This document shows, in pieces, positions 1 to 64,000 of a stretch of DNA of 64,000 bases (positions are counted from its first letter, which is position 1; each line of letters begins with the position of its first letter). The notes beneath the pieces were generated by a model. That model had not been told where the DNA came from. It did no database searches and saw only the letters and a list, made by a program, of their open reading frames with translations. Location: contig JAZRPQ010000009.1 of the NCBI GenBank assembly GCA_045649325.1, forward strand, positions 12,779-76,778, in the 5' to 3' direction. The position numbers were made by a program, and so were the translations under genes. The stretch comes from Candidatus Nanosyncoccus sp. (lineage in GTDB: Bacteria > Patescibacteriota > Saccharimonadia > Saccharimonadales > Saccharimonadaceae).

Positions 1-1019
1 AAAAGATAAATAATCGGCCCCACTATAATATATATATAGTAAGAAAATAGCCGCCATACCAGCATTGCCCAAAATACGTACCCGGTCGAAAGCCTAGAAA
101 ACACAACATAAAAAGTGCCTTCCGCCACGCCCGAGTTGCCTGGTGTTGGTACGTAATAAACCGCCGACTGGATTGCAACGCTAAGTACAAAACATTCAAA
201 GAAGTTGATATCTCCGCCAAAGGCAATCAAAACAAAAAACGGTACTAAAGAAATCAAAATATTCGAAAAAAGTGACATTAGTAGTACATTTACCATTACT
301 TCGCGCGATTTGGCGATAAGCTTTACATTTTTGGCATATTCATCTACTTCTTTCTCAACTTTTTTAATAGCAGCTTTTTTGTCCTTGACTATTCTAAGCA
401 TTGCCAAAAATTTTACAAAAACATTAATTACCTTTGCGGTAAATTTCGCCGAAAACACCGTGCCTATCACCATCGCCGGCCAAAAAGCATAAAATAAAAG
501 CCCAATCCACGCCGTCGTCAGCAGTACTGGATTTACATCCATGAATGCCCCCGCGATAAAACATGGAATCGCGATCAAAATAAATGTTACTTGCCCGGAA
601 ATCATACTATAAATCGGAATCGCCGTAGTCAGCCCAGCTGGGATTTTGCCGGTTCTTCTAAGATTGAGAATCTGGGCCGGTTGCCCGCCTACCGCCGCCG
701 GCGTAATCCTATCATAATATCGCCCAATCATCACCGTTTCAAAGCCTAGTTTAAAGGCTTCTTTTTTAGAAAAAGTGCCTGGCTTAGTCGACTTTAAAAT
801 CATCAACATATATTTCCAATATTCTAAGAGAATCATTACGATAAAACATAGCGCCGCCGGGACTAGTAGCCAACCATTTAGCTGTACCGTCGCGAGTTCT
901 GCCGCGTTTTCATTGTTGCTAAATTCATTCACGGCCGTTGCAATAATTACCGCAACGCTGAACCCAATAAAAACGGCATACAAAAGAAACTTACGGATTT
1001 TTTTGCGCGAGATGCTCAC
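1..1019 (-). CDS. UPF0104 / lysyl-phosphatidylglycerol-synthase-TM-region (flippase-like) integral membrane protein, 3' end runs off the window
   Basis: Absent from the ORF track because there is no stop inside the window. Manual minus-strand translation from GTG (1017-1019) stays open to position 1: VSISRKKIRKFLLYAVFIGF...GRYYDRITPAAVGGQPAQILNLRR...YYVPTPGNSGVAEGTFY. Multi-TM. The GTG overlaps the TGA of the upstream gene (GTGA) and follows AGGCGGAG. Confidence 0.65.
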   Translation of the reverse strand, partial: MSISRKKIRKFLLYAVFIGFSVAVIIATAVNEFSNNENAAELATVQLNGWLLVPAALCFIVMILLEYWKYMLMILKSTKPGTFSKKEAFKLGFETVMIGRYYDRITPAAVGGQPAQILNLRRTGKIPAGLTTAIPIYSMISGQVTFILIAIPCFIAGAFMDVNPVLLTTAWIGLLFYAFWPAMVIGTVFSAKFTAKVINVFVKFLAMLRIVKDKKAAIKKVEKEVDEYAKNVKLIAKSREVMVNVLLMSLFSNILISLVPFFVLIAFGGDINFFECFVLSVAIQSAVYYVPTPGNSGVAEGTFYVVFSRLSTGYVFWAMLVWRLFSYYIYIIVGPIIYL

Positions 1020-2131
1020 GAGCTCCGCCTATTTGCTAATTTAATATTTGGATATTCATCAACCAGCACTCTAATGCATCCAGCAATCGGGATGGAAATA
1101 ATCGCACCAAGTAGCCCAAACATGTACATCCCGATTGTCACTGCAGAGAGAATCATTACGGCAGGCAAGTTCAAAGCATTGCCCTGAATCTTTGGTGAAA
1201 TCAAGTTGTTTTCGATCTGTGCATATAATATATATACTACGGCAAAAATTACCCCTGCAAATGGCGCATTAAAGACCAAAATCAAGGTTACCAGTGTGCC
1301 GCCAATAAATTGCCCAAACATTGGAATCATGTAAAAAGTCATCGTGATCATCCCCATTGGTATCGCCAGCGAAGATGGAATCCCAGTGAAAAACGAAAGT
1401 ACAAAAACAATCAAAGCGGACGCACAGCCATCAAGGGTAGCTACGATTAGCTGTCTCGAAACGTAAGTCGAAATCACATTGGCCATCTTTGACAAAATTC
1501 TTTTTGCTACATTTATCGGTCGCTTGTTTTCTTCCCCACTACTGAGACTCTTCCATAGAACTTCCGTCAAGGCTGGTCCTTCTAGCAAGAATAGTAGCGT
1601 CAATACCAAGACTAGCATGATTTTCATTGCCGAATCTGCTACTCCACTCACGCTTGCTACAAAATTCGAACCAAATTGGCCAAGCAAATCTTGCGACAAA
1701 CCATTTAGCGCATTTACAATCTCGGAATGCAAATCAGAAATTCCAATTGTACGACCAAAATCGTTAATTCCCTCCCAGCCACCAAAGTTATTTTCAAACA
1801 TTTCTGGCGCATTTTTGATAAATTTAGAAGTCTCGCTAATGACTACTGGCCCTACTACCGCGATAATCCCACCGACTACCACTACCACAATAACGTAAGC
1901 AAGTATCGCCGAAAGTTTCTGGTGTTTTTTCTCGGTTCCAAAATGTTTGACAAAAAATCTGTTTACTCTGTTCACTAGTGGTCTAAGAGCCAATGCCAGA
2001 AAAATCGAAATCCCGATAACGATAAGTCCGGTCAACGCCTTAGAAAAAATTAGTATGATTATTGCAATAACTAGTGGTACTGACCAAAACTTCACAAAAG
2101 TCCTGGTGTCTGTTTCGATTAGTTTAGACAT
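1016..2131 (-). CDS. AI-2E family transporter (PerM/UPF0118-type permease)
   Basis: 371-aa ORF with about 8 predicted TM helices and UPF0118-like C-terminal half (ISPKIQGNALNLPAVMILSAVTIG). GGAGGAGG lies just upstream of the ATG. Confidence 0.8.
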   Translation of the reverse strand: MSKLIETDTRTFVKFWSVPLVIAIIILIFSKALTGLIVIGISIFLALALRPLVNRVNRFFVKHFGTEKKHQKLSAILAYVIVVVVVGGIIAVVGPVVISETSKFIKNAPEMFENNFGGWEGINDFGRTIGISDLHSEIVNALNGLSQDLLGQFGSNFVASVSGVADSAMKIMLVLVLTLLFLLEGPALTEVLWKSLSSGEENKRPINVAKRILSKMANVISTYVSRQLIVATLDGCASALIVFVLSFFTGIPSSLAIPMGMITMTFYMIPMFGQFIGGTLVTLILVFNAPFAGVIFAVVYILYAQIENNLISPKIQGNALNLPAVMILSAVTIGMYMFGLLGAIISIPIAGCIRVLVDEYPNIKLANRRSS

Positions 2132-2186
2132 TTACCTCCTCCATAGACTTATTGTAACATATTTGGTATAATAATGGTAAGAATTT

Positions 2187-2742
2187 ATGGCAAAAAAGGT
2201 TCTGATGCATACTTGCTGCGCCCCTTGCAGCGTTTATTGTATTGACTCATTGCGCGGTGAAGGCATTGAGCCAACTTGTTTTTGGTATAATCCCAACATT
2301 CACCCATATATCGAGTACAAAACTCGCCGTGACTGTCTCAAAGATTATTGCAAAAAAGTAGATGTAGAAGCCATTTTTGTTGAAGATTACGGCCTAGACG
2401 AGTTTTGTAAAAACGTCGTTTCCGATATCGAAAATCGTTGTGTCAACTACTGCTACAAAAAGCGCCTCACCGAAACGGTTCGTTATGCTGCAAAACACGG
2501 CTACGAGGCCTTTACTACTACGCTCCTCGTCTCTCCGTATCAAAAACATGAAGAATTGATCAAAGTCTGTAAAGAGCTATCTGCACTTTCTGGCGTTGAA
2601 TTTTTGTATCGTGATTTCCGTGTCGGTTTCCACGAGGGTCAGAAAAAGGCCCGCGAGGAAGGACTCTACATGCAAAAATATTGTGGTTGTATTTTTTCGG
2701 AAGAAGATAGATATAAAAAACAAATAGAAAAGGATTTAAAAA

Positions 2743-2756
<14 letters not shown>
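2187..2756 (+). CDS. queH: Epoxyqueuosine reductase QueH (DUF208)
   Basis: MHTCCAPCS, NPNIHPYIEY, FTTTLLVSPYQ and QKYCGCIFSE motifs characteristic of QueH. Confidence 0.88.
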
Positions 2757-6143
<3,387 letters not shown>

Positions 6144-6157
<14 letters not shown>

Positions 6158-6917
6158 TTAAAATCCTTTCTAATATAGGCACGATTTTGGCATATTTATC
6201 ATTTCCTACTCCATGCGCACCTGGAGTTTTGATTGCGGAAATTTTGGGATTTTCTTTAACTAGCTTTGGAATATTGTATGAAGCAATAATCTTGTCCGCT
6301 ATACCATATATAATAGTAGTTTTTCTCGTCAATCTTTTTAAGACTTCGTAATTTTTCTTATTTTGCACAATCAAAGCAAGTTCATTCTCAAAAACTTTGT
6401 CGTTTTTTAGCGCAGGCTTTTTTGCAAAAATTGCCATCTTAAATCCTTCCATGCCTACCGCGAACTTTGGTGATTCAAAATCTTTCAAAGTGTAGACCGG
6501 TGGTGAAATCAGAATTAGTTCCTTCACCATTCTTTTGTGAAGGTCGGCAAACCTCGCCGAAATCAAACATCCCATCGAATGGCCTACGAGAACTAGCGGG
6601 GTTTTGACTTTCAAACTTTCAAGCGAATTTTCTAATGCCTCTAGTTGGTCGTGCAGATCATACTTCAACTTGTCAGACTTTGGAGATTTGCCACTCCCAA
6701 GCAAATCAAAAGCCACAAACCTCACGTCCTTCAAAGAGGTGGTGCCTTCTAAATAATCAAGGGCCTTATTAAATCTCGAAGAATCATCAGCGATCCCATG
6801 AATAAAAACCACAGTGATTTTTGGTTCACCTGACGGGCAAAAATCGTGAGTCTTGGCGAGCTTAAAAGGTCGGTTCAAAATTTTGTCAAACATTTTTATT
6901 CCTTTCATCTTCTTCAA
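6144..6917 (-). CDS. Alpha/beta-fold hydrolase
   Basis: GHSMG nucleophile elbow, HG oxyanion region (FIHGIADD), about 250 aa. The true start may be an internal ATG (6893 or 6908), since the listed start overlaps the upstream gene by 32 nt. Confidence 0.7.
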
Positions 6918-7884
6918 TTAATTTTGGTACAATCGAAACCAAATCTCTCACAATATCTTCATAAGAAATATCATAAGTCCTAAAGCCGGCCGCATACGGG
7001 TGCCCGCCCCCACCAAAATAACCCGCTACCGACTCCGCGATCCTGGTGTCGCCCATGCAGCGGATTTTGCCGGTTACTTTGCCGTCTGGATAAGTCTTGA
7101 CGGCAACGGCCACCTTCACACCTTCTACCATTCGGAGCTCTTCCAAAATCAAAACATTTGGGTTGTATTCGTCAGAGTACTCTTCGATTTCTTCCCACGG
7201 AATCAAAACCGTCGCGAGCTGTCCATCTAGATGAAATTCTACTCGTCGTATCAAATCGGCCTTGTATTCAAAAACTCGCTGAGATTTTTTCATGTATTCG
7301 CGGCGTTTTTCTTCTAGGACACCTACATCTGCGCCGCGTCTAGTCAGTTCAGCCATAATCTCGAAGGTTCTTGCTGTTACTGCTACGCTAGTTAGCCCCA
7401 AAGTGTCAGACATGATTGCCTGCGTCAACGCTTCGGCTGCTGGTTTGTCGACTTCTAATCCACATTGAGTTGCGATTTCAAAAATTAGCTCTGCTGCGGC
7501 TGGACGTACTTCGATAATCGAATCGTGTGGAAATTCCAAATCATCCTCTGTCTCGTGATGATCGATCACGAAAACCGGCGCCGAGTACAAGCGATTCCGG
7601 ATAGCAGTATCTTCTAGTAGCTTAGATAGAAGTACAGTTGCTGCTGTGTCGACAATGATATATCCGTCTGCTTTAAAATTAAAATCTAGTTCTACTCTTG
7701 ACCAATCTTCAAAATAATGCAAATATTTCGGAATTTCAATCGGGCAGTACATAGACACATCGTAATCCTTCAAAATATAATCAAGCGCGATGCTAGATCC
7801 CAGAGAATCTCCATCTGGGTTTTCTGCTTGAATCACACAGATAGATTTTTTGTCCTTTAAAAACTCCGTAAATTTGTCATACAT
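6886..7884 (-). CDS. DHH/DHHA1 family phosphoesterase (NrnA-like oligoribonuclease / pAp phosphatase)
   Basis: DGDSLGS, IDHHE (DHH) and GGGHPYAAG (DHHA1) motifs. Confidence 0.82.
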   Translation of the reverse strand: MYDKFTEFLKDKKSICVIQAENPDGDSLGSSIALDYILKDYDVSMYCPIEIPKYLHYFEDWSRVELDFNFKADGYIIVDTAATVLLSKLLEDTAIRNRLYSAPVFVIDHHETEDDLEFPHDSIIEVRPAAAELIFEIATQCGLEVDKPAAEALTQAIMSDTLGLTSVAVTARTFEIMAELTRRGADVGVLEEKRREYMKKSQRVFEYKADLIRRVEFHLDGQLATVLIPWEEIEEYSDEYNPNVLILEELRMVEGVKVAVAVKTYPDGKVTGKIRCMGDTRIAESVAGYFGGGGHPYAAGFRTYDISYEDIVRDLVSIVPKLIEEDERNKNV

Positions 7885-7921
7885 ATAGATTTATTATACC
7901 ACAATGTGATAAAATTATATC

Positions 7922-8353
7922 ATGACTATCTTTCACGCTGACAAAAAGTTCGAACGTTTCGAAGATGTCACGCCAGATTTATTAAAAAAAGAAGGCGTCA
8001 AGCTTTTGATGTGTGATCTAGATAATACCTTGAGGCTTCACTCCGAAAAAGAGCCAGCCGACGAGCTAGCTGACTGGGTTTCCGAGGTCAAAAATGCCGG
8101 TGTCAAAATCGTCATCATCTCCAACAACGGTCGCAAAAAAATGATGCAAAAATTTTGCGAGCCACTTGGCATCGATTGTGCCTGGTGGGCCAAAAAACCA
8201 GTTTCGACCAAGCTTACCGAGATGATGGAAAGATTCAAAGTTGCGCCCGAAGATGCTGTGATGCTTGGCGACAAATGGTCTACGGATGTTCTTGCCGCGA
8301 AGTTCGCCAAAGTCCGCTCTTGGCAGGTTGAACACCGAAAGGATATCGTGTGA
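7922..8353 (+). CDS. YqeG-type HAD-IIIA phosphatase
   Basis: CDLDNTL catalytic motif, SNN and GDKWSTD motifs, small size (143 aa). Confidence 0.7.
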   Translation: MTIFHADKKFERFEDVTPDLLKKEGVKLLMCDLDNTLRLHSEKEPADELADWVSEVKNAGVKIVIISNNGRKKMMQKFCEPLGIDCAWWAKKPVSTKLTEMMERFKVAPEDAVMLGDKWSTDVLAAKFAKVRSWQVEHRKDIV

Positions 8354-8883
8354 ATTTGCCCACAGTCTTAACCTTTATCAGGATTATCCTGGTCGCGCCA
8401 GTAATGATTCTGATTTTTATGGATAGCCTTCCGGCAGAGATCGCTACTATCGTTCTGTTTACACTCGCTTCTCTTACGGACAAACTCGACGGTTATCTCG
8501 CCCGTAAAAACAAACAAGTGACCGACCTCGGTGCTTTTTTGGACCCCTTGGCTGACAAAATGCTTATCAACCTGACTTTTTTAGCCCTAGTCATGTTAAA
8601 TTTTGTTCCGCTTTGGATGTTTGCCGTGATTCTCATTCGTGACTTCGCCGTGGACGGTCTTAGGATGGTCTCGGCCGGTAAAGGTGTCACTATCCCAGCC
8701 AATATTTACGGCAAAGTCAAAACTACCGTACAAATGATTACAATTATTTCGATTTTACTCAATCGTATTTTGGACCTCGCGCCGCTTGGCATCGCTAATA
8801 CCGTACTATTATATATAGTGATGTTTCTTACCGTCCTGTCCGGAGCTATCTACCTCTTTAAAGGCCGAAAGATACTAAAATAA
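8350..8883 (+). CDS. pgsA: CDP-diacylglycerol--glycerol-3-phosphate 3-phosphatidyltransferase
   Basis: CDP-alcohol phosphatidyltransferase signature DKLDGYLARK...GAFLDPLADK, 4-5 TM helices. Overlaps the upstream gene by 4 nt. Confidence 0.85.
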   Translation: MNLPTVLTFIRIILVAPVMILIFMDSLPAEIATIVLFTLASLTDKLDGYLARKNKQVTDLGAFLDPLADKMLINLTFLALVMLNFVPLWMFAVILIRDFAVDGLRMVSAGKGVTIPANIYGKVKTTVQMITIISILLNRILDLAPLGIANTVLLYIVMFLTVLSGAIYLFKGRKILK

Positions 8884-9553
8884 TTATCAGAAGCACCGTA
8901 CCAGAAAAGGCCGTCGAATCAATGCGGTCAAGGTAGCCACCGTGTCCTTCGCTGCCACCTACAAATAGTTCTATAAATCTAAATGATTTGTTTTTGATGA
9001 TGATTTCGTTGGAATCTTTTACGTTTGACTGGCGTTTTAAGAAGCTTTCAAACAAATCGCCCATCAGCGCCAAAGGTCCACAGAAAAGGAACATCCAATC
9101 GGTGTCAAAACTTCCCTGACTCAATATCCGGATTAAGACAAAAACCGTAGCAGTGAGTAGCCCTAGGAACGTCCCTTCCCAAGTTTTGTTCTTGGAGACG
9201 TGTGGGAAAGGTCGAGATTTCTTAAAAATCTTACCGCCACAAAGTTTGCCAAAAAGATAAGCAAAAATATCATACCCACAAACCCCGAGTATGATATACC
9301 AAAAATGGTTTAAATCTACTCGCGCCACAAATGCCGCCCCGCCAATTATAAAGATAGTTTCAATCGCAGCTAGAACTATATTATATATATGGTGCTTTCT
9401 TTTAAAAAAGGAAAACAGCTCAATAAGAGACATCGCCGAGAAAAATCCGTAAATAATTTTAAAAGGAATCGAATCGAAAGTATAAAGCCCAACTAAGGCT
9501 ACCGCAAACATCGACAATCCTACTATAATTCTCACTTTGAAGTTTCTATCCAT
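8858..9553 (-). CDS. cdsA: Phosphatidate cytidylyltransferase
   Basis: Multi-TM protein with SKNKTWEG and GGYLDRIDS C-terminal CdsA motifs. Confidence 0.78.
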   Translation of the reverse strand: MDRNFKVRIIVGLSMFAVALVGLYTFDSIPFKIIYGFFSAMSLIELFSFFKRKHHIYNIVLAAIETIFIIGGAAFVARVDLNHFWYIILGVCGYDIFAYLFGKLCGGKIFKKSRPFPHVSKNKTWEGTFLGLLTATVFVLIRILSQGSFDTDWMFLFCGPLALMGDLFESFLKRQSNVKDSNEIIIKNKSFRFIELFVGGSEGHGGYLDRIDSTAFSGTVLLIIILVSFGL

Positions 9554-9576
9554 ATATATATATTATATAACAAAAA

Positions 9577-9668
9577 TTAAAACGGAATTCACTTTCGTTT
9601 TGATTTTTAAACTGATTTTCTTTGTTGGACTTTCTTTTGAAGAAGAAAGTCTAAAGTGATATAATTAA
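9577..9668. promoter_or_regulatory. Divergent promoter region carrying repeated module copy A
   Basis: Hairpin AAAACG-GAATTCACTTT-CGTTTT (9579-9601), inverted repeat GACTTTCTT(n6)AAGAAAGTC (9628-9651) and TGATATAAT (9657-9665). About 80% identical by eye to 42929-43011. Confidence 0.55.
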
Positions 9669-9675
9669 GTATATT

Positions 9676-11409
9676 ATGTTGGAGTTTTTATATAACAAAA
9701 TCAAAAGTGGCGTAAGGAAGCTAGACGTCCAGATTGAACGTGCTAAATACGGCCATATCGAAAAACTACCAAAAGAGGTCAAATATTTCGAAGGCAGTAT
9801 GTATGAAGCCGTTTTGAAATCTGCAAAAAAGTATCCAAACCGCACTGCTCTTGAATATTTCCATATGGAGGTCTCTTACAAAGACATGATCAAAAAAATC
9901 AACCACGTCGCCGCATCTTTAAAAGCTCTTGGCGTCAAAAAAGGTGAGCGTGTTACTATCTGTATGCCAAATACTCCTGAGTCTGTCTATGCTTTTTATG
10001 CCGTCAACGAAATTGGCGCTGTCGCCAACATGGTTCATCCTCTTTCCTCCGAAAAAGAAATCGAGGATTATTTGATTCAATCTGAGTCTAGAGTCATGCT
10101 CTGTGTGGACGTAGCCTACAAAAAGACTGAGAATATTATCAAAAACACCAGCGTAGAACATTTGGTAGTCGTGTCTCCAGCTCGCTCTATGGACTTTTTG
10201 GTGCGTTTTATTTTTAAACTCACCAAAGGTCGCAAAAATCACGTCAAAAAGACCCAAGAAGTCACTACCTGGGATAGATTTTTGCTAAAAGGTATGACCT
10301 ACTCTGGGCCTTTGCATGTCAAAACTGATCCAAATGACCCGGCCGTCATTCTCTACTCTGGTGGCACCACAGGAAAACCTAAAGGCGTAGTGCTCACTAG
10401 TTTTAATTTTAATGCGCAGGCTCTTGGCGCCAAATATCTCGTCTCGGAACTTTTGAAACCACGCTATTCTATGCTTAGTTTCTTGCCAAATTTCCACGCT
10501 TTTGGACTTGGCGTTTGCATCCATATCCCATTATATTGTGGTATGCGGGTAGTCCTCATCCCGCAGTTTAACGCCAAAAAATTCAAAAGCTATATCAGGG
10601 ATTATCGTATCAACGTGATCGTAGGTGTGCCTACCGCTTTTGAGTATCTCACCAAACTCAAATTCGGTCCGCGCGAACTCCGCCGCGTCAAAGGCGCAGT
10701 GTCTGGCGGCGACGTCATCTCGGATTCCATGAAGAAAAAAATCAACAATTTCTTCAAAAGCCACGGCTCCAAAGCCATTATCCAGAACGGCTATGGTCTC
10801 ACTGAGGCTGCTGGCGGGATGATTTTTTCCGAAAGAAGCATTGCTGGGCTTTCTGGTACTATTGGCTTTCCGTTGCCAGACAGCGAAGCTTTGATCGTAG
10901 ATCCAAAAACTCTTAAACCAGTCAAGACTGGTGAAGATGGCGAGATTCTCGTCCGCGGCCTTACTACGATGAAAGGCTATCTAAACAAGCCCAAAGAAAC
11001 CGAAGCTGCCTTTGTTAAAGTTGGCAACAAAAAATATCTTCGCACTGGCGATATTGGCTATGTCAACGAAGACGGCGCAGTCTTTTTCAAATCTCGTTTG
11101 AAGCGACTAATTATCTCTAAAGGTTATAATGTCTATCCTACCAATATTGAAGAAATCACTTTGAAATGTAAGGGCGTCGAAGCTTGTGCCTGTGTCGGTA
11201 TCCCTGACGAAGTCCGCGGCGAAAAAATCACAGTCTTCATCGTTAAAAAACCAGATTCTTACGAGCGCATAGTCAAAAGAGAGTTAAATAAATTATACAA
11301 AAAATACCTCGCCAAATACGAAATCCCTCACGAGCTAAGATTCATCGACGAACTTCCTAAGACCAAACTCGCCAAAGTAGACTTTATTGCATTAAAAGCT
11401 AAAGGTTAG
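9676..11409 (+). CDS. AMP-forming acyl-CoA/acyl-ACP ligase (long-chain fatty-acid ligase-like)
   Basis: AMP-binding signature YSGGTTGKPKGV, YGLTE, TGDIGY...DGAVFFKSRLKRLI core motifs. 577 aa. Confidence 0.85.
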   Translation: MLEFLYNKIKSGVRKLDVQIERAKYGHIEKLPKEVKYFEGSMYEAVLKSAKKYPNRTALEYFHMEVSYKDMIKKINHVAASLKALGVKKGERVTICMPNTPESVYAFYAVNEIGAVANMVHPLSSEKEIEDYLIQSESRVMLCVDVAYKKTENIIKNTSVEHLVVVSPARSMDFLVRFIFKLTKGRKNHVKKTQEVTTWDRFLLKGMTYSGPLHVKTDPNDPAVILYSGGTTGKPKGVVLTSFNFNAQALGAKYLVSELLKPRYSMLSFLPNFHAFGLGVCIHIPLYCGMRVVLIPQFNAKKFKSYIRDYRINVIVGVPTAFEYLTKLKFGPRELRRVKGAVSGGDVISDSMKKKINNFFKSHGSKAIIQNGYGLTEAAGGMIFSERSIAGLSGTIGFPLPDSEALIVDPKTLKPVKTGEDGEILVRGLTTMKGYLNKPKETEAAFVKVGNKKYLRTGDIGYVNEDGAVFFKSRLKRLIISKGYNVYPTNIEEITLKCKGVEACACVGIPDEVRGEKITVFIVKKPDSYERIVKRELNKLYKKYLAKYEIPHELRFIDELPKTKLAKVDFIALKAKG

Positions 11410-12004
11410 TCCGATTTTCTAACGCCGCTGATAACGTGATTTGATCTGCGTAGGACAAATCTACACCGAGCGGCAGTCCTCTGGCTAGCCGAGTCAACTT
11501 CAAATTTGGATTTTGTTCATGCAACATTTTTTCGAGCAGTAGCGCTGTAGATTCTCCTTCCACAGACGGATTTGTAGCAATAATTACTTCCTTTGCGTTG
11601 TCGTCGTTTACTCTTTTGATCAGCTCGCCAATATGCAACTGTTCCGGTGTGATTCCGTCGATCGGCGAAACCGCCCCACCCAGCACATGATAGGTGCCTT
11701 TATAAGTCTTGGTTTGCTCGATTGCGTAGATATCTAGAGGCTCCTCCACTACGAGTATAGTTGTCTTATCTCTCGTCGGATCACTATAAAGTGGCGACAC
11801 AGTCTCGTCTGCATCAACCAAAGCAAAAGTTTTTGGGCATGATTTTACCTTTTTATGTAGCGTACTAAGCGCCTCAGCGATCGACTCGGAAACTTTTTCG
11901 TTGGACTTAAAAAGATAGTAAGCGTATCTTTCCGCTGTCTTTGACCCTACACCAGGAAGCATGCCCAGTGCTTCAATCACTTCTTCTAAGGCGTGCGGCA
12001 ACAT
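11399..12004 (-). CDS. recR: Recombination protein RecR (zinc-finger-degenerate)
   Basis: HhH LPGVGSKTAERYAYYL, Toprim VVEEPLDIYAIE, YHVLGG, ATNPSVEGESTA, RLARGLPLG. Confidence 0.9.
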   Translation of the reverse strand: MLPHALEEVIEALGMLPGVGSKTAERYAYYLFKSNEKVSESIAEALSTLHKKVKSCPKTFALVDADETVSPLYSDPTRDKTTILVVEEPLDIYAIEQTKTYKGTYHVLGGAVSPIDGITPEQLHIGELIKRVNDDNAKEVIIATNPSVEGESTALLLEKMLHEQNPNLKLTRLARGLPLGVDLSYADQITLSAALENRTNL

Positions 12005-12009
12005 TTTGT

Positions 12010-12306
12010 TTAAAGCCCAAGTCCAGATAGACCACCCATGAGTGGTTTCATTTTGTCGGTGGCAATTTCTTGCGCTTTAGCAAAACCATCACGCATGCAA
12101 TTTTCGATCCAGCGTTCAAGTTCGTGAATGTCGTCAAGATCCACCCTTTCTGGGTCAATCGAGACCTTTTTGACTTTTAACTCGCCAGTGATTTGTACTA
12201 CTACGGCACCATCGCCAGCTTCTACTTCTACGATTTCATTTTTAAGCTCTTTTTGGGCTTTTCTAAGCTGATTGATCATCTTCATCTGATCTATGGTCTG
12301 TCCCAT
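12010..12306 (-). CDS. ybaB: YbaB/EbfC family nucleoid-associated protein
   Basis: 98 aa, MINQLRKAQKEL...VEVEAGDGAVVVQITGELKVKKVSIDP pattern. Sits next to recR as in most bacteria. Confidence 0.85.
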   Translation of the reverse strand: MGQTIDQMKMINQLRKAQKELKNEIVEVEAGDGAVVVQITGELKVKKVSIDPERVDLDDIHELERWIENCMRDGFAKAQEIATDKMKPLMGGLSGLGL

Positions 12307-12307
12307 T

Positions 12308-13744
12308 TTATTCTCCTTTTTTCGTATATAGATATATTATATCAGAATTTTCCTTCATCGGCGAGGTAATTATGCGGGTAAGAGAGAGGCTAGTATCTTC
12401 CGTCATCGTGTGTAGGAATGCTACTCTTTCGGTTTGGATGTTTTCGGCTTTGTCTACTACCTTAAGTTCCGTCTTGTCCTCCAAGATTTTATAAAAATCA
12501 TAATTCTGATCTACTACCAAAGTCTCGTCAGTCAAGGTTTGGCGGACAATTTCTAGACTATAATCAAATTGGCTAGCTACTTTAGAATTATAATGGTAAC
12601 CATAAACATACTGGAGCAGTCCAGGTATAATTATAATGCCAAACAGAATTGTCAGTGGCACCAGCGCCGTAATTCTGGCGTAAGGGTTCTCCGGAAAGAG
12701 ACCGTACCATTTTTCTAGCAGGTATTTTAGTCCGTGCGCAGTCAAAATCGAGAGTGGCAAAATGATAAATACTACCGCTTGTGGGTTGATACCGGTGATA
12801 ATTATAGTAAACAAAATCAGAAGTGAAGCAATCGAATTCCTTGAGGCAAAGAAACCTTTTGTGGTAGAGAATAATCCAACTAGTGCTAGCGCTAGGACCG
12901 GAAGCCCGATCAGCGGTGCTAGGAAAATTGTTTCGCCACCACCAAACCATCTAAACACCGGCTCCATCCCAGCCACGATGTTTGAGCCAAAGTTGGCCAA
13001 ACTGAAATCTTTATAGAGTAGTAGCTCCTCGATGATTTTTGGTTGGTTAATCGCATTGACAACCAAAGCTCCTACCCCAGCCAAAATAATCGCACCAGTT
13101 ATACATAGCGGCAACTTCGGTAAGCTCCTCAGTACAAATCTGAGGTGTGGCTGCAAAAATACGAAGATTACGCAGAAAATCGCAAAATATAGCATATACG
13201 GTGTAAATATCGCCATAGAAAGAGCAATCGCAAACAGGAATGAATACATTGGTTTTGGACGTTTCTCGCCCTGAATTTTAGATCCCAACCACAAAAGCAG
13301 AGTCGGCCAAAACGCCAACATGATGAGAGGCGTGCCACTGCCAGCCAAAAACAAAAACGGTGTAGATAAAACTACAAGACAAGAAGCAAGGAGCGACACG
13401 TTGTTTTTGAACCACCTATTTAGTAGTAAAATCAGTAGAATTCCAAATAGTAGCCCAATAATTATACTTGGCAACTTAATCGTGTAAGCCGTAAAACCAA
13501 AAACCAAGATAGAAATTTTTTGGAGTAAACGGTATGGCAAATCTACCAAATCGCCATGAAGTGGTGCGTCAAACGTCAAATGATAAGACGAAGTCGCCGA
13601 CTCCATCTCGGCGCTAGACAAACCATCCTGCGCAATTAATGGCAAAGTAAAGAGCAAAGCCACAAAAGCTAGTACTAGCACAATATAGCCGATTACAAAT
13701 CTGCGACGGTACAGAAAAAGTTTAGAAATAGTTATTTTCTTCAC
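12308..13744 (-). CDS. GT-C fold membrane glycosyltransferase (GT39/ArnT-PMT-like), tentative
   Basis: 478 aa with about 11 TM helices followed by a soluble C-terminal domain. Overall architecture resembles GT39/GT83 enzymes. GTG start. Confidence 0.45.
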   Translation of the reverse strand: MKKITISKLFLYRRRFVIGYIVLVLAFVALLFTLPLIAQDGLSSAEMESATSSYHLTFDAPLHGDLVDLPYRLLQKISILVFGFTAYTIKLPSIIIGLLFGILLILLLNRWFKNNVSLLASCLVVLSTPFLFLAGSGTPLIMLAFWPTLLLWLGSKIQGEKRPKPMYSFLFAIALSMAIFTPYMLYFAIFCVIFVFLQPHLRFVLRSLPKLPLCITGAIILAGVGALVVNAINQPKIIEELLLYKDFSLANFGSNIVAGMEPVFRWFGGGETIFLAPLIGLPVLALALVGLFSTTKGFFASRNSIASLLILFTIIITGINPQAVVFIILPLSILTAHGLKYLLEKWYGLFPENPYARITALVPLTILFGIIIIPGLLQYVYGYHYNSKVASQFDYSLEIVRQTLTDETLVVDQNYDFYKILEDKTELKVVDKAENIQTERVAFLHTMTEDTSLSLTRIITSPMKENSDIIYLYTKKGE

Positions 13745-13788
13745 TTTATAATTATAACATAAAAATTAAAAGAATAGAATAAATACAT

Positions 13789-13829
13789 GACGGGTGACGC
13801 CGCTTGGGGGTGCGGCGGCAGGACCCGTC
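13789..13829 (-). terminator. GC-rich hairpin downstream of dnaB
   Basis: GACGGGT...ACCCGTC outer stem with CGCCGC/GCGGCG inner stem, followed on the minus strand by a T-rich tract. Confidence 0.45.
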
Positions 13830-13834
13830 AAGCA

Positions 13835-15208
13835 CTATTCGTCTTCTTCTGTTCTAGTTTTATCAAGTGACATGAAACGAAGCAGCTCTGGGTGGAAGTA
13901 AAGCTGAATCTTTCCTACCGAACCATGACGATGTTTCGCGATAATTAGCTCGGTGATGTGTGTTTCTTCGTAGTTGTCGTCATTTTGCTTGTAATAATCC
14001 GGGCGGTGAAGGAACATCACAAGGTCGGCATCTTGCTCGATAGAACCAGACTCACGTAAATCCGACAAAACCGGTCGTGGATTGTCTCGTCCGGTTACGT
14101 TACGAGAAAGCTGCGCCAAAGCAATGACTGGTATCGAAAGTTCCCTCGCGAGAATCTTTAACCCACGCGAAATTTCCGTCACCTCTTGCACACGGTTACC
14201 CGCATAACGGTCGGAACCTTGGATCAGCTGCAAATAGTCTACAATCACAATTCCGATATCATGATCGTGCATTGCTCGCCTGGCTTTATTTCTTAGCTCC
14301 ATAATTGTCATTGAGCTGGTATCGTCAATATAGATAGGAAGTTCCGACAGCTCCGCCATCGCATCACCGATCTTGGTATATTCTTCGTCAGACACATTGC
14401 CGGTCCGGATTTTCCAGTTGTCTACTCCCGAAACATCAGAAAGCATCCGTTCGATAATCTCATTAGCCGCCATCTCCATCGAAAAAAACAATACACCTTT
14501 TTTGTTGATACTAGCAATATTGTAAGTCATATTTTGCGCAAAAGTCGTTTTACCCATGGCCGGGCGTGCGCCGATAATCACCAAATCTCCTTTTTGGAGA
14601 CCTGCTGTCATTTTGTCGATGTCGCGAAAACCGGTCTTGAGCCCCCGGAGCGCTCCTTTGTTATTCCTAAGTTCTTCCATACGGTCAAAAGTAGCGGTGA
14701 GAAGATCGCTCATCGACCGATATTCACTTTTTACGATTTTGTCAGAAACTTCAAATAATTCTTGTTCGGCTTTGCCTACCAAATCGTCAATTATCGCGCC
14801 ATCTTCGTAGGCCCTAGCTGCGATTTCGGTACCTGCTTTGATTAACTTCCTTTGGATTGCGGTTTTTCGGACAATGTCAGCATAAGCCTTGGCGTGAGAC
14901 GCTACCGGTACAAAATTAGACAGCTCCGTGAGATATGGCGCTCCACCTACTAGCTTTAACTTTTTGAGAGATTTGAGCTCTGCGGTCAAAGTCAAAAGGT
15001 CAACCGGCCGATGACTATCATAAAGGTTTGTCATTGCCTCAAAAATCGCTTGATGTCTCTCCTCATAAAAATCCGAGGCCTTAATTACCGTCATCACCTC
15101 AGGCAAGGCGTTTTCGTTCAACATGATCGCACCGAGCAGTGATTTCTCGGCTACAATATCTTGCGGCGGCGTCCGGCCGTCCGTCTTAGAATGGGCTACC
15201 TCCTCCAT
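13835..15208 (-). CDS. dnaB: Replicative DNA helicase
   Basis: PPQDIVAEKSLLGA N-terminal domain, Walker A GARPAMGKT, IVIVDYLQL Walker B, ALAQLSR, DADLVMFLHR. Confidence 0.95.
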   Translation of the reverse strand: MEEVAHSKTDGRTPPQDIVAEKSLLGAIMLNENALPEVMTVIKASDFYEERHQAIFEAMTNLYDSHRPVDLLTLTAELKSLKKLKLVGGAPYLTELSNFVPVASHAKAYADIVRKTAIQRKLIKAGTEIAARAYEDGAIIDDLVGKAEQELFEVSDKIVKSEYRSMSDLLTATFDRMEELRNNKGALRGLKTGFRDIDKMTAGLQKGDLVIIGARPAMGKTTFAQNMTYNIASINKKGVLFFSMEMAANEIIERMLSDVSGVDNWKIRTGNVSDEEYTKIGDAMAELSELPIYIDDTSSMTIMELRNKARRAMHDHDIGIVIVDYLQLIQGSDRYAGNRVQEVTEISRGLKILARELSIPVIALAQLSRNVTGRDNPRPVLSDLRESGSIEQDADLVMFLHRPDYYKQNDDNYEETHITELIIAKHRHGSVGKIQLYFHPELLRFMSLDKTRTEEDE

Positions 15209-16289
15209 AATTCTGTACCTCTCCTCCCATTATATCAGATATTCTAGATTTTAAGTCGGCTTTTTTGGCTGAAATTTCTGGCTTTTTTGCCGGCGCTGTG
15301 GGCGCTACCGGTGCTGCCGCCCTAACTGGCTCGGCCGGTTTTTTAAAAGGCGCTTGCGATTGTCCCACGCTAGAAACGAGTATATAAAGTAGTTTTGCTT
15401 CGGCAAAAGGGGCTTTTACATCTGGCAAAGATTTTAGTAATTCTAAAACCTGCGGTCTAGGATTTTCGATAATTTTAGAAATCATTTCTTCGGCGATAAT
15501 CTCTGGTTTTACTCCTCTAGAATACAAATCTTTAAGTAACGTCGTAATCTTGACAGCGTCAGCATCGGCATAAGAATCAATCATCTCGTCAATAATTCTA
15601 TCCTCAGGTAGACCAAAAGCTTCTTCGATCATCTTTGTTGTGATCAAATCCGCGCTAAGATGCGAAATTTGGTCCAGCAGCGACAAAGAGTCTCTAAAAG
15701 ACCCGCCGCCTCTTTTTACTGCAATCTTCAGTGCCTCAGGTTCGATTTTGATTCCCTCTTTTTCGCAAATATTCAGAAGATGCTCTAAAACTACTTTAGG
15801 TTCCACTAACTTAAAATTATAAGTTTCTGCCCGCGAAGTAATCGTAATCGGCACTTTGTGAAAATCGGTCGTCGCCATAATAAAAATCACATGCTCTGGT
15901 GGCTCCTCCAAAGTTTTGAGGAGAGCGTTAAATGCCTCTCTTGTCAGCATGTGTACTTCGTCAATAATATATACTTTGTATTTGCCTACAGTAGGTTTGA
16001 TTGCGACTTTTTCGCGGATTTCGCGGATGTTCTCAATCCCGCGATTAGAAGCGCCATCGATCTCAATAATATCTACATAATCATCTTCTAGCTCATAAGA
16101 AAATCCGTTGATTTCGTGAGCAAAAATCCTTGCCACCGAGGTCTTTCCTGTTCCTCTCGGCCCCGTAAAAAGATAGGCGTGCCCTACCTTCCCTTCTTTC
16201 AGTGCATTAGAAAGCGGCTGGGTTACCTGCTCCTGCCCGATTACCTCCGCCAAACTGAGCGGCCGATATTTCCGATATAATGTCTTCAT
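15186..16289 (-). CDS. dnaX: DNA polymerase III subunit gamma/tau (short form)
   Basis: MKTLYRKYRP...GQEQV, Walker A GPRGTGKTS, IIDEVHML, LKTLEEPP, SFRD sensor. I place the start at ATG 16289 (TAATG overlap with the upstream stop) rather than the listed 16316. Confidence 0.9.
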   Translation of the reverse strand: MKTLYRKYRPLSLAEVIGQEQVTQPLSNALKEGKVGHAYLFTGPRGTGKTSVARIFAHEINGFSYELEDDYVDIIEIDGASNRGIENIREIREKVAIKPTVGKYKVYIIDEVHMLTREAFNALLKTLEEPPEHVIFIMATTDFHKVPITITSRAETYNFKLVEPKVVLEHLLNICEKEGIKIEPEALKIAVKRGGGSFRDSLSLLDQISHLSADLITTKMIEEAFGLPEDRIIDEMIDSYADADAVKITTLLKDLYSRGVKPEIIAEEMISKIIENPRPQVLELLKSLPDVKAPFAEAKLLYILVSSVGQSQAPFKKPAEPVRAAAPVAPTAPAKKPEISAKKADLKSRISDIMGGEVQNYGGGSPF

Positions 16290-16810
16290 TAGAGGGCAGC
16301 CTCTACGGCAGCCCAAGCAGCGTCATCGTTCTTCGCCGGAATTACTACTGATACCTGTGAACCATTCCTGAGATGAAAATAAGTCACCGAAGCATACAAA
16401 ATCTGGTATTCTCTACCAGCGACTTCTACGTAGTATTTGTCGTCATGCTGAATCAAAGTACCAATCACGGTCTTGCGCTCTACTGGGCCAATCTGCTTAT
16501 AAAGGAATTTACCATCTTCAGTGATCGTTAGTTTCAAAATATCACCCTCGACCAACTTCGACTTTGAAGCATAGTTGGCTGGTACTGGATAGTTCTTGCC
16601 ATCCGGGCCAATCATGATTTGTCCGTCAAAAATCCCTTCAATTACTTTGCCATCCGGAGTCGATACGATCGAATCTCTCGGTGCGTTAATCGTTTCGCCA
16701 TCGCCAATAATAGAAATCAAAAGTTCCTTTGCAGCTGACAAATTGGTCTCTGCCTCAGAAAGAAGGCTTCGTAGTCTCTTTATTTGTTTTTCTGATATTT
16801 CAGACATCAC
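16289..16810 (-). CDS. Hypothetical protein
   Basis: 173-aa ORF with an N-terminal coiled-coil-like segment. Its stop overlaps the dnaX start codon. No family recognised. Confidence 0.55.
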   Translation of the reverse strand: MMSEISEKQIKRLRSLLSEAETNLSAAKELLISIIGDGETINAPRDSIVSTPDGKVIEGIFDGQIMIGPDGKNYPVPANYASKSKLVEGDILKLTITEDGKFLYKQIGPVERKTVIGTLIQHDDKYYVEVAGREYQILYASVTYFHLRNGSQVSVVIPAKNDDAAWAAVEAAL

Positions 16811-16951
16811 CTCGCATCCTGTCTATACAATATTTAATACCATCATATACCATCGTACATAATATGTCAAGATAAAACCCAGGCGAATTTCCTGAAACTT
16901 TTCCACCATCATAACAGGCTATCCTTAAAAAGTGTTGTAAAAATTACATAT

Positions 16952-18001
16952 TTACTTTTTCCATAATCCCGTATGTCTAGCTCCATCGTAAACCATGGTT
17001 GGAATGCCTTTGATTTTTAGCTGCTCTTCTATGATTTTCCGGTTCTCTGACATTTTGGTGTCTGTCTCTGGATAATTTGCAATCTTGCGAATCTCTGCTA
17101 CGCCTTCTTCGTTGACGCCATATTCTAGTAGCCAAGACTCTATCTTTGCTACTCCTTCATCCCTAGAATATTCATTATTAAACATATCTTGATAATATAT
17201 ACCGTCGTGATTCTTGGTCGTAAAAATCCTATCCAAAATTTTCACGGCAAGACCTGAGCGTACCTGCTCTGCCGCCAGCATATACTTCACGATAATCTCA
17301 GAGTTAGCAAATTTGTAATTATTGTCGGCATCTTGGATTGCAAACGGCACGATATGCACGTCATAATCATCAAAGAACCCAGCTTCCTTTTGGTTGCGAT
17401 ACGATATCATACATACAGAGCAACCCGGATCCAAAATATCCAACGCAATCGGTTTATCTGCTCCTATTCCAGGATTTGCCGAAATGTAATTAAAGTCATA
17501 GCTAGCGGCGTCGTAGGTCTTAAATTTGTCCGGGATAGCTTCAAATATTTCGCCCCATTCTGTAAACCAGCGGCCAAAGGCCTCAATCGGATTTTTGGGC
17601 TCGCTCTCATCGATCGAACAGACTTCTGCTCCTAGTGTGCAGGCGGAAGGTTTTGTCACGTTGCAGCTTCCGAGTGCCCAGAGCGCTAGCAGCGACTTGA
17701 TCGCGGTAAGTAACGCCCATACTGCTACCACCACTATTATAATCGAAGCTACTTCGATCAAAGCAGAAAGCGGCTTCACCCACTTTGGATGTTTGATAAT
17801 CACGCGAGAAAGCAGAGTGTTTTTGACGTCATCCTTAAAACCGGTTTCGCATTTCTGTAGCCGCACCTTTTTCCATAGGCAACCCCAAGCTTTTTTCATA
17901 GCTTTGAGATAGGCTTTGCCGATTTTCGGTTTAAAAATCGAAACTGCCGCAACAAACACCCCAATGATTGCGAGAATAATAAACGCCGCTATACACACCA
18001 T
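16952..18001 (-). CDS. Membrane-anchored DsbA/thioredoxin-like thiol:disulfide oxidoreductase
   Basis: Two N-terminal TM helices with extra Cys clusters, then a thioredoxin-fold domain with DPGCSVCM (CxxC) and C-terminal IKGIPTMVYDG (cis-Pro loop region). Confidence 0.6.
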   Translation of the reverse strand: MVCIAAFIILAIIGVFVAAVSIFKPKIGKAYLKAMKKAWGCLWKKVRLQKCETGFKDDVKNTLLSRVIIKHPKWVKPLSALIEVASIIIVVVAVWALLTAIKSLLALWALGSCNVTKPSACTLGAEVCSIDESEPKNPIEAFGRWFTEWGEIFEAIPDKFKTYDAASYDFNYISANPGIGADKPIALDILDPGCSVCMISYRNQKEAGFFDDYDVHIVPFAIQDADNNYKFANSEIIVKYMLAAEQVRSGLAVKILDRIFTTKNHDGIYYQDMFNNEYSRDEGVAKIESWLLEYGVNEEGVAEIRKIANYPETDTKMSENRKIIEEQLKIKGIPTMVYDGARHTGLWKK

Positions 18002-18022
18002 AATAAACTTATTTTAGCATTA

Positions 18023-19183
18023 TTATACGATTTTTGCCATTACTTTTTTGACTTTTTCGATGTCCTCTGGGCGGTTGTGCAGTCCCAAAGAAAATCGCAC
18101 TAGTGGTGGCAAACCTAGTACATGATCTAGGTAGTAATGTACGCAAAAATATCCAGTTCTCGCCATGACGTTCTCTCGTGACAAAGCTCCGCCGAGAAGA
18201 TGCGAATCAAGCCCTTCCACATAAAATGACATCGTCGGGTTGGGTTCACGGTTGATCAAATGTACCTTAGAAGAACCATTTAAAAATTCAAACAATTCTG
18301 TGTAGTTATTCTCTAGATTTTGCCAAGCTTTTTTAGGCAAATGTTCTAGCCAGTCAATCGCCGCGTTTAACCCAATAATCTCTCCCCACGCCTGCAAGCC
18401 GGATTCAAATCTAGTATAACGGTGTTCTTTGCCTTCGGCCGAAAGTTTGAAAGTAGACTTCTCGACATCATCTACCATTCCGCCACCCAGCCACAGGGGC
18501 CTAAGTACCGAGTCTAGCTCATCACGCCAAACGATCACCCCGAGTGACGGCGCATACATTTTGTGAGCAGAGAAACAGAGTGCATCAAATTCTGCACCCT
18601 TCAAAATATCCGACGAATGCGCCATCGCTTGTGCTCCGTCGACAATCAAAATCCCCCCAGCCTTGTGTACGGCCTTCAGCAGCTCTTTGATATTTAGAAG
18701 TTTTCTTCCGTCAATATTGGAAGCAGAGTTCACTACTACGATCGCCTTATCAAAATCATATTTAGATACGTCAATCGTCCCGTCCTCGTTCCGCTCTATT
18801 ACTTCACGCGGGAGCCCAGTCCTTTCCGAAAAAGCCATAGTAGCAAGAAACGGTGAATTATGCTCAATCTCGCTTGTCATCACTTTTTTGAAATGCTTTG
18901 GTTCAATTTGACTTAAAATCAAATTGATTCCATAGGTCGTATTAAGCGTAAAAGAAGTCGTGTACTTGCGTGAAGAAAGTTTCAAAAATTTCAAAACTTT
19001 TTCCCTGGTCTCTTCTACTAGCTCATCGGTTTCTATGCCCCACTTATATTTTACCCGCTCGCCGCAAGAATTATGTTTGGTGTAATATTTATTTAATGCT
19101 TCTATCACTGGACGCGGCCGGAGACTCTGGCATGCCGCATCAAGATATACCTCACCCTCACCTAAATAATCAAAATCTTCCAT
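18023..19183 (-). CDS. Class V aminotransferase / cysteine desulfurase (SufS/CsdA-like)
   Basis: YLDAACQS, EHNS, VDGAQAM, PLP-lysine context FSAHKMYAPSLG. Start moved to ATG 19183 (MEDFDYLGEG), which lies 7 nt after a TATAAT box. Confidence 0.78.
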   Translation of the reverse strand: MEDFDYLGEGEVYLDAACQSLRPRPVIEALNKYYTKHNSCGERVKYKWGIETDELVEETREKVLKFLKLSSRKYTTSFTLNTTYGINLILSQIEPKHFKKVMTSEIEHNSPFLATMAFSERTGLPREVIERNEDGTIDVSKYDFDKAIVVVNSASNIDGRKLLNIKELLKAVHKAGGILIVDGAQAMAHSSDILKGAEFDALCFSAHKMYAPSLGVIVWRDELDSVLRPLWLGGGMVDDVEKSTFKLSAEGKEHRYTRFESGLQAWGEIIGLNAAIDWLEHLPKKAWQNLENNYTELFEFLNGSSKVHLINREPNPTMSFYVEGLDSHLLGGALSRENVMARTGYFCVHYYLDHVLGLPPLVRFSLGLHNRPEDIEKVKKVMAKIV

Positions 19184-19201
19184 AACTCTTATTATAACAC
19201 G

Positions 19202-19228
19202 AAAAATCACCCACTTTGGGGTGATTTT
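19202..19228 (-). terminator. Intrinsic terminator after rplL
   Basis: AAAATCACCC / GGGGTGATTTT hairpin with flanking A and T runs, lying between the rplL stop and the next promoter. Confidence 0.6.
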
Positions 19229-19254
19229 CCACTAACTAGCTAGTATTATAAAAG

Positions 19255-19635
19255 TTATGCTAATTCGACAGTTGCACCAGCTTCTTCGAGAGCTTTCTTC
19301 ATCGCCTCAGCTTCATCTTTTGCAACCTTTTCTTTGACGGTTGCAGGAGCGCCGTCTACGATTGCCTTAGCCTCACCGAGACCAAGACCAGTAGCTTCCT
19401 TGACAGCCTTGATGACTGCAATCTTCTGAGCACCAGCGTCTTTGAGGACAACATCGTATTCAGACTTGCCTTCATCAGCAGCGGCTGCGTCACCGGCAGC
19501 AGGAGCAGCGACTGCTACAGCAGCAGCGGCTGGCTCGATGCCATATTCATCTTTCAAAGTGTTTTTAAGTTCGTTTACTTCAAGAACGGTAAGATTTACC
19601 AATTCTTCAGCTAATTTTTTAATATCTGTAGCCAT
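19255..19635 (-). CDS. rplL: 50S ribosomal protein L7/L12
   Basis: Ala-rich hinge ([13 protein letters not shown]) and C-terminal [27 protein letters not shown]. Confidence 0.95.
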
Positions 19636-19671
19636 GATAATCCTTTCTAATAATATATATTGTATGAGTTG

Positions 19672-20193
19672 CTAATTTGCGTGTGCTTCGAGACCCGAAA
19701 CAATGCCAGATAGTCCGCCAGCAAGTGCAGACACAGAGTCTGTAGCTGGAGACAAAAGTTGAGCAACCACCTGTGCGATGAGCTCGTTTTTGCTTGACAT
19801 TGCTGCAAGGGCTTTGACATCGTCGGTCGAAAGTGAAACGCCAAGGTCATTGAAGCCACCAACGAGAGAAAGCGCATCGTGCTTTTTGGCAAACTCAGCC
19901 AAAACTTTGGCTGGCATTACCTCGTCGTCAGCAGATACCGCGTACAGAAGCTGACCAGTCAGGCCAGTCGTATCGGTGTCTTTGTAAACGGCGATTTGCC
20001 CCATCGCAACTTTCACCAAGCGGTTTTTAACTACCTTGATCTTCACTCCGGCTTCCCGGGCAGCTTTTCGAAGTTCTTGAATCTCTGCCACGGTCAGACC
20101 TTGATATTTAGCATAGACCGTAGTCTTAGCGTTTGATAGAAGCTCAGTCAAATCAGCAACCAGTGTATTCTTTTTTTCTTTGCTAATTGCCAT
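19672..20193 (-). CDS. rplJ: 50S ribosomal protein L10
   Basis: Typical L10 N-terminus (KEKKNTLVADL...YQGLTVAEIQELRK) and position directly upstream of rplL. Confidence 0.9.
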   Translation of the reverse strand: MAISKEKKNTLVADLTELLSNAKTTVYAKYQGLTVAEIQELRKAAREAGVKIKVVKNRLVKVAMGQIAVYKDTDTTGLTGQLLYAVSADDEVMPAKVLAEFAKKHDALSLVGGFNDLGVSLSTDDVKALAAMSSKNELIAQVVAQLLSPATDSVSALAGGLSGIVSGLEAHAN

Positions 20194-20347
20194 AAGAATT
20201 CCTTTGGTTAAAAATTTGTATTGAAATACTAACTAGTTGTTAAACTCCGTCACCAAAACTATTATAAGAATAATTCCTCGGTGGCATGATTAAGTGTATA
20301 TATAATATATAGCACCGCCACTGTCTTTGGCAACTACTCCTATTATA
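20194..20347 (-). promoter_or_regulatory. rplJL promoter (TGTGATATAAT) plus ~140-nt 5' leader, candidate L10-type autoregulatory leader
   Basis: Minus-strand TATAAT is the reverse complement of 20342-20347, with upstream TGTGA. A long untranslated stretch precedes the rplJ ATG. The structure itself was not verified. Confidence 0.4.
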
Positions 20348-20354
20348 TCACACT

Positions 20355-20951
20355 TTAGAAGTCGTGTCTAGTGGTAAAGAATTGGACACCCGCACCAAGC
20401 AAAGAAAACCCACCAATCATCGGCCAAAAGAGCATTTCCTTGTCCAGATTCGGTGCCAGGGCCAAAATCGCCAAAGTCAGCGCATATCCACCAGCTACCG
20501 AAGTAGCGATAATCGTGGCTGGTTTCATCATCATCACGGCGAGTCCTCCGGCTAGCACCCCAATCACTCCACCGATCGCCATGGTTTGGATTTCTGTCCC
20601 AAAATATTGCGCTGTCATCATTACGACTAGACCAAAACAGATCCCACCGAGACAAACTTTTTCAACCATAAATCCCATCAGAGCGAGTAGTAATCCACCA
20701 CCAATTGGTAGTAACGACTGCCAAAGATCGCTATTTGCAATTTCTGCTACCGCCCCATTGATGATCGGCATCAGATATCCAGTTGCGATATAACCGAGCA
20801 AAAACCACACGACAAAAAAGGCGATTTTTTTAATTTTGTAACCAAAAAACATGAGTAGAAGGCCCGCCCCGCCTACTACCCACATTTGCCACTCTTCGTA
20901 ATGAGTTAAATCAAGATCAATCTTTTTTACTTCTTCAATGATATTATCCAT
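20355..20951 (-). CDS. Integral membrane protein (TMEM198/DUF4203-like, tentative)
   Basis: 198 aa, about 6 Gly-rich TM helices. Sits 15 nt downstream of rplA. Confidence 0.5.
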   Translation of the reverse strand: MDNIIEEVKKIDLDLTHYEEWQMWVVGGAGLLLMFFGYKIKKIAFFVVWFLLGYIATGYLMPIINGAVAEIANSDLWQSLLPIGGGLLLALMGFMVEKVCLGGICFGLVVMMTAQYFGTEIQTMAIGGVIGVLAGGLAVMMMKPATIIATSVAGGYALTLAILALAPNLDKEMLFWPMIGGFSLLGAGVQFFTTRHDF

Positions 20952-20966
20952 AAGGATAATATATCA

Positions 20967-21896
20967 TTAATTGTAAAGATTTTCAATCTGGATGGAAGGG
21001 CCCATCGAAGTGGTGATATAAACCGACTTTACGTAAGTGCCTTTAAGTGATGCTGGTTTCTGAGCCTTGAGAGAATTAAAGAAAGCTTCTGCATTCTCGA
21101 ACAGTTTATCTGCCCCAAAGGAAACTTTGCCTAGCCCAATATGTACGATCGATTGCTTATCTACGCGGTATTCTACCTTACCAGCTTTGGCTTCTTTGAC
21201 GGCTTTTTCTACGTCCATCGTTACTGTGCCAGCCTTTGGATTTGGCATCAAACCTTTAGGGCCAAGCAATCTTGCGTATTTACCAAGCTTCGGCATATAT
21301 TGTGGCGTAGAAATCAAAACGTCAAAATCAATCGTGCCTTTTTCGAGTTGTTTCAAAAACTCTTCATCTTCAGCGATATCAGCGCCGGCTGCTTTGGCCT
21401 GCTTGGCTACGTCAAGTGGAGCAAACACTGCTACACGCACGGTCTTGCCATTACCGTTAGGTAGTACCAAGGTAGTGCGGATGTTTTGATCAGCTTGTCT
21501 AGGGTCTACACCTAGTCTCACGTGCGCTTCTACCGAAGCGTCAAATTTGACAGGGCTAGTCTTGGTAGCGAGTTCCATTGCTTCTTTCAGCGTATAAACT
21601 TTGTCCTTTTCGACCAATTTAGCGGCTTCTTGGTATTTTTTGCCTCTACGTTCAATCAAAGGGCGAGTCACTGGCTTCGCGCCTTTTGGTTTAGCAGCTT
21701 CCGCCGCATCCATCTCTGCGCGTTCTTTCTTGCGCTCCTGGCGTTCTTCTTCGGCTTTGACTTCCTCGATGTGTTTCTTGGATTTCTTGCCAGATTTGGC
21801 AAACTTTTCCTCACCCGCCTCAGCGGTAGTTTCTACGACTTCTGGAGTCTCTACTACTTCCGGAGTCTCATTAAGTTTTTCGGCATCCCCTGCCAT
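20967..21896 (-). CDS. rplA: 50S ribosomal protein L1 with ~80-aa charged N-terminal extension
   Basis: L1 core from RGKKYQEAAKLV...VEAHVRLGVDPR...GKTVRVAVF...LLGPKGLMPNPKAGTV. N-terminal extension contains TPEVVETPEVVET and a K/E-rich tract. Confidence 0.92.
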   Translation of the reverse strand: MAGDAEKLNETPEVVETPEVVETTAEAGEEKFAKSGKKSKKHIEEVKAEEERQERKKERAEMDAAEAAKPKGAKPVTRPLIERRGKKYQEAAKLVEKDKVYTLKEAMELATKTSPVKFDASVEAHVRLGVDPRQADQNIRTTLVLPNGNGKTVRVAVFAPLDVAKQAKAAGADIAEDEEFLKQLEKGTIDFDVLISTPQYMPKLGKYARLLGPKGLMPNPKAGTVTMDVEKAVKEAKAGKVEYRVDKQSIVHIGLGKVSFGADKLFENAEAFFNSLKAQKPASLKGTYVKSVYITTSMGPSIQIENLYN

Positions 21897-21988
21897 AAAT
21901 TATCCTTTCTGTGGTACTAGCGGATAAATCCTCCCACATCTTAATTTTATTAAATATATTATATCACAAATTTCCCAAAAATAAAAGA

Positions 21989-22013
21989 GGGAGCGATTTT
22001 TATTATCGCTCCC
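21989..22013 (-). terminator. Intrinsic terminator after the 22039..22467 gene
   Basis: GGGAGCGA / TCGCTCCC stem, followed on the minus strand by TCTTTTATTTTT. Confidence 0.65.
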
Positions 22014-22038
22014 ATTAGGTAGAGAATTTTAGATGTTT

Positions 22039-22467
22039 TTAGGTGCTTTTGAGCGCCTGCTTTTTGTTCTCCTCGTACTTTGCCCTAGTCAGCGAATACA
22101 TAAAGTCTGTGCACCAGGCTTTTAATGTGTTGTACGAAGGGTCAGCAGTCAGGACGTACTCGATATCATCGAGTTTTTTCTCTAACAGTCTATTTTCGGC
22201 CCACTCCTCAATTTGAGCTAGAGCTTCTTCCTCTGACTCGATTTCAAAGAACTCAAGTTTTGGATACTCAGCCAAGAGATCTTTTGGTACCTTTTTCATC
22301 GAAATTTTGAACTCTTTCTTTTTGGCATAAAGAGTCAAGTATTTAGTGGGCAAATTCCTGAATTCTTCGGCGTTTGTCCGCCATAGAGAAAACAATTTTC
22401 TCTTGTTTTCCTCCAGGATTTGCTGTTTTTTTACCTCTACTCTTTCTCTAAAAAGTTCTTGCGTCAT
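22039..22467 (-). CDS. Hypothetical protein
   Basis: 142-aa charged ORF with SD GGGGGTGA 4 nt upstream of the ATG, plus its own promoter and terminator. No family recognised. Confidence 0.55.
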   Translation of the reverse strand: MTQELFRERVEVKKQQILEENKRKLFSLWRTNAEEFRNLPTKYLTLYAKKKEFKISMKKVPKDLLAEYPKLEFFEIESEEEALAQIEEWAENRLLEKKLDDIEYVLTADPSYNTLKAWCTDFMYSLTRAKYEENKKQALKST

Positions 22468-22519
22468 CTAATCACCCCCCTTCGGCATCTCTGACGCACG
22501 TTTATGGTTACCTATCTTC

Positions 22520-22580
22520 ATTATATCACACTTATGTAATTTTGTCAATGGTTGACAAACCCCTGAGAACAGAGTATAAT
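22520..22580. promoter_or_regulatory. Back-to-back perfect sigma70-type promoters
   Basis: Plus strand: TTGACA (22552-22557), 17 nt, TATAAT (22575-22580). Minus strand: TTGACA (reverse complement of 22543-22548), 17 nt, TATAAT (reverse complement of 22520-22525). The two -35 boxes form the palindrome TTTGTCAAtggTTGACAAA. Confidence 0.75.
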
Positions 22581-22621
22581 AAAGGAGTTACGCACTGATA
22601 TTAGTAAAATTAATAATCGTT

Positions 22622-22699
22622 TTCAAAAATCAGGACATGTGCCTGTTTTTGAAAACACACTCAAAAGGAAAGGTGGAAAGGGAAATGTGTTCCCTTTCC
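22622..22699 (+). promoter_or_regulatory. rplK 5' leader with two hairpins
   Basis: Terminator-like TTCAAAAATCAGG-ACATGTG-CCTGTTTTTGAA (22622-22653) and perfect 10-bp stem GGAAAGGGAA-atgtg-TTCCCTTTCC (22675-22699), the latter ending 10 nt before the ATG. Confidence 0.45.
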
Positions 22700-22709
22700 A
22701 AAAGGATTT

Positions 22710-23141
22710 ATGGCAGAAGCCAAAAAAGTTATCGGTAATTTGAAACTTCGTATCCCTGGTGGTAAGGCCACCGCTGGTCCTCCAGTAGGTTCTACCCTTG
22801 GTCAATGGGGGCTCAACATGATGGATTTTATCAATCCATTCAACGAAGCCACCAAAGATTTTATGGGCAAAAACGTCATTGTCCACATCAAGGTATATGA
22901 TGACCGCACTTTTGACTGGGTTTGTCTCGGCCAGCCAGTTGATGATTTGATTCGCGAAGCGATCAAGATTCAGAAGGGCTCCGGCAAGCCAAACGTCGAC
23001 AAAGTTGGCAAAATCACCCAGGCTCAGCTCGAAGAGATTGCAAACAAAAAGATGGCACAATTAAACGCTGTCGATCTCGATGGCGCCGTCAAAATCGTCG
23101 CCGGCACCGCCCGTTCAATGGGCGTCGAAGTGGTGGAATAA
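22710..23141 (+). CDS. rplK: 50S ribosomal protein L11
   Basis: KLRIPGGKATAGPPVGSTLGQWGLNMMDF, KGSGKPN, typical 143 aa. Confidence 0.95.
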   Translation: MAEAKKVIGNLKLRIPGGKATAGPPVGSTLGQWGLNMMDFINPFNEATKDFMGKNVIVHIKVYDDRTFDWVCLGQPVDDLIREAIKIQKGSGKPNVDKVGKITQAQLEEIANKKMAQLNAVDLDGAVKIVAGTARSMGVEVVE

Positions 23142-23153
23142 CAGCACGAAACT

Positions 23154-23222
23154 CTTTTGAACCCCAACGGGGTTCAAAAGTAATAATCAAAAAATAAATC
23201 AGGACATGCGCCTGATTTATTT
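23154..23222. terminator. Two tandem hairpins between convergent rplK and nusG
   Basis: CTTTTGAACCCC-aac-GGGGTTCAAAAG (23154-23180) and AAATAAATCAGG-acatgcg-CCTGATTTATTT (23192-23222). The second is flanked by A and T runs, so it could act in both directions. Confidence 0.65.
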
Positions 23223-23243
23223 TTCTTACTGGCCTTTTTTGCT

Positions 23244-23271
23244 AAACTTTTTTCCTCCGGAAAAAAAGTTT
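23244..23271 (-). terminator. Hairpin immediately downstream of nusG
   Basis: AAACTTTTTTCC-tcc-GGAAAAAAAGTTT. Confidence 0.5.
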
Positions 23272-23275
23272 AAGT

Positions 23276-23827
23276 TTAATTATTGAGTTGCTTTACTTGT
23301 AGCGCATCGAGCTCTACTGGTGTTTCCCGTCCAAACATTGACACCATCACTTTGAGCTTACCCTTAGCCGCATCAATTTCTGATACTGTACCATCAAAGC
23401 CCTTGAATGGTCCATCAGTAATCGATACTACTTCCCCGATTTCGTACTTCACTGAGAACTTCGGATCTTCTACGCCCATGCGCTTCTTGATCTTGGCGAT
23501 TTCTTTCTCAGAAACTGGGGTCGGTTGTGTGCCGGTACCAATAAATCCAGTCACACCTGGGGTATTTCTGATAATATACCAAGTCCCATCCGAAAGCTTC
23601 ATATTCACTAGTACGTAGCCCTGAAGAATCTTCCGGTCCACCACTTTTCTTTTACCATTTTTAATTTCAATCTGCTTTTCTTTTGGCACGATTGCCTCAA
23701 AAATCTTGTTGGCCATTTCTACGCTCCCCACACGCTGATTGATAGAATCCGCCACTTTGTCTTCATAGCCAGAGTAGGTAGAGATCGCGTACCATGCTCT
23801 AGTGTCATCATATCTGTTTACTGCCAT
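23276..23827 (-). CDS. nusG: Transcription termination/antitermination factor NusG
   Basis: WYAISTYSGYEDKV NGN domain and KOW motif (GEVVSITDGPFKGFDGTV). Confidence 0.95.
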   Translation of the reverse strand: MAVNRYDDTRAWYAISTYSGYEDKVADSINQRVGSVEMANKIFEAIVPKEKQIEIKNGKRKVVDRKILQGYVLVNMKLSDGTWYIIRNTPGVTGFIGTGTQPTPVSEKEIAKIKKRMGVEDPKFSVKYEIGEVVSITDGPFKGFDGTVSEIDAAKGKLKVMVSMFGRETPVELDALQVKQLNN

Positions 23828-23845
23828 ATTTTCTCCTTTAAATCC

Positions 23846-24166
23846 TTATTTTATAATTAAACTAAATAGCCATGTAAAGAACAGGTCAAGTAGCGAAATA
23901 ATTGCTACAAACAGTGCGGTATAGACAAACACCGCGAGTACCATTTTCCAGGTGGCTTTGCGATTTGGCCATCTGACCTGCCGGATTTCTTTCCAAGAAT
24001 CACGTAGATATCGTCCTAGCGCCACGAATGGCCTAAACAGGATAAAGACTTTTTTGCTCTCTTTTTTCGCTGCCTTTTCTTGGACAATTGGTGGCTCGTC
24101 GATATGATCCGCCGGTTTTTCCTTCCGCGGAGTATCGTTCGCCTTAATTCTGGTAATTTTTGCCAT
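23846..24166 (-). CDS. secE: Preprotein translocase subunit SecE
   Basis: Single C-terminal TM helix preceded by LRDSWKEIRQVRWPNRKAT, position upstream of nusG. Start set at ATG 24166 (MAKITRIK), preceded by AAAGGAG. Confidence 0.8.
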   Translation of the reverse strand: MAKITRIKANDTPRKEKPADHIDEPPIVQEKAAKKESKKVFILFRPFVALGRYLRDSWKEIRQVRWPNRKATWKMVLAVFVYTALFVAIISLLDLFFTWLFSLIIK

Positions 24167-24257
24167 TAAACTCCTTTGTTTAAAAAAAGTCTGTTTACCA
24201 GACTTGTCAATATTATAGCACGCGTCAAGCCGAATTTCAAGGACAATTTTAAAAAAC

Positions 24258-24281
24258 GAGCCCCTAAACATCAAGGGGCTC
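24258..24281 (-). terminator. Intrinsic terminator after the 24284..24865 gene
   Basis: GAGCCCCT / AGGGGCTC stem, followed on the minus strand by GTTTTTT. Confidence 0.65.
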
Positions 24282-24283
24282 TT

Positions 24284-24865
24284 TTACTGGCAAAAGCCAG
24301 CATAGGAAAGTGTAGCGGCAAAAACTTCGTTAGGATGGGCAAAAAGCGATTTGAGTGGCGATATCCAATATATATAGCTATTGTCGTCTATCCCACTGGC
24401 CTCTTCCATGTAGATAGGGTCGGCATTTACAATCAAAAGCACCTTATTAACGGTAAAAGAATTAGTCGCCATCCGACAGAGCAAATACTTTTTCTCGGCA
24501 GGCTCCACCAGCTCATCAAACCGAAAGATCGTATACTCGCTCTCATCCTGGAGGATTGCGCTCCCTACAATTGCCTCTACTCCCGCAGTGCGGATCGAAG
24601 GCATCACTGGCGCTTCGATCAGGCGGCTAAAATGTGCTATCGCTTCAGACAAGTCGACAAAGTATTCTTCAAAAGTTTTTGGAAAAACCTGATTGTAGTT
24701 GCTAGAACCAACACTAGTCGGAATCACAATCCCTAAACTCTTTGGAATCTGTTTATCAAAGTCGTAAACGATCCAGCCATCTTCGCCAAATGCCACACTC
24801 GGATGTAGTCCTGGAAAAATGTACTTCACAATTTTTTCACTTAATTTGATTTTTGCCTTTGTCAT
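24284..24865 (-). CDS. Hypothetical protein
   Basis: ORF with strong SD AAAGGAGGGGAGAGG directly upstream of ATG 24865 (MTKAKIKL). The listed longer start at 24904 is unlikely. No family recognised. Confidence 0.55.
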   Translation of the reverse strand: MTKAKIKLSEKIVKYIFPGLHPSVAFGEDGWIVYDFDKQIPKSLGIVIPTSVGSSNYNQVFPKTFEEYFVDLSEAIAHFSRLIEAPVMPSIRTAGVEAIVGSAILQDESEYTIFRFDELVEPAEKKYLLCRMATNSFTVNKVLLIVNADPIYMEEASGIDDNSYIYWISPLKSLFAHPNEVFAATLSYAGFCQ

Positions 24866-24954
24866 CCTCTCCCCTCCTTTCAAAAAAACAAAAACCTCTT
24901 GCAACTGCTTAAATTATAACACAATCTGCCAGAAAGGTAAAATCTTGATGATTT

Positions 24955-26703
24955 TTATTCCGGCAACAGATAACTGAGATAGTCCGAAAGCATTCTAGAC
25001 CCAGAAATCACCGGTAGAAACTCCGCAAGCTGTGTCCTCATCAAGACTTCTAGGTCGAACCCGTTCTGCCAGGCGTTCGCGGCTTCCTCCATCCTTCGGT
25101 AGAGCTCACTTACTTCTTCGTCTTCATTCGCCCCATAAACATTGAGATACGAAGAAGACGACCCGTCTGCCACTCCCCCATCGTGCGTCGAGACTAGCAG
25201 GTTCAAATTTGCTACATCCTTTTCCCAAGACGTCCCGCAGGCCTCTAGTCCTACGATCGGCACATTGATCGCTACATTCGACCCCACCGACAGCGCATAG
25301 GCTAGCTCCTCGTCATAATCCGCAATGTAATGCACGTGCGTCCGGAGATAATCATCAGAATCCACCGCTAAGAGGACATCCGACAAGATAGACGCCATCC
25401 TCGTGTCCCCAGTATGTACTCGCCCAGCTAAAATATAGTGCGCATTGTAAGGCTCCAGCACTGCCCTAAGCCTCGTAGGATCGCGAAACGGCAAATTTGG
25501 CCGCTTATAATCCACAAATCGCCTCTTAAAATCAAATAGTAACTCCTTCGACTCAAAATGTAGGATTTCTCCGTTCTGATCTGGCCGTTTTGACAGTACC
25601 GAGTTCAAAATCCCTCGCCCGAGCTCTTTGAGGCTCAGAATTTCATCCGAAGAAAGCGCTGTTAGTTTTTCCGCAAAATCCATCGTTGGCATGTCGTATT
25701 CGTCCAGAATTTCGTCTTTATGATAGAGCTCCATAATCTCCGGCAGCACCCATTTTTTCATATCAATCCCATTGGTGATCGCCTTAAATTTTACTCTCTC
25801 TCCAGCGATGTCGTGATAGTTTGCTACCCTAGCATGGAGTTTTGATACGCCCGAACGTAGTTCTGCGATCTCAATCGTCACTGAGGAGAGTCGGATTTTT
25901 CCGTCTTCAAATTTGTCTCGCAACCATTTTCTCACCGCCTTAGACTTGAGATTCGGAAAAACAAATCTCTCAAACTGCTCCAAAGAAAACTCCGCCTCTG
26001 CCGCCTGTACGAGAGTGTGGTTAGTATATAGAGTGTGTTTACGAGTATATACTACCGCTTCATAGAAATCCATCCCGTTTGATGCTAACTCGTCTAATCT
26101 TACCAGCGCCGCAAAAAACGTTGCCACTTCATTTAGCTGCATAATAGCAGGTTTAATCCCGAGCAGCTTCAAAGCTAGATACCCACCAAACCCAAGCGAG
26201 ACTTCTTGATAAAGCCGATGGTCAGACCCGCTCATTCCAGAGTATAGCTCGCCAAAATTCGGCTCAGTGATAGCCACAATCCGAGTGTTTTCAAAAGTTT
26301 TTTCGACCACTTCCAGCCGGCACAAATTCCCACAACATTTTACAAAAACATCATCTATGTGTCGGAATCCAAAATCCGCATAATTCACTGGCCTATGCAA
26401 ATCTACAATCTGCCCATTTTCCCATTTTTGGTGTGTCTCCGACGGATAAAATGGCGTCACTAACACAAAAGGTACGCCTACTTGCTCCGCAATACGCCTC
26501 GTATCTGCCGCCAGTATCCCTAGTCCCCCGCCTCCACGGATACCGTTACCCTGATCGTATAGTTCCAAAGTCCAGTAGGTATAAGGCCGGTCGCTTGAAA
26601 GCTTGTGGTTGAAAACTCTTCTATCAATCGCTGTTTCAAAAATCTCTGTATCTTCGATATTTTCTAAAGGATGATAAAAATACCCACTGTCATTATCATT
26701 CAT
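24955..26703 (-). CDS. Alpha-glucan phosphorylase family protein (GT35, short form)
   Basis: GGGGLGILAADT N-terminal motif and EACGTSWEK PLP-lysine region typical of GT35 alpha-glucan phosphorylases. Confidence 0.78.
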   Translation of the reverse strand: MNDNDSGYFYHPLENIEDTEIFETAIDRRVFNHKLSSDRPYTYWTLELYDQGNGIRGGGGLGILAADTRRIAEQVGVPFVLVTPFYPSETHQKWENGQIVDLHRPVNYADFGFRHIDDVFVKCCGNLCRLEVVEKTFENTRIVAITEPNFGELYSGMSGSDHRLYQEVSLGFGGYLALKLLGIKPAIMQLNEVATFFAALVRLDELASNGMDFYEAVVYTRKHTLYTNHTLVQAAEAEFSLEQFERFVFPNLKSKAVRKWLRDKFEDGKIRLSSVTIEIAELRSGVSKLHARVANYHDIAGERVKFKAITNGIDMKKWVLPEIMELYHKDEILDEYDMPTMDFAEKLTALSSDEILSLKELGRGILNSVLSKRPDQNGEILHFESKELLFDFKRRFVDYKRPNLPFRDPTRLRAVLEPYNAHYILAGRVHTGDTRMASILSDVLLAVDSDDYLRTHVHYIADYDEELAYALSVGSNVAINVPIVGLEACGTSWEKDVANLNLLVSTHDGGVADGSSSSYLNVYGANEDEEVSELYRRMEEAANAWQNGFDLEVLMRTQLAEFLPVISGSRMLSDYLSYLLPE

Positions 26704-26730
26704 GGCTTTAATTATACCACAAAAATCTTT

Positions 26731-27690
26731 CTAAACCCAGAACTCTTTTGGTAATTTGTCTGCGATTCTCTTATGAAATTCCCAATCAAACCCTTCTAGC
26801 TTGTCTGGAGTTTTGTCTTTATTGAAGTATTTGCCCCGGATATAATCAGCTGTCATTACTTCTCCCGGTATCAAAGTGTATTTTTTGCGGATATTGAGGC
26901 CTCTCTTGTAATTTTTAGGTGGCAAAACCGCCATTGGTAAGAAATCGCAATTCATCTCTGGATCTTGATAAAGCCGAAGAGCCAGGACGCTCATGGTCGG
27001 AATTACCTCTTCCTTACCCTCATAGACCGCCTGAGATTTAAATACCTTAGCCTGTCTTGTAGCAGACGGCGCCACAAATATCACACCACCGTTTTTGATT
27101 GTTTCGTGGGACAAATCCGTGTATATATCTCGAAACTCGCGCTTGATTCTATTCCCCTGTTCATAAAGGAACGTGCCTTTTTTAAGCTTCATTTTGGCCC
27201 AAGTCGAAGGCGTAATCGTCGGGGTAATAATGATCCCGAGCATTTTGATCTCGTCATAAAACGGCGCGAGAGCTTCATACCACGGCAAATTCACCGGGAA
27301 AAGCATCAAAGATTCTCCCATCACATCTGCCTTCATCAGCATGATTCGCCCAATTTCACCAAGAGACGGATGGTTAAACCCTACCACTAGCCCCTTCTTA
27401 GTATCCTTTGGGAAACCTTTATATTCTCCCGGAGCAATTTTAGATAGCCCCTTCACCATTTTCTTGCGCGCATTTTTAGAGTGCTTCTTAGGGTCTCCTT
27501 TTGGTCCAGTCGTTTTGACAAAATAATCTACCGCCGCTTTGCAGACCTTCCCTACCGGCACCATTTCCTTGCGCAAGTTCTCCGCGCCGAGTGTCTTTAG
27601 CAAAGAATAATTTTCGTAAATAATCTTGCGATTAATTTCCCCCGCAGAAAGAGTCTCTAACTCTTCTTTAGTAAAAATTTTTTTACTCAT
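26731..27690 (-). CDS. Putative acyltransferase (PlsC/LPLAT-like, divergent)
   Basis: FNHPSLGE (H-x4-E variant of the H-x4-D motif) and FVAPSATRQ (resembles the FPEGTR block). Weak recognition only. Confidence 0.35.
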   Translation of the reverse strand: MSKKIFTKEELETLSAGEINRKIIYENYSLLKTLGAENLRKEMVPVGKVCKAAVDYFVKTTGPKGDPKKHSKNARKKMVKGLSKIAPGEYKGFPKDTKKGLVVGFNHPSLGEIGRIMLMKADVMGESLMLFPVNLPWYEALAPFYDEIKMLGIIITPTITPSTWAKMKLKKGTFLYEQGNRIKREFRDIYTDLSHETIKNGGVIFVAPSATRQAKVFKSQAVYEGKEEVIPTMSVLALRLYQDPEMNCDFLPMAVLPPKNYKRGLNIRKKYTLIPGEVMTADYIRGKYFNKDKTPDKLEGFDWEFHKRIADKLPKEFWV

Positions 27691-27752
27691 AACCTAATTA
27701 TAGCATTTTTTTTAAAAATATGGTAAAATATAAAAGACCAGATGATACATAC

Positions 27753-27827
27753 TGGGGATTCGCCAAGTGGTAAGGCACTGGGTTCTGGTCCCAGCATTCG
27801 GGGGTTCGAATCCCTCATCCCCAGCCA
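27753..27827 (+). tRNA. tRNA-Gln (anticodon CTG)
   Basis: Folded by hand: acceptor TGGGGAT/ATCCCCA, anticodon stem CTGGG/CCCAG with loop TTCTGGT, T-arm GGGGG-TTCGAAT-CCCTC, encoded CCA. Confidence 0.9.
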
Positions 27828-27834
27828 GGAATGT

Positions 27835-27861
27835 AAAAAATGACCCGAAGGGTCGTTTTTT
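27835..27861 (+). terminator. Terminator after tRNA-Gln
   Basis: AAAAAAT-GACCC-gaa-GGGTC-GTTTTTT. Confidence 0.6.
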
Positions 27862-27883
27862 AGATTCCTCGTTAGAGGAATCA

Positions 27884-27955
27884 GGGGTTCGAACCCCCAG
27901 GCGGGTTCGAACGGAGGAGCGAAGCGACGACGTCCCTATCCCTCATCCCCAGCCA
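27884..27955 (+). repeat. tRNA-derived debris ending in an exact 18-nt copy of the tRNA-Gln 3' end
   Basis: Two T-arm-like GGTTCGAA segments (27885-27898, 27903-27912). ATCCCTCATCCCCAGCCA at 27938-27955 is identical to 27810-27827. Confidence 0.7.
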
Positions 27956-27964
27956 AAAGAAAAA

Positions 27965-27988
27965 TTGAGAGCTTGCTCTCATATTTTT
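27965..27988 (+). terminator. Hairpin plus T-run
   Basis: TGAGAG-cttg-CTCTCA followed by TATTTTTT. Confidence 0.5.
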
Positions 27989-28015
27989 TAAACTATGCAA
28001 TTTTAGCATAATCCT

Positions 28016-28045
28016 ATTGAATTTTCTTGCAGAATGTGCTATAAT
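28016..28045 (+). promoter_or_regulatory. Promoter of the GGDEF gene
   Basis: TTGAAA (28016-28021), 18 nt, TGTGCTATAAT (TATAAT at 28040-28045). Leaves a ~95-nt leader containing two ATTAGTAyAGAGA repeats. Confidence 0.55.
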
Positions 28046-28139
28046 AGACAAATGGGCCCTCGATTAGTATAGAGAGCAGTAATTTAAAAATCATTAGTAC
28101 AGAGACAAAGGGGGATATTTTTTTGAAAGGGGTGGAAGA

Positions 28140-29249
28140 ATGAAAAATATCACAAAAGAAAGGATTGTAGATATTTTGCTCTACGCAGGTGTAGGGCCAG
28201 ATAACTACGAAATGGTAAAGCCTGCCATCATCAGAGCGAACAGAATTGCGGTCAAAGCCCTATCGACTGCTGCTGCGATTCTTATTGCCGTCATGTTGAT
28301 TGGCGCTTTTAGGATGCAAGGCATCCGAAGCAATCAGATTGTCTACTTAGTCGGTCTGATTATCACTGGAGCTATGGCTATTTGCTCCATCAAGCTAGAT
28401 CGGGCCTCTTTGGTCAGACCCATGGTTTATTTGTGTTATTCCGTATTTTACCTTTACGGGATTATGATCGGAACGATCACTGACCCAGGCGAGAAGACCG
28501 TCACCTTTATGGTGATGCTAGTGCTGATGCCAATGGTGTTCGTAGATCGGCCTTTGCACGTTTTCTTCGTCTCATCGGCATACATAGCTCTTTTTATTGG
28601 GCTATGTCTTCATACCAAGACCGGCAATGCTCTCGAGAACGACATCATTGATGCAATCGTTTTTGGTATGCTGGGTATGACTACTGGTGTGCTTAGTGAT
28701 TACATCAAGATACATGGCTATGTAGACCAAATCCGATTGAAAGAGATTTGCCTCAAGCTTAGGGACAAATCTCGTGTTGATGCGCTGACTGATATGCAGA
28801 ATCGTAACGCTTACGAAGCCGATTTTTGCAAAGTCGCCAAGCGCTGCGAGGAATCACTCGGCTGCATCTATATAGACGTTAATGGTCTGAAGGACCTAAA
28901 CGACACGCTCGGTCACGAAGAAGGCGACAAAATGCTCAAGGTCGTCGCTGACTGCGTCAAGAAATACTTCGGAGAGGAGTTTTCTTATCGCGTCGGTGGA
29001 GACGAATTTGTCTCCTTTGTCATAGATCCCAAAAGCTACGGGATTAAAGACATGGTGGATGATTTCCTCGCCGAGATTCATAATTGGGATTATTATGCAT
29101 CCGTGGGCTGGAAAATCCACAAACTAGATACGCTCTCGATGAAGGATCTAATCGCCGGCGCCGAGAGTGAAATGTATAAAAAGAAGGTAGACTTCTACAA
29201 ACAGGTCGGTTTCGATCGGCGTAGCAGTCATAACCATACTAATGACTAA
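28140..29249 (+). CDS. Membrane-bound diguanylate cyclase (GGDEF domain)
   Basis: About 6 N-terminal TM helices, then DALTDMQNRNAY...YIDVNGLKDLNDTLGHEEGD...RVGGDEFV, with the GGDEF active site intact. Confidence 0.85.
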   Translation: MKNITKERIVDILLYAGVGPDNYEMVKPAIIRANRIAVKALSTAAAILIAVMLIGAFRMQGIRSNQIVYLVGLIITGAMAICSIKLDRASLVRPMVYLCYSVFYLYGIMIGTITDPGEKTVTFMVMLVLMPMVFVDRPLHVFFVSSAYIALFIGLCLHTKTGNALENDIIDAIVFGMLGMTTGVLSDYIKIHGYVDQIRLKEICLKLRDKSRVDALTDMQNRNAYEADFCKVAKRCEESLGCIYIDVNGLKDLNDTLGHEEGDKMLKVVADCVKKYFGEEFSYRVGGDEFVSFVIDPKSYGIKDMVDDFLAEIHNWDYYASVGWKIHKLDTLSMKDLIAGAESEMYKKKVDFYKQVGFDRRSSHNHTND

Positions 29250-29251
29250 AT

Positions 29252-29286
29252 AAAAAGGTCGCTTTCTCATTTGAAGCGGCCTTTTT
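29252..29286. terminator. Bidirectional terminator between convergent genes
   Basis: AGGTCGCTT / AAGCGGCCT stem (one G-U pair), flanked by AAAAA and TTTTT. Confidence 0.6.
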
Positions 29287-29317
29287 CATGCCCTCACAAC
29301 CCCCAAAATCTTAAAAT

Positions 29318-32300
29318 CTATTCGCTTCTCAGTGCTTCTACTGGGTCTTTCTTTGAGGCAGCTCTCGCCGGGATTAACCCACCAATCAGAGTCAAAACAA
29401 TAGAGAGTAAAATCAGAATCACCGCGGCATTCGGATAAAGTTGCGCCGAGAGCGGAATATCGCCCGTGAAATGGTGCAAAACCAAATTGATTAAAGGAAT
29501 CACTAAATACGAAAAGGAAATTCCAAAGAGCCCGGACAAAAGTCCCACAATAAAAGTTTCCGCATTAAAGATACTCGAAATGTTGTGTTTCGAAGCCCCA
29601 ATCGCTCTAAGGATCCCAATTTCTTTCGTTCTCTCATAGACCGAAATATAGGTGATCACCCCAATCATAATCGACGAGACTACGAGTGAAATCGAGACAA
29701 AGGCGATCAAAACATAAGAAACTGCATCCACGATTACCTTGACCGATCCCATCAGAATCCCCGTCGTATCCGTATATTCTATTACTTTGTCATTTTGTCC
29801 GTATGATTCCATCAGCACATTGTAGTTATCTACAAACTCCATAAACTTCGTCTTAGAATCAAACGAATTAAAATAGAACGAAATTCTAAACGGATCGTCC
29901 AAATCTTGATATCCCATCAAGGCCAGGTTCGTGCTAAGCGTCGCCTCAGACTTATCGAACATTGCCGAAACCACTCTCGAAAGTTCCTCTTCAGAAAAGT
30001 TTAGTTTAAATGCCGAGAGTAGCGCCTCTTGATCCAAAGAGAACGCGTTAGCAAAGCTAGTAGAAAGATACTGCGTCAGTCCTCCTACTGCCGTTAAGAT
30101 CTCCGATTTCATTACAATTTCGGTGACCGTGATTGAAAACGCCTTGATGGTTTGGTCAACTATTTCTTCGTCTCCAGACAAAGAATATCCCACCATCCCC
30201 TTGAAAAACAGCGCAAATTGTTCATTAGAAATCAGATATTTTTCTGTAAATTCAGAGAAATCTTGTTCCGCCATAAACTCGTCTAGAAGTTCTGCGGTTT
30301 TTTCTGGTGTCAAATCTGCTGGCGCAATTTCTCCTGACATGATTTTGCCCTGCAAATACAGCTCAAACCCTCTCACCAGTGCATCTTTTTTGTTGGTCAA
30401 ATCCGTCTGTACCGGCGAAATATCCGCCGTAATATCATCCGAAATTTTTGTCATATATTCAGAAGTTTTTGCTGTGATCGCATTTTGATTGATCGTCGTC
30501 TTAAAAGCCGAAGAAATCTTACTCTCGTCAATCGAAACCAAATCGGAAAATTCAAAATTAAAGTTGTTCTTTTTCTCGCCAAATTTGGTATTAGAAAAGA
30601 CGTCAATTGTAGGATTTTGCAGTTGTCTTTGCACAATCTCGCTGTGTTCAGATTTTTCGATGATATGGGTGACTAAAGACGGCAAATATAGAATTCCGCT
30701 GCCCATACCAAAGTTAGAATCAGGTGTTACGATGCCGACAATTTTTAGTTCTTCAGACTTAGTATCGTAGATATTCTGCATATAGGCGGTGTCATCAGAC
30801 ATATCTTCATAGACTTCATATTTTTCGTTGTATTTGTATATGTCAGCAGGCAAAATCAATCTTAGTTTAGCATTCATGATATCATCATATTCAAGCGTCA
30901 GCGGTTCTTCGGACAAATCAACGTATTCTCCACCCATTATTTTGGTGATGGAATTACTGATTTTGTCAGTATCATGAAAACCCAGCGAATAAGTCAAAAA
31001 ATCCGAAATCCTCGTCGGATCAGACAAAAACACCACCATTTCGTTGTATTTTTCTGGGTATCTACCAGCCACCAATTTCATGTCGTCTCGGATATTTTCT
31101 GGGGCATATTGCACAAATGCCGAGGTGAGGTTGGAATAAGAATTCATCAAAGAGTTAGACCCGAGTACCGTTTCAAACAAACTGTTAGGGTTCAATTTTG
31201 CTAGCTCGTTAGTCGCGTCAATCGTATAAATTATTGGGTCGATATTGTATTCGTATTCAATCAAACGTATGTCATCTTCGACCTCATCATAATGATTATC
31301 TAGATAGGTCCGGAAACTTTTTAGGTCGTTCTTCGTCACACTGCCGAGCGTAGAAGACATCACTGGATCCTCATGTAGTTTGCCATCATCTGGTGCCGGT
31401 CCCCCGCCACCAGTTAAGCTAAGCAGCATACCAGCAATATTGGTCGACTCTTTTTGTAGTGACAAAGGATAGGACGTCAAAGTGTCTTGTTCGATTTTAT
31501 CAATATAAGATTGAAACCCAGTCGAAACCGCCAAAATCAGCGCAATCCCGATAATCCCAATCGATCCCGCCGCCGCCACCAGTATAGTACGAGCTTTTTT
31601 GGTCAGAAGATTGTTGAACGACAAAGACAGTGCCGTAAAAAACGACATTTTAGTCTTGTGCTGTTTCTTTGCCACGGCTTCTTCGTCTAGCGTAGTATTG
31701 GCTTTTCCATCGTAAATATTCGAATCAGAAGTTATCTCGCCGTCTTTCAAAGTGATAATCCTAGTAGCATACTTTCTAGCGAGCTCAGGGTTGTGTGTCA
31801 CCATGATTACAAGCCGAGTTTTAGAAATCTTTTTCAAAATTTCCATCACTTGGAGGCTAGTGTCAGAATCTAGAGCACCAGTTGGCTCGTCCGCAAGTAG
31901 AATATCCGGATTGTTCACTAGAGCTCTAGCGATCGCCACACGTTGCATCTGTCCACCCGAAAGTTGTGCCGGACGCTTATTGATATGCTCGATAAGTCCT
32001 ACTTCTTCTAGAGCTTTTTTGGCTCTCCTTACTGCCTCGGTTTTAGAAATCCCCGAAAGTGTCAAAGCTAGCTTTACGTTATTCAGAATCGTCTGATGCG
32101 AAATCAAATTGTAACTTTGGAACACAAAACCGATCCGGTGGTTGCGGTAGGCGTCCCAATCTTTATCTTTAAAATCCTTGGTCGAAATCTCATTGATAGA
32201 AAGGTCCCCAGCATCATAATTGTCTAGCCCGCCGATGATATTTAGGAGGGTAGTTTTGCCAGACCCGGATGGCCCCAAAATCGCCGCAAATTCTGATTCA

Positions 32301-32386
32301 CGAAAATTCAGCGAAACGGACTTTAAAACTTTTTGTTTTTTGCCCGCCGTGTCATAGACTTTAGATACGCCTCTAAGTTCTAACAT
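29318..32386 (-). CDS. Fused ABC transporter: ATPase plus MacB/FtsX-type permease with a very large extracytoplasmic domain
   Basis: Walker A GPSGSGKTT, signature LSGGQMQRVAIARAL, Walker B ILLADEPTGALD. One TM helix, an ~600-aa external region, and a C-terminal FtsX-like 3-TM bundle. 1022 aa. Confidence 0.85.
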   Translation of the reverse strand: MLELRGVSKVYDTAGKKQKVLKSVSLNFRESEFAAILGPSGSGKTTLLNIIGGLDNYDAGDLSINEISTKDFKDKDWDAYRNHRIGFVFQSYNLISHQTILNNVKLALTLSGISKTEAVRRAKKALEEVGLIEHINKRPAQLSGGQMQRVAIARALVNNPDILLADEPTGALDSDTSLQVMEILKKISKTRLVIMVTHNPELARKYATRIITLKDGEITSDSNIYDGKANTTLDEEAVAKKQHKTKMSFFTALSLSFNNLLTKKARTILVAAAGSIGIIGIALILAVSTGFQSYIDKIEQDTLTSYPLSLQKESTNIAGMLLSLTGGGGPAPDDGKLHEDPVMSSTLGSVTKNDLKSFRTYLDNHYDEVEDDIRLIEYEYNIDPIIYTIDATNELAKLNPNSLFETVLGSNSLMNSYSNLTSAFVQYAPENIRDDMKLVAGRYPEKYNEMVVFLSDPTRISDFLTYSLGFHDTDKISNSITKIMGGEYVDLSEEPLTLEYDDIMNAKLRLILPADIYKYNEKYEVYEDMSDDTAYMQNIYDTKSEELKIVGIVTPDSNFGMGSGILYLPSLVTHIIEKSEHSEIVQRQLQNPTIDVFSNTKFGEKKNNFNFEFSDLVSIDESKISSAFKTTINQNAITAKTSEYMTKISDDITADISPVQTDLTNKKDALVRGFELYLQGKIMSGEIAPADLTPEKTAELLDEFMAEQDFSEFTEKYLISNEQFALFFKGMVGYSLSGDEEIVDQTIKAFSITVTEIVMKSEILTAVGGLTQYLSTSFANAFSLDQEALLSAFKLNFSEEELSRVVSAMFDKSEATLSTNLALMGYQDLDDPFRISFYFNSFDSKTKFMEFVDNYNVLMESYGQNDKVIEYTDTTGILMGSVKVIVDAVSYVLIAFVSISLVVSSIMIGVITYISVYERTKEIGILRAIGASKHNISSIFNAETFIVGLLSGLFGISFSYLVIPLINLVLHHFTGDIPLSAQLYPNAAVILILLSIVLTLIGGLIPARAASKKDPVEALRSE

Positions 32387-32404
32387 TATTTCTATTATAC
32401 CACA

Positions 32405-33349
32405 CTAAAAGGCCAAAATAAATGTGGTATTTTTGGCTGATTTTGCGGTTAGCTTCCAATGGTTTTTCTCTGCTACTGATTTTGCAATGGCGAGCCCCAG
32501 TCCTACTCCGTCTTTGCTTTTGTCAACCTGATAAAATCTATCAAAGATATGCGGTAATTTGTCAGAAGAAATTTTAGCTCCGTCGTTGGAAACTTCTAAA
32601 CTATGGTCAGTGAGTTTTACCGTGATGTTTTTCTTGGAATATTTTATTGCGTTGTCGAGGAGAATCGAGAAAATTTGCTCAAAATCCTCCGCCGAGATTT
32701 TTGTTGTTATCCCCGTTTCGATTTGCCTAGCCAAATTCTTTTTAGAAAGTCTTGACTCAAACCTATCTATCACTTTCAAAACCAGCTCAGAAAGATTGGT
32801 CTTAGCTGGTTCTTTTTCGGCCATCAAATCCGTTCGCGCAAGAGCGAGCAACTCGTTATTTAGGCTAGTTAATTTGTCAGTTTCGATCACTACGTTATCA
32901 ATCCACTTATTGCCATGAATGTCAGCCGCCTCGAGATTCGCCGAAATCGAAGCAAGTGGTGTCTTAATCTCGTGTGAAGCGTTGGCGATGAAGATTTTTT
33001 GTGCTTCGTAAGCCTCTTTTACTGGTTTGATTGCCTCTTCGGCCAGAAAATATGATACCAGCACTACTGCAATTTCGATCGCCGTGCCCGACAGGACTAA
33101 GGTAAGTAGCAAATTGCTTGCAGCATTTTGCTTTTCTTCGCGTACGGAATTCATCACCATTTCTTTTACTTCGTCCGGCACCAAATCCGTCGGCATTTCG
33201 CCCCCGCCCATGTCTTCGCGAATGTAAAGCGGGCGATTCTCGGCTGATTTAGTAGAAATAAGATAAATCATCGCAAATACCGCCACTACAATAAAAGTAG
33301 TGATAGAGAAATTGATAAAAATTAAACGATTTCGAAGTTTCTTAAACAT
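32405..33349 (-). CDS. Sensor histidine kinase (two TM helices, short extracytoplasmic loop)
   Basis: H-box SHEIKTPLASI, N-box LLDNAIKYS, G-box DGVGLGLAIAK. Confidence 0.88.
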   Translation of the reverse strand: MFKKLRNRLIFINFSITTFIVVAVFAMIYLISTKSAENRPLYIREDMGGGEMPTDLVPDEVKEMVMNSVREEKQNAASNLLLTLVLSGTAIEIAVVLVSYFLAEEAIKPVKEAYEAQKIFIANASHEIKTPLASISANLEAADIHGNKWIDNVVIETDKLTSLNNELLALARTDLMAEKEPAKTNLSELVLKVIDRFESRLSKKNLARQIETGITTKISAEDFEQIFSILLDNAIKYSKKNITVKLTDHSLEVSNDGAKISSDKLPHIFDRFYQVDKSKDGVGLGLAIAKSVAEKNHWKLTAKSAKNTTFILAF

Positions 33350-33353
33350 ACTT

Positions 33354-34010
33354 TTACCTCACTAATTTATACCCAAGATTTCGGATAGTTTTGATTTCGA
33401 CTTTTGATTTTAGAGCTTTTAGTTTTTTCCTCAGATAACTCATATATACCTCCACGTAATTCTCATCATGCCCCGAATCATCTCCCCATACATGTGCTAA
33501 AATTTGTTCTTTCGAAACTGCCTGCTCAGGATTTTTGATCAACATGAGCAGGATTTCGCCTTCTTTGTCGGTCAGTGGCTCGCCATTGAGAGTTCGATTG
33601 TTAAGATCATATTTCAAATCTTCAAACTCCAAAACTTCCGCTTCCGCCATTGGCGGCCGACGTGTAACGGCGTTAATTCTCGCAATTAGCTCTGCTGTCT
33701 TAAACGGCTTTGCTAGGTAATCATCTGCACCCCTTTCTAGACCTTTGATTTTGTCTTCTACTTCGTTAAGCGCAGAAAGCATGATTACTGGAGTTTGCAC
33801 TCCCCTCTTTCTGATCGTCTCCAAAATTTGAAGACCCGAAAGTGAAGGCAGCATGATATCTAGTACGACACAGTCGTAATTTGGCTTCAGAGCAAGTTTC
33901 AACCCTTCTTCTCCATCGTGGGTCCAGTCTACGGCGATTTTATTGTTCTTTAGGATATGTATCACCGCTTCGGCCAAAAATTCTTCGTCTTCTACATATA
34001 GTATTCTCAT
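33354..34010 (-). CDS. OmpR/PhoB-family response regulator
   Basis: Receiver domain (ILYVEDEE...DCVVLDIMLP...KPF) plus winged-helix domain (LTDKEGEILLML...IKTIRNLGYKL). Confidence 0.9.
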   Translation of the reverse strand: MRILYVEDEEFLAEAVIHILKNNKIAVDWTHDGEEGLKLALKPNYDCVVLDIMLPSLSGLQILETIRKRGVQTPVIMLSALNEVEDKIKGLERGADDYLAKPFKTAELIARINAVTRRPPMAEAEVLEFEDLKYDLNNRTLNGEPLTDKEGEILLMLIKNPEQAVSKEQILAHVWGDDSGHDENYVEVYMSYLRKKLKALKSKVEIKTIRNLGYKLVR

Positions 34011-34011
34011 T

Positions 34012-35511
34012 TTACCTCCTTTGTCCTGGGCTCATTTGCCCCTGATTATTTTGTTCTGGCCCTGGCTGGGTCTGGCCAGGCTGTCCTTGCCCATTCTGGC
34101 CGCCGCCCATATTTTGGAAACCACCATTCCCTACTGTTGTAGTGACGCCAGAAACTGTAAAGGTTTCATATGGGGAATCGTTTATATAAATAGTATAGGT
34201 TTCCCCACTCTCAAGCGCACTTGCCCCAGCAGCTAGATGGTTAAAAGTCTTAGCCGAAGTATGTGAAAGCACTGTTTCGCTAGCAGAATTTTTGATTTCA
34301 ATTTTTGTGCCAGCAGACAAAGCCGAAGCAAAGTATACGCTGATATTATATACCGAAGAAGATGAACCAAGCGTTTCTGCCATTCCGCTCGCTCCGACTG
34401 CTATTACTGTGCCGCCATTTATTGTAATCCCCGCTCCTGCATCCAGTGCGCCATTGCCATTATTGGCCGGGCCATCTACGACCACCGTGCCACCATTAAA
34501 GTACAAATACCCGTTCGAATCTATCCCGTCTCCCGCGGCATTAATATATATATTGCCACCGGCAATCACGATCTTACAATTCTCGTCCGCAGCCATCGGG
34601 TCCTTGGACGACGAATCCGCTCCACCACCAGCATTAATCCCATCGTCATTTGCCACAATCGAAATTGTACCGTCGTTAATAGAAATTCTTTGTGCCTCAA
34701 GCCCCTCGTAAGATTTGGCAATATCAATCGTCCCGCCGTCAATGATTAGGGCTTGGTATGCTGTAATTCCATCATCGCCAGCACTAATTTTGACATCGCC
34801 ATTCTCGATAAGGATAAATCCCTTGGTCGAGTCGGTTTCGTTGGTAGATTTGATCCCGTCAGCCGAGGCGATAATCTCAAAAGTCCCATTTTCAATATGA
34901 ACAGAATCTTTGCCGCGCACCGCGTCGTCTGCGGCTGTGATATTGTACCTACCAGAGCGGAAAGTCAAATCATCTTTCGAAACAATCCCGTCTGCGTGAT
35001 TAGCCTTTAGAGTCAGCGTCCCGTCGCCAGTAAAAGACAAATCCGACTTAGAATAAATTGCTCCGGTCACGTCTTCGTCCCAGCTGGAATTATATTTAGT
35101 GCCATCCTCAAGATAATTTTCGCCCTGGAGCTTAATCACTACGTCGTTAGCCATAAAACAGGCAATCGCCGGCCCAGAAGAGTTCTTGATCGTGACTCCA
35201 TTTAAGACTATCTGTACTACTGCTTCGGAGTTTGCATTTATGATGATGGCGCCATCATCCAGAGTCCCGCTAAAATAGTAAGTTCCAGATGTCGTAATGG
35301 TATAAGTCTCGCTAAGTTCCACATTGTAAGACGGATATCGGCTCCAGTCTATTTTCAAATCACCATTGTCTATATTGAAAGAGCTAGAACTACCGCTGAT
35401 GATAGTGCTATTTTGGTTATAATTTAGGTTGATTGCTACGCCGAGTCCTATCATCAGCCCGACTAGCACCACCCCCGAAGCCACCCACTTCCAGTTATTA
35501 TCTTTTTCCAT
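34012..35511 (-). CDS. Cthe_2159-type carbohydrate-binding beta-helix protein, N-terminally membrane-anchored
   Basis: N-terminal TM helix, repeated DGI/DGT-containing beta-helix turns (ADGIVSKDD, ADGIKST, DDGITAY, DDGINAGGG, GDGIDSNG), and a G/Q/P-rich tail. Confidence 0.7.
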   Translation of the reverse strand: MEKDNNWKWVASGVVLVGLMIGLGVAINLNYNQNSTIISGSSSSFNIDNGDLKIDWSRYPSYNVELSETYTITTSGTYYFSGTLDDGAIIINANSEAVVQIVLNGVTIKNSSGPAIACFMANDVVIKLQGENYLEDGTKYNSSWDEDVTGAIYSKSDLSFTGDGTLTLKANHADGIVSKDDLTFRSGRYNITAADDAVRGKDSVHIENGTFEIIASADGIKSTNETDSTKGFILIENGDVKISAGDDGITAYQALIIDGGTIDIAKSYEGLEAQRISINDGTISIVANDDGINAGGGADSSSKDPMAADENCKIVIAGGNIYINAAGDGIDSNGYLYFNGGTVVVDGPANNGNGALDAGAGITINGGTVIAVGASGMAETLGSSSSVYNISVYFASALSAGTKIEIKNSASETVLSHTSAKTFNHLAAGASALESGETYTIYINDSPYETFTVSGVTTTVGNGGFQNMGGGQNGQGQPGQTQPGPEQNNQGQMSPGQRR

Positions 35512-35522
35512 TGGTCTCCTTT

Positions 35523-36197
35523 CTAAAGCTCTTCCTCTTGCACTGGCTGACTGAGAGAAACTTTAAGATTACAGTTCTTTACCCGGATTGCGTCCAGCAT
35601 TTCCTTTTCTTTGATGCCGCTTTTTAAGCGTACGTTGTAAGTCAAATCATATAGGCTACCCATGTTTACAGTCTTAGCCGTCACAAGATCCACGCGCGAA
35701 AGATATTTTTTGAAAATATCATCAAAAACTTCTGTATAATCCATGTCTTCTGGCACTACGATTTTTAATACTTTTTCTTTGCGGCTCGGCTCGAGTACTG
35801 GAGACAAGGCAAAGAAAGCCATCGCTATAACCCCAATCGCCGTCATCACTGCGCCAAACAGCACGTGTCCCATCCCACAAGAAAGCCCAATCATCATTGC
35901 AAAGAAAATCGAAAGTAGGTTTCTAGCGTTTCCTCGCATCGAACGAAAACGAATCAAAGAGAATGCTCCGAGAATCGCGATGGAAGTCCCTAGATTTCCG
36001 TTTATCATCACCATTACGGCCATCACGAGAAGCGGCAAAATCGTGAGGGTGACGAGAAACCCTTTGGTGGTATTATTTACTGTAAAACGATGTGCTATGG
36101 CAAGTACTAGCCCCATCAAAAGCGCTGCGCCCGCCGCGATCAAAGCTGTCTGGATCTCCATTCCAGTTGTGCTTGTATCAAATATACTATTAAACAT
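35523..36197 (-). CDS. DUF4956 family membrane protein
   Basis: 3-4 TM N-terminal half (IRFRSMRGNARNL motif) plus a soluble C-terminal domain. Typical partner of bacterial VTC-domain proteins. Confidence 0.7.
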   Translation of the reverse strand: MFNSIFDTSTTGMEIQTALIAAGAALLMGLVLAIAHRFTVNNTTKGFLVTLTILPLLVMAVMVMINGNLGTSIAILGAFSLIRFRSMRGNARNLLSIFFAMMIGLSCGMGHVLFGAVMTAIGVIAMAFFALSPVLEPSRKEKVLKIVVPEDMDYTEVFDDIFKKYLSRVDLVTAKTVNMGSLYDLTYNVRLKSGIKEKEMLDAIRVKNCNLKVSLSQPVQEEEL

Positions 36198-36918
36198 TTT
36201 TTTCTCCTTTCTTTATTAATTCGTATATTTTTCCAATTTTCGAAAACTGTACCGGATAAGCCTGCTCTTTCGACAAAAGTTTTACCAGCCATAGCGGCAT
36301 TACTCCATGCGCTTTGACTTCCATAATGATATTTTTGTCGTCTTTAAAATATTTTTTGTCGCTAGATTTTTTGATGAAAGAAAGGTCCGTGTCGCGGTAA
36401 CTTAAATTCTCATCAAAAGTGATTCGAAGCCCATCAGAAGAAACATAACTCTCTCGATCATAATAAACCAAAATCCGTGGTTTCAAATCGAAATAGTTTA
36501 AGATATAGTCCACTTCCTTTGCGATTTGTAGATCGTTGTTAGTTTTTATCATTTGCTCTGCTAGCTCTAACGCGGTCTTTTTTCCGGCTACTAATTTTTG
36601 GTAATCTTTGTGGGTGATAAGAAATCTTCTTTTGTGCCCCACTCGATATTCTTTTTGCTTCATTTTGGTTTTGATTTCAAGGAAGACTTTGCCATAGCCC
36701 TCATAAGACCTGGCCCGCAGTTTTTCCTTGAAATCTGGATTGTCAATGGATTTGACAATGAGATCAAAATTGTCGGTGTCAAAATAGATATTCATCACTC
36801 CCGACTTAAAATACCCGTCCTTTTCCATATTCTTCTGGACTTCTTTTAAAATCTCCTTTTTCTGTTTCTTGGAGATTAGGTATTTCTTTTCGACTCTATC
36901 AAATACTTTGGTGTCCAT
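36190..36918 (-). CDS. VTC-domain (polyphosphate polymerase-like, triphosphate-tunnel fold) protein
   Basis: FDRVEKKYLI start, KLRARSY, FLEIKTK, LRITFDENL, IMEVKA strands typical of PF09359/CYTH-like tunnels. Start set at ATG 36918, 6 nt after a TATAAT box (the listed start 36933 is a TTG). Confidence 0.75.
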   Translation of the reverse strand: MDTKVFDRVEKKYLISKKQKKEILKEVQKNMEKDGYFKSGVMNIYFDTDNFDLIVKSIDNPDFKEKLRARSYEGYGKVFLEIKTKMKQKEYRVGHKRRFLITHKDYQKLVAGKKTALELAEQMIKTNNDLQIAKEVDYILNYFDLKPRILVYYDRESYVSSDGLRITFDENLSYRDTDLSFIKKSSDKKYFKDDKNIIMEVKAHGVMPLWLVKLLSKEQAYPVQFSKIGKIYELIKKGEKNV

Positions 36919-36983
36919 GCCTACATTATACAATGGAAACCTTAAAAAAATCTTGAAAAAAAGTATATCAAATCAGACTTTCC

Positions 36984-37907
36984 TTAAAATGAATAAAAGG
37001 CCTCTTCTAGCATTTTGGCGAAGTTTCTGATGTATTTGAAATCTACTTTATTAGACATCACTGTCACCACGAAATCTCGCGTCGTCCCGTCCTCCATCGG
37101 GAATTTGACGATTGCCGTATCGTGATAAATTTTCCAGTATTTTTCGTCTGGATCAAAATCCCAACCTACTTTATTGTAGGCAGTAGCTTTTGAAAACCCG
37201 CTTGGCAAACCTTGTCGCCAGTTGTAAGTTGTAGTAGGCTGATTCAAAAACGAGTCCCACATATTATTTAGTAGCGTCTCGTCGTTAAAGTCCGGATGAC
37301 GATAAAACCTCTTCATTATTGCCGAAATATCCGCTACGTTTGAAATGAGCCCTATGATATTTGAGTTGACAATCCCCCATTCCTCTTCAATAATTTTGGT
37401 TAAATTACTGCGGCCGATGAGTCCAAGCAAAACTTCCGCGCATTCAGAATTAGACTCCCTAATCGCAAGGTCTAAACATTCATTAACGGTATATCCTGTC
37501 GCGCCAGCTTTTTCTGCTCCGTCCCAATCACCATTATTGATACGCTTGTAGCCTTCATAAACTACAAACAATTTATAAAGAGATGCTGTATTATAATCAG
37601 CCTCTACGTTATAAGAGCCAACTACTTTGTCTAAATTCAAATCATAGATGTAAACGCTCTTAGTCCCTCCCACTGTCTTTACCCATTTATCTACCACCGG
37701 CTGAAAATCAACTTCGGTAACTAGAGGCTTTTCTTCTATAGCTACTTCTGGCTCTTCTGTGGACAAAGTTTCATTTTGGGTTTTTTCCGCATCATCGCCT
37801 CTAGTCCAAACCTTTAGCATACAAAAAGTGAACCCAGCAATCAAGGCTATACCACTCACAACAAAAGAAACTATAGAGATAGTCTTTTTGGCTTTAGAGG
37901 TGACCAT
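36984..37907 (-). CDS. Membrane-anchored serine hydrolase (class A beta-lactamase/transpeptidase-like)
   Basis: N-terminal TM helix, SxxK motif (ASLYK), KxG motif (NKVGW). Confidence 0.5.
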   Translation of the reverse strand: MVTSKAKKTISIVSFVVSGIALIAGFTFCMLKVWTRGDDAEKTQNETLSTEEPEVAIEEKPLVTEVDFQPVVDKWVKTVGGTKSVYIYDLNLDKVVGSYNVEADYNTASLYKLFVVYEGYKRINNGDWDGAEKAGATGYTVNECLDLAIRESNSECAEVLLGLIGRSNLTKIIEEEWGIVNSNIIGLISNVADISAIMKRFYRHPDFNDETLLNNMWDSFLNQPTTTYNWRQGLPSGFSKATAYNKVGWDFDPDEKYWKIYHDTAIVKFPMEDGTTRDFVVTVMSNKVDFKYIRNFAKMLEEAFYSF

Positions 37908-37979
37908 ATTTCTATTTTACCACAAATATGATATAATTACAGGCGAAGGGTGGAGTAGATTAATAAGGAGGTAAATTTT

Positions 37980-39020
37980 ATGAAGAGACATAAACTTCTT
38001 GAGCCAGTTATAAGAGACGGAAAAGAAATTGAGTTTGCTAGATACGTTGTAATTCATAAACAGCAGGTAGGGCCTACCAAAAGAGAGCTTTTTGATTTGC
38101 TAAAAGACGAGTTCTACGCCTCACACACATCCGTAGAAAAGTCCAAGTTGGACAAAATATGGGAGTTTATCGGTCCTAAGATCGAGGATAACGCCGGTAT
38201 GGCCGAGTTTACCAAAGACAACCAAGGTCATAAGTCCGATTACTTCTTTCCGTGGCTGATCAACGTTTTTCGTTCCCCGGCTACGGCACTCGAAATGTCT
38301 TATGGCGCCGGTTCAGACCTGAATGGCGATTGGTCCGAAGGTATTTTGAATACTAATGACCCACTTGTTCCTTTTATCAAGGATGATCCCGCATTCGTCT
38401 ATAATCGTGAGAGGCAGCTTTATGTCGCCGACCTAGCTAATTCGGTGCAAGATTTGACAAAGTCCCAAGCCAGAAAGGCCAAAATCGTTGACTTTGGTGC
38501 TGGGCGCTTAGCTTGGATTAGAAAGCATGGCTACATCTTGTCGGCCGAGCAGGCCAGTATTTATGCATTCGACAGAGACCCCTCGATCAAGCCAGAAGAA
38601 CTTTTTTCTAGTAATCTTGAAGACCTCGGGATATATTTCAAACACGGTAATTTTGCCGCACAGTTCAAAAATCCCGATTGCCAGAATGCGGATTTGATTA
38701 TTATGGCAGGACTAGCGTCGTATATTAAGGCAGCAGACTTTGTCGGCAAGATCATCCCAGCCATTTATGGGTTGTTGAATCCAGACGGAATATTCTTCTT
38801 TGACTTACAGCTCGATTGCCCGTGCTATCGGCACAGTATGGATATCCTGGATTGGCCAGAGTTTAAACTGCCGTCTAATATCGGAGATGCCATCCATGAT
38901 GTCGAAAAATCCCGCAGGATGCTTTGGGAAAAAGGTATCAAATTCAGTGCAGAATATCAGCCAGATACTTACAACACTATTCCATCCGGTGTGATGGTAA
39001 CGATGCAGAAAATCACCTAA
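37980..39020 (+). CDS. Class I SAM-dependent methyltransferase with an unrecognised ~170-aa N-terminal domain
   Basis: Motif I VDFGAGRLAW, post-I FDRD, motif IV-like LIIMAGLASY, LNPDGIFFFD. Strong SD TAAGGAGG. Confidence 0.55.
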   Translation: MKRHKLLEPVIRDGKEIEFARYVVIHKQQVGPTKRELFDLLKDEFYASHTSVEKSKLDKIWEFIGPKIEDNAGMAEFTKDNQGHKSDYFFPWLINVFRSPATALEMSYGAGSDLNGDWSEGILNTNDPLVPFIKDDPAFVYNRERQLYVADLANSVQDLTKSQARKAKIVDFGAGRLAWIRKHGYILSAEQASIYAFDRDPSIKPEELFSSNLEDLGIYFKHGNFAAQFKNPDCQNADLIIMAGLASYIKAADFVGKIIPAIYGLLNPDGIFFFDLQLDCPCYRHSMDILDWPEFKLPSNIGDAIHDVEKSRRMLWEKGIKFSAEYQPDTYNTIPSGVMVTMQKIT

Positions 39021-39037
39021 TTTACCACCTTTCAAGG

Positions 39038-39062
39038 ACCCGCCAACTTGGCGGGTTTTTAA
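39038..39062. terminator. Bidirectional terminator
   Basis: ACCCGCC-aactt-GGCGGGT followed by TTTTT, between convergent genes. Confidence 0.7.
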
Positions 39063-40021
39063 AAGTTAGAGAAATATTGTGACCAGTGAGTTTGGTATTT
39101 GGTATTAGCGTCATAATAAAACCCGACTGCAAGCTTGGTAAAGTTTGGATTCAAAATATTTTCGCGGTGCTTTTCGGAGTTCATCCAGGCAGCCACTGCT
39201 GTTTCTGGCGAAACTGCAGAGTTCCCTACTACTAGATTCTCTCCCTCGATATAGGAACCAAATCCTGACGGTTCTATGCAGGCGGTATCCCAATCTGATC
39301 CATCTGGTCTAGTGTGCGAGTAGACCTGCACAATCTCTTCGGCTCGGATTTTCGCTGCGTCGGTACAACTATCTCCCCAAGTCAGCTTCTCTAGACCATT
39401 TCGTACCCGCTCTTGATTTACTAGAGAGAGTACTTCGTATTTCCATTTTTCTGATGGTACTTCCAGTACGTACACGTCTATCGAGTCCCGTCTAGTGCCG
39501 TCATAAGTACCTGCCGTAATGGTAGTTTTTCCTACTCCTGCAACGATCGGGAAACGACAAGTGTCAGAAGAATATCCTAGCCACGTCCTGGCAGTCGCGT
39601 AAAAGCCAGAAATTACACTAGTGTTACTAGTCTGCCAATACATAGAGCCAAGGTTTTTTAAATCTCCACCTACGCAAATATCGACATTGGCAGTCTGATA
39701 TATAAAAATCGAATCTCCAGCCCAGAGCTCCCCGCTAGGGACAGGGTCAGAATCCATCCCGGTATTAGTGCGCACGGAAGTGACATAGGCCTTTTCTTCC
39801 TCGGTTAACTCTACTTTATTGTTGCTCTCGGCACCAATCATCTCCGACTGAGAAACACTATCAGAAACTTCATCGGTTCTCTCGTCCACTACCCTGAAGT
39901 CTAGTCCGCCGTTTAACCAAATAGCACCAGCAATCAAAATTCCCGCGATCAAAATTGCCGCCGCATTCAGCGAGAGCAAAATCGTCATCCTGGTGTGTTT
40001 AAGACTTGCTGCGGCTGCCAT
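39059..40021 (-). CDS. CAP/SCP/PR1-like (YkwD-type) domain protein with N-terminal TM helix and Ig-like middle domain
   Basis: LVNQERVRNGLEKLTW...HTRPDGS...GENLVVG...AVAAWMNSEKHRENILNPNFTKLAVGF. Confidence 0.78.
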   Translation of the reverse strand: MAAAASLKHTRMTILLSLNAAAILIAGILIAGAIWLNGGLDFRVVDERTDEVSDSVSQSEMIGAESNNKVELTEEEKAYVTSVRTNTGMDSDPVPSGELWAGDSIFIYQTANVDICVGGDLKNLGSMYWQTSNTSVISGFYATARTWLGYSSDTCRFPIVAGVGKTTITAGTYDGTRRDSIDVYVLEVPSEKWKYEVLSLVNQERVRNGLEKLTWGDSCTDAAKIRAEEIVQVYSHTRPDGSDWDTACIEPSGFGSYIEGENLVVGNSAVSPETAVAAWMNSEKHRENILNPNFTKLAVGFYYDANTKYQTHWSQYFSNF

Positions 40022-41345
40022 TTTCTATCAGCGTCCCCATTAAGCTAACTATCATCGTAATCTCTACCAAATCTTTGTGCTCCAAAATAGATTTTGAAAT
40101 CGGACGGCCAAAGACCATCTGCCCTACTACTTTACCATTAGCCCCAGTCATCAATGCAACTCTAGAAATATCCGCTTCCTTCAAATTTGTCACGCCAAGC
40201 TTGCTAGTGTCTTGCCAAGCTCCACGCATCGGCGCCGGTAGTTGGGAGATTGTAGACAAAAGATCATTGGAAATTTTGCAGTCTCCTACTACATAGAACT
40301 TGCCATTTATAATTATTCCAACATAAGAAAAATGTAGATGCTCAGCCAGAAAACCCGAAACTTCCTTGAGATTCATTTTTTTAGGGTTTTCTCTGGACAA
40401 CTTCTTCACGATAAAAGGCAAGTTGATTTGTTTGGTCATAATTAGGGATTTAGTCAGACTGATGATTTCCGAAAATGCTGGGACCAACGCTAGTACGATT
40501 GCCACCATGATGAAGTTCAAAAGAATCACCTGGAAAGATGGGTTGGCAACTTTAAATAGAGCCGAAAATACCAAATGGAATATCAGAAGATACACAATAA
40601 ACGCCCCAGAAAGCAGTACTACAGCAGAAAGCATCTTGAGCCACCTGACGTTGATTGCTACCATTTTATACTTTAGAATTGAGAAGTAAAAGCCAAGAAT
40701 AGTAAGACCAATTGTGATCGGACCCACCCAAATCAAATCGTATCTAGTAAGTGGCAAAATCAAATCAAAAATCCCAGACAAAACCCCAGTACACATCATG
40801 CCGATCAGAAAGAATAAATATCCACGTTTGGAGTTTTCGTTGCTTGCGTGCTTGATTTGCCGAATCAAGAAGAAGAAAATGGTCAGATTTAGTAAGAAGA
40901 AGAAAGTTAGATAGGCGATGTAATATGGACTTAGCCCGACCGCTACGCTGTTGCCCGAATCTTTCAAAACAATTTCAGAATATAAAATCGACGGGTTGTA
41001 GATTAGTAGCGTTGCTAAAATTATCGAAAAAGCGATGAAGACTAGTGAGGAGGATTTGCCAAATTTGTATTTCCAGGAGACGTAGGCCAAAAGTCCGGCA
41101 TCCATAATCAATGCGCCGATATAAATCCCGAGCACCAGATGCGGGGCTACTCTATAATCTACTTCACCATTACCGAGCGACAAAAACACCGCAATCGAAA
41201 CCGCCCAGATTACTTCCCCAATCGCAGCTACTAGAAACCACACACTACGGGGCTTTTCGGACTTTGCGCTACCAAAAACTAGCGCCAGTGCCGCAAGAAT
41301 CGTTAGAACTGCTACCGCAATTACTAACATGTAAATAAAATGCAT
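39999..41345 (-). CDS. Multi-pass membrane protein with cytoplasmic C-terminal domain (possible sensor)
   Basis: About 9 TM helices followed by a ~140-aa soluble domain. SD GGAGG. Overlaps the CAP gene by 23 nt. Confidence 0.45.
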   Translation of the reverse strand: MHFIYMLVIAVAVLTILAALALVFGSAKSEKPRSVWFLVAAIGEVIWAVSIAVFLSLGNGEVDYRVAPHLVLGIYIGALIMDAGLLAYVSWKYKFGKSSSLVFIAFSIILATLLIYNPSILYSEIVLKDSGNSVAVGLSPYYIAYLTFFFLLNLTIFFFLIRQIKHASNENSKRGYLFFLIGMMCTGVLSGIFDLILPLTRYDLIWVGPITIGLTILGFYFSILKYKMVAINVRWLKMLSAVVLLSGAFIVYLLIFHLVFSALFKVANPSFQVILLNFIMVAIVLALVPAFSEIISLTKSLIMTKQINLPFIVKKLSRENPKKMNLKEVSGFLAEHLHFSYVGIIINGKFYVVGDCKISNDLLSTISQLPAPMRGAWQDTSKLGVTNLKEADISRVALMTGANGKVVGQMVFGRPISKSILEHKDLVEITMIVSLMGTLIENGSRSKS

Positions 41346-41399
41346 GAAATAGCCTCCGTTATTTACTCCAATTATAGCACAAGTGCTTATGAATTCAAG

Positions 41400-42893
41400 C
41401 TATGGCTTCACCGAGATCAAGCGTTCTAGCCACCAAGCCAGTTTTTCGTCATCAAGAAGCTTAGTCTGCATATCCTTGCCATAGACCGTGCCAACGAGCT
41501 TAGTCTGTAGCAACTTACCGTTATGTATATAGTGTGACAAAACCAAACTTCTAGTAGTCCCTGGCCACCAGATTTGGTCAAAGAATATATTACCAAGGCC
41601 ATAATAAATTACGCCGTTTCCATAGAGTTCAAAAGTCTGTGCTTGGTGGGCACTCGTTCCTACTACCACATCCGCTCCGAGGTCAATCAAATGCCGGAAG
41701 AATCCTATTTGGTCGCCAGCCGAAGAATTTGCGCGGTCGCAAGTCGGATCTTCGTATTCAGAAGCATATGCACTACATTCATAGTATTGAATATCTACTA
41801 CCACCAAGTCGCCACGCGCCTTAGCCTCTTTGATTTGCTCGGCCGCTACTTCTTCATAATATTGGTTGGCACCCGGCGTGTCGTCGTGAGTTGCCCCTCC
41901 AGTCGATTGGTTAAAGGCTAGCATCGTAATATTTGAACCTTTTTGTGATAATTTGAGAGGCACTTTGGCTTCATCTGCAGTTTTGCCCCCGCCTACGATT
42001 TTGATGTCTTTTTCCATGTAAGTATCGATTGTCTCAATGGCCGCAGTGTCGCCACAATCCTGATTGTGGTTACCAGTTAGCTCTACTACATCTAGTCCAA
42101 TTGCTGTCAAAGTATCAATAAACCTTTTGTCGGAACAAATATTCGAAGAACTCGCAAAATCAGTAAACGAAGATTCGTTTGATGTATGCGTAATGTCGAA
42201 GTTAGAAAGAAAATCTTTAATTCCTTCCGCAAAATAAGTCGCATCTCCACCTACCGCATTTAGTCTAGCATTCATTCCACGAGAAAGCGCTGTCACTCCA
42301 GTCTGGGCGAAGGTGAGAGTCGTGTCTTTAGTTGGGGCTTTTACAGTAAAGCTATTAGTTACTAGTGGTTTGATTTCTTCGTTAAACTTGTCCGACACGA
42401 AGCTTACAATCCTATACACTCCACCACTAGTAAACTCGTCCAAATAATATTTGTTATTGAGCGACAAGAGCTTTTTGGTAAAATCTAGCTCACTAATCGG
42501 TATTAGTTCAAACTTATGTTCGGCCTGGAAGTTTGTATCATAAATCTCTTCCAGTGAGTTTGTATCTATATTTGTTTCGGTACTATAAAAATCCGTCACT
42601 GGCACATATATATTATATATATACTCACCCTCATTAAGCTCCGGAGATTCAAGTGAGTTCCTAGCCGAAATCGTTACGTCTTTGTCCAGGTCAGTCTGAT
42701 AGGCAAAAATTTCTTCTAGCTTGGCTCTTTCATCAGAACTCAAACTTTCGTCATAATAGACTACTCCAGGTATTCTAAAAATCCCAGTTTTTGTAATAAA
42801 CTGCACCCCCAGAAACACCGCTACAGAAACCAATATAAAAAATAACGCGAAAAGAATAAATTTCGCGCCAGTACGACTATTCTCTCTAACCAT
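41400..42893 (-). CDS. CapA/PGA_cap family metallophosphatase-like protein
   Basis: N-terminal TM helix, LTGNHNQDCG and GTSAHQAQ motifs typical of CapA (poly-gamma-glutamate capsule) family proteins. Confidence 0.72.
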   Translation of the reverse strand: MVRENSRTGAKFILFALFFILVSVAVFLGVQFITKTGIFRIPGVVYYDESLSSDERAKLEEIFAYQTDLDKDVTISARNSLESPELNEGEYIYNIYVPVTDFYSTETNIDTNSLEEIYDTNFQAEHKFELIPISELDFTKKLLSLNNKYYLDEFTSGGVYRIVSFVSDKFNEEIKPLVTNSFTVKAPTKDTTLTFAQTGVTALSRGMNARLNAVGGDATYFAEGIKDFLSNFDITHTSNESSFTDFASSSNICSDKRFIDTLTAIGLDVVELTGNHNQDCGDTAAIETIDTYMEKDIKIVGGGKTADEAKVPLKLSQKGSNITMLAFNQSTGGATHDDTPGANQYYEEVAAEQIKEAKARGDLVVVDIQYYECSAYASEYEDPTCDRANSSAGDQIGFFRHLIDLGADVVVGTSAHQAQTFELYGNGVIYYGLGNIFFDQIWWPGTTRSLVLSHYIHNGKLLQTKLVGTVYGKDMQTKLLDDEKLAWWLERLISVKP

Positions 42894-42920
42894 ACTTATA
42901 TTATATCATCAAAAACAAAA

Positions 42921-43010
42921 TTTGAAATGGAATTCACTTTCATTTCAAATTTCTTACTGTTTTTTTGTTGGGACTTTCTTTCTAGAAAGAAAGTCCCACT
43001 ATGGTATAAT
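42921..43010. promoter_or_regulatory. Divergent promoter region carrying repeated module copy B
   Basis: Hairpin TTTGAAATG-GAATTCACTTT-CATTTCAAA (42921-42949), perfect 28-nt palindrome GGGACTTTCTTTCTAGAAAGAAAGTCCC (42970-42997), TGGTATAAT (43002-43010). Confidence 0.6.
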
Positions 43011-43016
43011 TGTACT

Positions 43017-44981
43017 ATGAGTTGGTGGGCAAAAATATTTGAAAAAGATGAAGCCGAAAAAATCTTTTTTTCTCCCGATGGCAGGATCAAATGCAAATTT
43101 TTGCTAAAAAATAGCCAAGCTTTCTATTCCGTATCAAAAGACGGCAAAAAAATCGTCGAAAAATCTCGTCTCGATCTAGAAATCGTTGGCGAAGAGCCAC
43201 TCCATAGTAGACTCAAATTGATTCGTTCGCGCCTTTCTAGACATCAAGAAACCATCGAAATGTCTTGGGGTGAAGATCATTATATTTCCAATAACTACAC
43301 TGAAGCGGTTTTTTATCTCGGCGAAGCTACTGGCGCGCATCGAATATATACTTTGAGATTTAGAGTTTTTGATAATGCCGTAGCTTTTCGTTATGAAATC
43401 CCGCCTCAGCCTCAATTTTTCAAAATTACCATCAAAAACGAGTTGACCGAATTTAATATCAGTCTCAACTCTATCGCTTGGCAAATTCCGGCCTATCAAC
43501 CCGACCGCTACGAATATAATTACGAGCGAAGTGGCGTTTATGAGCTACAAAACTCCGTCCATACGCCGCTTACCATCAAAACCCCTAACGGTTTTTATTT
43601 GTCCATTCATGAGGCGGCTCTATATAACTATGGTTCTATGGCATTAAAATTAAATGGCGATCAAATTCTTTCCTCTGATATCATTCCGCTATCCGACGGT
43701 TCTAAGGCGCATGTGATTTTGCCTTTTCAGACCCCCTGGCGCCTCATCATGATCGCAAACTCTGCTATCGAACTTACCGAAAATCGCACCATGTATGCAC
43801 TAAATGATCCCCCGGCGGGAGACTTTAGTTGGGTCAAAACTTTAAAATTTATTGGCATTTGGTGGGCTATGTACGTGGGCGAATGGACTTGGGCGCCCGG
43901 CGAACGCCATGGTGCTACTACTGAGCACGCCAAAGAATATATCGACGCTGCAGTCCGTCTTGGCATCAAAGGCCTCCTCATCGAAGGCTGGAACGAAGGC
44001 TGGGAGGGTAATTGGCTAGAAAATGGTATGGACAATAAATTCTCTACCCCTACCCCAGATTTTGATATGAATGCTGTAGCAAGTTATGCCAAAAGTAGAG
44101 ATATTGAGCTGATTGGTCATCACGAGACGGTCGGTTTTGTTGATAACTACGAAAACCAGCTAGAAGAAGCTTATAATTATTATGCCTCCCGTGGTATTCA
44201 TTATATCAAAACCGGCTATGCAGGTAGTACCCTCACTATCGGTGGACACAAAGAGCACCATCACTCCCAAGTCGGCGTCAATCATTACCAAAAAACCGTT
44301 GAACTCGCCGCCAAAAAACAAATTTGTTTAGACATCCACGAACCTATCAAGGGTACAGGCATCGAACGTACCTGGCCAAACCTTTTGACTAGAGAGGGCG
44401 GCCGCGGTCAGGAATATGAAGGTGGCGCCATTTGTCCTTCGCACGCTTGTTTTTTGCCTTACACACGTTTACTCTCTGGCGGCATGGATTATACCAACGG
44501 CATTTTTGATATCGAAAATAGCGTCAAACGTATTTCTACGACTCTCGCTCGTCAAGTTGCATACTTTGTTACTATTTATTCCGGGATGAGTATGGCGGCA
44601 GACCGGCCTTTTATGTACGAAGAAAGATTTCCGGAATTATTTAAATTTATCCGTGAAGTTCCGGTGAATTTTGAAAAAACTTATCCGCTCGCTGGCGAAG
44701 TAGGCGAATATTACGTCGTCGCCAGAAAAGACCGCGGTAGCCAAAATTGGTATATTGGCGGAGTTACCAATAGTACCGGCCGCCACGTTCATATCAATCT
44801 CGACTTTTTGGATGAAGGTACGTATCACGCCTATTTCTATACCGACGCCGAAGATGCGCATTTTCGCAAAAACCCATACGCTATCAATCTGTACGAAAAG
44901 CACGTCGGACGCAGTGACAGTCTAGACATTTATATGGCGCCTGGTGGCGGATTTGCCATTAGCCTAGTCAAGACTGCTTAG
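43017..44981 (+). CDS. Glycoside hydrolase family 97 (alpha-glucosidase/alpha-galactosidase-like)
   Basis: IEGWNEGWEG, GHHET, HYIKTGY, HEPIKGTG, REGGRGQEY blocks typical of GH97. Start set at ATG 43017 (MSWWAKIF), 6 nt after TATAAT. Confidence 0.8.
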   Translation: MSWWAKIFEKDEAEKIFFSPDGRIKCKFLLKNSQAFYSVSKDGKKIVEKSRLDLEIVGEEPLHSRLKLIRSRLSRHQETIEMSWGEDHYISNNYTEAVFYLGEATGAHRIYTLRFRVFDNAVAFRYEIPPQPQFFKITIKNELTEFNISLNSIAWQIPAYQPDRYEYNYERSGVYELQNSVHTPLTIKTPNGFYLSIHEAALYNYGSMALKLNGDQILSSDIIPLSDGSKAHVILPFQTPWRLIMIANSAIELTENRTMYALNDPPAGDFSWVKTLKFIGIWWAMYVGEWTWAPGERHGATTEHAKEYIDAAVRLGIKGLLIEGWNEGWEGNWLENGMDNKFSTPTPDFDMNAVASYAKSRDIELIGHHETVGFVDNYENQLEEAYNYYASRGIHYIKTGYAGSTLTIGGHKEHHHSQVGVNHYQKTVELAAKKQICLDIHEPIKGTGIERTWPNLLTREGGRGQEYEGGAICPSHACFLPYTRLLSGGMDYTNGIFDIENSVKRISTTLARQVAYFVTIYSGMSMAADRPFMYEERFPELFKFIREVPVNFEKTYPLAGEVGEYYVVARKDRGSQNWYIGGVTNSTGRHVHINLDFLDEGTYHAYFYTDAEDAHFRKNPYAINLYEKHVGRSDSLDIYMAPGGGFAISLVKTA

Positions 44982-44984
44982 CTG

Positions 44985-45476
44985 CTATACTTTGGTTGCT
45001 GTTACGATTAGTCTATGAGTGGCATCTTTGGCGCCTAGTGGTTGCCCAGCGCAAGTCATGATTACAAGCGTAGTTTCTTTGCTTGGCATCAAGAGTAGAT
45101 TCATATTGATATTGGCTTTTTCTAAAGTCTCAATCCTAGTGACCTTGAAGGTCTTATCGTCATAATAAATATATTCATTTAGGCTTACGTTTTTGAGATT
45201 TTTAAATACCGTGCTAGAATGTCCAACGAGAAAAATCTTGCTACTGTATTTACTATAGCTCCCCACGATTGTGTCTGGAGTACCCAGCCTATGATCGACT
45301 AGCTCTAGCGTCGTCACGTCTGAAGTTAGGCCAATGCTCGGGATGTTGATTTGGCCCGAGATCTCATAGTGCTGAGCTCCTGCTGGCTGAAATCCTATCA
45401 CAATAAAAGCCAAAAACGCCACTATATATAATATAGTAAAAGCCTTCCGAAAATCAAACCTCCGTTTTAACTCCAC
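44985..45476 (-). CDS. Sortase
   Basis: N-terminal TM helix, LVGHSS (catalytic His), LVIMTCAG (TLxTC-like Cys), HRLIV (Arg). GTG start after AAAGGAG. Confidence 0.8.
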   Translation of the reverse strand: MELKRRFDFRKAFTILYIVAFLAFIVIGFQPAGAQHYEISGQINIPSIGLTSDVTTLELVDHRLGTPDTIVGSYSKYSSKIFLVGHSSTVFKNLKNVSLNEYIYYDDKTFKVTRIETLEKANINMNLLLMPSKETTLVIMTCAGQPLGAKDATHRLIVTATKV

Positions 45477-45551
45477 ACTATCTCCTTTACTCCATTATAA
45501 CATAAACAATTTAAAAAATATAAAAATCATAAACATAAAAAGCCCCCTATC

Positions 45552-46097
45552 TTATACGCCAGGCGAAAAAACTTTGAGTTTTTTGTCATGAATTTTGTAT
45601 CTAGGGTCGTGCTCTCCTACTTCTGCCCAAAAAGCTTTCGAATGATCCATGTGGTTTAGATGGGCTAGTTCGTGCAAAATCACGTAATCTCGGAGTGGCT
45701 CAGGTAATTTCATCAGTCCAATATTTAGAGAAATTGTACGCTTAGATGAACAACTCCCCCAGCGTGTATTCGCATGAGTTAAACGACATTTGTCATAGCT
45801 ATAGCCGTATAATTTGGCGTAATATTCGAGACGATAAGGCAAATAATCCCGGGCTTTTTTCATTAGCATCTTTTTTTGATAATCCCGCGTACGTTGAGTT
45901 GTCGGATTATTCACTGGTAATTTTTCGCGGATTTTGTCCCGGTTTAACGACAAATATCGCTTAACCAAAAAATCTGGCGTGGATTTAGGCACCGACATCG
46001 AAAGTCGCCCAGAGGTAGACACCGAAAATTTTACGCCTCTAGACCAGGAATTTTTTCTTACGATAACTTCACCAAATTCTTTATCTTCTATAATCAT
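45552..46097 (-). CDS. YgjP-like (DUF45/M48-related) metal-dependent hydrolase
   Basis: RWGSCS and HELAHLNHMDHS (HExxH) motifs. Confidence 0.78.
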   Translation of the reverse strand: MIIEDKEFGEVIVRKNSWSRGVKFSVSTSGRLSMSVPKSTPDFLVKRYLSLNRDKIREKLPVNNPTTQRTRDYQKKMLMKKARDYLPYRLEYYAKLYGYSYDKCRLTHANTRWGSCSSKRTISLNIGLMKLPEPLRDYVILHELAHLNHMDHSKAFWAEVGEHDPRYKIHDKKLKVFSPGV

Positions 46098-46594
46098 TAA
46101 ATTTTACTAACTTCAGCAAGGCCGGCAAGGACGTGCCTGGTTTGAGTCTCGAAAGTATGTTTGCCCGAAAGAATAATCGGATCCTCCATTTCGGATGGAG
46201 CCTCCATCGCGCTGACTTCTCGTTCGTAAATTTCCTTGGCCTTAGAAACTGATTTGTAACGTACCTTGAGACGATTACGAATTGTGGTTACATCCGTCTG
46301 AATCCAAACTAGCGATGGATCGTATCCGGCTGAGCGAAGTAAATTGCGAATTTCCTCACGCTCTTTTTCGGTCGAAAGACCACCTTCGATGATGATAGTT
46401 TTGCCAGTTCTTGCAATTAACTTAATAATTAAGAGAATATTTTTGCGAGTCAAACGGTATTTGACTTTTAGCTCATCAAAATCATAGAGGGCCAAATCAA
46501 ACTTTTCGGCGAATTTCTCACTAAAAGTAGACTTACCGCTACACGGCGCCCCGAAGACAAGTAGAGCTCTTGGTTTTGACTTATTACCTTCCAT
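46097..46594 (-). CDS. Small P-loop NTPase/kinase (AAA_33-like)
   Basis: Walker A GAPCSGKST near the N-terminus. 165 aa. Confidence 0.55.
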   Translation of the reverse strand: MEGNKSKPRALLVFGAPCSGKSTFSEKFAEKFDLALYDFDELKVKYRLTRKNILLIIKLIARTGKTIIIEGGLSTEKEREEIRNLLRSAGYDPSLVWIQTDVTTIRNRLKVRYKSVSKAKEIYEREVSAMEAPSEMEDPIILSGKHTFETQTRHVLAGLAEVSKI

Positions 46595-46632
46595 AATATT
46601 CTCATTATATCACAAAAATCAAAATATATAAA

Positions 46633-47493
46633 TTAATTGTTGACGCCATGGCGAATTGCCGGAGAGTCTTTTTCTAGCGCTTTAAAATCATAGCCGTTGG
46701 TAAGTCCGTATTGGATAATTCTCTCCACTGCGTCCACTGAATAACCCTTGATGTCGTGTTGCAAAACTACATTTGCTCCTTCTTTTAGGTGTGTAACTAC
46801 ACTGGTGTATACTGCATCGGCTGAAGTCGCGCTTCCCGCATCGTTAGAACTCACGTTCCAATCAAAATAGACGTACCCACGATTCAAAACTTCCTGGGTC
46901 AAAATACTCATAATTCTGATTTTTCCGTCATACTTGGCGCTCACGGTATTTGATGCACCACCCGGAAATCTGATGATCTTTGCATCAACGCCAGTAATAT
47001 TTTTTACCCTCGCTGCTACCTGACCAAGATCAGCAAAATAATTCTCTACGCTACTATATACATAACTATAATCATGAGTAAAAGTATGCAGTGCTACTGT
47101 GTGGCCTTCATTATACTCGCGCAAAATTGTCGCATCGTCACCTCTGCCCGTCACAAAAAACGTCGCTTTTATATCGTATTTTTTCAAAATATCTAACAAT
47201 CTATCTGTATGCTCTCCCGGCCCATCATCAAAAGTTAGATAAATTGTGCCTATATTATGTTCAAAATTTTCACTAATATCTTCTATTTTTGCTTCAAAAA
47301 TACTCACACTCCAAGTGTCTAAATCGTCGTAATTGTCGTACCAGCTTCGAGTAGGTAGCGTAGCTGTCTGTGCCACCAAAATTTCTGACGCCATCAAAGT
47401 CCCGATTAAACTAAAAAGCATTATGCCAAAAGCCGCCACTAGACCCGAAATTATCAGTTTGTGCTTTCTAATTTTTATCTGCCTCGGTTCCAT
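46633..47493 (-). CDS. Polysaccharide deacetylase (NodB homology domain), membrane-anchored
   Basis: TFDDGPGEHTDRLLDILKKYDIKATFFV, HTFTH, RFPGG motifs. Confidence 0.85.
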   Translation of the reverse strand: MEPRQIKIRKHKLIISGLVAAFGIMLFSLIGTLMASEILVAQTATLPTRSWYDNYDDLDTWSVSIFEAKIEDISENFEHNIGTIYLTFDDGPGEHTDRLLDILKKYDIKATFFVTGRGDDATILREYNEGHTVALHTFTHDYSYVYSSVENYFADLGQVAARVKNITGVDAKIIRFPGGASNTVSAKYDGKIRIMSILTQEVLNRGYVYFDWNVSSNDAGSATSADAVYTSVVTHLKEGANVVLQHDIKGYSVDAVERIIQYGLTNGYDFKALEKDSPAIRHGVNN

Positions 47494-47538
47494 ACTTTCA
47501 TTATAACACTTTTCATGATAAAATAATGATAGGCACCT

Positions 47539-47614
47539 AGGGGTGTAGCTCAGTTGGTAGAGCAGCGGTCTCCAAAACCGCGTGTCGTGGGTTCAAGTCC
47601 TGCCGCCCCTGCCA
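47539..47614 (+). tRNA. tRNA-Trp (anticodon CCA)
   Basis: Folded by hand: acceptor AGGGGTG/CGCCCCT, D-arm GCTC-AGTTGGTA-GAGC, anticodon stem GCGGT/ACCGC with loop CTCCAAA, T-loop TTCAAGT, encoded CCA. Confidence 0.9.
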
Positions 47615-47656
47615 CTTTTTTTATGTTTTTTTAACATAAGTATGATATAATGGTAT

Positions 47657-48877
47657 ATGATGAAAATACTCATGCTAGGTTGGGAGCTTCCACCCCACAA
47701 TAGTGGGGGCCTTGGAGTTGCTTGTTTGAACATGGCGCATGCCTTGAGTGGGCATGACGTAGATATAGACTTCGTCGTTCCCTACACTGCTGAGCATCCG
47801 CATACCGAATTTATGAACGTAGTTCCAGCTACTCCGCTTGACCCGATTTATCGTTATGGTGGTGGCAGCTATGCTTCACTCGAGATCGATAAAAAACAAA
47901 TTCCTATAAAGAACCAACCAAAACTACTTTCTATCCGCGACGTCCAAAAAAGCTATCAGGATTTTGTCAAAAAACATATGATGGACTTCAAGCCAGACGT
48001 AGTGCACGCTCACGACTGGCTTACTTACGAAGCTGGCGCTCTTCTCAAGAAAAATTTTGGCGTTCCTTTGGTTGCTCACGTTCACGCTACCGAATTCGAC
48101 CGCGCTGGTATGCACGAGGGAAATCCCCTAATTCACGAAATCGAGAAAGAAGGCCTCATGCTCGCAGATCGTATTATTGCAGTTTCTGAGGCTACCAAAC
48201 GTATCATTCACGAAAAATATCACATTCCTTTGATAAAAATCGACGTAGTTTATAACGCACTCGACGAAGAATTTTTGACCGAAAAATATCATTACGACGA
48301 TAGTCTATATAAATATATCGACGAGCTCAAAAAATCGGGTTACACTATCGTTTCTACTGTAGGGCGTTTTACAGTCCAAAAGGGGCTCGAGTTCTTCATG
48401 CAGGCCGCCAAAAAAGCTATCGACAAAAATCCAAAATTGCTCTTTGTCTTTGCTGGTGATGGTGAAGAAAGAAATCATTTAATTTCCGAAGCTGCTACCC
48501 TTGGCATATCTAGAAACGTAGTCTTTACTGGCTTTATCCGCGGCAAAAAGCTCCGTGACGTTTATTCCCTTTCTGATATTTTTGTGATGAGTTCAGTCTC
48601 AGAACCATTCGGTTTGACCGCCCTCGAAGCCGCCCATCATGGCGACGCACTGATTCTTACTAATCAATCTGGCGTGTCAGAGATAGTTTGGTCTTGTCTC
48701 AAGTATGATTTTTGGGACGAAGACAAACTTGCCGACGAGATTCTAAGTATCGCAGCCAGCCCTGCACTCATGAAGAGCCTAAAAGACAACGTCAAAAACG
48801 AATACAATCAGATTTCCTGGGACAAAGTTGCGAAAAAGTGTCAGAAGATATATAATAGTGTAAAGCATAAGAGGTAA
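47657..48877 (+). CDS. GT4/GT5-type glycosyltransferase (glycogen synthase-like)
   Basis: KILMLGWELPPHNSGGLGV N-terminus, GRFTVQKG, SEPFGLTALEA (E-x7-E region). Confidence 0.75.
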   Translation: MMKILMLGWELPPHNSGGLGVACLNMAHALSGHDVDIDFVVPYTAEHPHTEFMNVVPATPLDPIYRYGGGSYASLEIDKKQIPIKNQPKLLSIRDVQKSYQDFVKKHMMDFKPDVVHAHDWLTYEAGALLKKNFGVPLVAHVHATEFDRAGMHEGNPLIHEIEKEGLMLADRIIAVSEATKRIIHEKYHIPLIKIDVVYNALDEEFLTEKYHYDDSLYKYIDELKKSGYTIVSTVGRFTVQKGLEFFMQAAKKAIDKNPKLLFVFAGDGEERNHLISEAATLGISRNVVFTGFIRGKKLRDVYSLSDIFVMSSVSEPFGLTALEAAHHGDALILTNQSGVSEIVWSCLKYDFWDEDKLADEILSIAASPALMKSLKDNVKNEYNQISWDKVAKKCQKIYNSVKHKR

Positions 48878-48878
48878 A

Positions 48879-50111
48879 ATGCGCGCGATCTGTTTATATT
48901 TGCATATCCACCAGCCTGTTCGCTACCGCGAGTACTCGATTTTTGATGTCGGCAATATCTCTAATTATTATCAAGATAATTATAACGGCCGCCAAAACAA
49001 CGAGCGCATTTTCAAAAAAGTTGCTTCAAAAAGTTACCATCCGATGCTAGATTTATTAGAAAAAAATCTAGGAAAACATCCCGATTTCAAGGTTTCTCTT
49101 TCCATCACTGGCACTTGGCTTGAGCAGGCTGAGGCCTGGGACAAAAGTTTGATCACTCAGCTTCGACGCATAATTAGAAGTGGTCAAGTCGAAATAGTCG
49201 GTGAGACCTATTATCATTCACTCAGTTTCTTTTATGATATGGATGAATTTGAAGTTCAGGTTAAGCTCCATGCCGACAAAATCAAAGATCTTTTTGGCGT
49301 TACTCCACGCGTTTTTCGTAATACCGAGCTTGCTTATAACGATAAGCTCGCGCATTGGGCGGAGTCGAAAGGTTATGCCGGCATTCTGGCGGAAGGTTGG
49401 GACAAAATCCTCGGTTCCCGCAGCCCAAATTACGTCTACAAACCTACTGGCTGCGAGAATTTGCGCTTACTTCTCAAGAATTACCGTTTGTCAGACGATA
49501 TCGCCTTTCGTTTTTCCGATCATGGCTGGAGTGATTGGCCACTCACGGTGCCAAAATACCAAAGTTGGTTAGACGAAGCCTGCCTTAACGGCAACCTGGT
49601 CAATCTTTTTATGGATTTTGAGACCTTCGGCGAGCATCAATGGGCAGACACCGGGATTTTTGAGTTCATGGAGCAATTTATCTCTGCTTGGCTAGGCGAA
49701 TACGACAACAAATTCCTCACCGTCTCCGAAGCTTGTGCTATGTCCGAGCCAGACGGCGAGATTTCTATGCCGAGTACCGTCACCTGGGCTGACACCGAAC
49801 GCGATCTTTCTGCGTGGCTGTCCAACGATATGCAAAAATCCGCCATGAAGGACCTCTATATCCTACATAGAAGAATCATGGAGACCAAGAATTCCAAATT
49901 AATCAATGATTGGCGTTATCTCACCACCTCCGACCATCCATATTCTATGTGTACTAAATATTGGAACGATGGCGACGTGCACGCTTATTTCTCGGCTTAC
50001 GCCTCACCGTACGAATCATACATGTATTTCATGAACGTACTGCGCGATATCGAATATCGCCTCCATCTGATTGAGTCCAAAAAGTCCTCCGACCCAAAAT
50101 ATAGGATATGA
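48879..50111 (+). CDS. Glycoside hydrolase family 57 (alpha-amylase/branching-enzyme-like)
   Basis: LYLHIHQPVR N-terminal motif, GQVEIVGETYYH, MDFETFGEH catalytic region. Starts 1 nt after the GT4 stop. Confidence 0.8.
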   Translation: MRAICLYLHIHQPVRYREYSIFDVGNISNYYQDNYNGRQNNERIFKKVASKSYHPMLDLLEKNLGKHPDFKVSLSITGTWLEQAEAWDKSLITQLRRIIRSGQVEIVGETYYHSLSFFYDMDEFEVQVKLHADKIKDLFGVTPRVFRNTELAYNDKLAHWAESKGYAGILAEGWDKILGSRSPNYVYKPTGCENLRLLLKNYRLSDDIAFRFSDHGWSDWPLTVPKYQSWLDEACLNGNLVNLFMDFETFGEHQWADTGIFEFMEQFISAWLGEYDNKFLTVSEACAMSEPDGEISMPSTVTWADTERDLSAWLSNDMQKSAMKDLYILHRRIMETKNSKLINDWRYLTTSDHPYSMCTKYWNDGDVHAYFSAYASPYESYMYFMNVLRDIEYRLHLIESKKSSDPKYRI

Positions 50112-50122
50112 TATATAAAAAA

Positions 50123-50231
50123 ACATTTCTAGAGATGCATAGCGAGGAAGGAGGAGCAGCAGAGCAAATCGTACTAATGGTACGATGAGCGAGCAGCGCA
50201 TCTCCTGACGAAGCTAGGCACTCTAGAAATG
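50123..50231. other. Long stem-loop element between convergent genes (complex terminator or small structured RNA)
   Basis: Perfect 11-bp basal stem CATTTCTAGAG / CTCTAGAAATG flanked by A7 and T6, enclosing ATGC/GCAT and ATCGTAC-taatg-GTACGAT sub-stems and GAGCAGC-rich arms. Confidence 0.4.
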
Positions 50232-50236
50232 ATTTT

Positions 50237-50446
50237 TTAACGCTTCTTCTCTTTAACTTCATTCCTACCGAGATTCTTCTTCGTCTCAGTAAAAACTACA
50301 TGCTTCCGGAGTACCGGATCGTACTTCTTGAGCGAAAGTTTATCTGGAGTATTCATGGTGTTTTTCTTGGTATAGTAAGCACGCACTCCTGATTCTTCCG
50401 ACACGAGTCCAACAAGTTTTCTCTTAGTATTATTCTTCTTTGCCAT
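50237..50446 (-). CDS. rpmG: 50S ribosomal protein L33 (Cys-less type, C-terminal K/E-rich tail)
   Basis: [22 protein letters not shown] core typical of L33. Confidence 0.85.
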
Positions 50447-50514
50447 AATTATTCCTATTTTACCACAAAACTTTTAAATTTTCAAGAGTTAAGAGTAAAT
50501 ATCTTTAGTACTTG

Positions 50515-50535
50515 AAAAAGGGGGCAAAAGCCCCC
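50515..50535 (-). terminator. Intrinsic terminator after the small zinc-finger ORF
   Basis: Minus strand GGGGGC-tttt-GCCCCC followed by TTTTT. Confidence 0.75.
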
Positions 50536-50625
50536 ATTGATAAAATGTACTTATTAGGTTTGGAGATTAAAACGGGAAGGTACCTTTTTCTTATTTTCTT
50601 TCACAAGTTTATAGTTAACTGTTCC

Positions 50626-50757
50626 TTAATTGCTGCCGCAAGAAAGCCAATGAAGCTTCATATCGATTTCTGAAGTAAATGGTCTCCCACAGCGTGGGCA
50701 GCTCCAGGTCATACACCTAATTCTGCGCGGCCTGATTCTGCGATGGTTCATAGACAT
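50626..50757 (-). CDS. 43-aa zinc-finger (C2HC-spaced) small protein
   Basis: Below the ORF-track size cutoff. Manual translation: MSMNHRRIRPRRIRCMTWSCPRCGRPFTSEIDMKLHWLSCGSN. AAAGGAGGTGATCC (14-nt complement of the canonical bacterial 16S 3' end) ends 3 nt before the ATG (GGAGG core 9 nt upstream). Has its own terminator. Confidence 0.6.
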   Translation of the reverse strand: MSMNHRRIRPRRIRCMTWSCPRCGRPFTSEIDMKLHWLSCGSN

Positions 50758-50816
50758 TTAGGATCACCTCCTTTACTGTTGGCCCAAACCTTTTAAAGTA
50801 CTATTTGACTATTTTA

Positions 50817-53800
50817 TCAATATTCACTATTTTTTGCAAGCATGAGCTTTAAGAACTCCTTGATATCTTTCATTCCATACTCCCGCTTTGGCTTAATAAA
50901 TATCTCTGGATCATCTATAAACTTGAGAGTTGAGATCTGTCTATATACCGCCTTGAGTAAATTCATGAACTCTTTTTCGTCCTCCGGGGTGTACTCGTAA
51001 ACTTTGTCATAAACCTCGCCATCATTATCCGGTCGCACAAACAGAATATGAGCCCTTTCTACTTTATATTTGCCATACATAGGCGAGTTATTTAGAAGCA
51101 TTTTATAAAATTGTAATTGCAACATATATTTATATAGAGTCGGATGAGAAGAAAAACGGTCTTTGTGGTATTTTCCGGTCTTGAAATCATATATTTCGAT
51201 AGTTTTATTTTTTCCGTCAATTGTAATATGGTCGATTTTCCCAGTTATTGGCACTCCGTCTACCACCAAATGCTCAAATCCAAAATCTACTTCGGCCTTA
51301 CCGTTCCGAATAATAGAAGAAAAAGCCGACAAAGAGGTCAAAAGTTCCGCTGGCCCTTTTTCGCGGATTTTTTCTTTCAAATTGATTGGAAGATCTCTTT
51401 TTTCTAGCTCATTAAGATAAAAATTCACCGCCGCCTCATCTGAAATTCCACTCTCGGTTACCTCCTCAAAGGTCGCGTGAATCAAATTTCCCATGGCAAG
51501 GATTTCGTCTTCTGGCTCCGGTTCAGCTCTCAAGATAGTTCTCTTAAAAAACTCTACTGGCCCCGCGTTCACAATGTCTATAAAAGAAGTTAGCCCCGAG
51601 GCAGAAATCCGATAATTTTTAACCCGTTCTTTATAAATCTCGCGCATGTCCGGAGTACTAGTAATAAATGGCGTAAGATAATCTTTCAATCTCTGCACCG
51701 CCCGTTTATCAGAAGTGGTAGGCTTATCTTTATAAGAAGTCAAGACCTCCTTTAGAGGCAAAAACGGCGACATCACCTTTTCTGCTCCGGCTTCGGTTTT
51801 TTCTAGTCTTTCATCGAAATATTCAAGTCTATCTGGTGCTTTACCGTTAAAATCTGCCACTGAGTTTGTGATATATAAAGTATGCTTGGCTCGGGTCAAT
51901 GCTACATATAAAAGCCGAATTTGCTCGCCCTCGGTAGTGCCAGTGTGCCGAATCTGTTTCAGATTGTCTGGTAAGGCCAAGAAATTATTATTGCCCTTAC
52001 CTTTACCCCAAGCCGTATGGTCTGCAGATATAATAAATACATACGAAAATTCCAGCCCCTTAGCCTTGTGTGCTGATAGTACCTGCACCGCCTCGTCTGC
52101 GTCTCGATAAGGGGAGGTTGTAATAAGTGGCATCTCGGCCGCCGCATAATCATCAGCCATTTCAACTAGATCCGTCATTCTTAGAGGTTTCTCTCCGGCA
52201 TACTTAATCAATTTTGCTCGAAGCGAAGCCAGATTTTCATAAAATCTAAACATCTCAAATGGCTCTAGTACTTCCACCCCCATTTTTTCCGTAATCTGAT
52301 TGAAGACGATTTCTAGTGGGGTATCCATGGCTTCAGCCGAAAGCTCAGACAAAAATTCCATTGTTTCATGCAGATTTTCGCTAGTCTCTTTGTCTAGCAA
52401 ATATTCAAACACCGGTCTGTGCGCGTCTCTAGCCTCCGCCACCAGTTTAATCACCTCAATAGTCGAGGTATTTAGCCAACTGTACGTTAAAATCTCCAAC
52501 ATTGATACCGTCGGCTTTTCGCCTTTTGCTACTTGCACCGCTAGTCTCACCACATTCAAAATTTCATGGATTTTTGCGTCCTCGAACAAGTTGTCGCGCC
52601 TCTCATAGGCTATTTTGATCTCTGGATGCTCCTTTAGATATGGCAAAAGTGGCTGGAAATATTTGTGTTTGCTAGAAATAATCGCGATATCCGACTGCGG
52701 CACTCCACTTTGGATTAGCTCAGAGATTTTGTCCGCTACATATTCGTATTCCTGATCAGAAGACAAAAATTCCATCCTAAAAATCTGCGTAGAAGTAGGG
52801 TCTTCGAGGTGAGCAGACAAAATTTTTTCATTCACAAATCGGTCTGGTGCTTGATTGATAATTTGCCGACTAAAGTCCAAAATCTCTTGCGTGCTACGGT
52901 AATTCTCTGTCAAAGTCACCACATGTGCCCCGTAGTATTCTTGAAAATCCGACAAATTTGAAGCCGAAGCCCCCTGAAACTCATAAATCGCCTGATCATC
53001 GTCACCCACCGCCATCACCATTGGCTTTTCATAGTCAGTTAGCTCCTTGATGATTGATAGTTGCACCGGGTTGGTATCCTGGAACTCATCCAGCATGATA
53101 TATTGATATTTTTCTTGCATTGTCTGCTTGAATGCGGTGTCAGAGGAAAGCGCTCTCACTGCCTCGATAATCATATCGTCAAAATCATAAAGTCCCTCTT
53201 TTTCTAGATATTCTTGGTATTTTTTCATTACTACCGCAAGAGAAGCCAGTTTCATGTTCGAAACTCTATCTGCCAATCTGTAACCGCCCTTGCCATCTTT
53301 CTCAAAATAACTATCTTTCCAATGCGAAAGCGGAGTAATCTTCTCGCTCGCTTCCGCTTCCAATATCGCCTGCTTCAAATCTCTTGCCATCCCCGCAATT
53401 GAACGCTCGATCCTCCCCGTAATAGGCGGCAAATTTTCGTATTTTTTCAGAATATTATAAATAGGTAGATACGCATTTTCATAAGACGCCTTAAAAACTC
53501 GCGGTACGATGTTCAGAAGTAGTGGCGAAATCGCTTGAGACAAAACCTTGGAATCTTCGATATTCTGCGCTGCGATTTTTTCTAGGTCAGAAGAAGAAAG
53601 CCCCGCCGACTTAACCGAAGAAATCGTACTAATAATATCTTTTATCTTGTCTCCGTACAAGATATCTCGCGCCGGCAATTTGTCACGAATGTTTTTGATA
53701 ATCTTAAACTGTGCCACCTCGTCAATGGCATTATCGAGTACCCTAGTATAATCTGGTGAAAAATTTTTGTATCTAGAAAGAATATCTTGCCCAAAAGCAT

Positions 53801-54050
53801 GATAGGTGCCAATACTTATCTTGAGGGCGTCTTTTCCGATCAAAGATTTCAACCTTTCGCGCATATTATGCGCACCAGACTCAGTAAAGGTCAAACAGAG
53901 AATATTCTCCGGCGCGGTATCGGTATTTTTTAGGATATAGACTACCTTCTCAGAAAGCAGCTGAGTCTTACCCGTACCTGGACCCGCTAACACCAAAAGT
54001 GGCCCATCAAGATATTCTACCGCCTCTTTTTGCTTTTGATTTAGCCCCAT
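50817..54050 (-). CDS. UvrD/PcrA-type SF1 helicase fused to a C-terminal PD-(D/E)XK (RecB/Cas4-like) nuclease domain
   Basis: LLVLAGPGTGKT Walker A, MLDEFQDTN, ENYRST, VLSAHKAKGLEF, LYVALTRAK. C-terminal GKIDHITIDG...IEIYDFKTGKY nuclease motif. Confidence 0.85.
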   Translation of the reverse strand: MGLNQKQKEAVEYLDGPLLVLAGPGTGKTQLLSEKVVYILKNTDTAPENILCLTFTESGAHNMRERLKSLIGKDALKISIGTYHAFGQDILSRYKNFSPDYTRVLDNAIDEVAQFKIIKNIRDKLPARDILYGDKIKDIISTISSVKSAGLSSSDLEKIAAQNIEDSKVLSQAISPLLLNIVPRVFKASYENAYLPIYNILKKYENLPPITGRIERSIAGMARDLKQAILEAEASEKITPLSHWKDSYFEKDGKGGYRLADRVSNMKLASLAVVMKKYQEYLEKEGLYDFDDMIIEAVRALSSDTAFKQTMQEKYQYIMLDEFQDTNPVQLSIIKELTDYEKPMVMAVGDDDQAIYEFQGASASNLSDFQEYYGAHVVTLTENYRSTQEILDFSRQIINQAPDRFVNEKILSAHLEDPTSTQIFRMEFLSSDQEYEYVADKISELIQSGVPQSDIAIISSKHKYFQPLLPYLKEHPEIKIAYERRDNLFEDAKIHEILNVVRLAVQVAKGEKPTVSMLEILTYSWLNTSTIEVIKLVAEARDAHRPVFEYLLDKETSENLHETMEFLSELSAEAMDTPLEIVFNQITEKMGVEVLEPFEMFRFYENLASLRAKLIKYAGEKPLRMTDLVEMADDYAAAEMPLITTSPYRDADEAVQVLSAHKAKGLEFSYVFIISADHTAWGKGKGNNNFLALPDNLKQIRHTGTTEGEQIRLLYVALTRAKHTLYITNSVADFNGKAPDRLEYFDERLEKTEAGAEKVMSPFLPLKEVLTSYKDKPTTSDKRAVQRLKDYLTPFITSTPDMREIYKERVKNYRISASGLTSFIDIVNAGPVEFFKRTILRAEPEPEDEILAMGNLIHATFEEVTESGISDEAAVNFYLNELEKRDLPINLKEKIREKGPAELLTSLSAFSSIIRNGKAEVDFGFEHLVVDGVPITGKIDHITIDGKNKTIEIYDFKTGKYHKDRFSSHPTLYKYMLQLQFYKMLLNNSPMYGKYKVERAHILFVRPDNDGEVYDKVYEYTPEDEKEFMNLLKAVYRQISTLKFIDDPEIFIKPKREYGMKDIKEFLKLMLAKNSEY

Positions 54051-54823
54051 AAAGTATCACTGACTTTAATTAGCTCTTTCATCTTTACTGCCGTATCTGG
54101 TACAATGATTTCCCCACGTTTGACTTTAGAAAGCGCCGTCAGCCCCTCTACGGTTTTTTCTGGCTGAGCTGATGGGTTGTCTTTTAGAATTTGCCCAAAC
54201 TCATAGTTTCTCGACGGATAGTCACAGGTAAGCCTGAGATCCCCTACTCCACAGGCATGATCTACCGTCGAAGGCTTTGCTCCGTTGACGGATAGAAGCG
54301 CCTTCATTTCTTCCGCCGCCTCTGTTAAATATTGTTCGTGGGCCTTAGAGCCAGGCTTCAAGTCTAGATATCCAGCGTAGAGCGCATAGATATTTTTGAG
54401 CGCCCCGCACATCAGCACCCCCTTGGCGTCGGTCGTCATATCAAAAGTAAGAAAATCCGTCGTAAAAAGCTCTACCACTCGTGGATCCGTAGCCGTAAGG
54501 TGTGTCTCCTTGCCTGCCTTGATATCCACCGCAAAACCCGGGCCAGATAGCACCATATAATCTTTGAAATCTTTAAAATAATGGTCATCTAAAAAGCCCT
54601 TTGTCGCTACGATCATAGGGATATTCTTTGGCAAATACGGTAGTAAATGCGGTGCAGCCTTAGACGGAACCGCTAGAACTATATATTTAACCTTAGAAAG
54701 TACGTCTTTCAAACTCTCACGCTCTAGTTTTGAATCGTAGTAATCTATATCAAAAGCCTTTGAGGCTAAAATTTCTCCGAGGGCCGTACCAAACGCCCCT
54801 GCGCCTAAAATTGCTATTTTCAT
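54041..54823 (-). CDS. gpsA: NAD(P)H-dependent glycerol-3-phosphate dehydrogenase (short, 260 aa)
   Basis: MKIAILGAGAFGTALG Rossmann motif, GALKNIYALYAG motif. Confidence 0.72.
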   Translation of the reverse strand: MKIAILGAGAFGTALGEILASKAFDIDYYDSKLERESLKDVLSKVKYIVLAVPSKAAPHLLPYLPKNIPMIVATKGFLDDHYFKDFKDYMVLSGPGFAVDIKAGKETHLTATDPRVVELFTTDFLTFDMTTDAKGVLMCGALKNIYALYAGYLDLKPGSKAHEQYLTEAAEEMKALLSVNGAKPSTVDHACGVGDLRLTCDYPSRNYEFGQILKDNPSAQPEKTVEGLTALSKVKRGEIIVPDTAVKMKELIKVSDTLWG

Positions 54824-54837
54824 GATATAATTATAGC
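54824..54837. promoter_or_regulatory. 14-bp divergent intergenic region with overlapping extended -10 boxes
   Basis: CATGaTATAATTATAgCATG: TGaTATAAT on the plus strand and TGcTATAAT on the minus strand, each 6 nt from its ATG. Confidence 0.6.
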
Positions 54838-55233
54838 ATGACTGAACAAAATTGGGTGTATTCTGACATCGTAAAAGATCATTTTTTGAATCCTCGCAAT
54901 TTCCTCATGGGTGACGAGTCAAAATTCAAATACGACGCCTGCGGGATAGTCGGCAACCCTATCTGTGGCGACCAAATGAAAATGTACCTAAAAATAGACA
55001 AAAAAACCGACAAAATCACCGACATCAGATGGAAAACTTACGGTTGCGCCTCTGCTATTGCTTCTACCTCAGCTCTTTCTGAAATGGCCAAAGGCAAAAC
55101 TCTCGACGAAGCCTTAAAAATTACCGCTAAAGACATCGATAATTATCTTGGCACTCTCCCAAAGCACAAATTCCATTGTTCAATCTTGGGCCACGATGCC
55201 CTAAAGGACGCCATCGAAAAATACCGAAGCTAA
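54838..55233 (+). CDS. nifU: Fe-S cluster scaffold (IscU/NifU N-terminal domain)
   Basis: NPICGDQM, YGCASAIASTS, HCS cysteine motifs. Confidence 0.9.
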   Translation: MTEQNWVYSDIVKDHFLNPRNFLMGDESKFKYDACGIVGNPICGDQMKMYLKIDKKTDKITDIRWKTYGCASAIASTSALSEMAKGKTLDEALKITAKDIDNYLGTLPKHKFHCSILGHDALKDAIEKYRS

Positions 55234-56282
55234 GCACCTACGGTACTGATTTTTTGCAACCTATCAATAATTCCAGGTAGTACTTCCATCACTTTTTCTA
55301 CGTCATCCATGGTATTATCAGGCCCAAAAGAAAATCGAATCGACGAGTGAGCGACTTCAGCATCGCCCGTCTTTGCCATCAAAACGTGCGACGGCTTAAT
55401 ATCACCCGCTGCACAAGCCGATCCAGTTGAGACTACAATTCCTTCCGCATCTAAATATAGCTGAATCGACTCCCCCTCTGCTGCTTTAAAAGAAGCATTC
55501 AAAACATTTGGTAAACTTTTGTCTCTTTCTATATCTGTATTAAGAGAGCTCCCCGGGATTTCTCTTAAAATCCGTTCCGCCAAAGTATCTCTAAGTTCTC
55601 GGACTTTTGTATCGTAAATTTTGAAAATACCTCTATCTTTTGCTAAAGAAAGCGCCTTTTTAAATCCCGCAATACCGACCGTATTGTAAGTCCCACCCCG
55701 ACGTTTATGCTCTTGCAACCCGCCAATAAGGAGTGGCTTGAACGGCGCTCCGTCTCGCACGTACAAAGCTCCTACGCCCACCGGCCCACCGATTTTGTGC
55801 GCCGAAAAAGTCGCATAGTCAAGCCCTAATTCTTTTACGTCAATCGGGATTTTTCCTAAAACCTGGGTCAAATCAGAATGCAAAAAACCATCTTTTGCGT
55901 CAGGCAATTTCAAAAATTCTCCCGTTTCGTTATTTGCAAGCATATATGAATATAACTTCGGCTTTTTAGGGCCACCATATATCTTCGCTGCCTCCAAAAT
56001 CGAATGATGTTCGAGTGGTGAAGTTTCGATTTGGTGTCCCTCAAAAGTCCTGATTATAGTATTGTTTGACTCTGTTGCAGAAGAAGTAAAAATAATTTCA
56101 GAGGGGTTTGCCCCCACCATTTTAGCTAGAGCCTCACGGCACTCCTCAATTACGTTGTGCGCAAGATGTCCAGGCGTATGTAAAGCCGAAGCATTAGCAA
56201 AAAACTGCGTTTCTGCTTCGTGCATAGCTTCTCTCACTTCTGGAAGAAGCGGCATTGTAGCTGCATAATCTAGATACACCAT
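55230..56282 (-). CDS. nifS: Cysteine desulfurase (NifS/IscS type)
   Basis: YLDYAATMP, SATESNN, FSAHKIGGPVG PLP-lysine, SSGSAC-like STGSACAAG active Cys loop. Start set at ATG 56282 (MVYLDY). Confidence 0.85.
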   Translation of the reverse strand: MVYLDYAATMPLLPEVREAMHEAETQFFANASALHTPGHLAHNVIEECREALAKMVGANPSEIIFTSSATESNNTIIRTFEGHQIETSPLEHHSILEAAKIYGGPKKPKLYSYMLANNETGEFLKLPDAKDGFLHSDLTQVLGKIPIDVKELGLDYATFSAHKIGGPVGVGALYVRDGAPFKPLLIGGLQEHKRRGGTYNTVGIAGFKKALSLAKDRGIFKIYDTKVRELRDTLAERILREIPGSSLNTDIERDKSLPNVLNASFKAAEGESIQLYLDAEGIVVSTGSACAAGDIKPSHVLMAKTGDAEVAHSSIRFSFGPDNTMDDVEKVMEVLPGIIDRLQKISTVGA

Positions 56283-56346
56283 CTTAAACTTATTATAACA
56301 CAAAAAGCCCCCGATAAGGGGGCTAGTTGTTTCAAGTAGTCAAAAC

Positions 56347-56934
56347 TTAGATAGCGACAATAGTATATTCTACGCCACCAGAATAGGTATCAGATACTTG
56401 GGTAGAAGAAATCGAGACTTCATAATCGGTCCTAAATTTACCAGTCACGATACTAGATGCAGAACCCGAGTAGGTAATAATAGGGGTAGCCGAAGCTGGT
56501 ACAGTATGATAACTGCCATATCCACTAGCAATCGAAGCGGTTCCACCAGAAATATCATTAGAAGCACTCGACACCTTAAAGGCCCAGTAAGAGCTACTAC
56601 CAGTAGTATTGGTAGCGATATCATGACCAGCGGTAGTCCCAGCTAGCACTGTGCTTGGGTTCCCAGCTGCCTTTACGTAAAAACCATCCGGATCATTGCA
56701 AGATACAGAAACCTCCTTAGCCGAATCAGCTACCGAAATCGTATCATAAGTACCACCAGCAACCGCAGAAAATGTCCAGCTATAGCCGGAGCTTCCAAAT
56801 GCACAAGAATCGACCACAGATACTGTCGCATCTGCTGACTCTGCCGAGACTCTGCTAGCTGCAAGCATTACGCCACTAAGAGCTGTAACCAAAGTTAATG
56901 ATAAAGCTGGTAGATATATAATTTTATTTTTCAT
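56347..56934 (-). CDS. Secreted beta-rich surface protein (WxL-domain-like, tentative)
   Basis: Signal peptide (AASRVSA-ES), S/T/G-rich, aromatic-x-aliphatic motifs (SWTF, YWAF, terminal YSGGVEYTIVAI) resembling WxL-type domains. Confidence 0.4.
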   Translation of the reverse strand: MKNKIIYLPALSLTLVTALSGVMLAASRVSAESADATVSVVDSCAFGSSGYSWTFSAVAGGTYDTISVADSAKEVSVSCNDPDGFYVKAAGNPSTVLAGTTAGHDIATNTTGSSSYWAFKVSSASNDISGGTASIASGYGSYHTVPASATPIITYSGSASSIVTGKFRTDYEVSISSTQVSDTYSGGVEYTIVAI

Positions 56935-56947
56935 AGTTTTGACCTGA

Positions 56948-57841
56948 TTATGATTCTATTGTATCATCAGTATTTTCAAAATGCAACTGCTTTTTTGGAT
57001 TTTTGAGAGATTTTCCGCGTCGCTTGGAGATTTTATAGGCAATTGTACCAATTATAGTAACGATCAAAAGTAGTACTAATACTATAAACCAAATCGGGCA
57101 GACTAAAAGCACTGTAGTATTGCTAGAAAATTCATCAATATAAGAAGCTTCCTGCGTTATTTCAAAAATCCCAAGCTGCGGCAAACCGTCCAGGTTCCTC
57201 GACACCACTCTTGTGCTAGTTGGCAAAATTTGAGATTTGTATTCGTCAACTTCTTCACCAGTAAGAGATATGTCCTGTCCGCCAATCATATTCTTGACTT
57301 TCAAATTCACTGTCAAAGTTTCGTGTACATTGCCGGTGTTTGAAACTGTCACAAAGGTGGTCGGAGTACCAGCAGCAGAAAAACTCGGAACATAATTTTC
57401 CAAAATTTGCCCCTCGTGGACAGTCTTCCCATCCATCCGCGCGAGGATCAAACTTCCCATCGTAAACGAATCCTTGAGGCTACTCGTATTCTCATGAGTA
57501 TCAGATACCGATGTCACTCCAATCATCGCATACTGCCCACCTGTCGGAGCCGATTTTGGTACGTCAATCGTAAAACGAACCTCTCTAGATTCATTCGGAG
57601 CCAAAGTCCCGGTCGGCTCATCTACTGTAATCCAGTTGACGATTTTTGACCAGTCCGATATAGTCTCGATGTCCGGCTCGGCCTCGTTACCAGTCACAAA
57701 ATAAGGTTTTACCGTGACCTTGTAACTGAAATTTTCCGTTGCCGCTTTGGGATTAGTAACCAAAATCTTCCCCTCGTATTTTTGACCAGATTTGAGTTCG
57801 ATCTCTTGTTTAATTGGTGACACTACGAAAGAAATTGCCAT
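56948..57841 (-). CDS. DUF916/DUF3324-like cell-surface protein with C-terminal TM anchor (tentative)
   Basis: PIKQEIELKSGQKYEGKILVTN Ig-like start, second beta domain, C-terminal TM helix plus KRRGK stop-transfer. This is the architecture of WxL-locus partner proteins. Confidence 0.45.
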   Translation of the reverse strand: MAISFVVSPIKQEIELKSGQKYEGKILVTNPKAATENFSYKVTVKPYFVTGNEAEPDIETISDWSKIVNWITVDEPTGTLAPNESREVRFTIDVPKSAPTGGQYAMIGVTSVSDTHENTSSLKDSFTMGSLILARMDGKTVHEGQILENYVPSFSAAGTPTTFVTVSNTGNVHETLTVNLKVKNMIGGQDISLTGEEVDEYKSQILPTSTRVVSRNLDGLPQLGIFEITQEASYIDEFSSNTTVLLVCPIWFIVLVLLLIVTIIGTIAYKISKRRGKSLKNPKKQLHFENTDDTIES

Positions 57842-57844
57842 CTA

Positions 57845-58405
57845 TTATTCAACCTCCAAAATCTCAGCTGTACCGAGTTTTAAGTATAGCAGTCTTTGGT
57901 TTTTTGACCCTCTAAATCTCAGGGTAAGGTCTTTCTGGCTCTGGATAAATGGTCCGTCGATTAAAGCATCAAGAGACTTCAAGAATAAAAGGGCCTCGCC
58001 GCCAGCTTCTTTGATTTGCTCATAGGTAAACCCCGAGAAGCTCCAGACGTTCCATCCTAGCTCCTTTCGGACCCTCTCAGCTATCTCACGGCAAGCTTTT
58101 GGTTGGACGAAAGGCTCACCCCCACAAAAGGTCAATCCAGTTTGCCCCTTAAATTCAGACAAGCGTTCTACGACTTCGTCAATCGGGACAAGAAATCCAC
58201 CATCAAAATCCCAAGTCTCCGGGTTTTGACACCCCAGGCAATGGTTCGGGCAACCTTGCGTCCAAACCACCGCCCGAAGACCATCCCCATTTACGATATT
58301 ATCGTGTTCCAAGGGCCCGGAGAGCCGAATCATGCCCTCCGGTGGTTGTTTGGCCTCCTTTATCTTAGCAATTGCAATTTTGTTCCAATCTTTCAAAGCT
58401 GACAT
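57845..58405 (-). CDS. nrdG: Anaerobic ribonucleotide reductase activating protein (radical SAM)
   Basis: NGDGLRAVVWTQGCPNHCLGCQNPETW (Cx3Cx2C). The true start may be ATG 58333 (MIRLSGP), since the listed start overlaps nrdD by 41 nt. Confidence 0.85.
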   Translation of the reverse strand: MSALKDWNKIAIAKIKEAKQPPEGMIRLSGPLEHDNIVNGDGLRAVVWTQGCPNHCLGCQNPETWDFDGGFLVPIDEVVERLSEFKGQTGLTFCGGEPFVQPKACREIAERVRKELGWNVWSFSGFTYEQIKEAGGEALLFLKSLDALIDGPFIQSQKDLTLRFRGSKNQRLLYLKLGTAEILEVE

Positions 58406-60557
58406 CTCCTTCTAATCGCCCGCAGTGAGGGCATCTTTCTCCCTTTATTATACCACTAAAGCCGCACACTGGGTCGCGATCTACTGGGTGGTTGACCGAA
58501 CCATAACCAATCCCCGAGTCATGCATCTTGCGAATCACTGCTTCAAAGGCTGCAATATTTTGAGATGGATCGCCATCTAGCTCGATGTAAGTGATGTGCC
58601 CAGCGTTACACAGATTATGATAAGGCGCTTCAATCTCAATCTTGTCAAATGCGGAAATTGGGTAATACACTGGCACATGGAAGGAGTTGGTATAGAAATC
58701 CCTATCCGTCACACCCTTGATTTTACCATATTCCTTACGATCGATCCTGGTAAACCGTCCCGCAATCCCCTCGGCCGGAGTAGCGAGCAGCGAGAAATTG
58801 AGGTGATATTTCTTGCAGTATTCATCGCATTTTTCACGCATATGACTCACGATATCTAGCCCAAGTTCCCTTGCATCTTCGTCTTCACCGTGATGCTTGC
58901 CTACCATCGCCACCAAAGTCTCAGCCAGCCCAATAAAGCCAATCGAAAGCGTCCCGTGCTTAATCACATCGCGCAGCGTATCGTTCCAGCCCAGTTTCTC
59001 TGAACCAAACCAGTTACCCTGGCCCATCAAGAATGGGAAATTTCTCACGTGCTGGTTAGCCTGAAATTCAAAGCGCTCGAGAAGCTCATCCTTTACTAGA
59101 TCCATTTTTTCATCCAGCTCTTTATAAAAGCCATCCCAATCCGCTTCTTTTCTCTCTTTCAAGCAAATCCCGTGCTTAATCCCAATCCGCACCAAATTAA
59201 CAGTAGTAAATGAAAGGTTGCCCCGCCCGGTCACGATGCCGTCCGACTCTGGGAACACAGAAGCAAACACCCGCGTCCGGCAACCCATCGTCGCAATCTC
59301 GGTTCTATAGTCGCCCTTCTTGTAGTATTTCAAGTTGTACGGTGCATCAATAAAACAAAAGTTCGGGAATAGTCTCTTGGCCGAAACCTCCATTGACTTT
59401 TTAAACAAATCATAGTTCGGGTCATCTGACTCGTAGTTAATCCCGCTTTTGACCTTAAAAATTGAAATAGGAAAAATCGGAGTTTCGCCCTTGCCTAAGC
59501 CCTTTTCGGTCGCCTCAAGCAAATACTTTGATACAAGTCGACCCGCCGGCGTCGTGTCAGTACCAAAATTAATCGAAGTAAACGGCACCTGTGCACCCGC
59601 ACGAGAATGCATTGTGTTGAGGTTATGAATAAACCCTTCCATCGCTTGTAATGTTTCTCTATCTACATCCTCATTTGAAGCTTCGATCACTTCTTTTGGC
59701 CATTTAGCCTTCTTTAGTTTTTCGTCGTCCCCAAATTCATAATCCTCTTTAACTTCTAGGTCGATTTTTTTGCCAGAAAACTTATTATATTTCTCCAAAT
59801 TCCGCTTCAGGGCCTTTCTAAAGGATTTATTTACCCCTGGCGCCATTGCATAATCAAAATTCGGGATCGACTGTCCACCATGCTGCTCGTTTTGGTTGGC
59901 CTGAAGAAGAATCGCAGCAAGCGCCCCATAGGAACCAATCGAATTTGGAGTACGAAGATGCCCGTGGCCAGTGTTAAACCCACCGTTTTCAAATAGTACA
60001 AACGGATCAGACTGGCAACAGGTCAGAGTCCCCGTCGCATAAAAATCTAAATCATGAATATGGATATCGCCATTATCGTGCGCTGCCGCAATATCTGGAC
60101 GTAGCATCAAAGTTTTTGCAAATACTTTAGCCCCTTCCGCACCAAACTGAAGCATCTTCCCCATAGCGGAGTTGCCATCAACGTTAGCGTTAGAACGCTT
60201 TACATCTGAATCTTCAGATGCATCCGAGTGTGAAATCGTCTTGTAAATATTCATCAAATCCGACTTGGCATCACGCACCCTCGAGCGCTCCTGACGAAAC
60301 TTGATGTATTCTCTGGCTGTCCGTTTAAAACTTGACTCCATCAATACTTCTTCTACGATATCTTGAATCTGCTCTACGCTTGGAGTCCGAGCTGTGATCG
60401 TCTCCTCAGCTCTCTTTAGTACTTTGTCAGCCAATGCTTTTGCTCGATCGGCCTTAAATTCCTCTGTTGCTGAACCAGCCTTCGCGATTGCCTCAGCGAT
60501 TTTTTCAGGATTGAAATTGACAATTTTCCCATCCCGTTTTTTGATTTTCTTAAACAT
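58365..60557 (-). CDS. nrdD: Anaerobic ribonucleoside-triphosphate reductase (class III), C-terminus atypically short
   Basis: N-terminal ATP-cone (KIKKRDGKIVNFNPEKI), catalytic TMGCRTRV, GIGYGSVNHPVD, partial zinc ribbon CGF...CPHCG. The ORF ends 17 aa after CPHCG. Confidence 0.88.
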   Translation of the reverse strand: MFKKIKKRDGKIVNFNPEKIAEAIAKAGSATEEFKADRAKALADKVLKRAEETITARTPSVEQIQDIVEEVLMESSFKRTAREYIKFRQERSRVRDAKSDLMNIYKTISHSDASEDSDVKRSNANVDGNSAMGKMLQFGAEGAKVFAKTLMLRPDIAAAHDNGDIHIHDLDFYATGTLTCCQSDPFVLFENGGFNTGHGHLRTPNSIGSYGALAAILLQANQNEQHGGQSIPNFDYAMAPGVNKSFRKALKRNLEKYNKFSGKKIDLEVKEDYEFGDDEKLKKAKWPKEVIEASNEDVDRETLQAMEGFIHNLNTMHSRAGAQVPFTSINFGTDTTPAGRLVSKYLLEATEKGLGKGETPIFPISIFKVKSGINYESDDPNYDLFKKSMEVSAKRLFPNFCFIDAPYNLKYYKKGDYRTEIATMGCRTRVFASVFPESDGIVTGRGNLSFTTVNLVRIGIKHGICLKERKEADWDGFYKELDEKMDLVKDELLERFEFQANQHVRNFPFLMGQGNWFGSEKLGWNDTLRDVIKHGTLSIGFIGLAETLVAMVGKHHGEDEDARELGLDIVSHMREKCDEYCKKYHLNFSLLATPAEGIAGRFTRIDRKEYGKIKGVTDRDFYTNSFHVPVYYPISAFDKIEIEAPYHNLCNAGHITYIELDGDPSQNIAAFEAVIRKMHDSGIGYGSVNHPVDRDPVCGFSGIIKGERCPHCGRLEGDVSFERLEQNCNC

Positions 60558-60573
60558 TTTGCATAACCTCCTC

Positions 60574-60628
60574 CCCCCATATTTAGCGTCTAATTATTAT
60601 TCTAGCACACCACATATAGCGATTTCAA
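60574..60628 (-). promoter_or_regulatory. nrdD promoter with two NrdR-box-like sites
   Basis: Minus strand TTGAAA (reverse complement of 60623-60628), 18 nt, TAGAAT (reverse complement of 60599-60604). Box 1 tcgCTATATGTGGTGT (60607-60622) fills the spacer. Box 2 acgCTAAATATGGGGG (60574-60589) lies 33 nt downstream. Confidence 0.4.
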
Positions 60629-60739
60629 GACTTTTATGCTAAAAATGTAAAAAATACAACATTACCTCGAGATTCTAGACAAAATCCAAGATATATGATA
60701 TAATAAAGAGGTGGGTGTACATTTATAGGAGGTGGTAAT

Positions 60740-61009
60740 ATGAGTAGTATCAGGATTTATCAGATTGACGAATGCCATACAGTAGATTTGACACGGATCA
60801 TTTCGACGAGGTTTATTAGGTATTCTAAAGACAATGGTACGAACAAAGAAGGCGACGGCTGGATCATTATCAGCCTCGAAACCGGCATCCTAGAGGTGCC
60901 TTGCACAGCTGAAGAGCTCAAGCCAAAGTATGATGCTTTAGTCAAAGCATGGGAAGACTATGCTATCAGCCGCGCAAAGACTAAAAGCAAAATCAAACAT
61001 TGTAAATAA
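60740..61009 (+). CDS. Hypothetical small protein
   Basis: 89-aa ORF with SD TAGGAGGTGG, TGATATAAT promoter upstream and a terminator downstream. No family recognised. Confidence 0.55.
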   Translation: MSSIRIYQIDECHTVDLTRIISTRFIRYSKDNGTNKEGDGWIIISLETGILEVPCTAEELKPKYDALVKAWEDYAISRAKTKSKIKHCK

Positions 61010-61032
61010 TCCACCCACTCCCATTTTTATAC

Positions 61033-61060
61033 CCCGGCCAGCATCATCGGCCGGGTTTTT
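61033..61060 (+). terminator. Intrinsic terminator
   Basis: CCCGGCC-agcatcatc-GGCCGGG followed by TTTTT. Confidence 0.7.
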
Positions 61061-61066
61061 ACTGCA

Positions 61067-61092
61067 CAAAAAATGGTGGGGAATACAGGGCT
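61067..61092 (-). repeat. Exact 26-nt copy of the tRNA-Val 3' end plus 7 nt of flank
   Basis: CAAAAAATGGTGGGGAATACAGGGCT at 61067-61092 is identical to 61136-61161. Confidence 0.8.
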
Positions 61093-61142
61093 CGATTCGA
61101 AGAACGACGCCCTACTTTTTGAGTTTTTTGAGAATCAAAAAA

Positions 61143-61219
61143 TGGTGGGGAATACAGGGCTTGAACCTGTGACCTTACGAATGTGAATCGTACGCTCTAG
61201 CCAGCTGAGCTAATTCCCC
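61143..61219 (-). tRNA. tRNA-Val (anticodon CAC)
   Basis: Folded by hand on the minus strand: acceptor GGGGAAT/ATTCCCC, D-arm GCTC/GAGC, anticodon stem TACGA/TCGTA with loop TTCACAT, T-arm ACAGG-TTCAAGC-CCTGT, encoded CCA. Confidence 0.9.
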
Positions 61220-61244
61220 ACATTTGTGGTATAATTATTATATC

Positions 61245-62285
61245 ATGGATTTATCAAAAATAAAAGCTGAGAAAAAAGAAATAGAGGAGTTTTTGGCTAG
61301 ACCAGACGCTTATACTGACCCAAATTATCCAGCAAAAGCCAAACGCGCCTCCACCCTTCAAGAAATTATCGACTTAGACTCTGAGATAACTAGATTAGAA
61401 AGCAATTTAGCCGAAGCAAGAGAGCTCAGTGCCGATCCAGAACTCGGCGAAATCGCAAAGAGCGACATCGAGACCATCACTAAGGACTTAGAAGTCAAAA
61501 AATCCACTCTCGAAGAGCTTTTGATTCCGCGTGACCCTACCGACGACAAACCGGCCATCGTGGAAATCCGTGCTGGCGCCGGAGGTGACGAAGCTTCACT
61601 CTTTGCCGGCGAATTGTATCGCCTCTATCAACACTACGCCGAAAAACACGATCTAAAATGCGAGCTAATCAGTGAGAACGAAAACGAAGCCGGTGGTATG
61701 AAAGAAGTCATTTTCAAAGTCTCTGGCGATAACGCTTACGGTCAGCTCAAGTTCGAAGGCGGCGTCCACCGCGTCCAGCGCGTCCCAGTCACCGAGTCGC
61801 AGGGCCGCATCCATACTTCTACTGCCACCGTCGCTGTACTTCCAGAAGCCTCCGAGGAAGACCTCGAAATCAAACAAGAAGATCTCCGTATCGATATCTA
61901 CCGCTCTGGCGGCCATGGTGGTCAGGGTGTCAACACTACCGATTCTGCCGTCCGTATCACCCACCTTCCGACCGGCATCGTCGTTGCCATGCAAGACGAA
62001 AGAAGTCAGCAGCAAAACCGCGTTAAAGCCATGAATATCCTTCGTTCCCGGCTTCTCGAAAAGAAAAAGGAAGAAGAAATGAAAAACGCTTCTGAGGCAC
62101 GAAAGTCCCTAATCGGCACCGGCGACCGCAGCGAAAAAATCCGCACTTACAACTTCCCTCAAGACCGCATCACTGACCACCGCATCCACTATAGCCGTTC
62201 TAATATCAATGCGGCCATGGACGGAGATATTGACGATATCATTACGGAACTAGTCAAGCATGAACGAGGGCTCAAAGAAAGTTAA
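61245..62285 (+). CDS. prfA: Peptide chain release factor 1
   Basis: PVT tripeptide context ([16 protein letters not shown]) and [24 protein letters not shown] (GGQ). Start set at ATG 61245 (MDLSKIK). Confidence 0.9.
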
Positions 62286-62895
62286 TTTTTGCGGCTACGA
62301 TTTTCTCGTAAGTAGAGACGTCCTCACCCCCCGCCCAGAAACCGAGCAAATCGTTGACGAAGTTTTGAGGCTCTGCGGGAAGCCCATTCTTCCTGGCGTA
62401 AAGCCAGAAAAACCCGTTTTAGACCCCAGTAATCTAAAAATCCTAGATGTCGGCACCGGCTCGGGTTGCATAGCTATTACCCTCAAGAAAAAACTCCCAG
62501 ATTCAGATATCTACGCCACCGACATTTCAGAAAAAGCCCTCAAAATCGCCCTAAAAAACGCCGAGAAAAACGGCGTACCTATTACCTTCATTATATCACA
62601 CTTATGCCAAAATGTCAATTTCGCCCCTAACATCATCGTCGCCAACCTTCCCTATGTTGACAAGAATTGGGACTGGCTCGACCTTGACTCCCTAAAAGAC
62701 GACCCAGATATAGCCCTCTACGCCGAAGACGGCGGTCTCAAGCTTATCAAAGAGCTCGTTGATACTGCCACCTCCAAATACCTCATCCTCGAAGCTGACC
62801 CTTGTGAGCACCAAAAGATTATTGATTACGCCAAGAAAAAATATAAACTGATGAATAAAAACGGTTTTGGGCTAACTTTTATTAGGGATTTTTGA
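62260..62895 (+). CDS. prmC: Release-factor glutamine N5-methyltransferase (PrmC/HemK), lacking the usual N-terminal helical domain
   Basis: [19 protein letters not shown] (motif I), ANLPYV (NPPY-type). Overlaps prfA by 26 nt. Confidence 0.78.
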
Positions 62896-62945
62896 GCCTC
62901 TGACTTGTCACGGCGATAAAATCCCTAATAAAAGTTATTTAGTGG

Positions 62946-64000
62946 TTATTTATCGTTGTATCCTTCGAGCGTTACATTTACCGCAATCTCTTGACCATTT
63001 CTAATCACAGATAGCTGCACCGTGTCGCCAGGCTTGTACTCACCAATAAGCGTAAAAAGTGAACCCGCCGAGCCAATTTTTACACCATTTACCGCAGTAA
63101 TAATATCTTTCTCTTTGAGTCCTGCCTTTTCTGCTGGTGAACCAGACACAATAGCAGAATATTTTCCATTAGAAGCATAGAGATAAGCTCCACTCGTTAC
63201 TGGAAGATCATAAGCCTTCGCCGAGTCTGCGGTAATCTCCGAACCATAAACACCGAGATAGGCGCGTGAAGCTTGACCAGATTCTTTCAATTGGGCCAAC
63301 ATCCCCTTGACCGCTGCAATCGGAATCGCAAAACCCACGTTCTCTCCAGAAGTCGAGTTCGCTGTATTGATGCCAATCACTTCGCCAGCCGCATTAATAA
63401 GCGGGCCACCCGAATTTCCAGAGTTAATCGCTGCGTCCGTCTGAATCATATCGGTCAGTTTCTCACTCATCGTACCAGTCGAATCCGTCGCCATTAGAGT
63501 CCGGCCAGTCCCCGAAATCACCCCAGAAGTTACCGTGTTTTGGTATTCACCTAGTGCGTTGCCAATCGCCACCACCTGTTGACCTACAGTAATAGTCTTA
63601 GAATCACCCAAAGTCGCTGCCTTGAGCCCAGCAGCATCCTTGATCTTGAGAAATGCCACGTCGTTAAGCGAGTCCACCGCGGCCACCTCCACATCTTTGT
63701 AGGTCGTACCGTCTGCTAACACTACTTGAATTGATGTAGCCCCCTCGATCACATGCTTATTTGTCAAAATATAACCATTGTCTGACACTATAATGCCGGT
63801 ACCCGCAGCCGAGCTAGTATAGCTCTGTCCAAAATAGCTTGCAGTCTTGACCGAGGTCACAATCGAAACCACGCTCTCCGAAACTTTATTCACTACCTCC
63901 GCGATTGACCCTTCGACAAAGCTCGCCGAATTACCATCTGCGCCCGAACTCAAAAAGGTCAAAGGAGTATTAGCCTTTTGATAAGAAAGAAACGAAAATG
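62946..64000 (-). CDS. htrA: HtrA/DegP-family serine protease with PDZ domain (5' end beyond the window)
   Basis: TNKHVIEG (His), NDVAFLKI (Asp), GNSGGPLIN (Ser), C-terminal PDZ (AEKAGLKEKDIITAVNG). The frame is still open upstream of the listed TTG at 63962. Confidence 0.85.
   Translation of the reverse strand, partial: FSFLSYQKANTPLTFLSSGADGNSASFVEGSIAEVVNKVSESVVSIVTSVKTASYFGQSYTSSAAGTGIIVSDNGYILTNKHVIEGATSIQVVLADGTTYKDVEVAAVDSLNDVAFLKIKDAAGLKAATLGDSKTITVGQQVVAIGNALGEYQNTVTSGVISGTGRTLMATDSTGTMSEKLTDMIQTDAAINSGNSGGPLINAAGEVIGINTANSTSGENVGFAIPIAAVKGMLAQLKESGQASRAYLGVYGSEITADSAKAYDLPVTSGAYLYASNGKYSAIVSGSPAEKAGLKEKDIITAVNGVKIGSAGSLFTLIGEYKPGDTVQLSVIRNGQEIAVNVTLEGYNDK

Follow-up and report, generated by a model that had tools for sequence, protein, structure and literature searches.

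Organization of the locus

Six minus-strand open reading frames were found in the window, as we call the whole 64,000-nucleotide stretch of DNA analysed here; they run from a VTC-domain gene to a MacB-type ABC transporter gene (Table 1) and are separated by junctions of -8, 11, 1, 4 and 18 nt in the ORF list. The first-pass annotation had described these genes and spacings together with two TATAAT-type promoters, a tRNA gene and a GGDEF neighbour, all of which were confirmed, and its domain calls for the six genes were each backed by Pfam profile search. The VTC frame can be read from a TTG (36190-36933) or from an ATG at 36918, and since all homologs begin at the latter (M1 invariant) the ATG is taken as the true start. 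The convergent arrangement of the GGDEF cyclase gene and the ABC gene is identical in locus L007.

Table 1. Features of the locus, with window coordinates and the evidence for each
Feature	Position	Strand	Evidence
Direct repeat TTTTTCAAG-A-TTTTTTTAAGG, tandem, ~11-nt periodicity, at the -35 place; candidate operator	36940-36960	-	
Extended -10 promoter TGTATAAT, leaderless type, 6 nt before the VTC ATG 36918	36925-36932	-	
Soluble VTC-domain protein, 242 aa; Vtc4-like triphosphate-tunnel enzyme, putative polyphosphate polymerase	36190-36918	-	Pfam VTC (1.8e-35, 123 bits), model, Foldseek, hhalign
DUF4956 membrane protein, 224 aa, four TM helices	35523-36197	-	Pfam DUF4956 (4e-14), AF2 model
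Membrane-anchored Cthe_2159-family beta-helix protein, 499 aa	34012-35511	-	Pfam Cthe_2159 (4e-75)
OmpR/PhoB-type response regulator, 218 aa	33354-34010	-	Pfam Response_reg, Trans_reg_C
Histidine kinase, 314 aa, two TM helices, outside loop ~50 aa	32405-33349	-	Pfam HisKA, HATPase_c; hydropathy
Second promoter TGTGGTATAAT, 7 nt before the ABC ATG 32386	32394-32404	-	
Fused MacB-type ABC transporter, 1022 aa: NBD, TM1, extracytoplasmic part of ~605 aa, three TM (FtsX)	29318-32386	-	Pfam ABC_tran, FtsX
Diguanylate cyclase (GGDEF, membrane protein), its gene converging with the ABC gene	28140-29249	+	Pfam GGDEF; GGDEF motif in translation
tRNA-Gln	27753-27827		

A generic promoter scan did not rise above shuffle expectation, so support for the two promoters comes from a pattern that is a habit of this genome and not chance: TATAAT-N5-9-start is present at no fewer than 13 of the 63 called genes in the window. 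The internal genes (DUF4956, Cthe_2159, response regulator and histidine kinase) carry AAAGGAG-type Shine-Dalgarno sites instead. The second promoter, TGTGGTATAAT, starts directly after the stop codon of the kinase gene (TAG, 32407-32405). The direct repeat ahead of the VTC promoter is a candidate operator for the OmpR-type regulator of the locus. The arrangement TTTT(T)AA-N4-5-TTTTTAAG lies 8-10 nt upstream of the VTC -10 element in loci L001, L003, L007, L008 and L045, and in weaker form in L005; in the window it has three matches where 0.2 are expected, a figure obtained from simple shuffles only and for an AT-rich motif.

The VTC protein and its DUF4956 partner

The AF2 model of the VTC protein (pLDDT 94) has Vtc4 as its top Foldseek matches (TMq 0.75-0.78, with other tunnel enzymes at ~0.5), and hhalign against a verified Vtc4 sequence gave a probability of 98.4. 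In this alignment all nine catalytic and triphosphate- or Mn-binding residues of Vtc4 (bioRxiv 10.1101/2023.01.27.525886) are identical, namely K12 (K200 in Vtc4), R68 (R264), R70 (R266), K83 (K281), Y153 (Y359), R155 (R361), E200 (E426), S226 (S457) and K227 (K458), the last being what distinguishes active Vtc4 from Vtc2 and Vtc3, which are inactive. Across 49 homologs of 33-62% identity seven of the nine residues do not vary, S226 is kept in 90% or more and Y153 in the majority. With the full set of tunnel residues present and a fold closest to Vtc4, the protein is a good Vtc4-type tunnel enzyme, as had been proposed on first reading.

For no bacterial VTC protein does the searchable literature report an enzymatic activity or a product, and we found there no experimental function for bacterial VTC or DUF4956 proteins, in agreement with the first-pass annotation. 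The protein might then be a tunnel enzyme of different chemistry (a triphosphatase, a nucleotide cyclase or a signalling enzyme) within an envelope-stress signalling module, given that triphosphatases and adenylate cyclases belong to the same superfamily and appear among the weaker structural matches. We consider this very unlikely, as both Pfam and the TMq values above place the protein with the Vtc4 family rather than with CYTH-type enzymes, and the full Vtc4 residue set is present, the K458 equivalent included.

The VTC and DUF4956 genes overlap by 8 nt. DUF4956 lies directly 3' of VTC in 82 of 109 loci and the junction overlaps in half of these (41/82), most commonly by 8 nt (23 cases); the two genes thus form the tight pair seen in the original reading of the locus, and this pair is widely conserved, its 8-nt overlap being kept across taxa. 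The DUF4956 protein has a conserved cytoplasmic Arg-rich loop with invariant residues, NGN...GAFSLxRFRS, and a C-terminal beta-alpha-beta-beta-alpha-beta domain that is ACT-like. Its AF2 model is of moderate confidence only (pLDDT 76.5, pTM 0.58, and pLDDT ~54-63 in the conserved loop), and fold searches with it returned only weak matches, to ACT and ferredoxin-like domains. Neither in sequence nor in fold did DUF4956 show detectable similarity to the channel helices of Vtc1/Vtc4, while the MgtC Pfam family matched the TM region in 37 of 65 members, always below the gathering threshold (best E-value 0.0011). MgtC family members are known as regulatory membrane proteins and not as channels. The likeness to the yeast channel that had been drawn for this pair therefore holds as an analogy only.

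The beta-helix protein and the two-component system

The Cthe_2159 protein, which matches PDB 4peu/4phb at 1.6e-26, has a single N-terminal TM anchor at residues 9-27 (hydropathy) and a G/Q/P-rich C-terminal tail. An N-terminal hydrophobic segment is present in 65 of 68 homologs and a lipobox in 46 of 68, the Bacillota homologs being mostly lipoproteins. This topology supports the initial placement of the protein as extracytoplasmic and membrane-tethered. A gene of this family comes third, after VTC and DUF4956, in 41 of 52 loci.

The histidine kinase contains no HAMP or other sensor domain detectable by Pfam. Against regulators linked to VTC in Bacillota the response regulator scores a median of 172 bits, compared with 96 bits against unrelated regulators, and the kinase scores a median of 101 bits against VTC-linked kinases and 39 bits against background. 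The VTC-linked kinases of Bacillota have sensor domains that resemble one another and measure ~180 aa, longer than the sensor region of the kinase described here. A related two-component system directly adjoins the cassette in 43 of 120 loci, in three arrangements; together with the scores, this bears out the view that a dedicated sensor pair belongs with the cassette. Loci L010-L129 were gathered by a motif pattern that may favour one VTC subfamily.

The MacB-type ABC transporter

MacB is the best match of the ABC protein among solved structures (PDB) and in NCBIfam, and its four TM segments (268-286, 893-911, 945-963 and 987-1005; hydropathy) follow the MacB topology. Like MacB, which together with LolCDE and FtsEX is a type VII (mechanotransmission) ABC transporter, it has an N-terminal NBD fused to four FtsX-type TM segments, and a large outside domain between TM1 and TM2. 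It differs in its NCBIfam score (280 bits against a cut-off of 966), in an outside domain that is about three times as long as that of MacB and matches nothing in Pfam at E<=1, and in lacking an evident adaptor or outer-membrane partner.

The first-pass annotation had read all six genes, ABC transporter included, as one surface-polymer machine. In its favour, in all Saccharibacteria loci examined whose flanks extend far enough to include it, the ABC gene is at most five genes away from the cassette, even where there are inversions or the sensor pair has been lost; outside Saccharibacteria, loci L073 and L176 also carry a giant ABC homolog, at a distance of two to three genes from the VTC-DUF4956 pair. 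Against it, the ABC gene is preceded by a promoter of its own and varies in position and strand among Saccharibacteria, and it belongs to a large family (576 metagenomic stretches) with no VTC, DUF4956 or Cthe_2159 nearby in 79 of the best 80 loci and a VTC link in one. Moreover, the ABC gene is present in only one of ~105 non-Saccharibacteria VTC loci, and the whole Saccharibacteria neighbourhood is syntenic, so that adjacency may be inherited gene order. We regard a single six-gene machine as distinctly unlikely, and co-conservation of the six genes as a unit does not hold. The locus is composed of two adjacent units: unit 1, consisting of VTC-DUF4956-Cthe_2159 and the OmpR/HK pair, and unit 2, the ABC gene, which forms a transcription unit of its own and is a neighbour of the cassette specific to Saccharibacteria. 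The transporter may act on the same envelope process as unit 1.

Distribution and origin of the cassette

The block had been taken for an accessory, possibly horizontally acquired, feature of this genome. Its GC content is that of its flanks, no fewer than 120 cluster representatives are found for the VTC gene (63-100% identity, Saccharibacteria being the only organism named), and in Saccharibacteria the cassette lies among the same envelope genes in conserved order. These observations mark the block as native to its lineage, neither accessory nor recently acquired. Nor is it special to this genome: the five-gene cassette is found in many Bacillota, where it is common, and in Saccharibacteria. 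It is a widely conserved cassette resembling a bacterial version of the yeast membrane enzyme that makes polyphosphate, and the searchable literature reports no function for it.

A possible polyphosphate polymerase at the membrane

Our tentative reading, to which we give a little less than an even chance, is that unit 1 encodes a sensor-regulated polyphosphate polymerase at the membrane which probably passes its product outward. The interpretation given to the locus at first is supported in part. Unit 1 (36960-32405) would be transcribed as one leaderless message from VTC to the histidine kinase. The soluble VTC protein would build polyphosphate from ATP in its Vtc4-like tunnel while docked on oligomeric DUF4956, a protein of four TM helices whose Arg-rich loop and ACT-like domain are predicted to face the cytoplasm and which, owing to the overlapping stop and start codons, would be made in fixed proportion to VTC. 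The polymer would be handed to, or through, the membrane and bound on the outer face by the tethered beta-helix protein. The OmpR/HK pair would sense an envelope signal and drive the operon via the direct repeats at -35; with the regulator and kinase genes inside the operon, this would be autoregulation. Polygalacturonic acid, which is a linear polyanion, is a ligand of the founder of the Cthe_2159 family (10.1101/401869). Cthe_2159 has been characterized as binding carbohydrate, and binding of polyphosphate is a guess.

Export is proposed tentatively, since DUF4956 lacks detectable similarity to the Vtc1/Vtc4 channel helices and its sole hint of kinship is to MgtC. The VTC protein, with its intact active site, could be a cytoplasmic polyphosphate synthase, with DUF4956 serving as an anchor or regulator of MgtC type that senses a small ligand through its ACT-like domain, and the beta-helix as a merely co-regulated surface protein; no polymer would then cross the membrane. 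The MgtC similarity (weak, 37/65), the ACT-like domain and the lack of a channel-like match fit such a synthase. Bacterial polyphosphate granules are normally cytoplasmic, and because bacteria tolerate polyphosphate there, synthesis need not be coupled to export as in yeast. We nevertheless think this unlikely, if less so than the alternatives above, as the operon is tightly packed and in 41/52 loci the product of the third gene is tethered outside the cytoplasm, its counterpart in the other variant being a CotH/LTD extracellular protein, a steady linkage to outside proteins that is hard to explain without outward passage.

Among the closest known counterparts of unit 1 is the eukaryotic VTC complex, in yeast the polyphosphate polymerase and translocase Vtc4/Vtc3/Vtc1, with which it shares the Pfam family, the fold, the nine residues, a small multi-TM partner and an expected product destination topologically outside the cytoplasm. 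Unlike in yeast, the VTC protein of the cassette is soluble, has no SPX domain and is not fused to three TM helices; its partner has four TM helices and an ACT-like domain, and no likeness to Vtc1 could be detected in it; a two-component regulator and an extracytoplasmic partner, either a beta-helix or a CotH protein, come in addition; and the activity here is predicted.

The VTC-DUF4956 core pair beside a secreted or surface protein also recalls the cotH-polyphosphate polymerase-DUF4956(-DUF4832) accessory genes that adjoin pel operons of Gram-positive bacteria (Whitfield et al., 10.1101/768473) and the VTC-'tubulin/FtsZ'-CotH genes of Clostridium perfringens NELoc-2 (PMC2879425), to neither of which a function was assigned. 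Locus L176 is such a CotH variant of the cassette, with a CotH kinase as the outside partner, whereas here and in 41/52 sampled loci that partner is the Cthe_2159 beta-helix, and here a dedicated OmpR/HK pair is attached. CotH was not among the listed top-25 neighbour Pfam families of the pattern-selected sample, and the window contains no pel operon.

In BceRS-BceAB-type modules, where a sensor kinase adjoins an FtsX-type ABC transporter, the genes follow the order RR-HK-ABC, the kinase has a short outside loop and the ABC promoter comes right after the kinase gene, all of which is seen here. The permease here is, however, of the fused four-TM MacB type and not of the ten-TM BceB type, the regulator and kinase group with VTC-linked Bacillota pairs that have no ABC neighbour, and some Saccharibacteria have the ABC gene without the sensor pair.

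DUF4956 resembles MgtC/SapB/YhiD proteins in its layout, a small N-terminal part with several TM helices and then an ACT-like domain at the C-terminus, and differs in its NGN...RFRS loop, which is specific to DUF4956, and in MgtC scores that are all sub-threshold. Some DUF4956 members are named 'YhiD' by JGI.

The VTC protein and its active site

PPK1 and PPK2 are the enzymes to which bacterial polyphosphate is ascribed, VTC being regarded as the eukaryotic polymerase. The locus analyzed here is clearly an example of a widespread bacterial cassette, apparently uncharacterised, in which a VTC gene is followed by genes for a DUF4956 membrane protein and a Cthe_2159 beta-helix protein. The VTC-DUF4956 pair has been seen beside cotH and pel genes (10.1101/768473) and in NELoc-2 of C. 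perfringens (PMC2879425), in both cases with no function assigned, and no functional study was found in the searchable literature on DUF4956, the VTC domain and Saccharibacteria.

The VTC protein is 242 aa long, consists of a VTC domain only and matches Pfam family PF09359 with 123.1 bits (cut-off 23; E 1.8e-35), residues 13-232 spanning profile positions 2-226 of 235. Its ATG at 36918 is backed by the N-termini of homologs. HMMER aligned the central part of the protein to yeast Vtc4, and the AF2 model (pLDDT 94.2) is a closed beta-barrel tunnel fold nearest to that of Vtc4. In Foldseek the Vtc4 structures 3g3q, 3g3r and 7ytj_D came first (TMq 0.75-0.78, E ~1e-15); the inactive subunits Vtc3 and Vtc2 ranked next, ahead of CYTH-type tunnel enzymes (~0.5). 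The catalytic and triphosphate-binding set of Vtc4 is made up of K200, R264, R266, K281, Y359, R361, E426, S457 and K458, the last of which is missing from the inactive Vtc2 and Vtc3 (10.1101/2023.01.27.525886). When the protein was aligned by hhalign (probability 98.4) with a Vtc4 sequence identical to PDB chain 8i6v_E, all nine residues were identical (K12, R68, R70, K83, Y153, R155, E200, S226 and K227); across 49 homologs with 33-62% identity seven of the nine are invariant, S226 is kept in 90% or more, and Y153 occurs in the majority. The alignment thus clearly predicts an intact Vtc4-type catalytic site, and the loss of tunnel residues, which the first-pass annotation had named as an argument against its polyphosphate-polymerase-like system, is not seen. 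That the protein performs some other tunnel-enzyme chemistry is highly improbable in our view; the CYTH-type enzymes do appear in the fold ranking, below every Vtc subunit, and the nine residues are those of Vtc4.

The eukaryotic VTC complex differs in carrying an N-terminal SPX domain on its catalytic subunit and three-TM Vtc1-type channel helices, both fused and as a separate subunit, whereas the protein described here has neither SPX domain nor any TM segment. Its N- and C-termini, searched piecewise as profiles against the PDB, gave chance matches only. The family is large and, at E<=1e-3, falls into 3262 clusters at 50% identity.

Distribution and gene order of the cassette

To look beyond the Saccharibacteria, the E-x-K...P-x-W...[FY]-S-K-x-G motifs were turned into a degenerate DNA pattern and loci were sampled with it, taking one genome per species; this gave 120 loci, a sample which may favour one VTC subfamily. 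Most are from Bacillota (Clostridia, Ruminococcus, Lachnospiraceae, Erysipelotrichaceae, Streptococcus sanguinis, Paenibacillus and Lentilactobacillus), and the set also takes in a Bifidobacteriaceae locus, some Saccharibacteria and one archaeal MAG. By our own ORF calls and HMMs, on which all neighbour counts rest, DUF4956 lies directly 3' of VTC in 82 of 109 loci, with an overlapping junction in half of these (41/82), the 8-nt overlap found in the window being the commonest (23 cases). The third gene is Cthe_2159 in 41 of 52 loci. The window, with the order VTC-DUF4956-Cthe_2159-regulator-kinase, carries a member of this cassette. The archaeal VTC gene is on a contig assigned by binning to a Methanomassiliicoccales archaeon; it lacks an adjoining DUF4956 or Cthe_2159 gene and could reflect gene transfer or a binning error.

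Comparison of related loci from other genomes and metagenomes (Table) showed VTC-DUF4956-Cthe_2159 to be the constant core. In the compared Saccharibacteria the ABC gene is near this core in variable position, and the sensor pair is adjacent in some only. The source names attached to close homologs identify the host of the window as Candidatus Saccharibacteria. At least 120 cluster representatives match the VTC gene at 63-100% identity, Saccharibacteria being the sole organism named among them. The GC content of the block (0.40-0.46) is that of the rest of the window, and neighbouring envelope genes (GH97, PGA_cap, CAP, sortase and a beta-lactamase-like gene) recur in other Saccharibacteria. 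Since there is no GC anomaly and both conservation and synteny are lineage-wide, the block is a native feature of the Saccharibacteria, and recent horizontal acquisition was rejected; this disposes of the idea of an accessory block in a minimal genome. Retention of the cassette despite genome reduction suggests that it is important for the envelope or for an epibiotic lifestyle.

Table. Features of the window and of related loci (window coordinates unless a locus is named)
Feature	Position	Description
VTC gene	36190-36918 (-)	
DUF4956 gene	35523-36197 (-)	
Cthe_2159 gene	34012-35511 (-)	
C-terminal tail of beta-helix protein	34012-34120 (-)	G/Q/P-rich, low complexity, terminal ...PGQRR
Regulator gene	33354-34010 (-)	
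Kinase gene	32405-33349 (-)	
ABC gene	29318-32386 (-)	
Outside domain of ABC protein	29705-31525 (-)	~605 aa
VTC promoter element		TGTATAAT; ends 6 nt 5' of VTC ATG
ABC promoter element		TGTGGTATAAT; begins directly 3' of kinase stop codon, ends 7 nt 5' of ABC ATG
Candidate operator, tandem repeat	36940-36960	TTTT(T)AA-N4-5-TTTTTAAG; 8-10 nt upstream of VTC -10 element
Leaderless-type starts, examples	7884, 9553, 13744, 26703, 27690, 32386, 42893, 46594, 47493, 47657, 54823, 54838	
Unannotated ORF	26731-27690 (-)	319 aa
GGDEF gene	28140-29249 (+)	membrane diguanylate cyclase
CAP-domain gene	39059-40021 (-)	
HisKA_7TM gene	39999-41345 (-)	448 aa
L001/L002		VTC 73% identity to window; identical six-gene order
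L045		closest locus, phmmer E 2.4e-117; identical six-gene order
L007		VTC 70%; VTC-DUF4956-Cthe_2159-ABC, without sensor pair; GGDEF convergent
L003/L004		VTC 65%; sensor pair upstream, divergent; ABC three genes beyond
L005/L006		VTC 66%; ABC directly upstream, divergent; without sensor pair
L008 (not assigned to Saccharibacteria)		VTC 45%; VTC-DUF4956-Cthe_2159 alone
Archaeal-bin VTC gene	L060:1625-2386	
'Uncultured Clostridium' MAG locus	L073:787-6660	VTC-DUF4956 and ABC homolog
CotH-variant block	L176:3016-12436	contig 27% GC; LTD+CotH 926 aa, ABC 1051 aa

The membrane and surface partners

The DUF4956 protein (Pfam E 4e-14) was modelled with moderate confidence (pLDDT 76.5, pTM 0.58). 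The model places TM helices at 15-39, 45-64, 91-108 and 112-131 and, between the second and the third, a short helix with a loop (65-90). A beta-alpha-beta-beta-alpha-beta domain forms the C-terminus. Conservation in the family is highest at 65-90 (N66, N68, G70, G77, F79, L81, R83, F84, R85, S86 and G89), and among Saccharibacteria DUF4956 is more conserved than VTC. The positive-inside rule predicts a cytoplasmic position for both the Arg-rich loop and the C-terminal domain. A profile search of the PDB found nothing, no Vtc chain included, and a fold search with the model gave no Vtc1 match, its only returns for the C-terminal domain being weak ACT and ferredoxin-like ones. DUF4956 is thus not a homolog of the yeast channel, and the likeness to a Vtc1-type channel put forward in the first-pass annotation was rejected at the level of homology. 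An oligomer of DUF4956 could nonetheless act as a conduit. The MgtC family (PF02308) matched the window protein with an E of 0.41, and 37 of 65 DUF4956 homologs gave MgtC hits below the gathering score (best E 0.0011).

The beta-helix protein matches Cthe_2159 (PF14262) with 252.8 bits (E 4e-75) and the founder structures 4peu/4phb with an E of 1.6e-26. Cthe_2159 itself is a beta-helix protein which binds cellulose and polygalacturonic acid (10.1101/401869). A Cthe_2159 protein is present in 68 of the 120 pattern-sampled loci; an N-terminal hydrophobic segment was found in 65 of these 68 proteins and a lipobox in 46. The window protein ends in a low-complexity tail, and in the Saccharibacterial locus L007 the end of the beta-helix gene, just 5' of the ABC gene, appears to encode a similar ending. 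The placement of the beta-helix protein bears on a reading which we consider rather unlikely, namely that the polymer remains cytoplasmic and DUF4956 is a regulator; the sub-threshold MgtC hits and ACT-like C-terminal domain of DUF4956 would suit it, and the recurrent N-terminal segments and lipoboxes of the third protein point outward.

Downstream of VTC-DUF4956-Cthe_2159, Pfam matched TPM_phosphatase three times and a zinc-ribbon three times in the sampled loci, and from repeated gene sizes the carriers were taken to be L016, L043 and L074 (Erysipelotrichaceae, Solobacterium). Members of the TPM family are putative phosphatases acting outside the cytoplasm.

The sensor pair and transcription

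An OmpR-type regulator and a kinase directly adjoin the VTC cassette in 43 of the 120 loci, in three recurring placements: upstream and co-directional, upstream and divergent, or downstream as in the window. By hydropathy, the window kinase spans the membrane with two TM helices, between which ~50 aa form an outside loop. The Saccharibacterial kinase sensor region is shortened (~104 aa), and those of the Bacillota VTC-linked kinases are ~180 aa long and alike, each with 12-29 partners. Against VTC-linked pairs the window regulator reached a median of 172 bits and the window kinase one of 101 bits; against unrelated pairs the medians were 96 and 39 bits, respectively. The recurrent adjacency, the similarity of the Bacillota sensor regions and these scores indicate, at the level of sequence comparison, that the sensor pair is a component of the VTC cassette. 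Its assignment to the ABC transporter as a Bce-type module was rejected in favour of this linkage; such modules have a ten-TM BceB permease and a separate ATPase, whereas the window transporter is fused and has four TM helices.

The gene coordinates of the first-pass annotation and its spacings of -8, 11, 1, 4 and 18 nt across the six minus-strand ORFs were borne out, and Pfam confirmed each assignment, including the OmpR-type regulator, the HisKA/HATPase kinase and the fused ABC_tran plus FtsX protein. TATAAT lies 5-9 nt ahead of the start in at least 13 of the 63 called genes of the window, and the internal genes of the block have AAAGGAG-type ribosome-binding sites in its place. This start pattern, together with the two promoter elements (Table), argues for two putative transcription units, a leaderless transcript of five genes from VTC to the kinase and a separately promoted ABC gene. 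The two start types extend across the window, first genes having TGnTATAAT 5-9 nt before the start codon and internal genes AAAGGAG-type sites. A generic promoter and terminator scan of the window was uninformative.

Upstream of VTC a TTTT(T)AA-type repeat is found in the window and in the compared loci L001, L003, L007, L008 and L045, and in weaker form in L005; it was not found upstream of Bacillota VTC genes. The spacing of this candidate operator would suit an OmpR/PhoB-type activator. Compared by eye, the VTC and ABC promoters showed no common operator.

A possible polyphosphate system

In the yeast system the VTC product ends up in the vacuole lumen, and topologically this equals outward delivery. 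Our preferred reading, held tentatively and at slightly less than an even chance, is of a VTC-type polyphosphate polymerase which is associated with the membrane and controlled by the sensor pair. Its product would probably be passed outward, to a beta-helix protein that is tethered there and binds polyanions. No polyphosphate-related genes were seen in the rest of the window among the 25 of 92 Pfam families listed.

A broader proposal, possible and on balance doubtful, is that many Bacillota and Saccharibacteria have a third, VTC-type polyphosphate route beside PPK1 and PPK2. DUF4956 would be its platform, and the polymer would be extruded to the surface and there held by the tethered beta-helix protein or, in the CotH variant, used by the extracellular CotH kinase, possibly as a phosphoryl donor where ATP is absent, the whole unit being run by its dedicated two-component system. 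Were this so, Gram-positive-type cells would have in surface polyphosphate a regulated envelope polymer that has so far gone unrecognised.

What makes the locus of interest is that stand-alone VTC proteins form a large family in bacteria and, as predicted by alignment, retain the complete Vtc4 active site, in a conserved and apparently sensor-controlled operon with membrane and surface proteins. If polyphosphate is made, and especially if it is exported, the cassette would add a synthase to those known in bacteria and possibly a polymer to those known in the envelope, explain the long-noted linkage of VTC-DUF4956 with CotH, and offer a simple two-protein model of synthesis-coupled translocation. 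Cultivable carriers (Streptococcus sanguinis, Paenibacillus pabuli, Anaerotruncus colihominis and Clostridium sartagoforme) open the system to direct testing.

The MacB-type ABC transporter

In the ABC protein a nucleotide-binding domain (NBD) and four TM helices form one chain; a large outside domain separates TM1 from TM2, and the C-terminal part is an FtsX domain. MacB is the best named relative of this protein, to which hydropathy also gives the MacB topology. Its score against the MacB equivalog NF007826 is 279.8 bits, below the cut-off of 966, and its outside domain, unmatched in Pfam at E<=1, shows no recognisable MacB periplasmic domain. A metagenome scan with the permease part returned 576 related stretches, the best 80 of which are 32-52% identical over the entire outside and TM region, several being labelled human gut. 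VTC-DUF4956 lies near the ABC relative in just one of the best 80 loci, L176, and among the loci selected by VTC the giant ABC gene occurs in Saccharibacteria and in one 'Clostridium' MAG only (L073, 43% identity). The breadth of the family and its VTC linkage in 1 of 80 loci indicate, by sequence relationship, that the transporter is independent of the cassette and a member of a widespread family of its own, the association being essentially confined to Saccharibacteria. The two sporadic co-occurrences outside that lineage, L073 and L176, are suggestive and not significant. The first-pass annotation had joined all six genes in one operon, and a single machine including the transporter would fit the nearness of the ABC gene to the cassette in the compared Saccharibacteria; with a promoter of its own and this record of linkage for the ABC gene, we consider such a machine improbable. 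Of that interpretation the Vtc4-type site has stood, while the unity of the six genes, the accessory framing and, as homology, the channel analogy have not.

L176 carries the nearest relative of the giant ABC gene among the metagenomic stretches, at the end of a CotH-variant block consisting of LTD+CotH, an LTD protein, VTC, DUF4956, a Zn-dependent phospholipase C, a small ORF and the ABC gene. The divergent CotH-linked VTC gene was detected by tblastn only, having been overlooked by the HMM and ORF calls. In L073 the VTC-DUF4956 pair has no Cthe_2159 gene within its 8-kb stretch, and the 998-aa ABC homolog is on the opposite strand, 1.4 kb away.

Neighbouring genes

The six-gene block is flanked by tRNA-Gln and the GGDEF gene. 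The cyclase has an intact motif, and its gene and the ABC gene converge, as they do in L007; a cyclase/phosphodiesterase gene also accompanies cotH-VTC-DUF4956 clusters of Bifidobacterium (10.1101/768473). Beyond it lies a 319-aa ORF which has a leaderless-type promoter and is unmatched in both Pfam and NCBIfam. In L003, L005 and L007 a glycogen-phosphorylase-like gene is adjoined by unannotated ORFs that are like it in size (318-332 aa). Elsewhere in the window, a 448-aa protein matches HisKA_7TM (E 3e-7) in its N-terminal 7TM region only and has no kinase core. Its gene overlaps that of the CAP-domain protein by 23 nt, and a 449-aa gene is likewise paired with a CAP gene in the Saccharibacteria loci L001 and L007.
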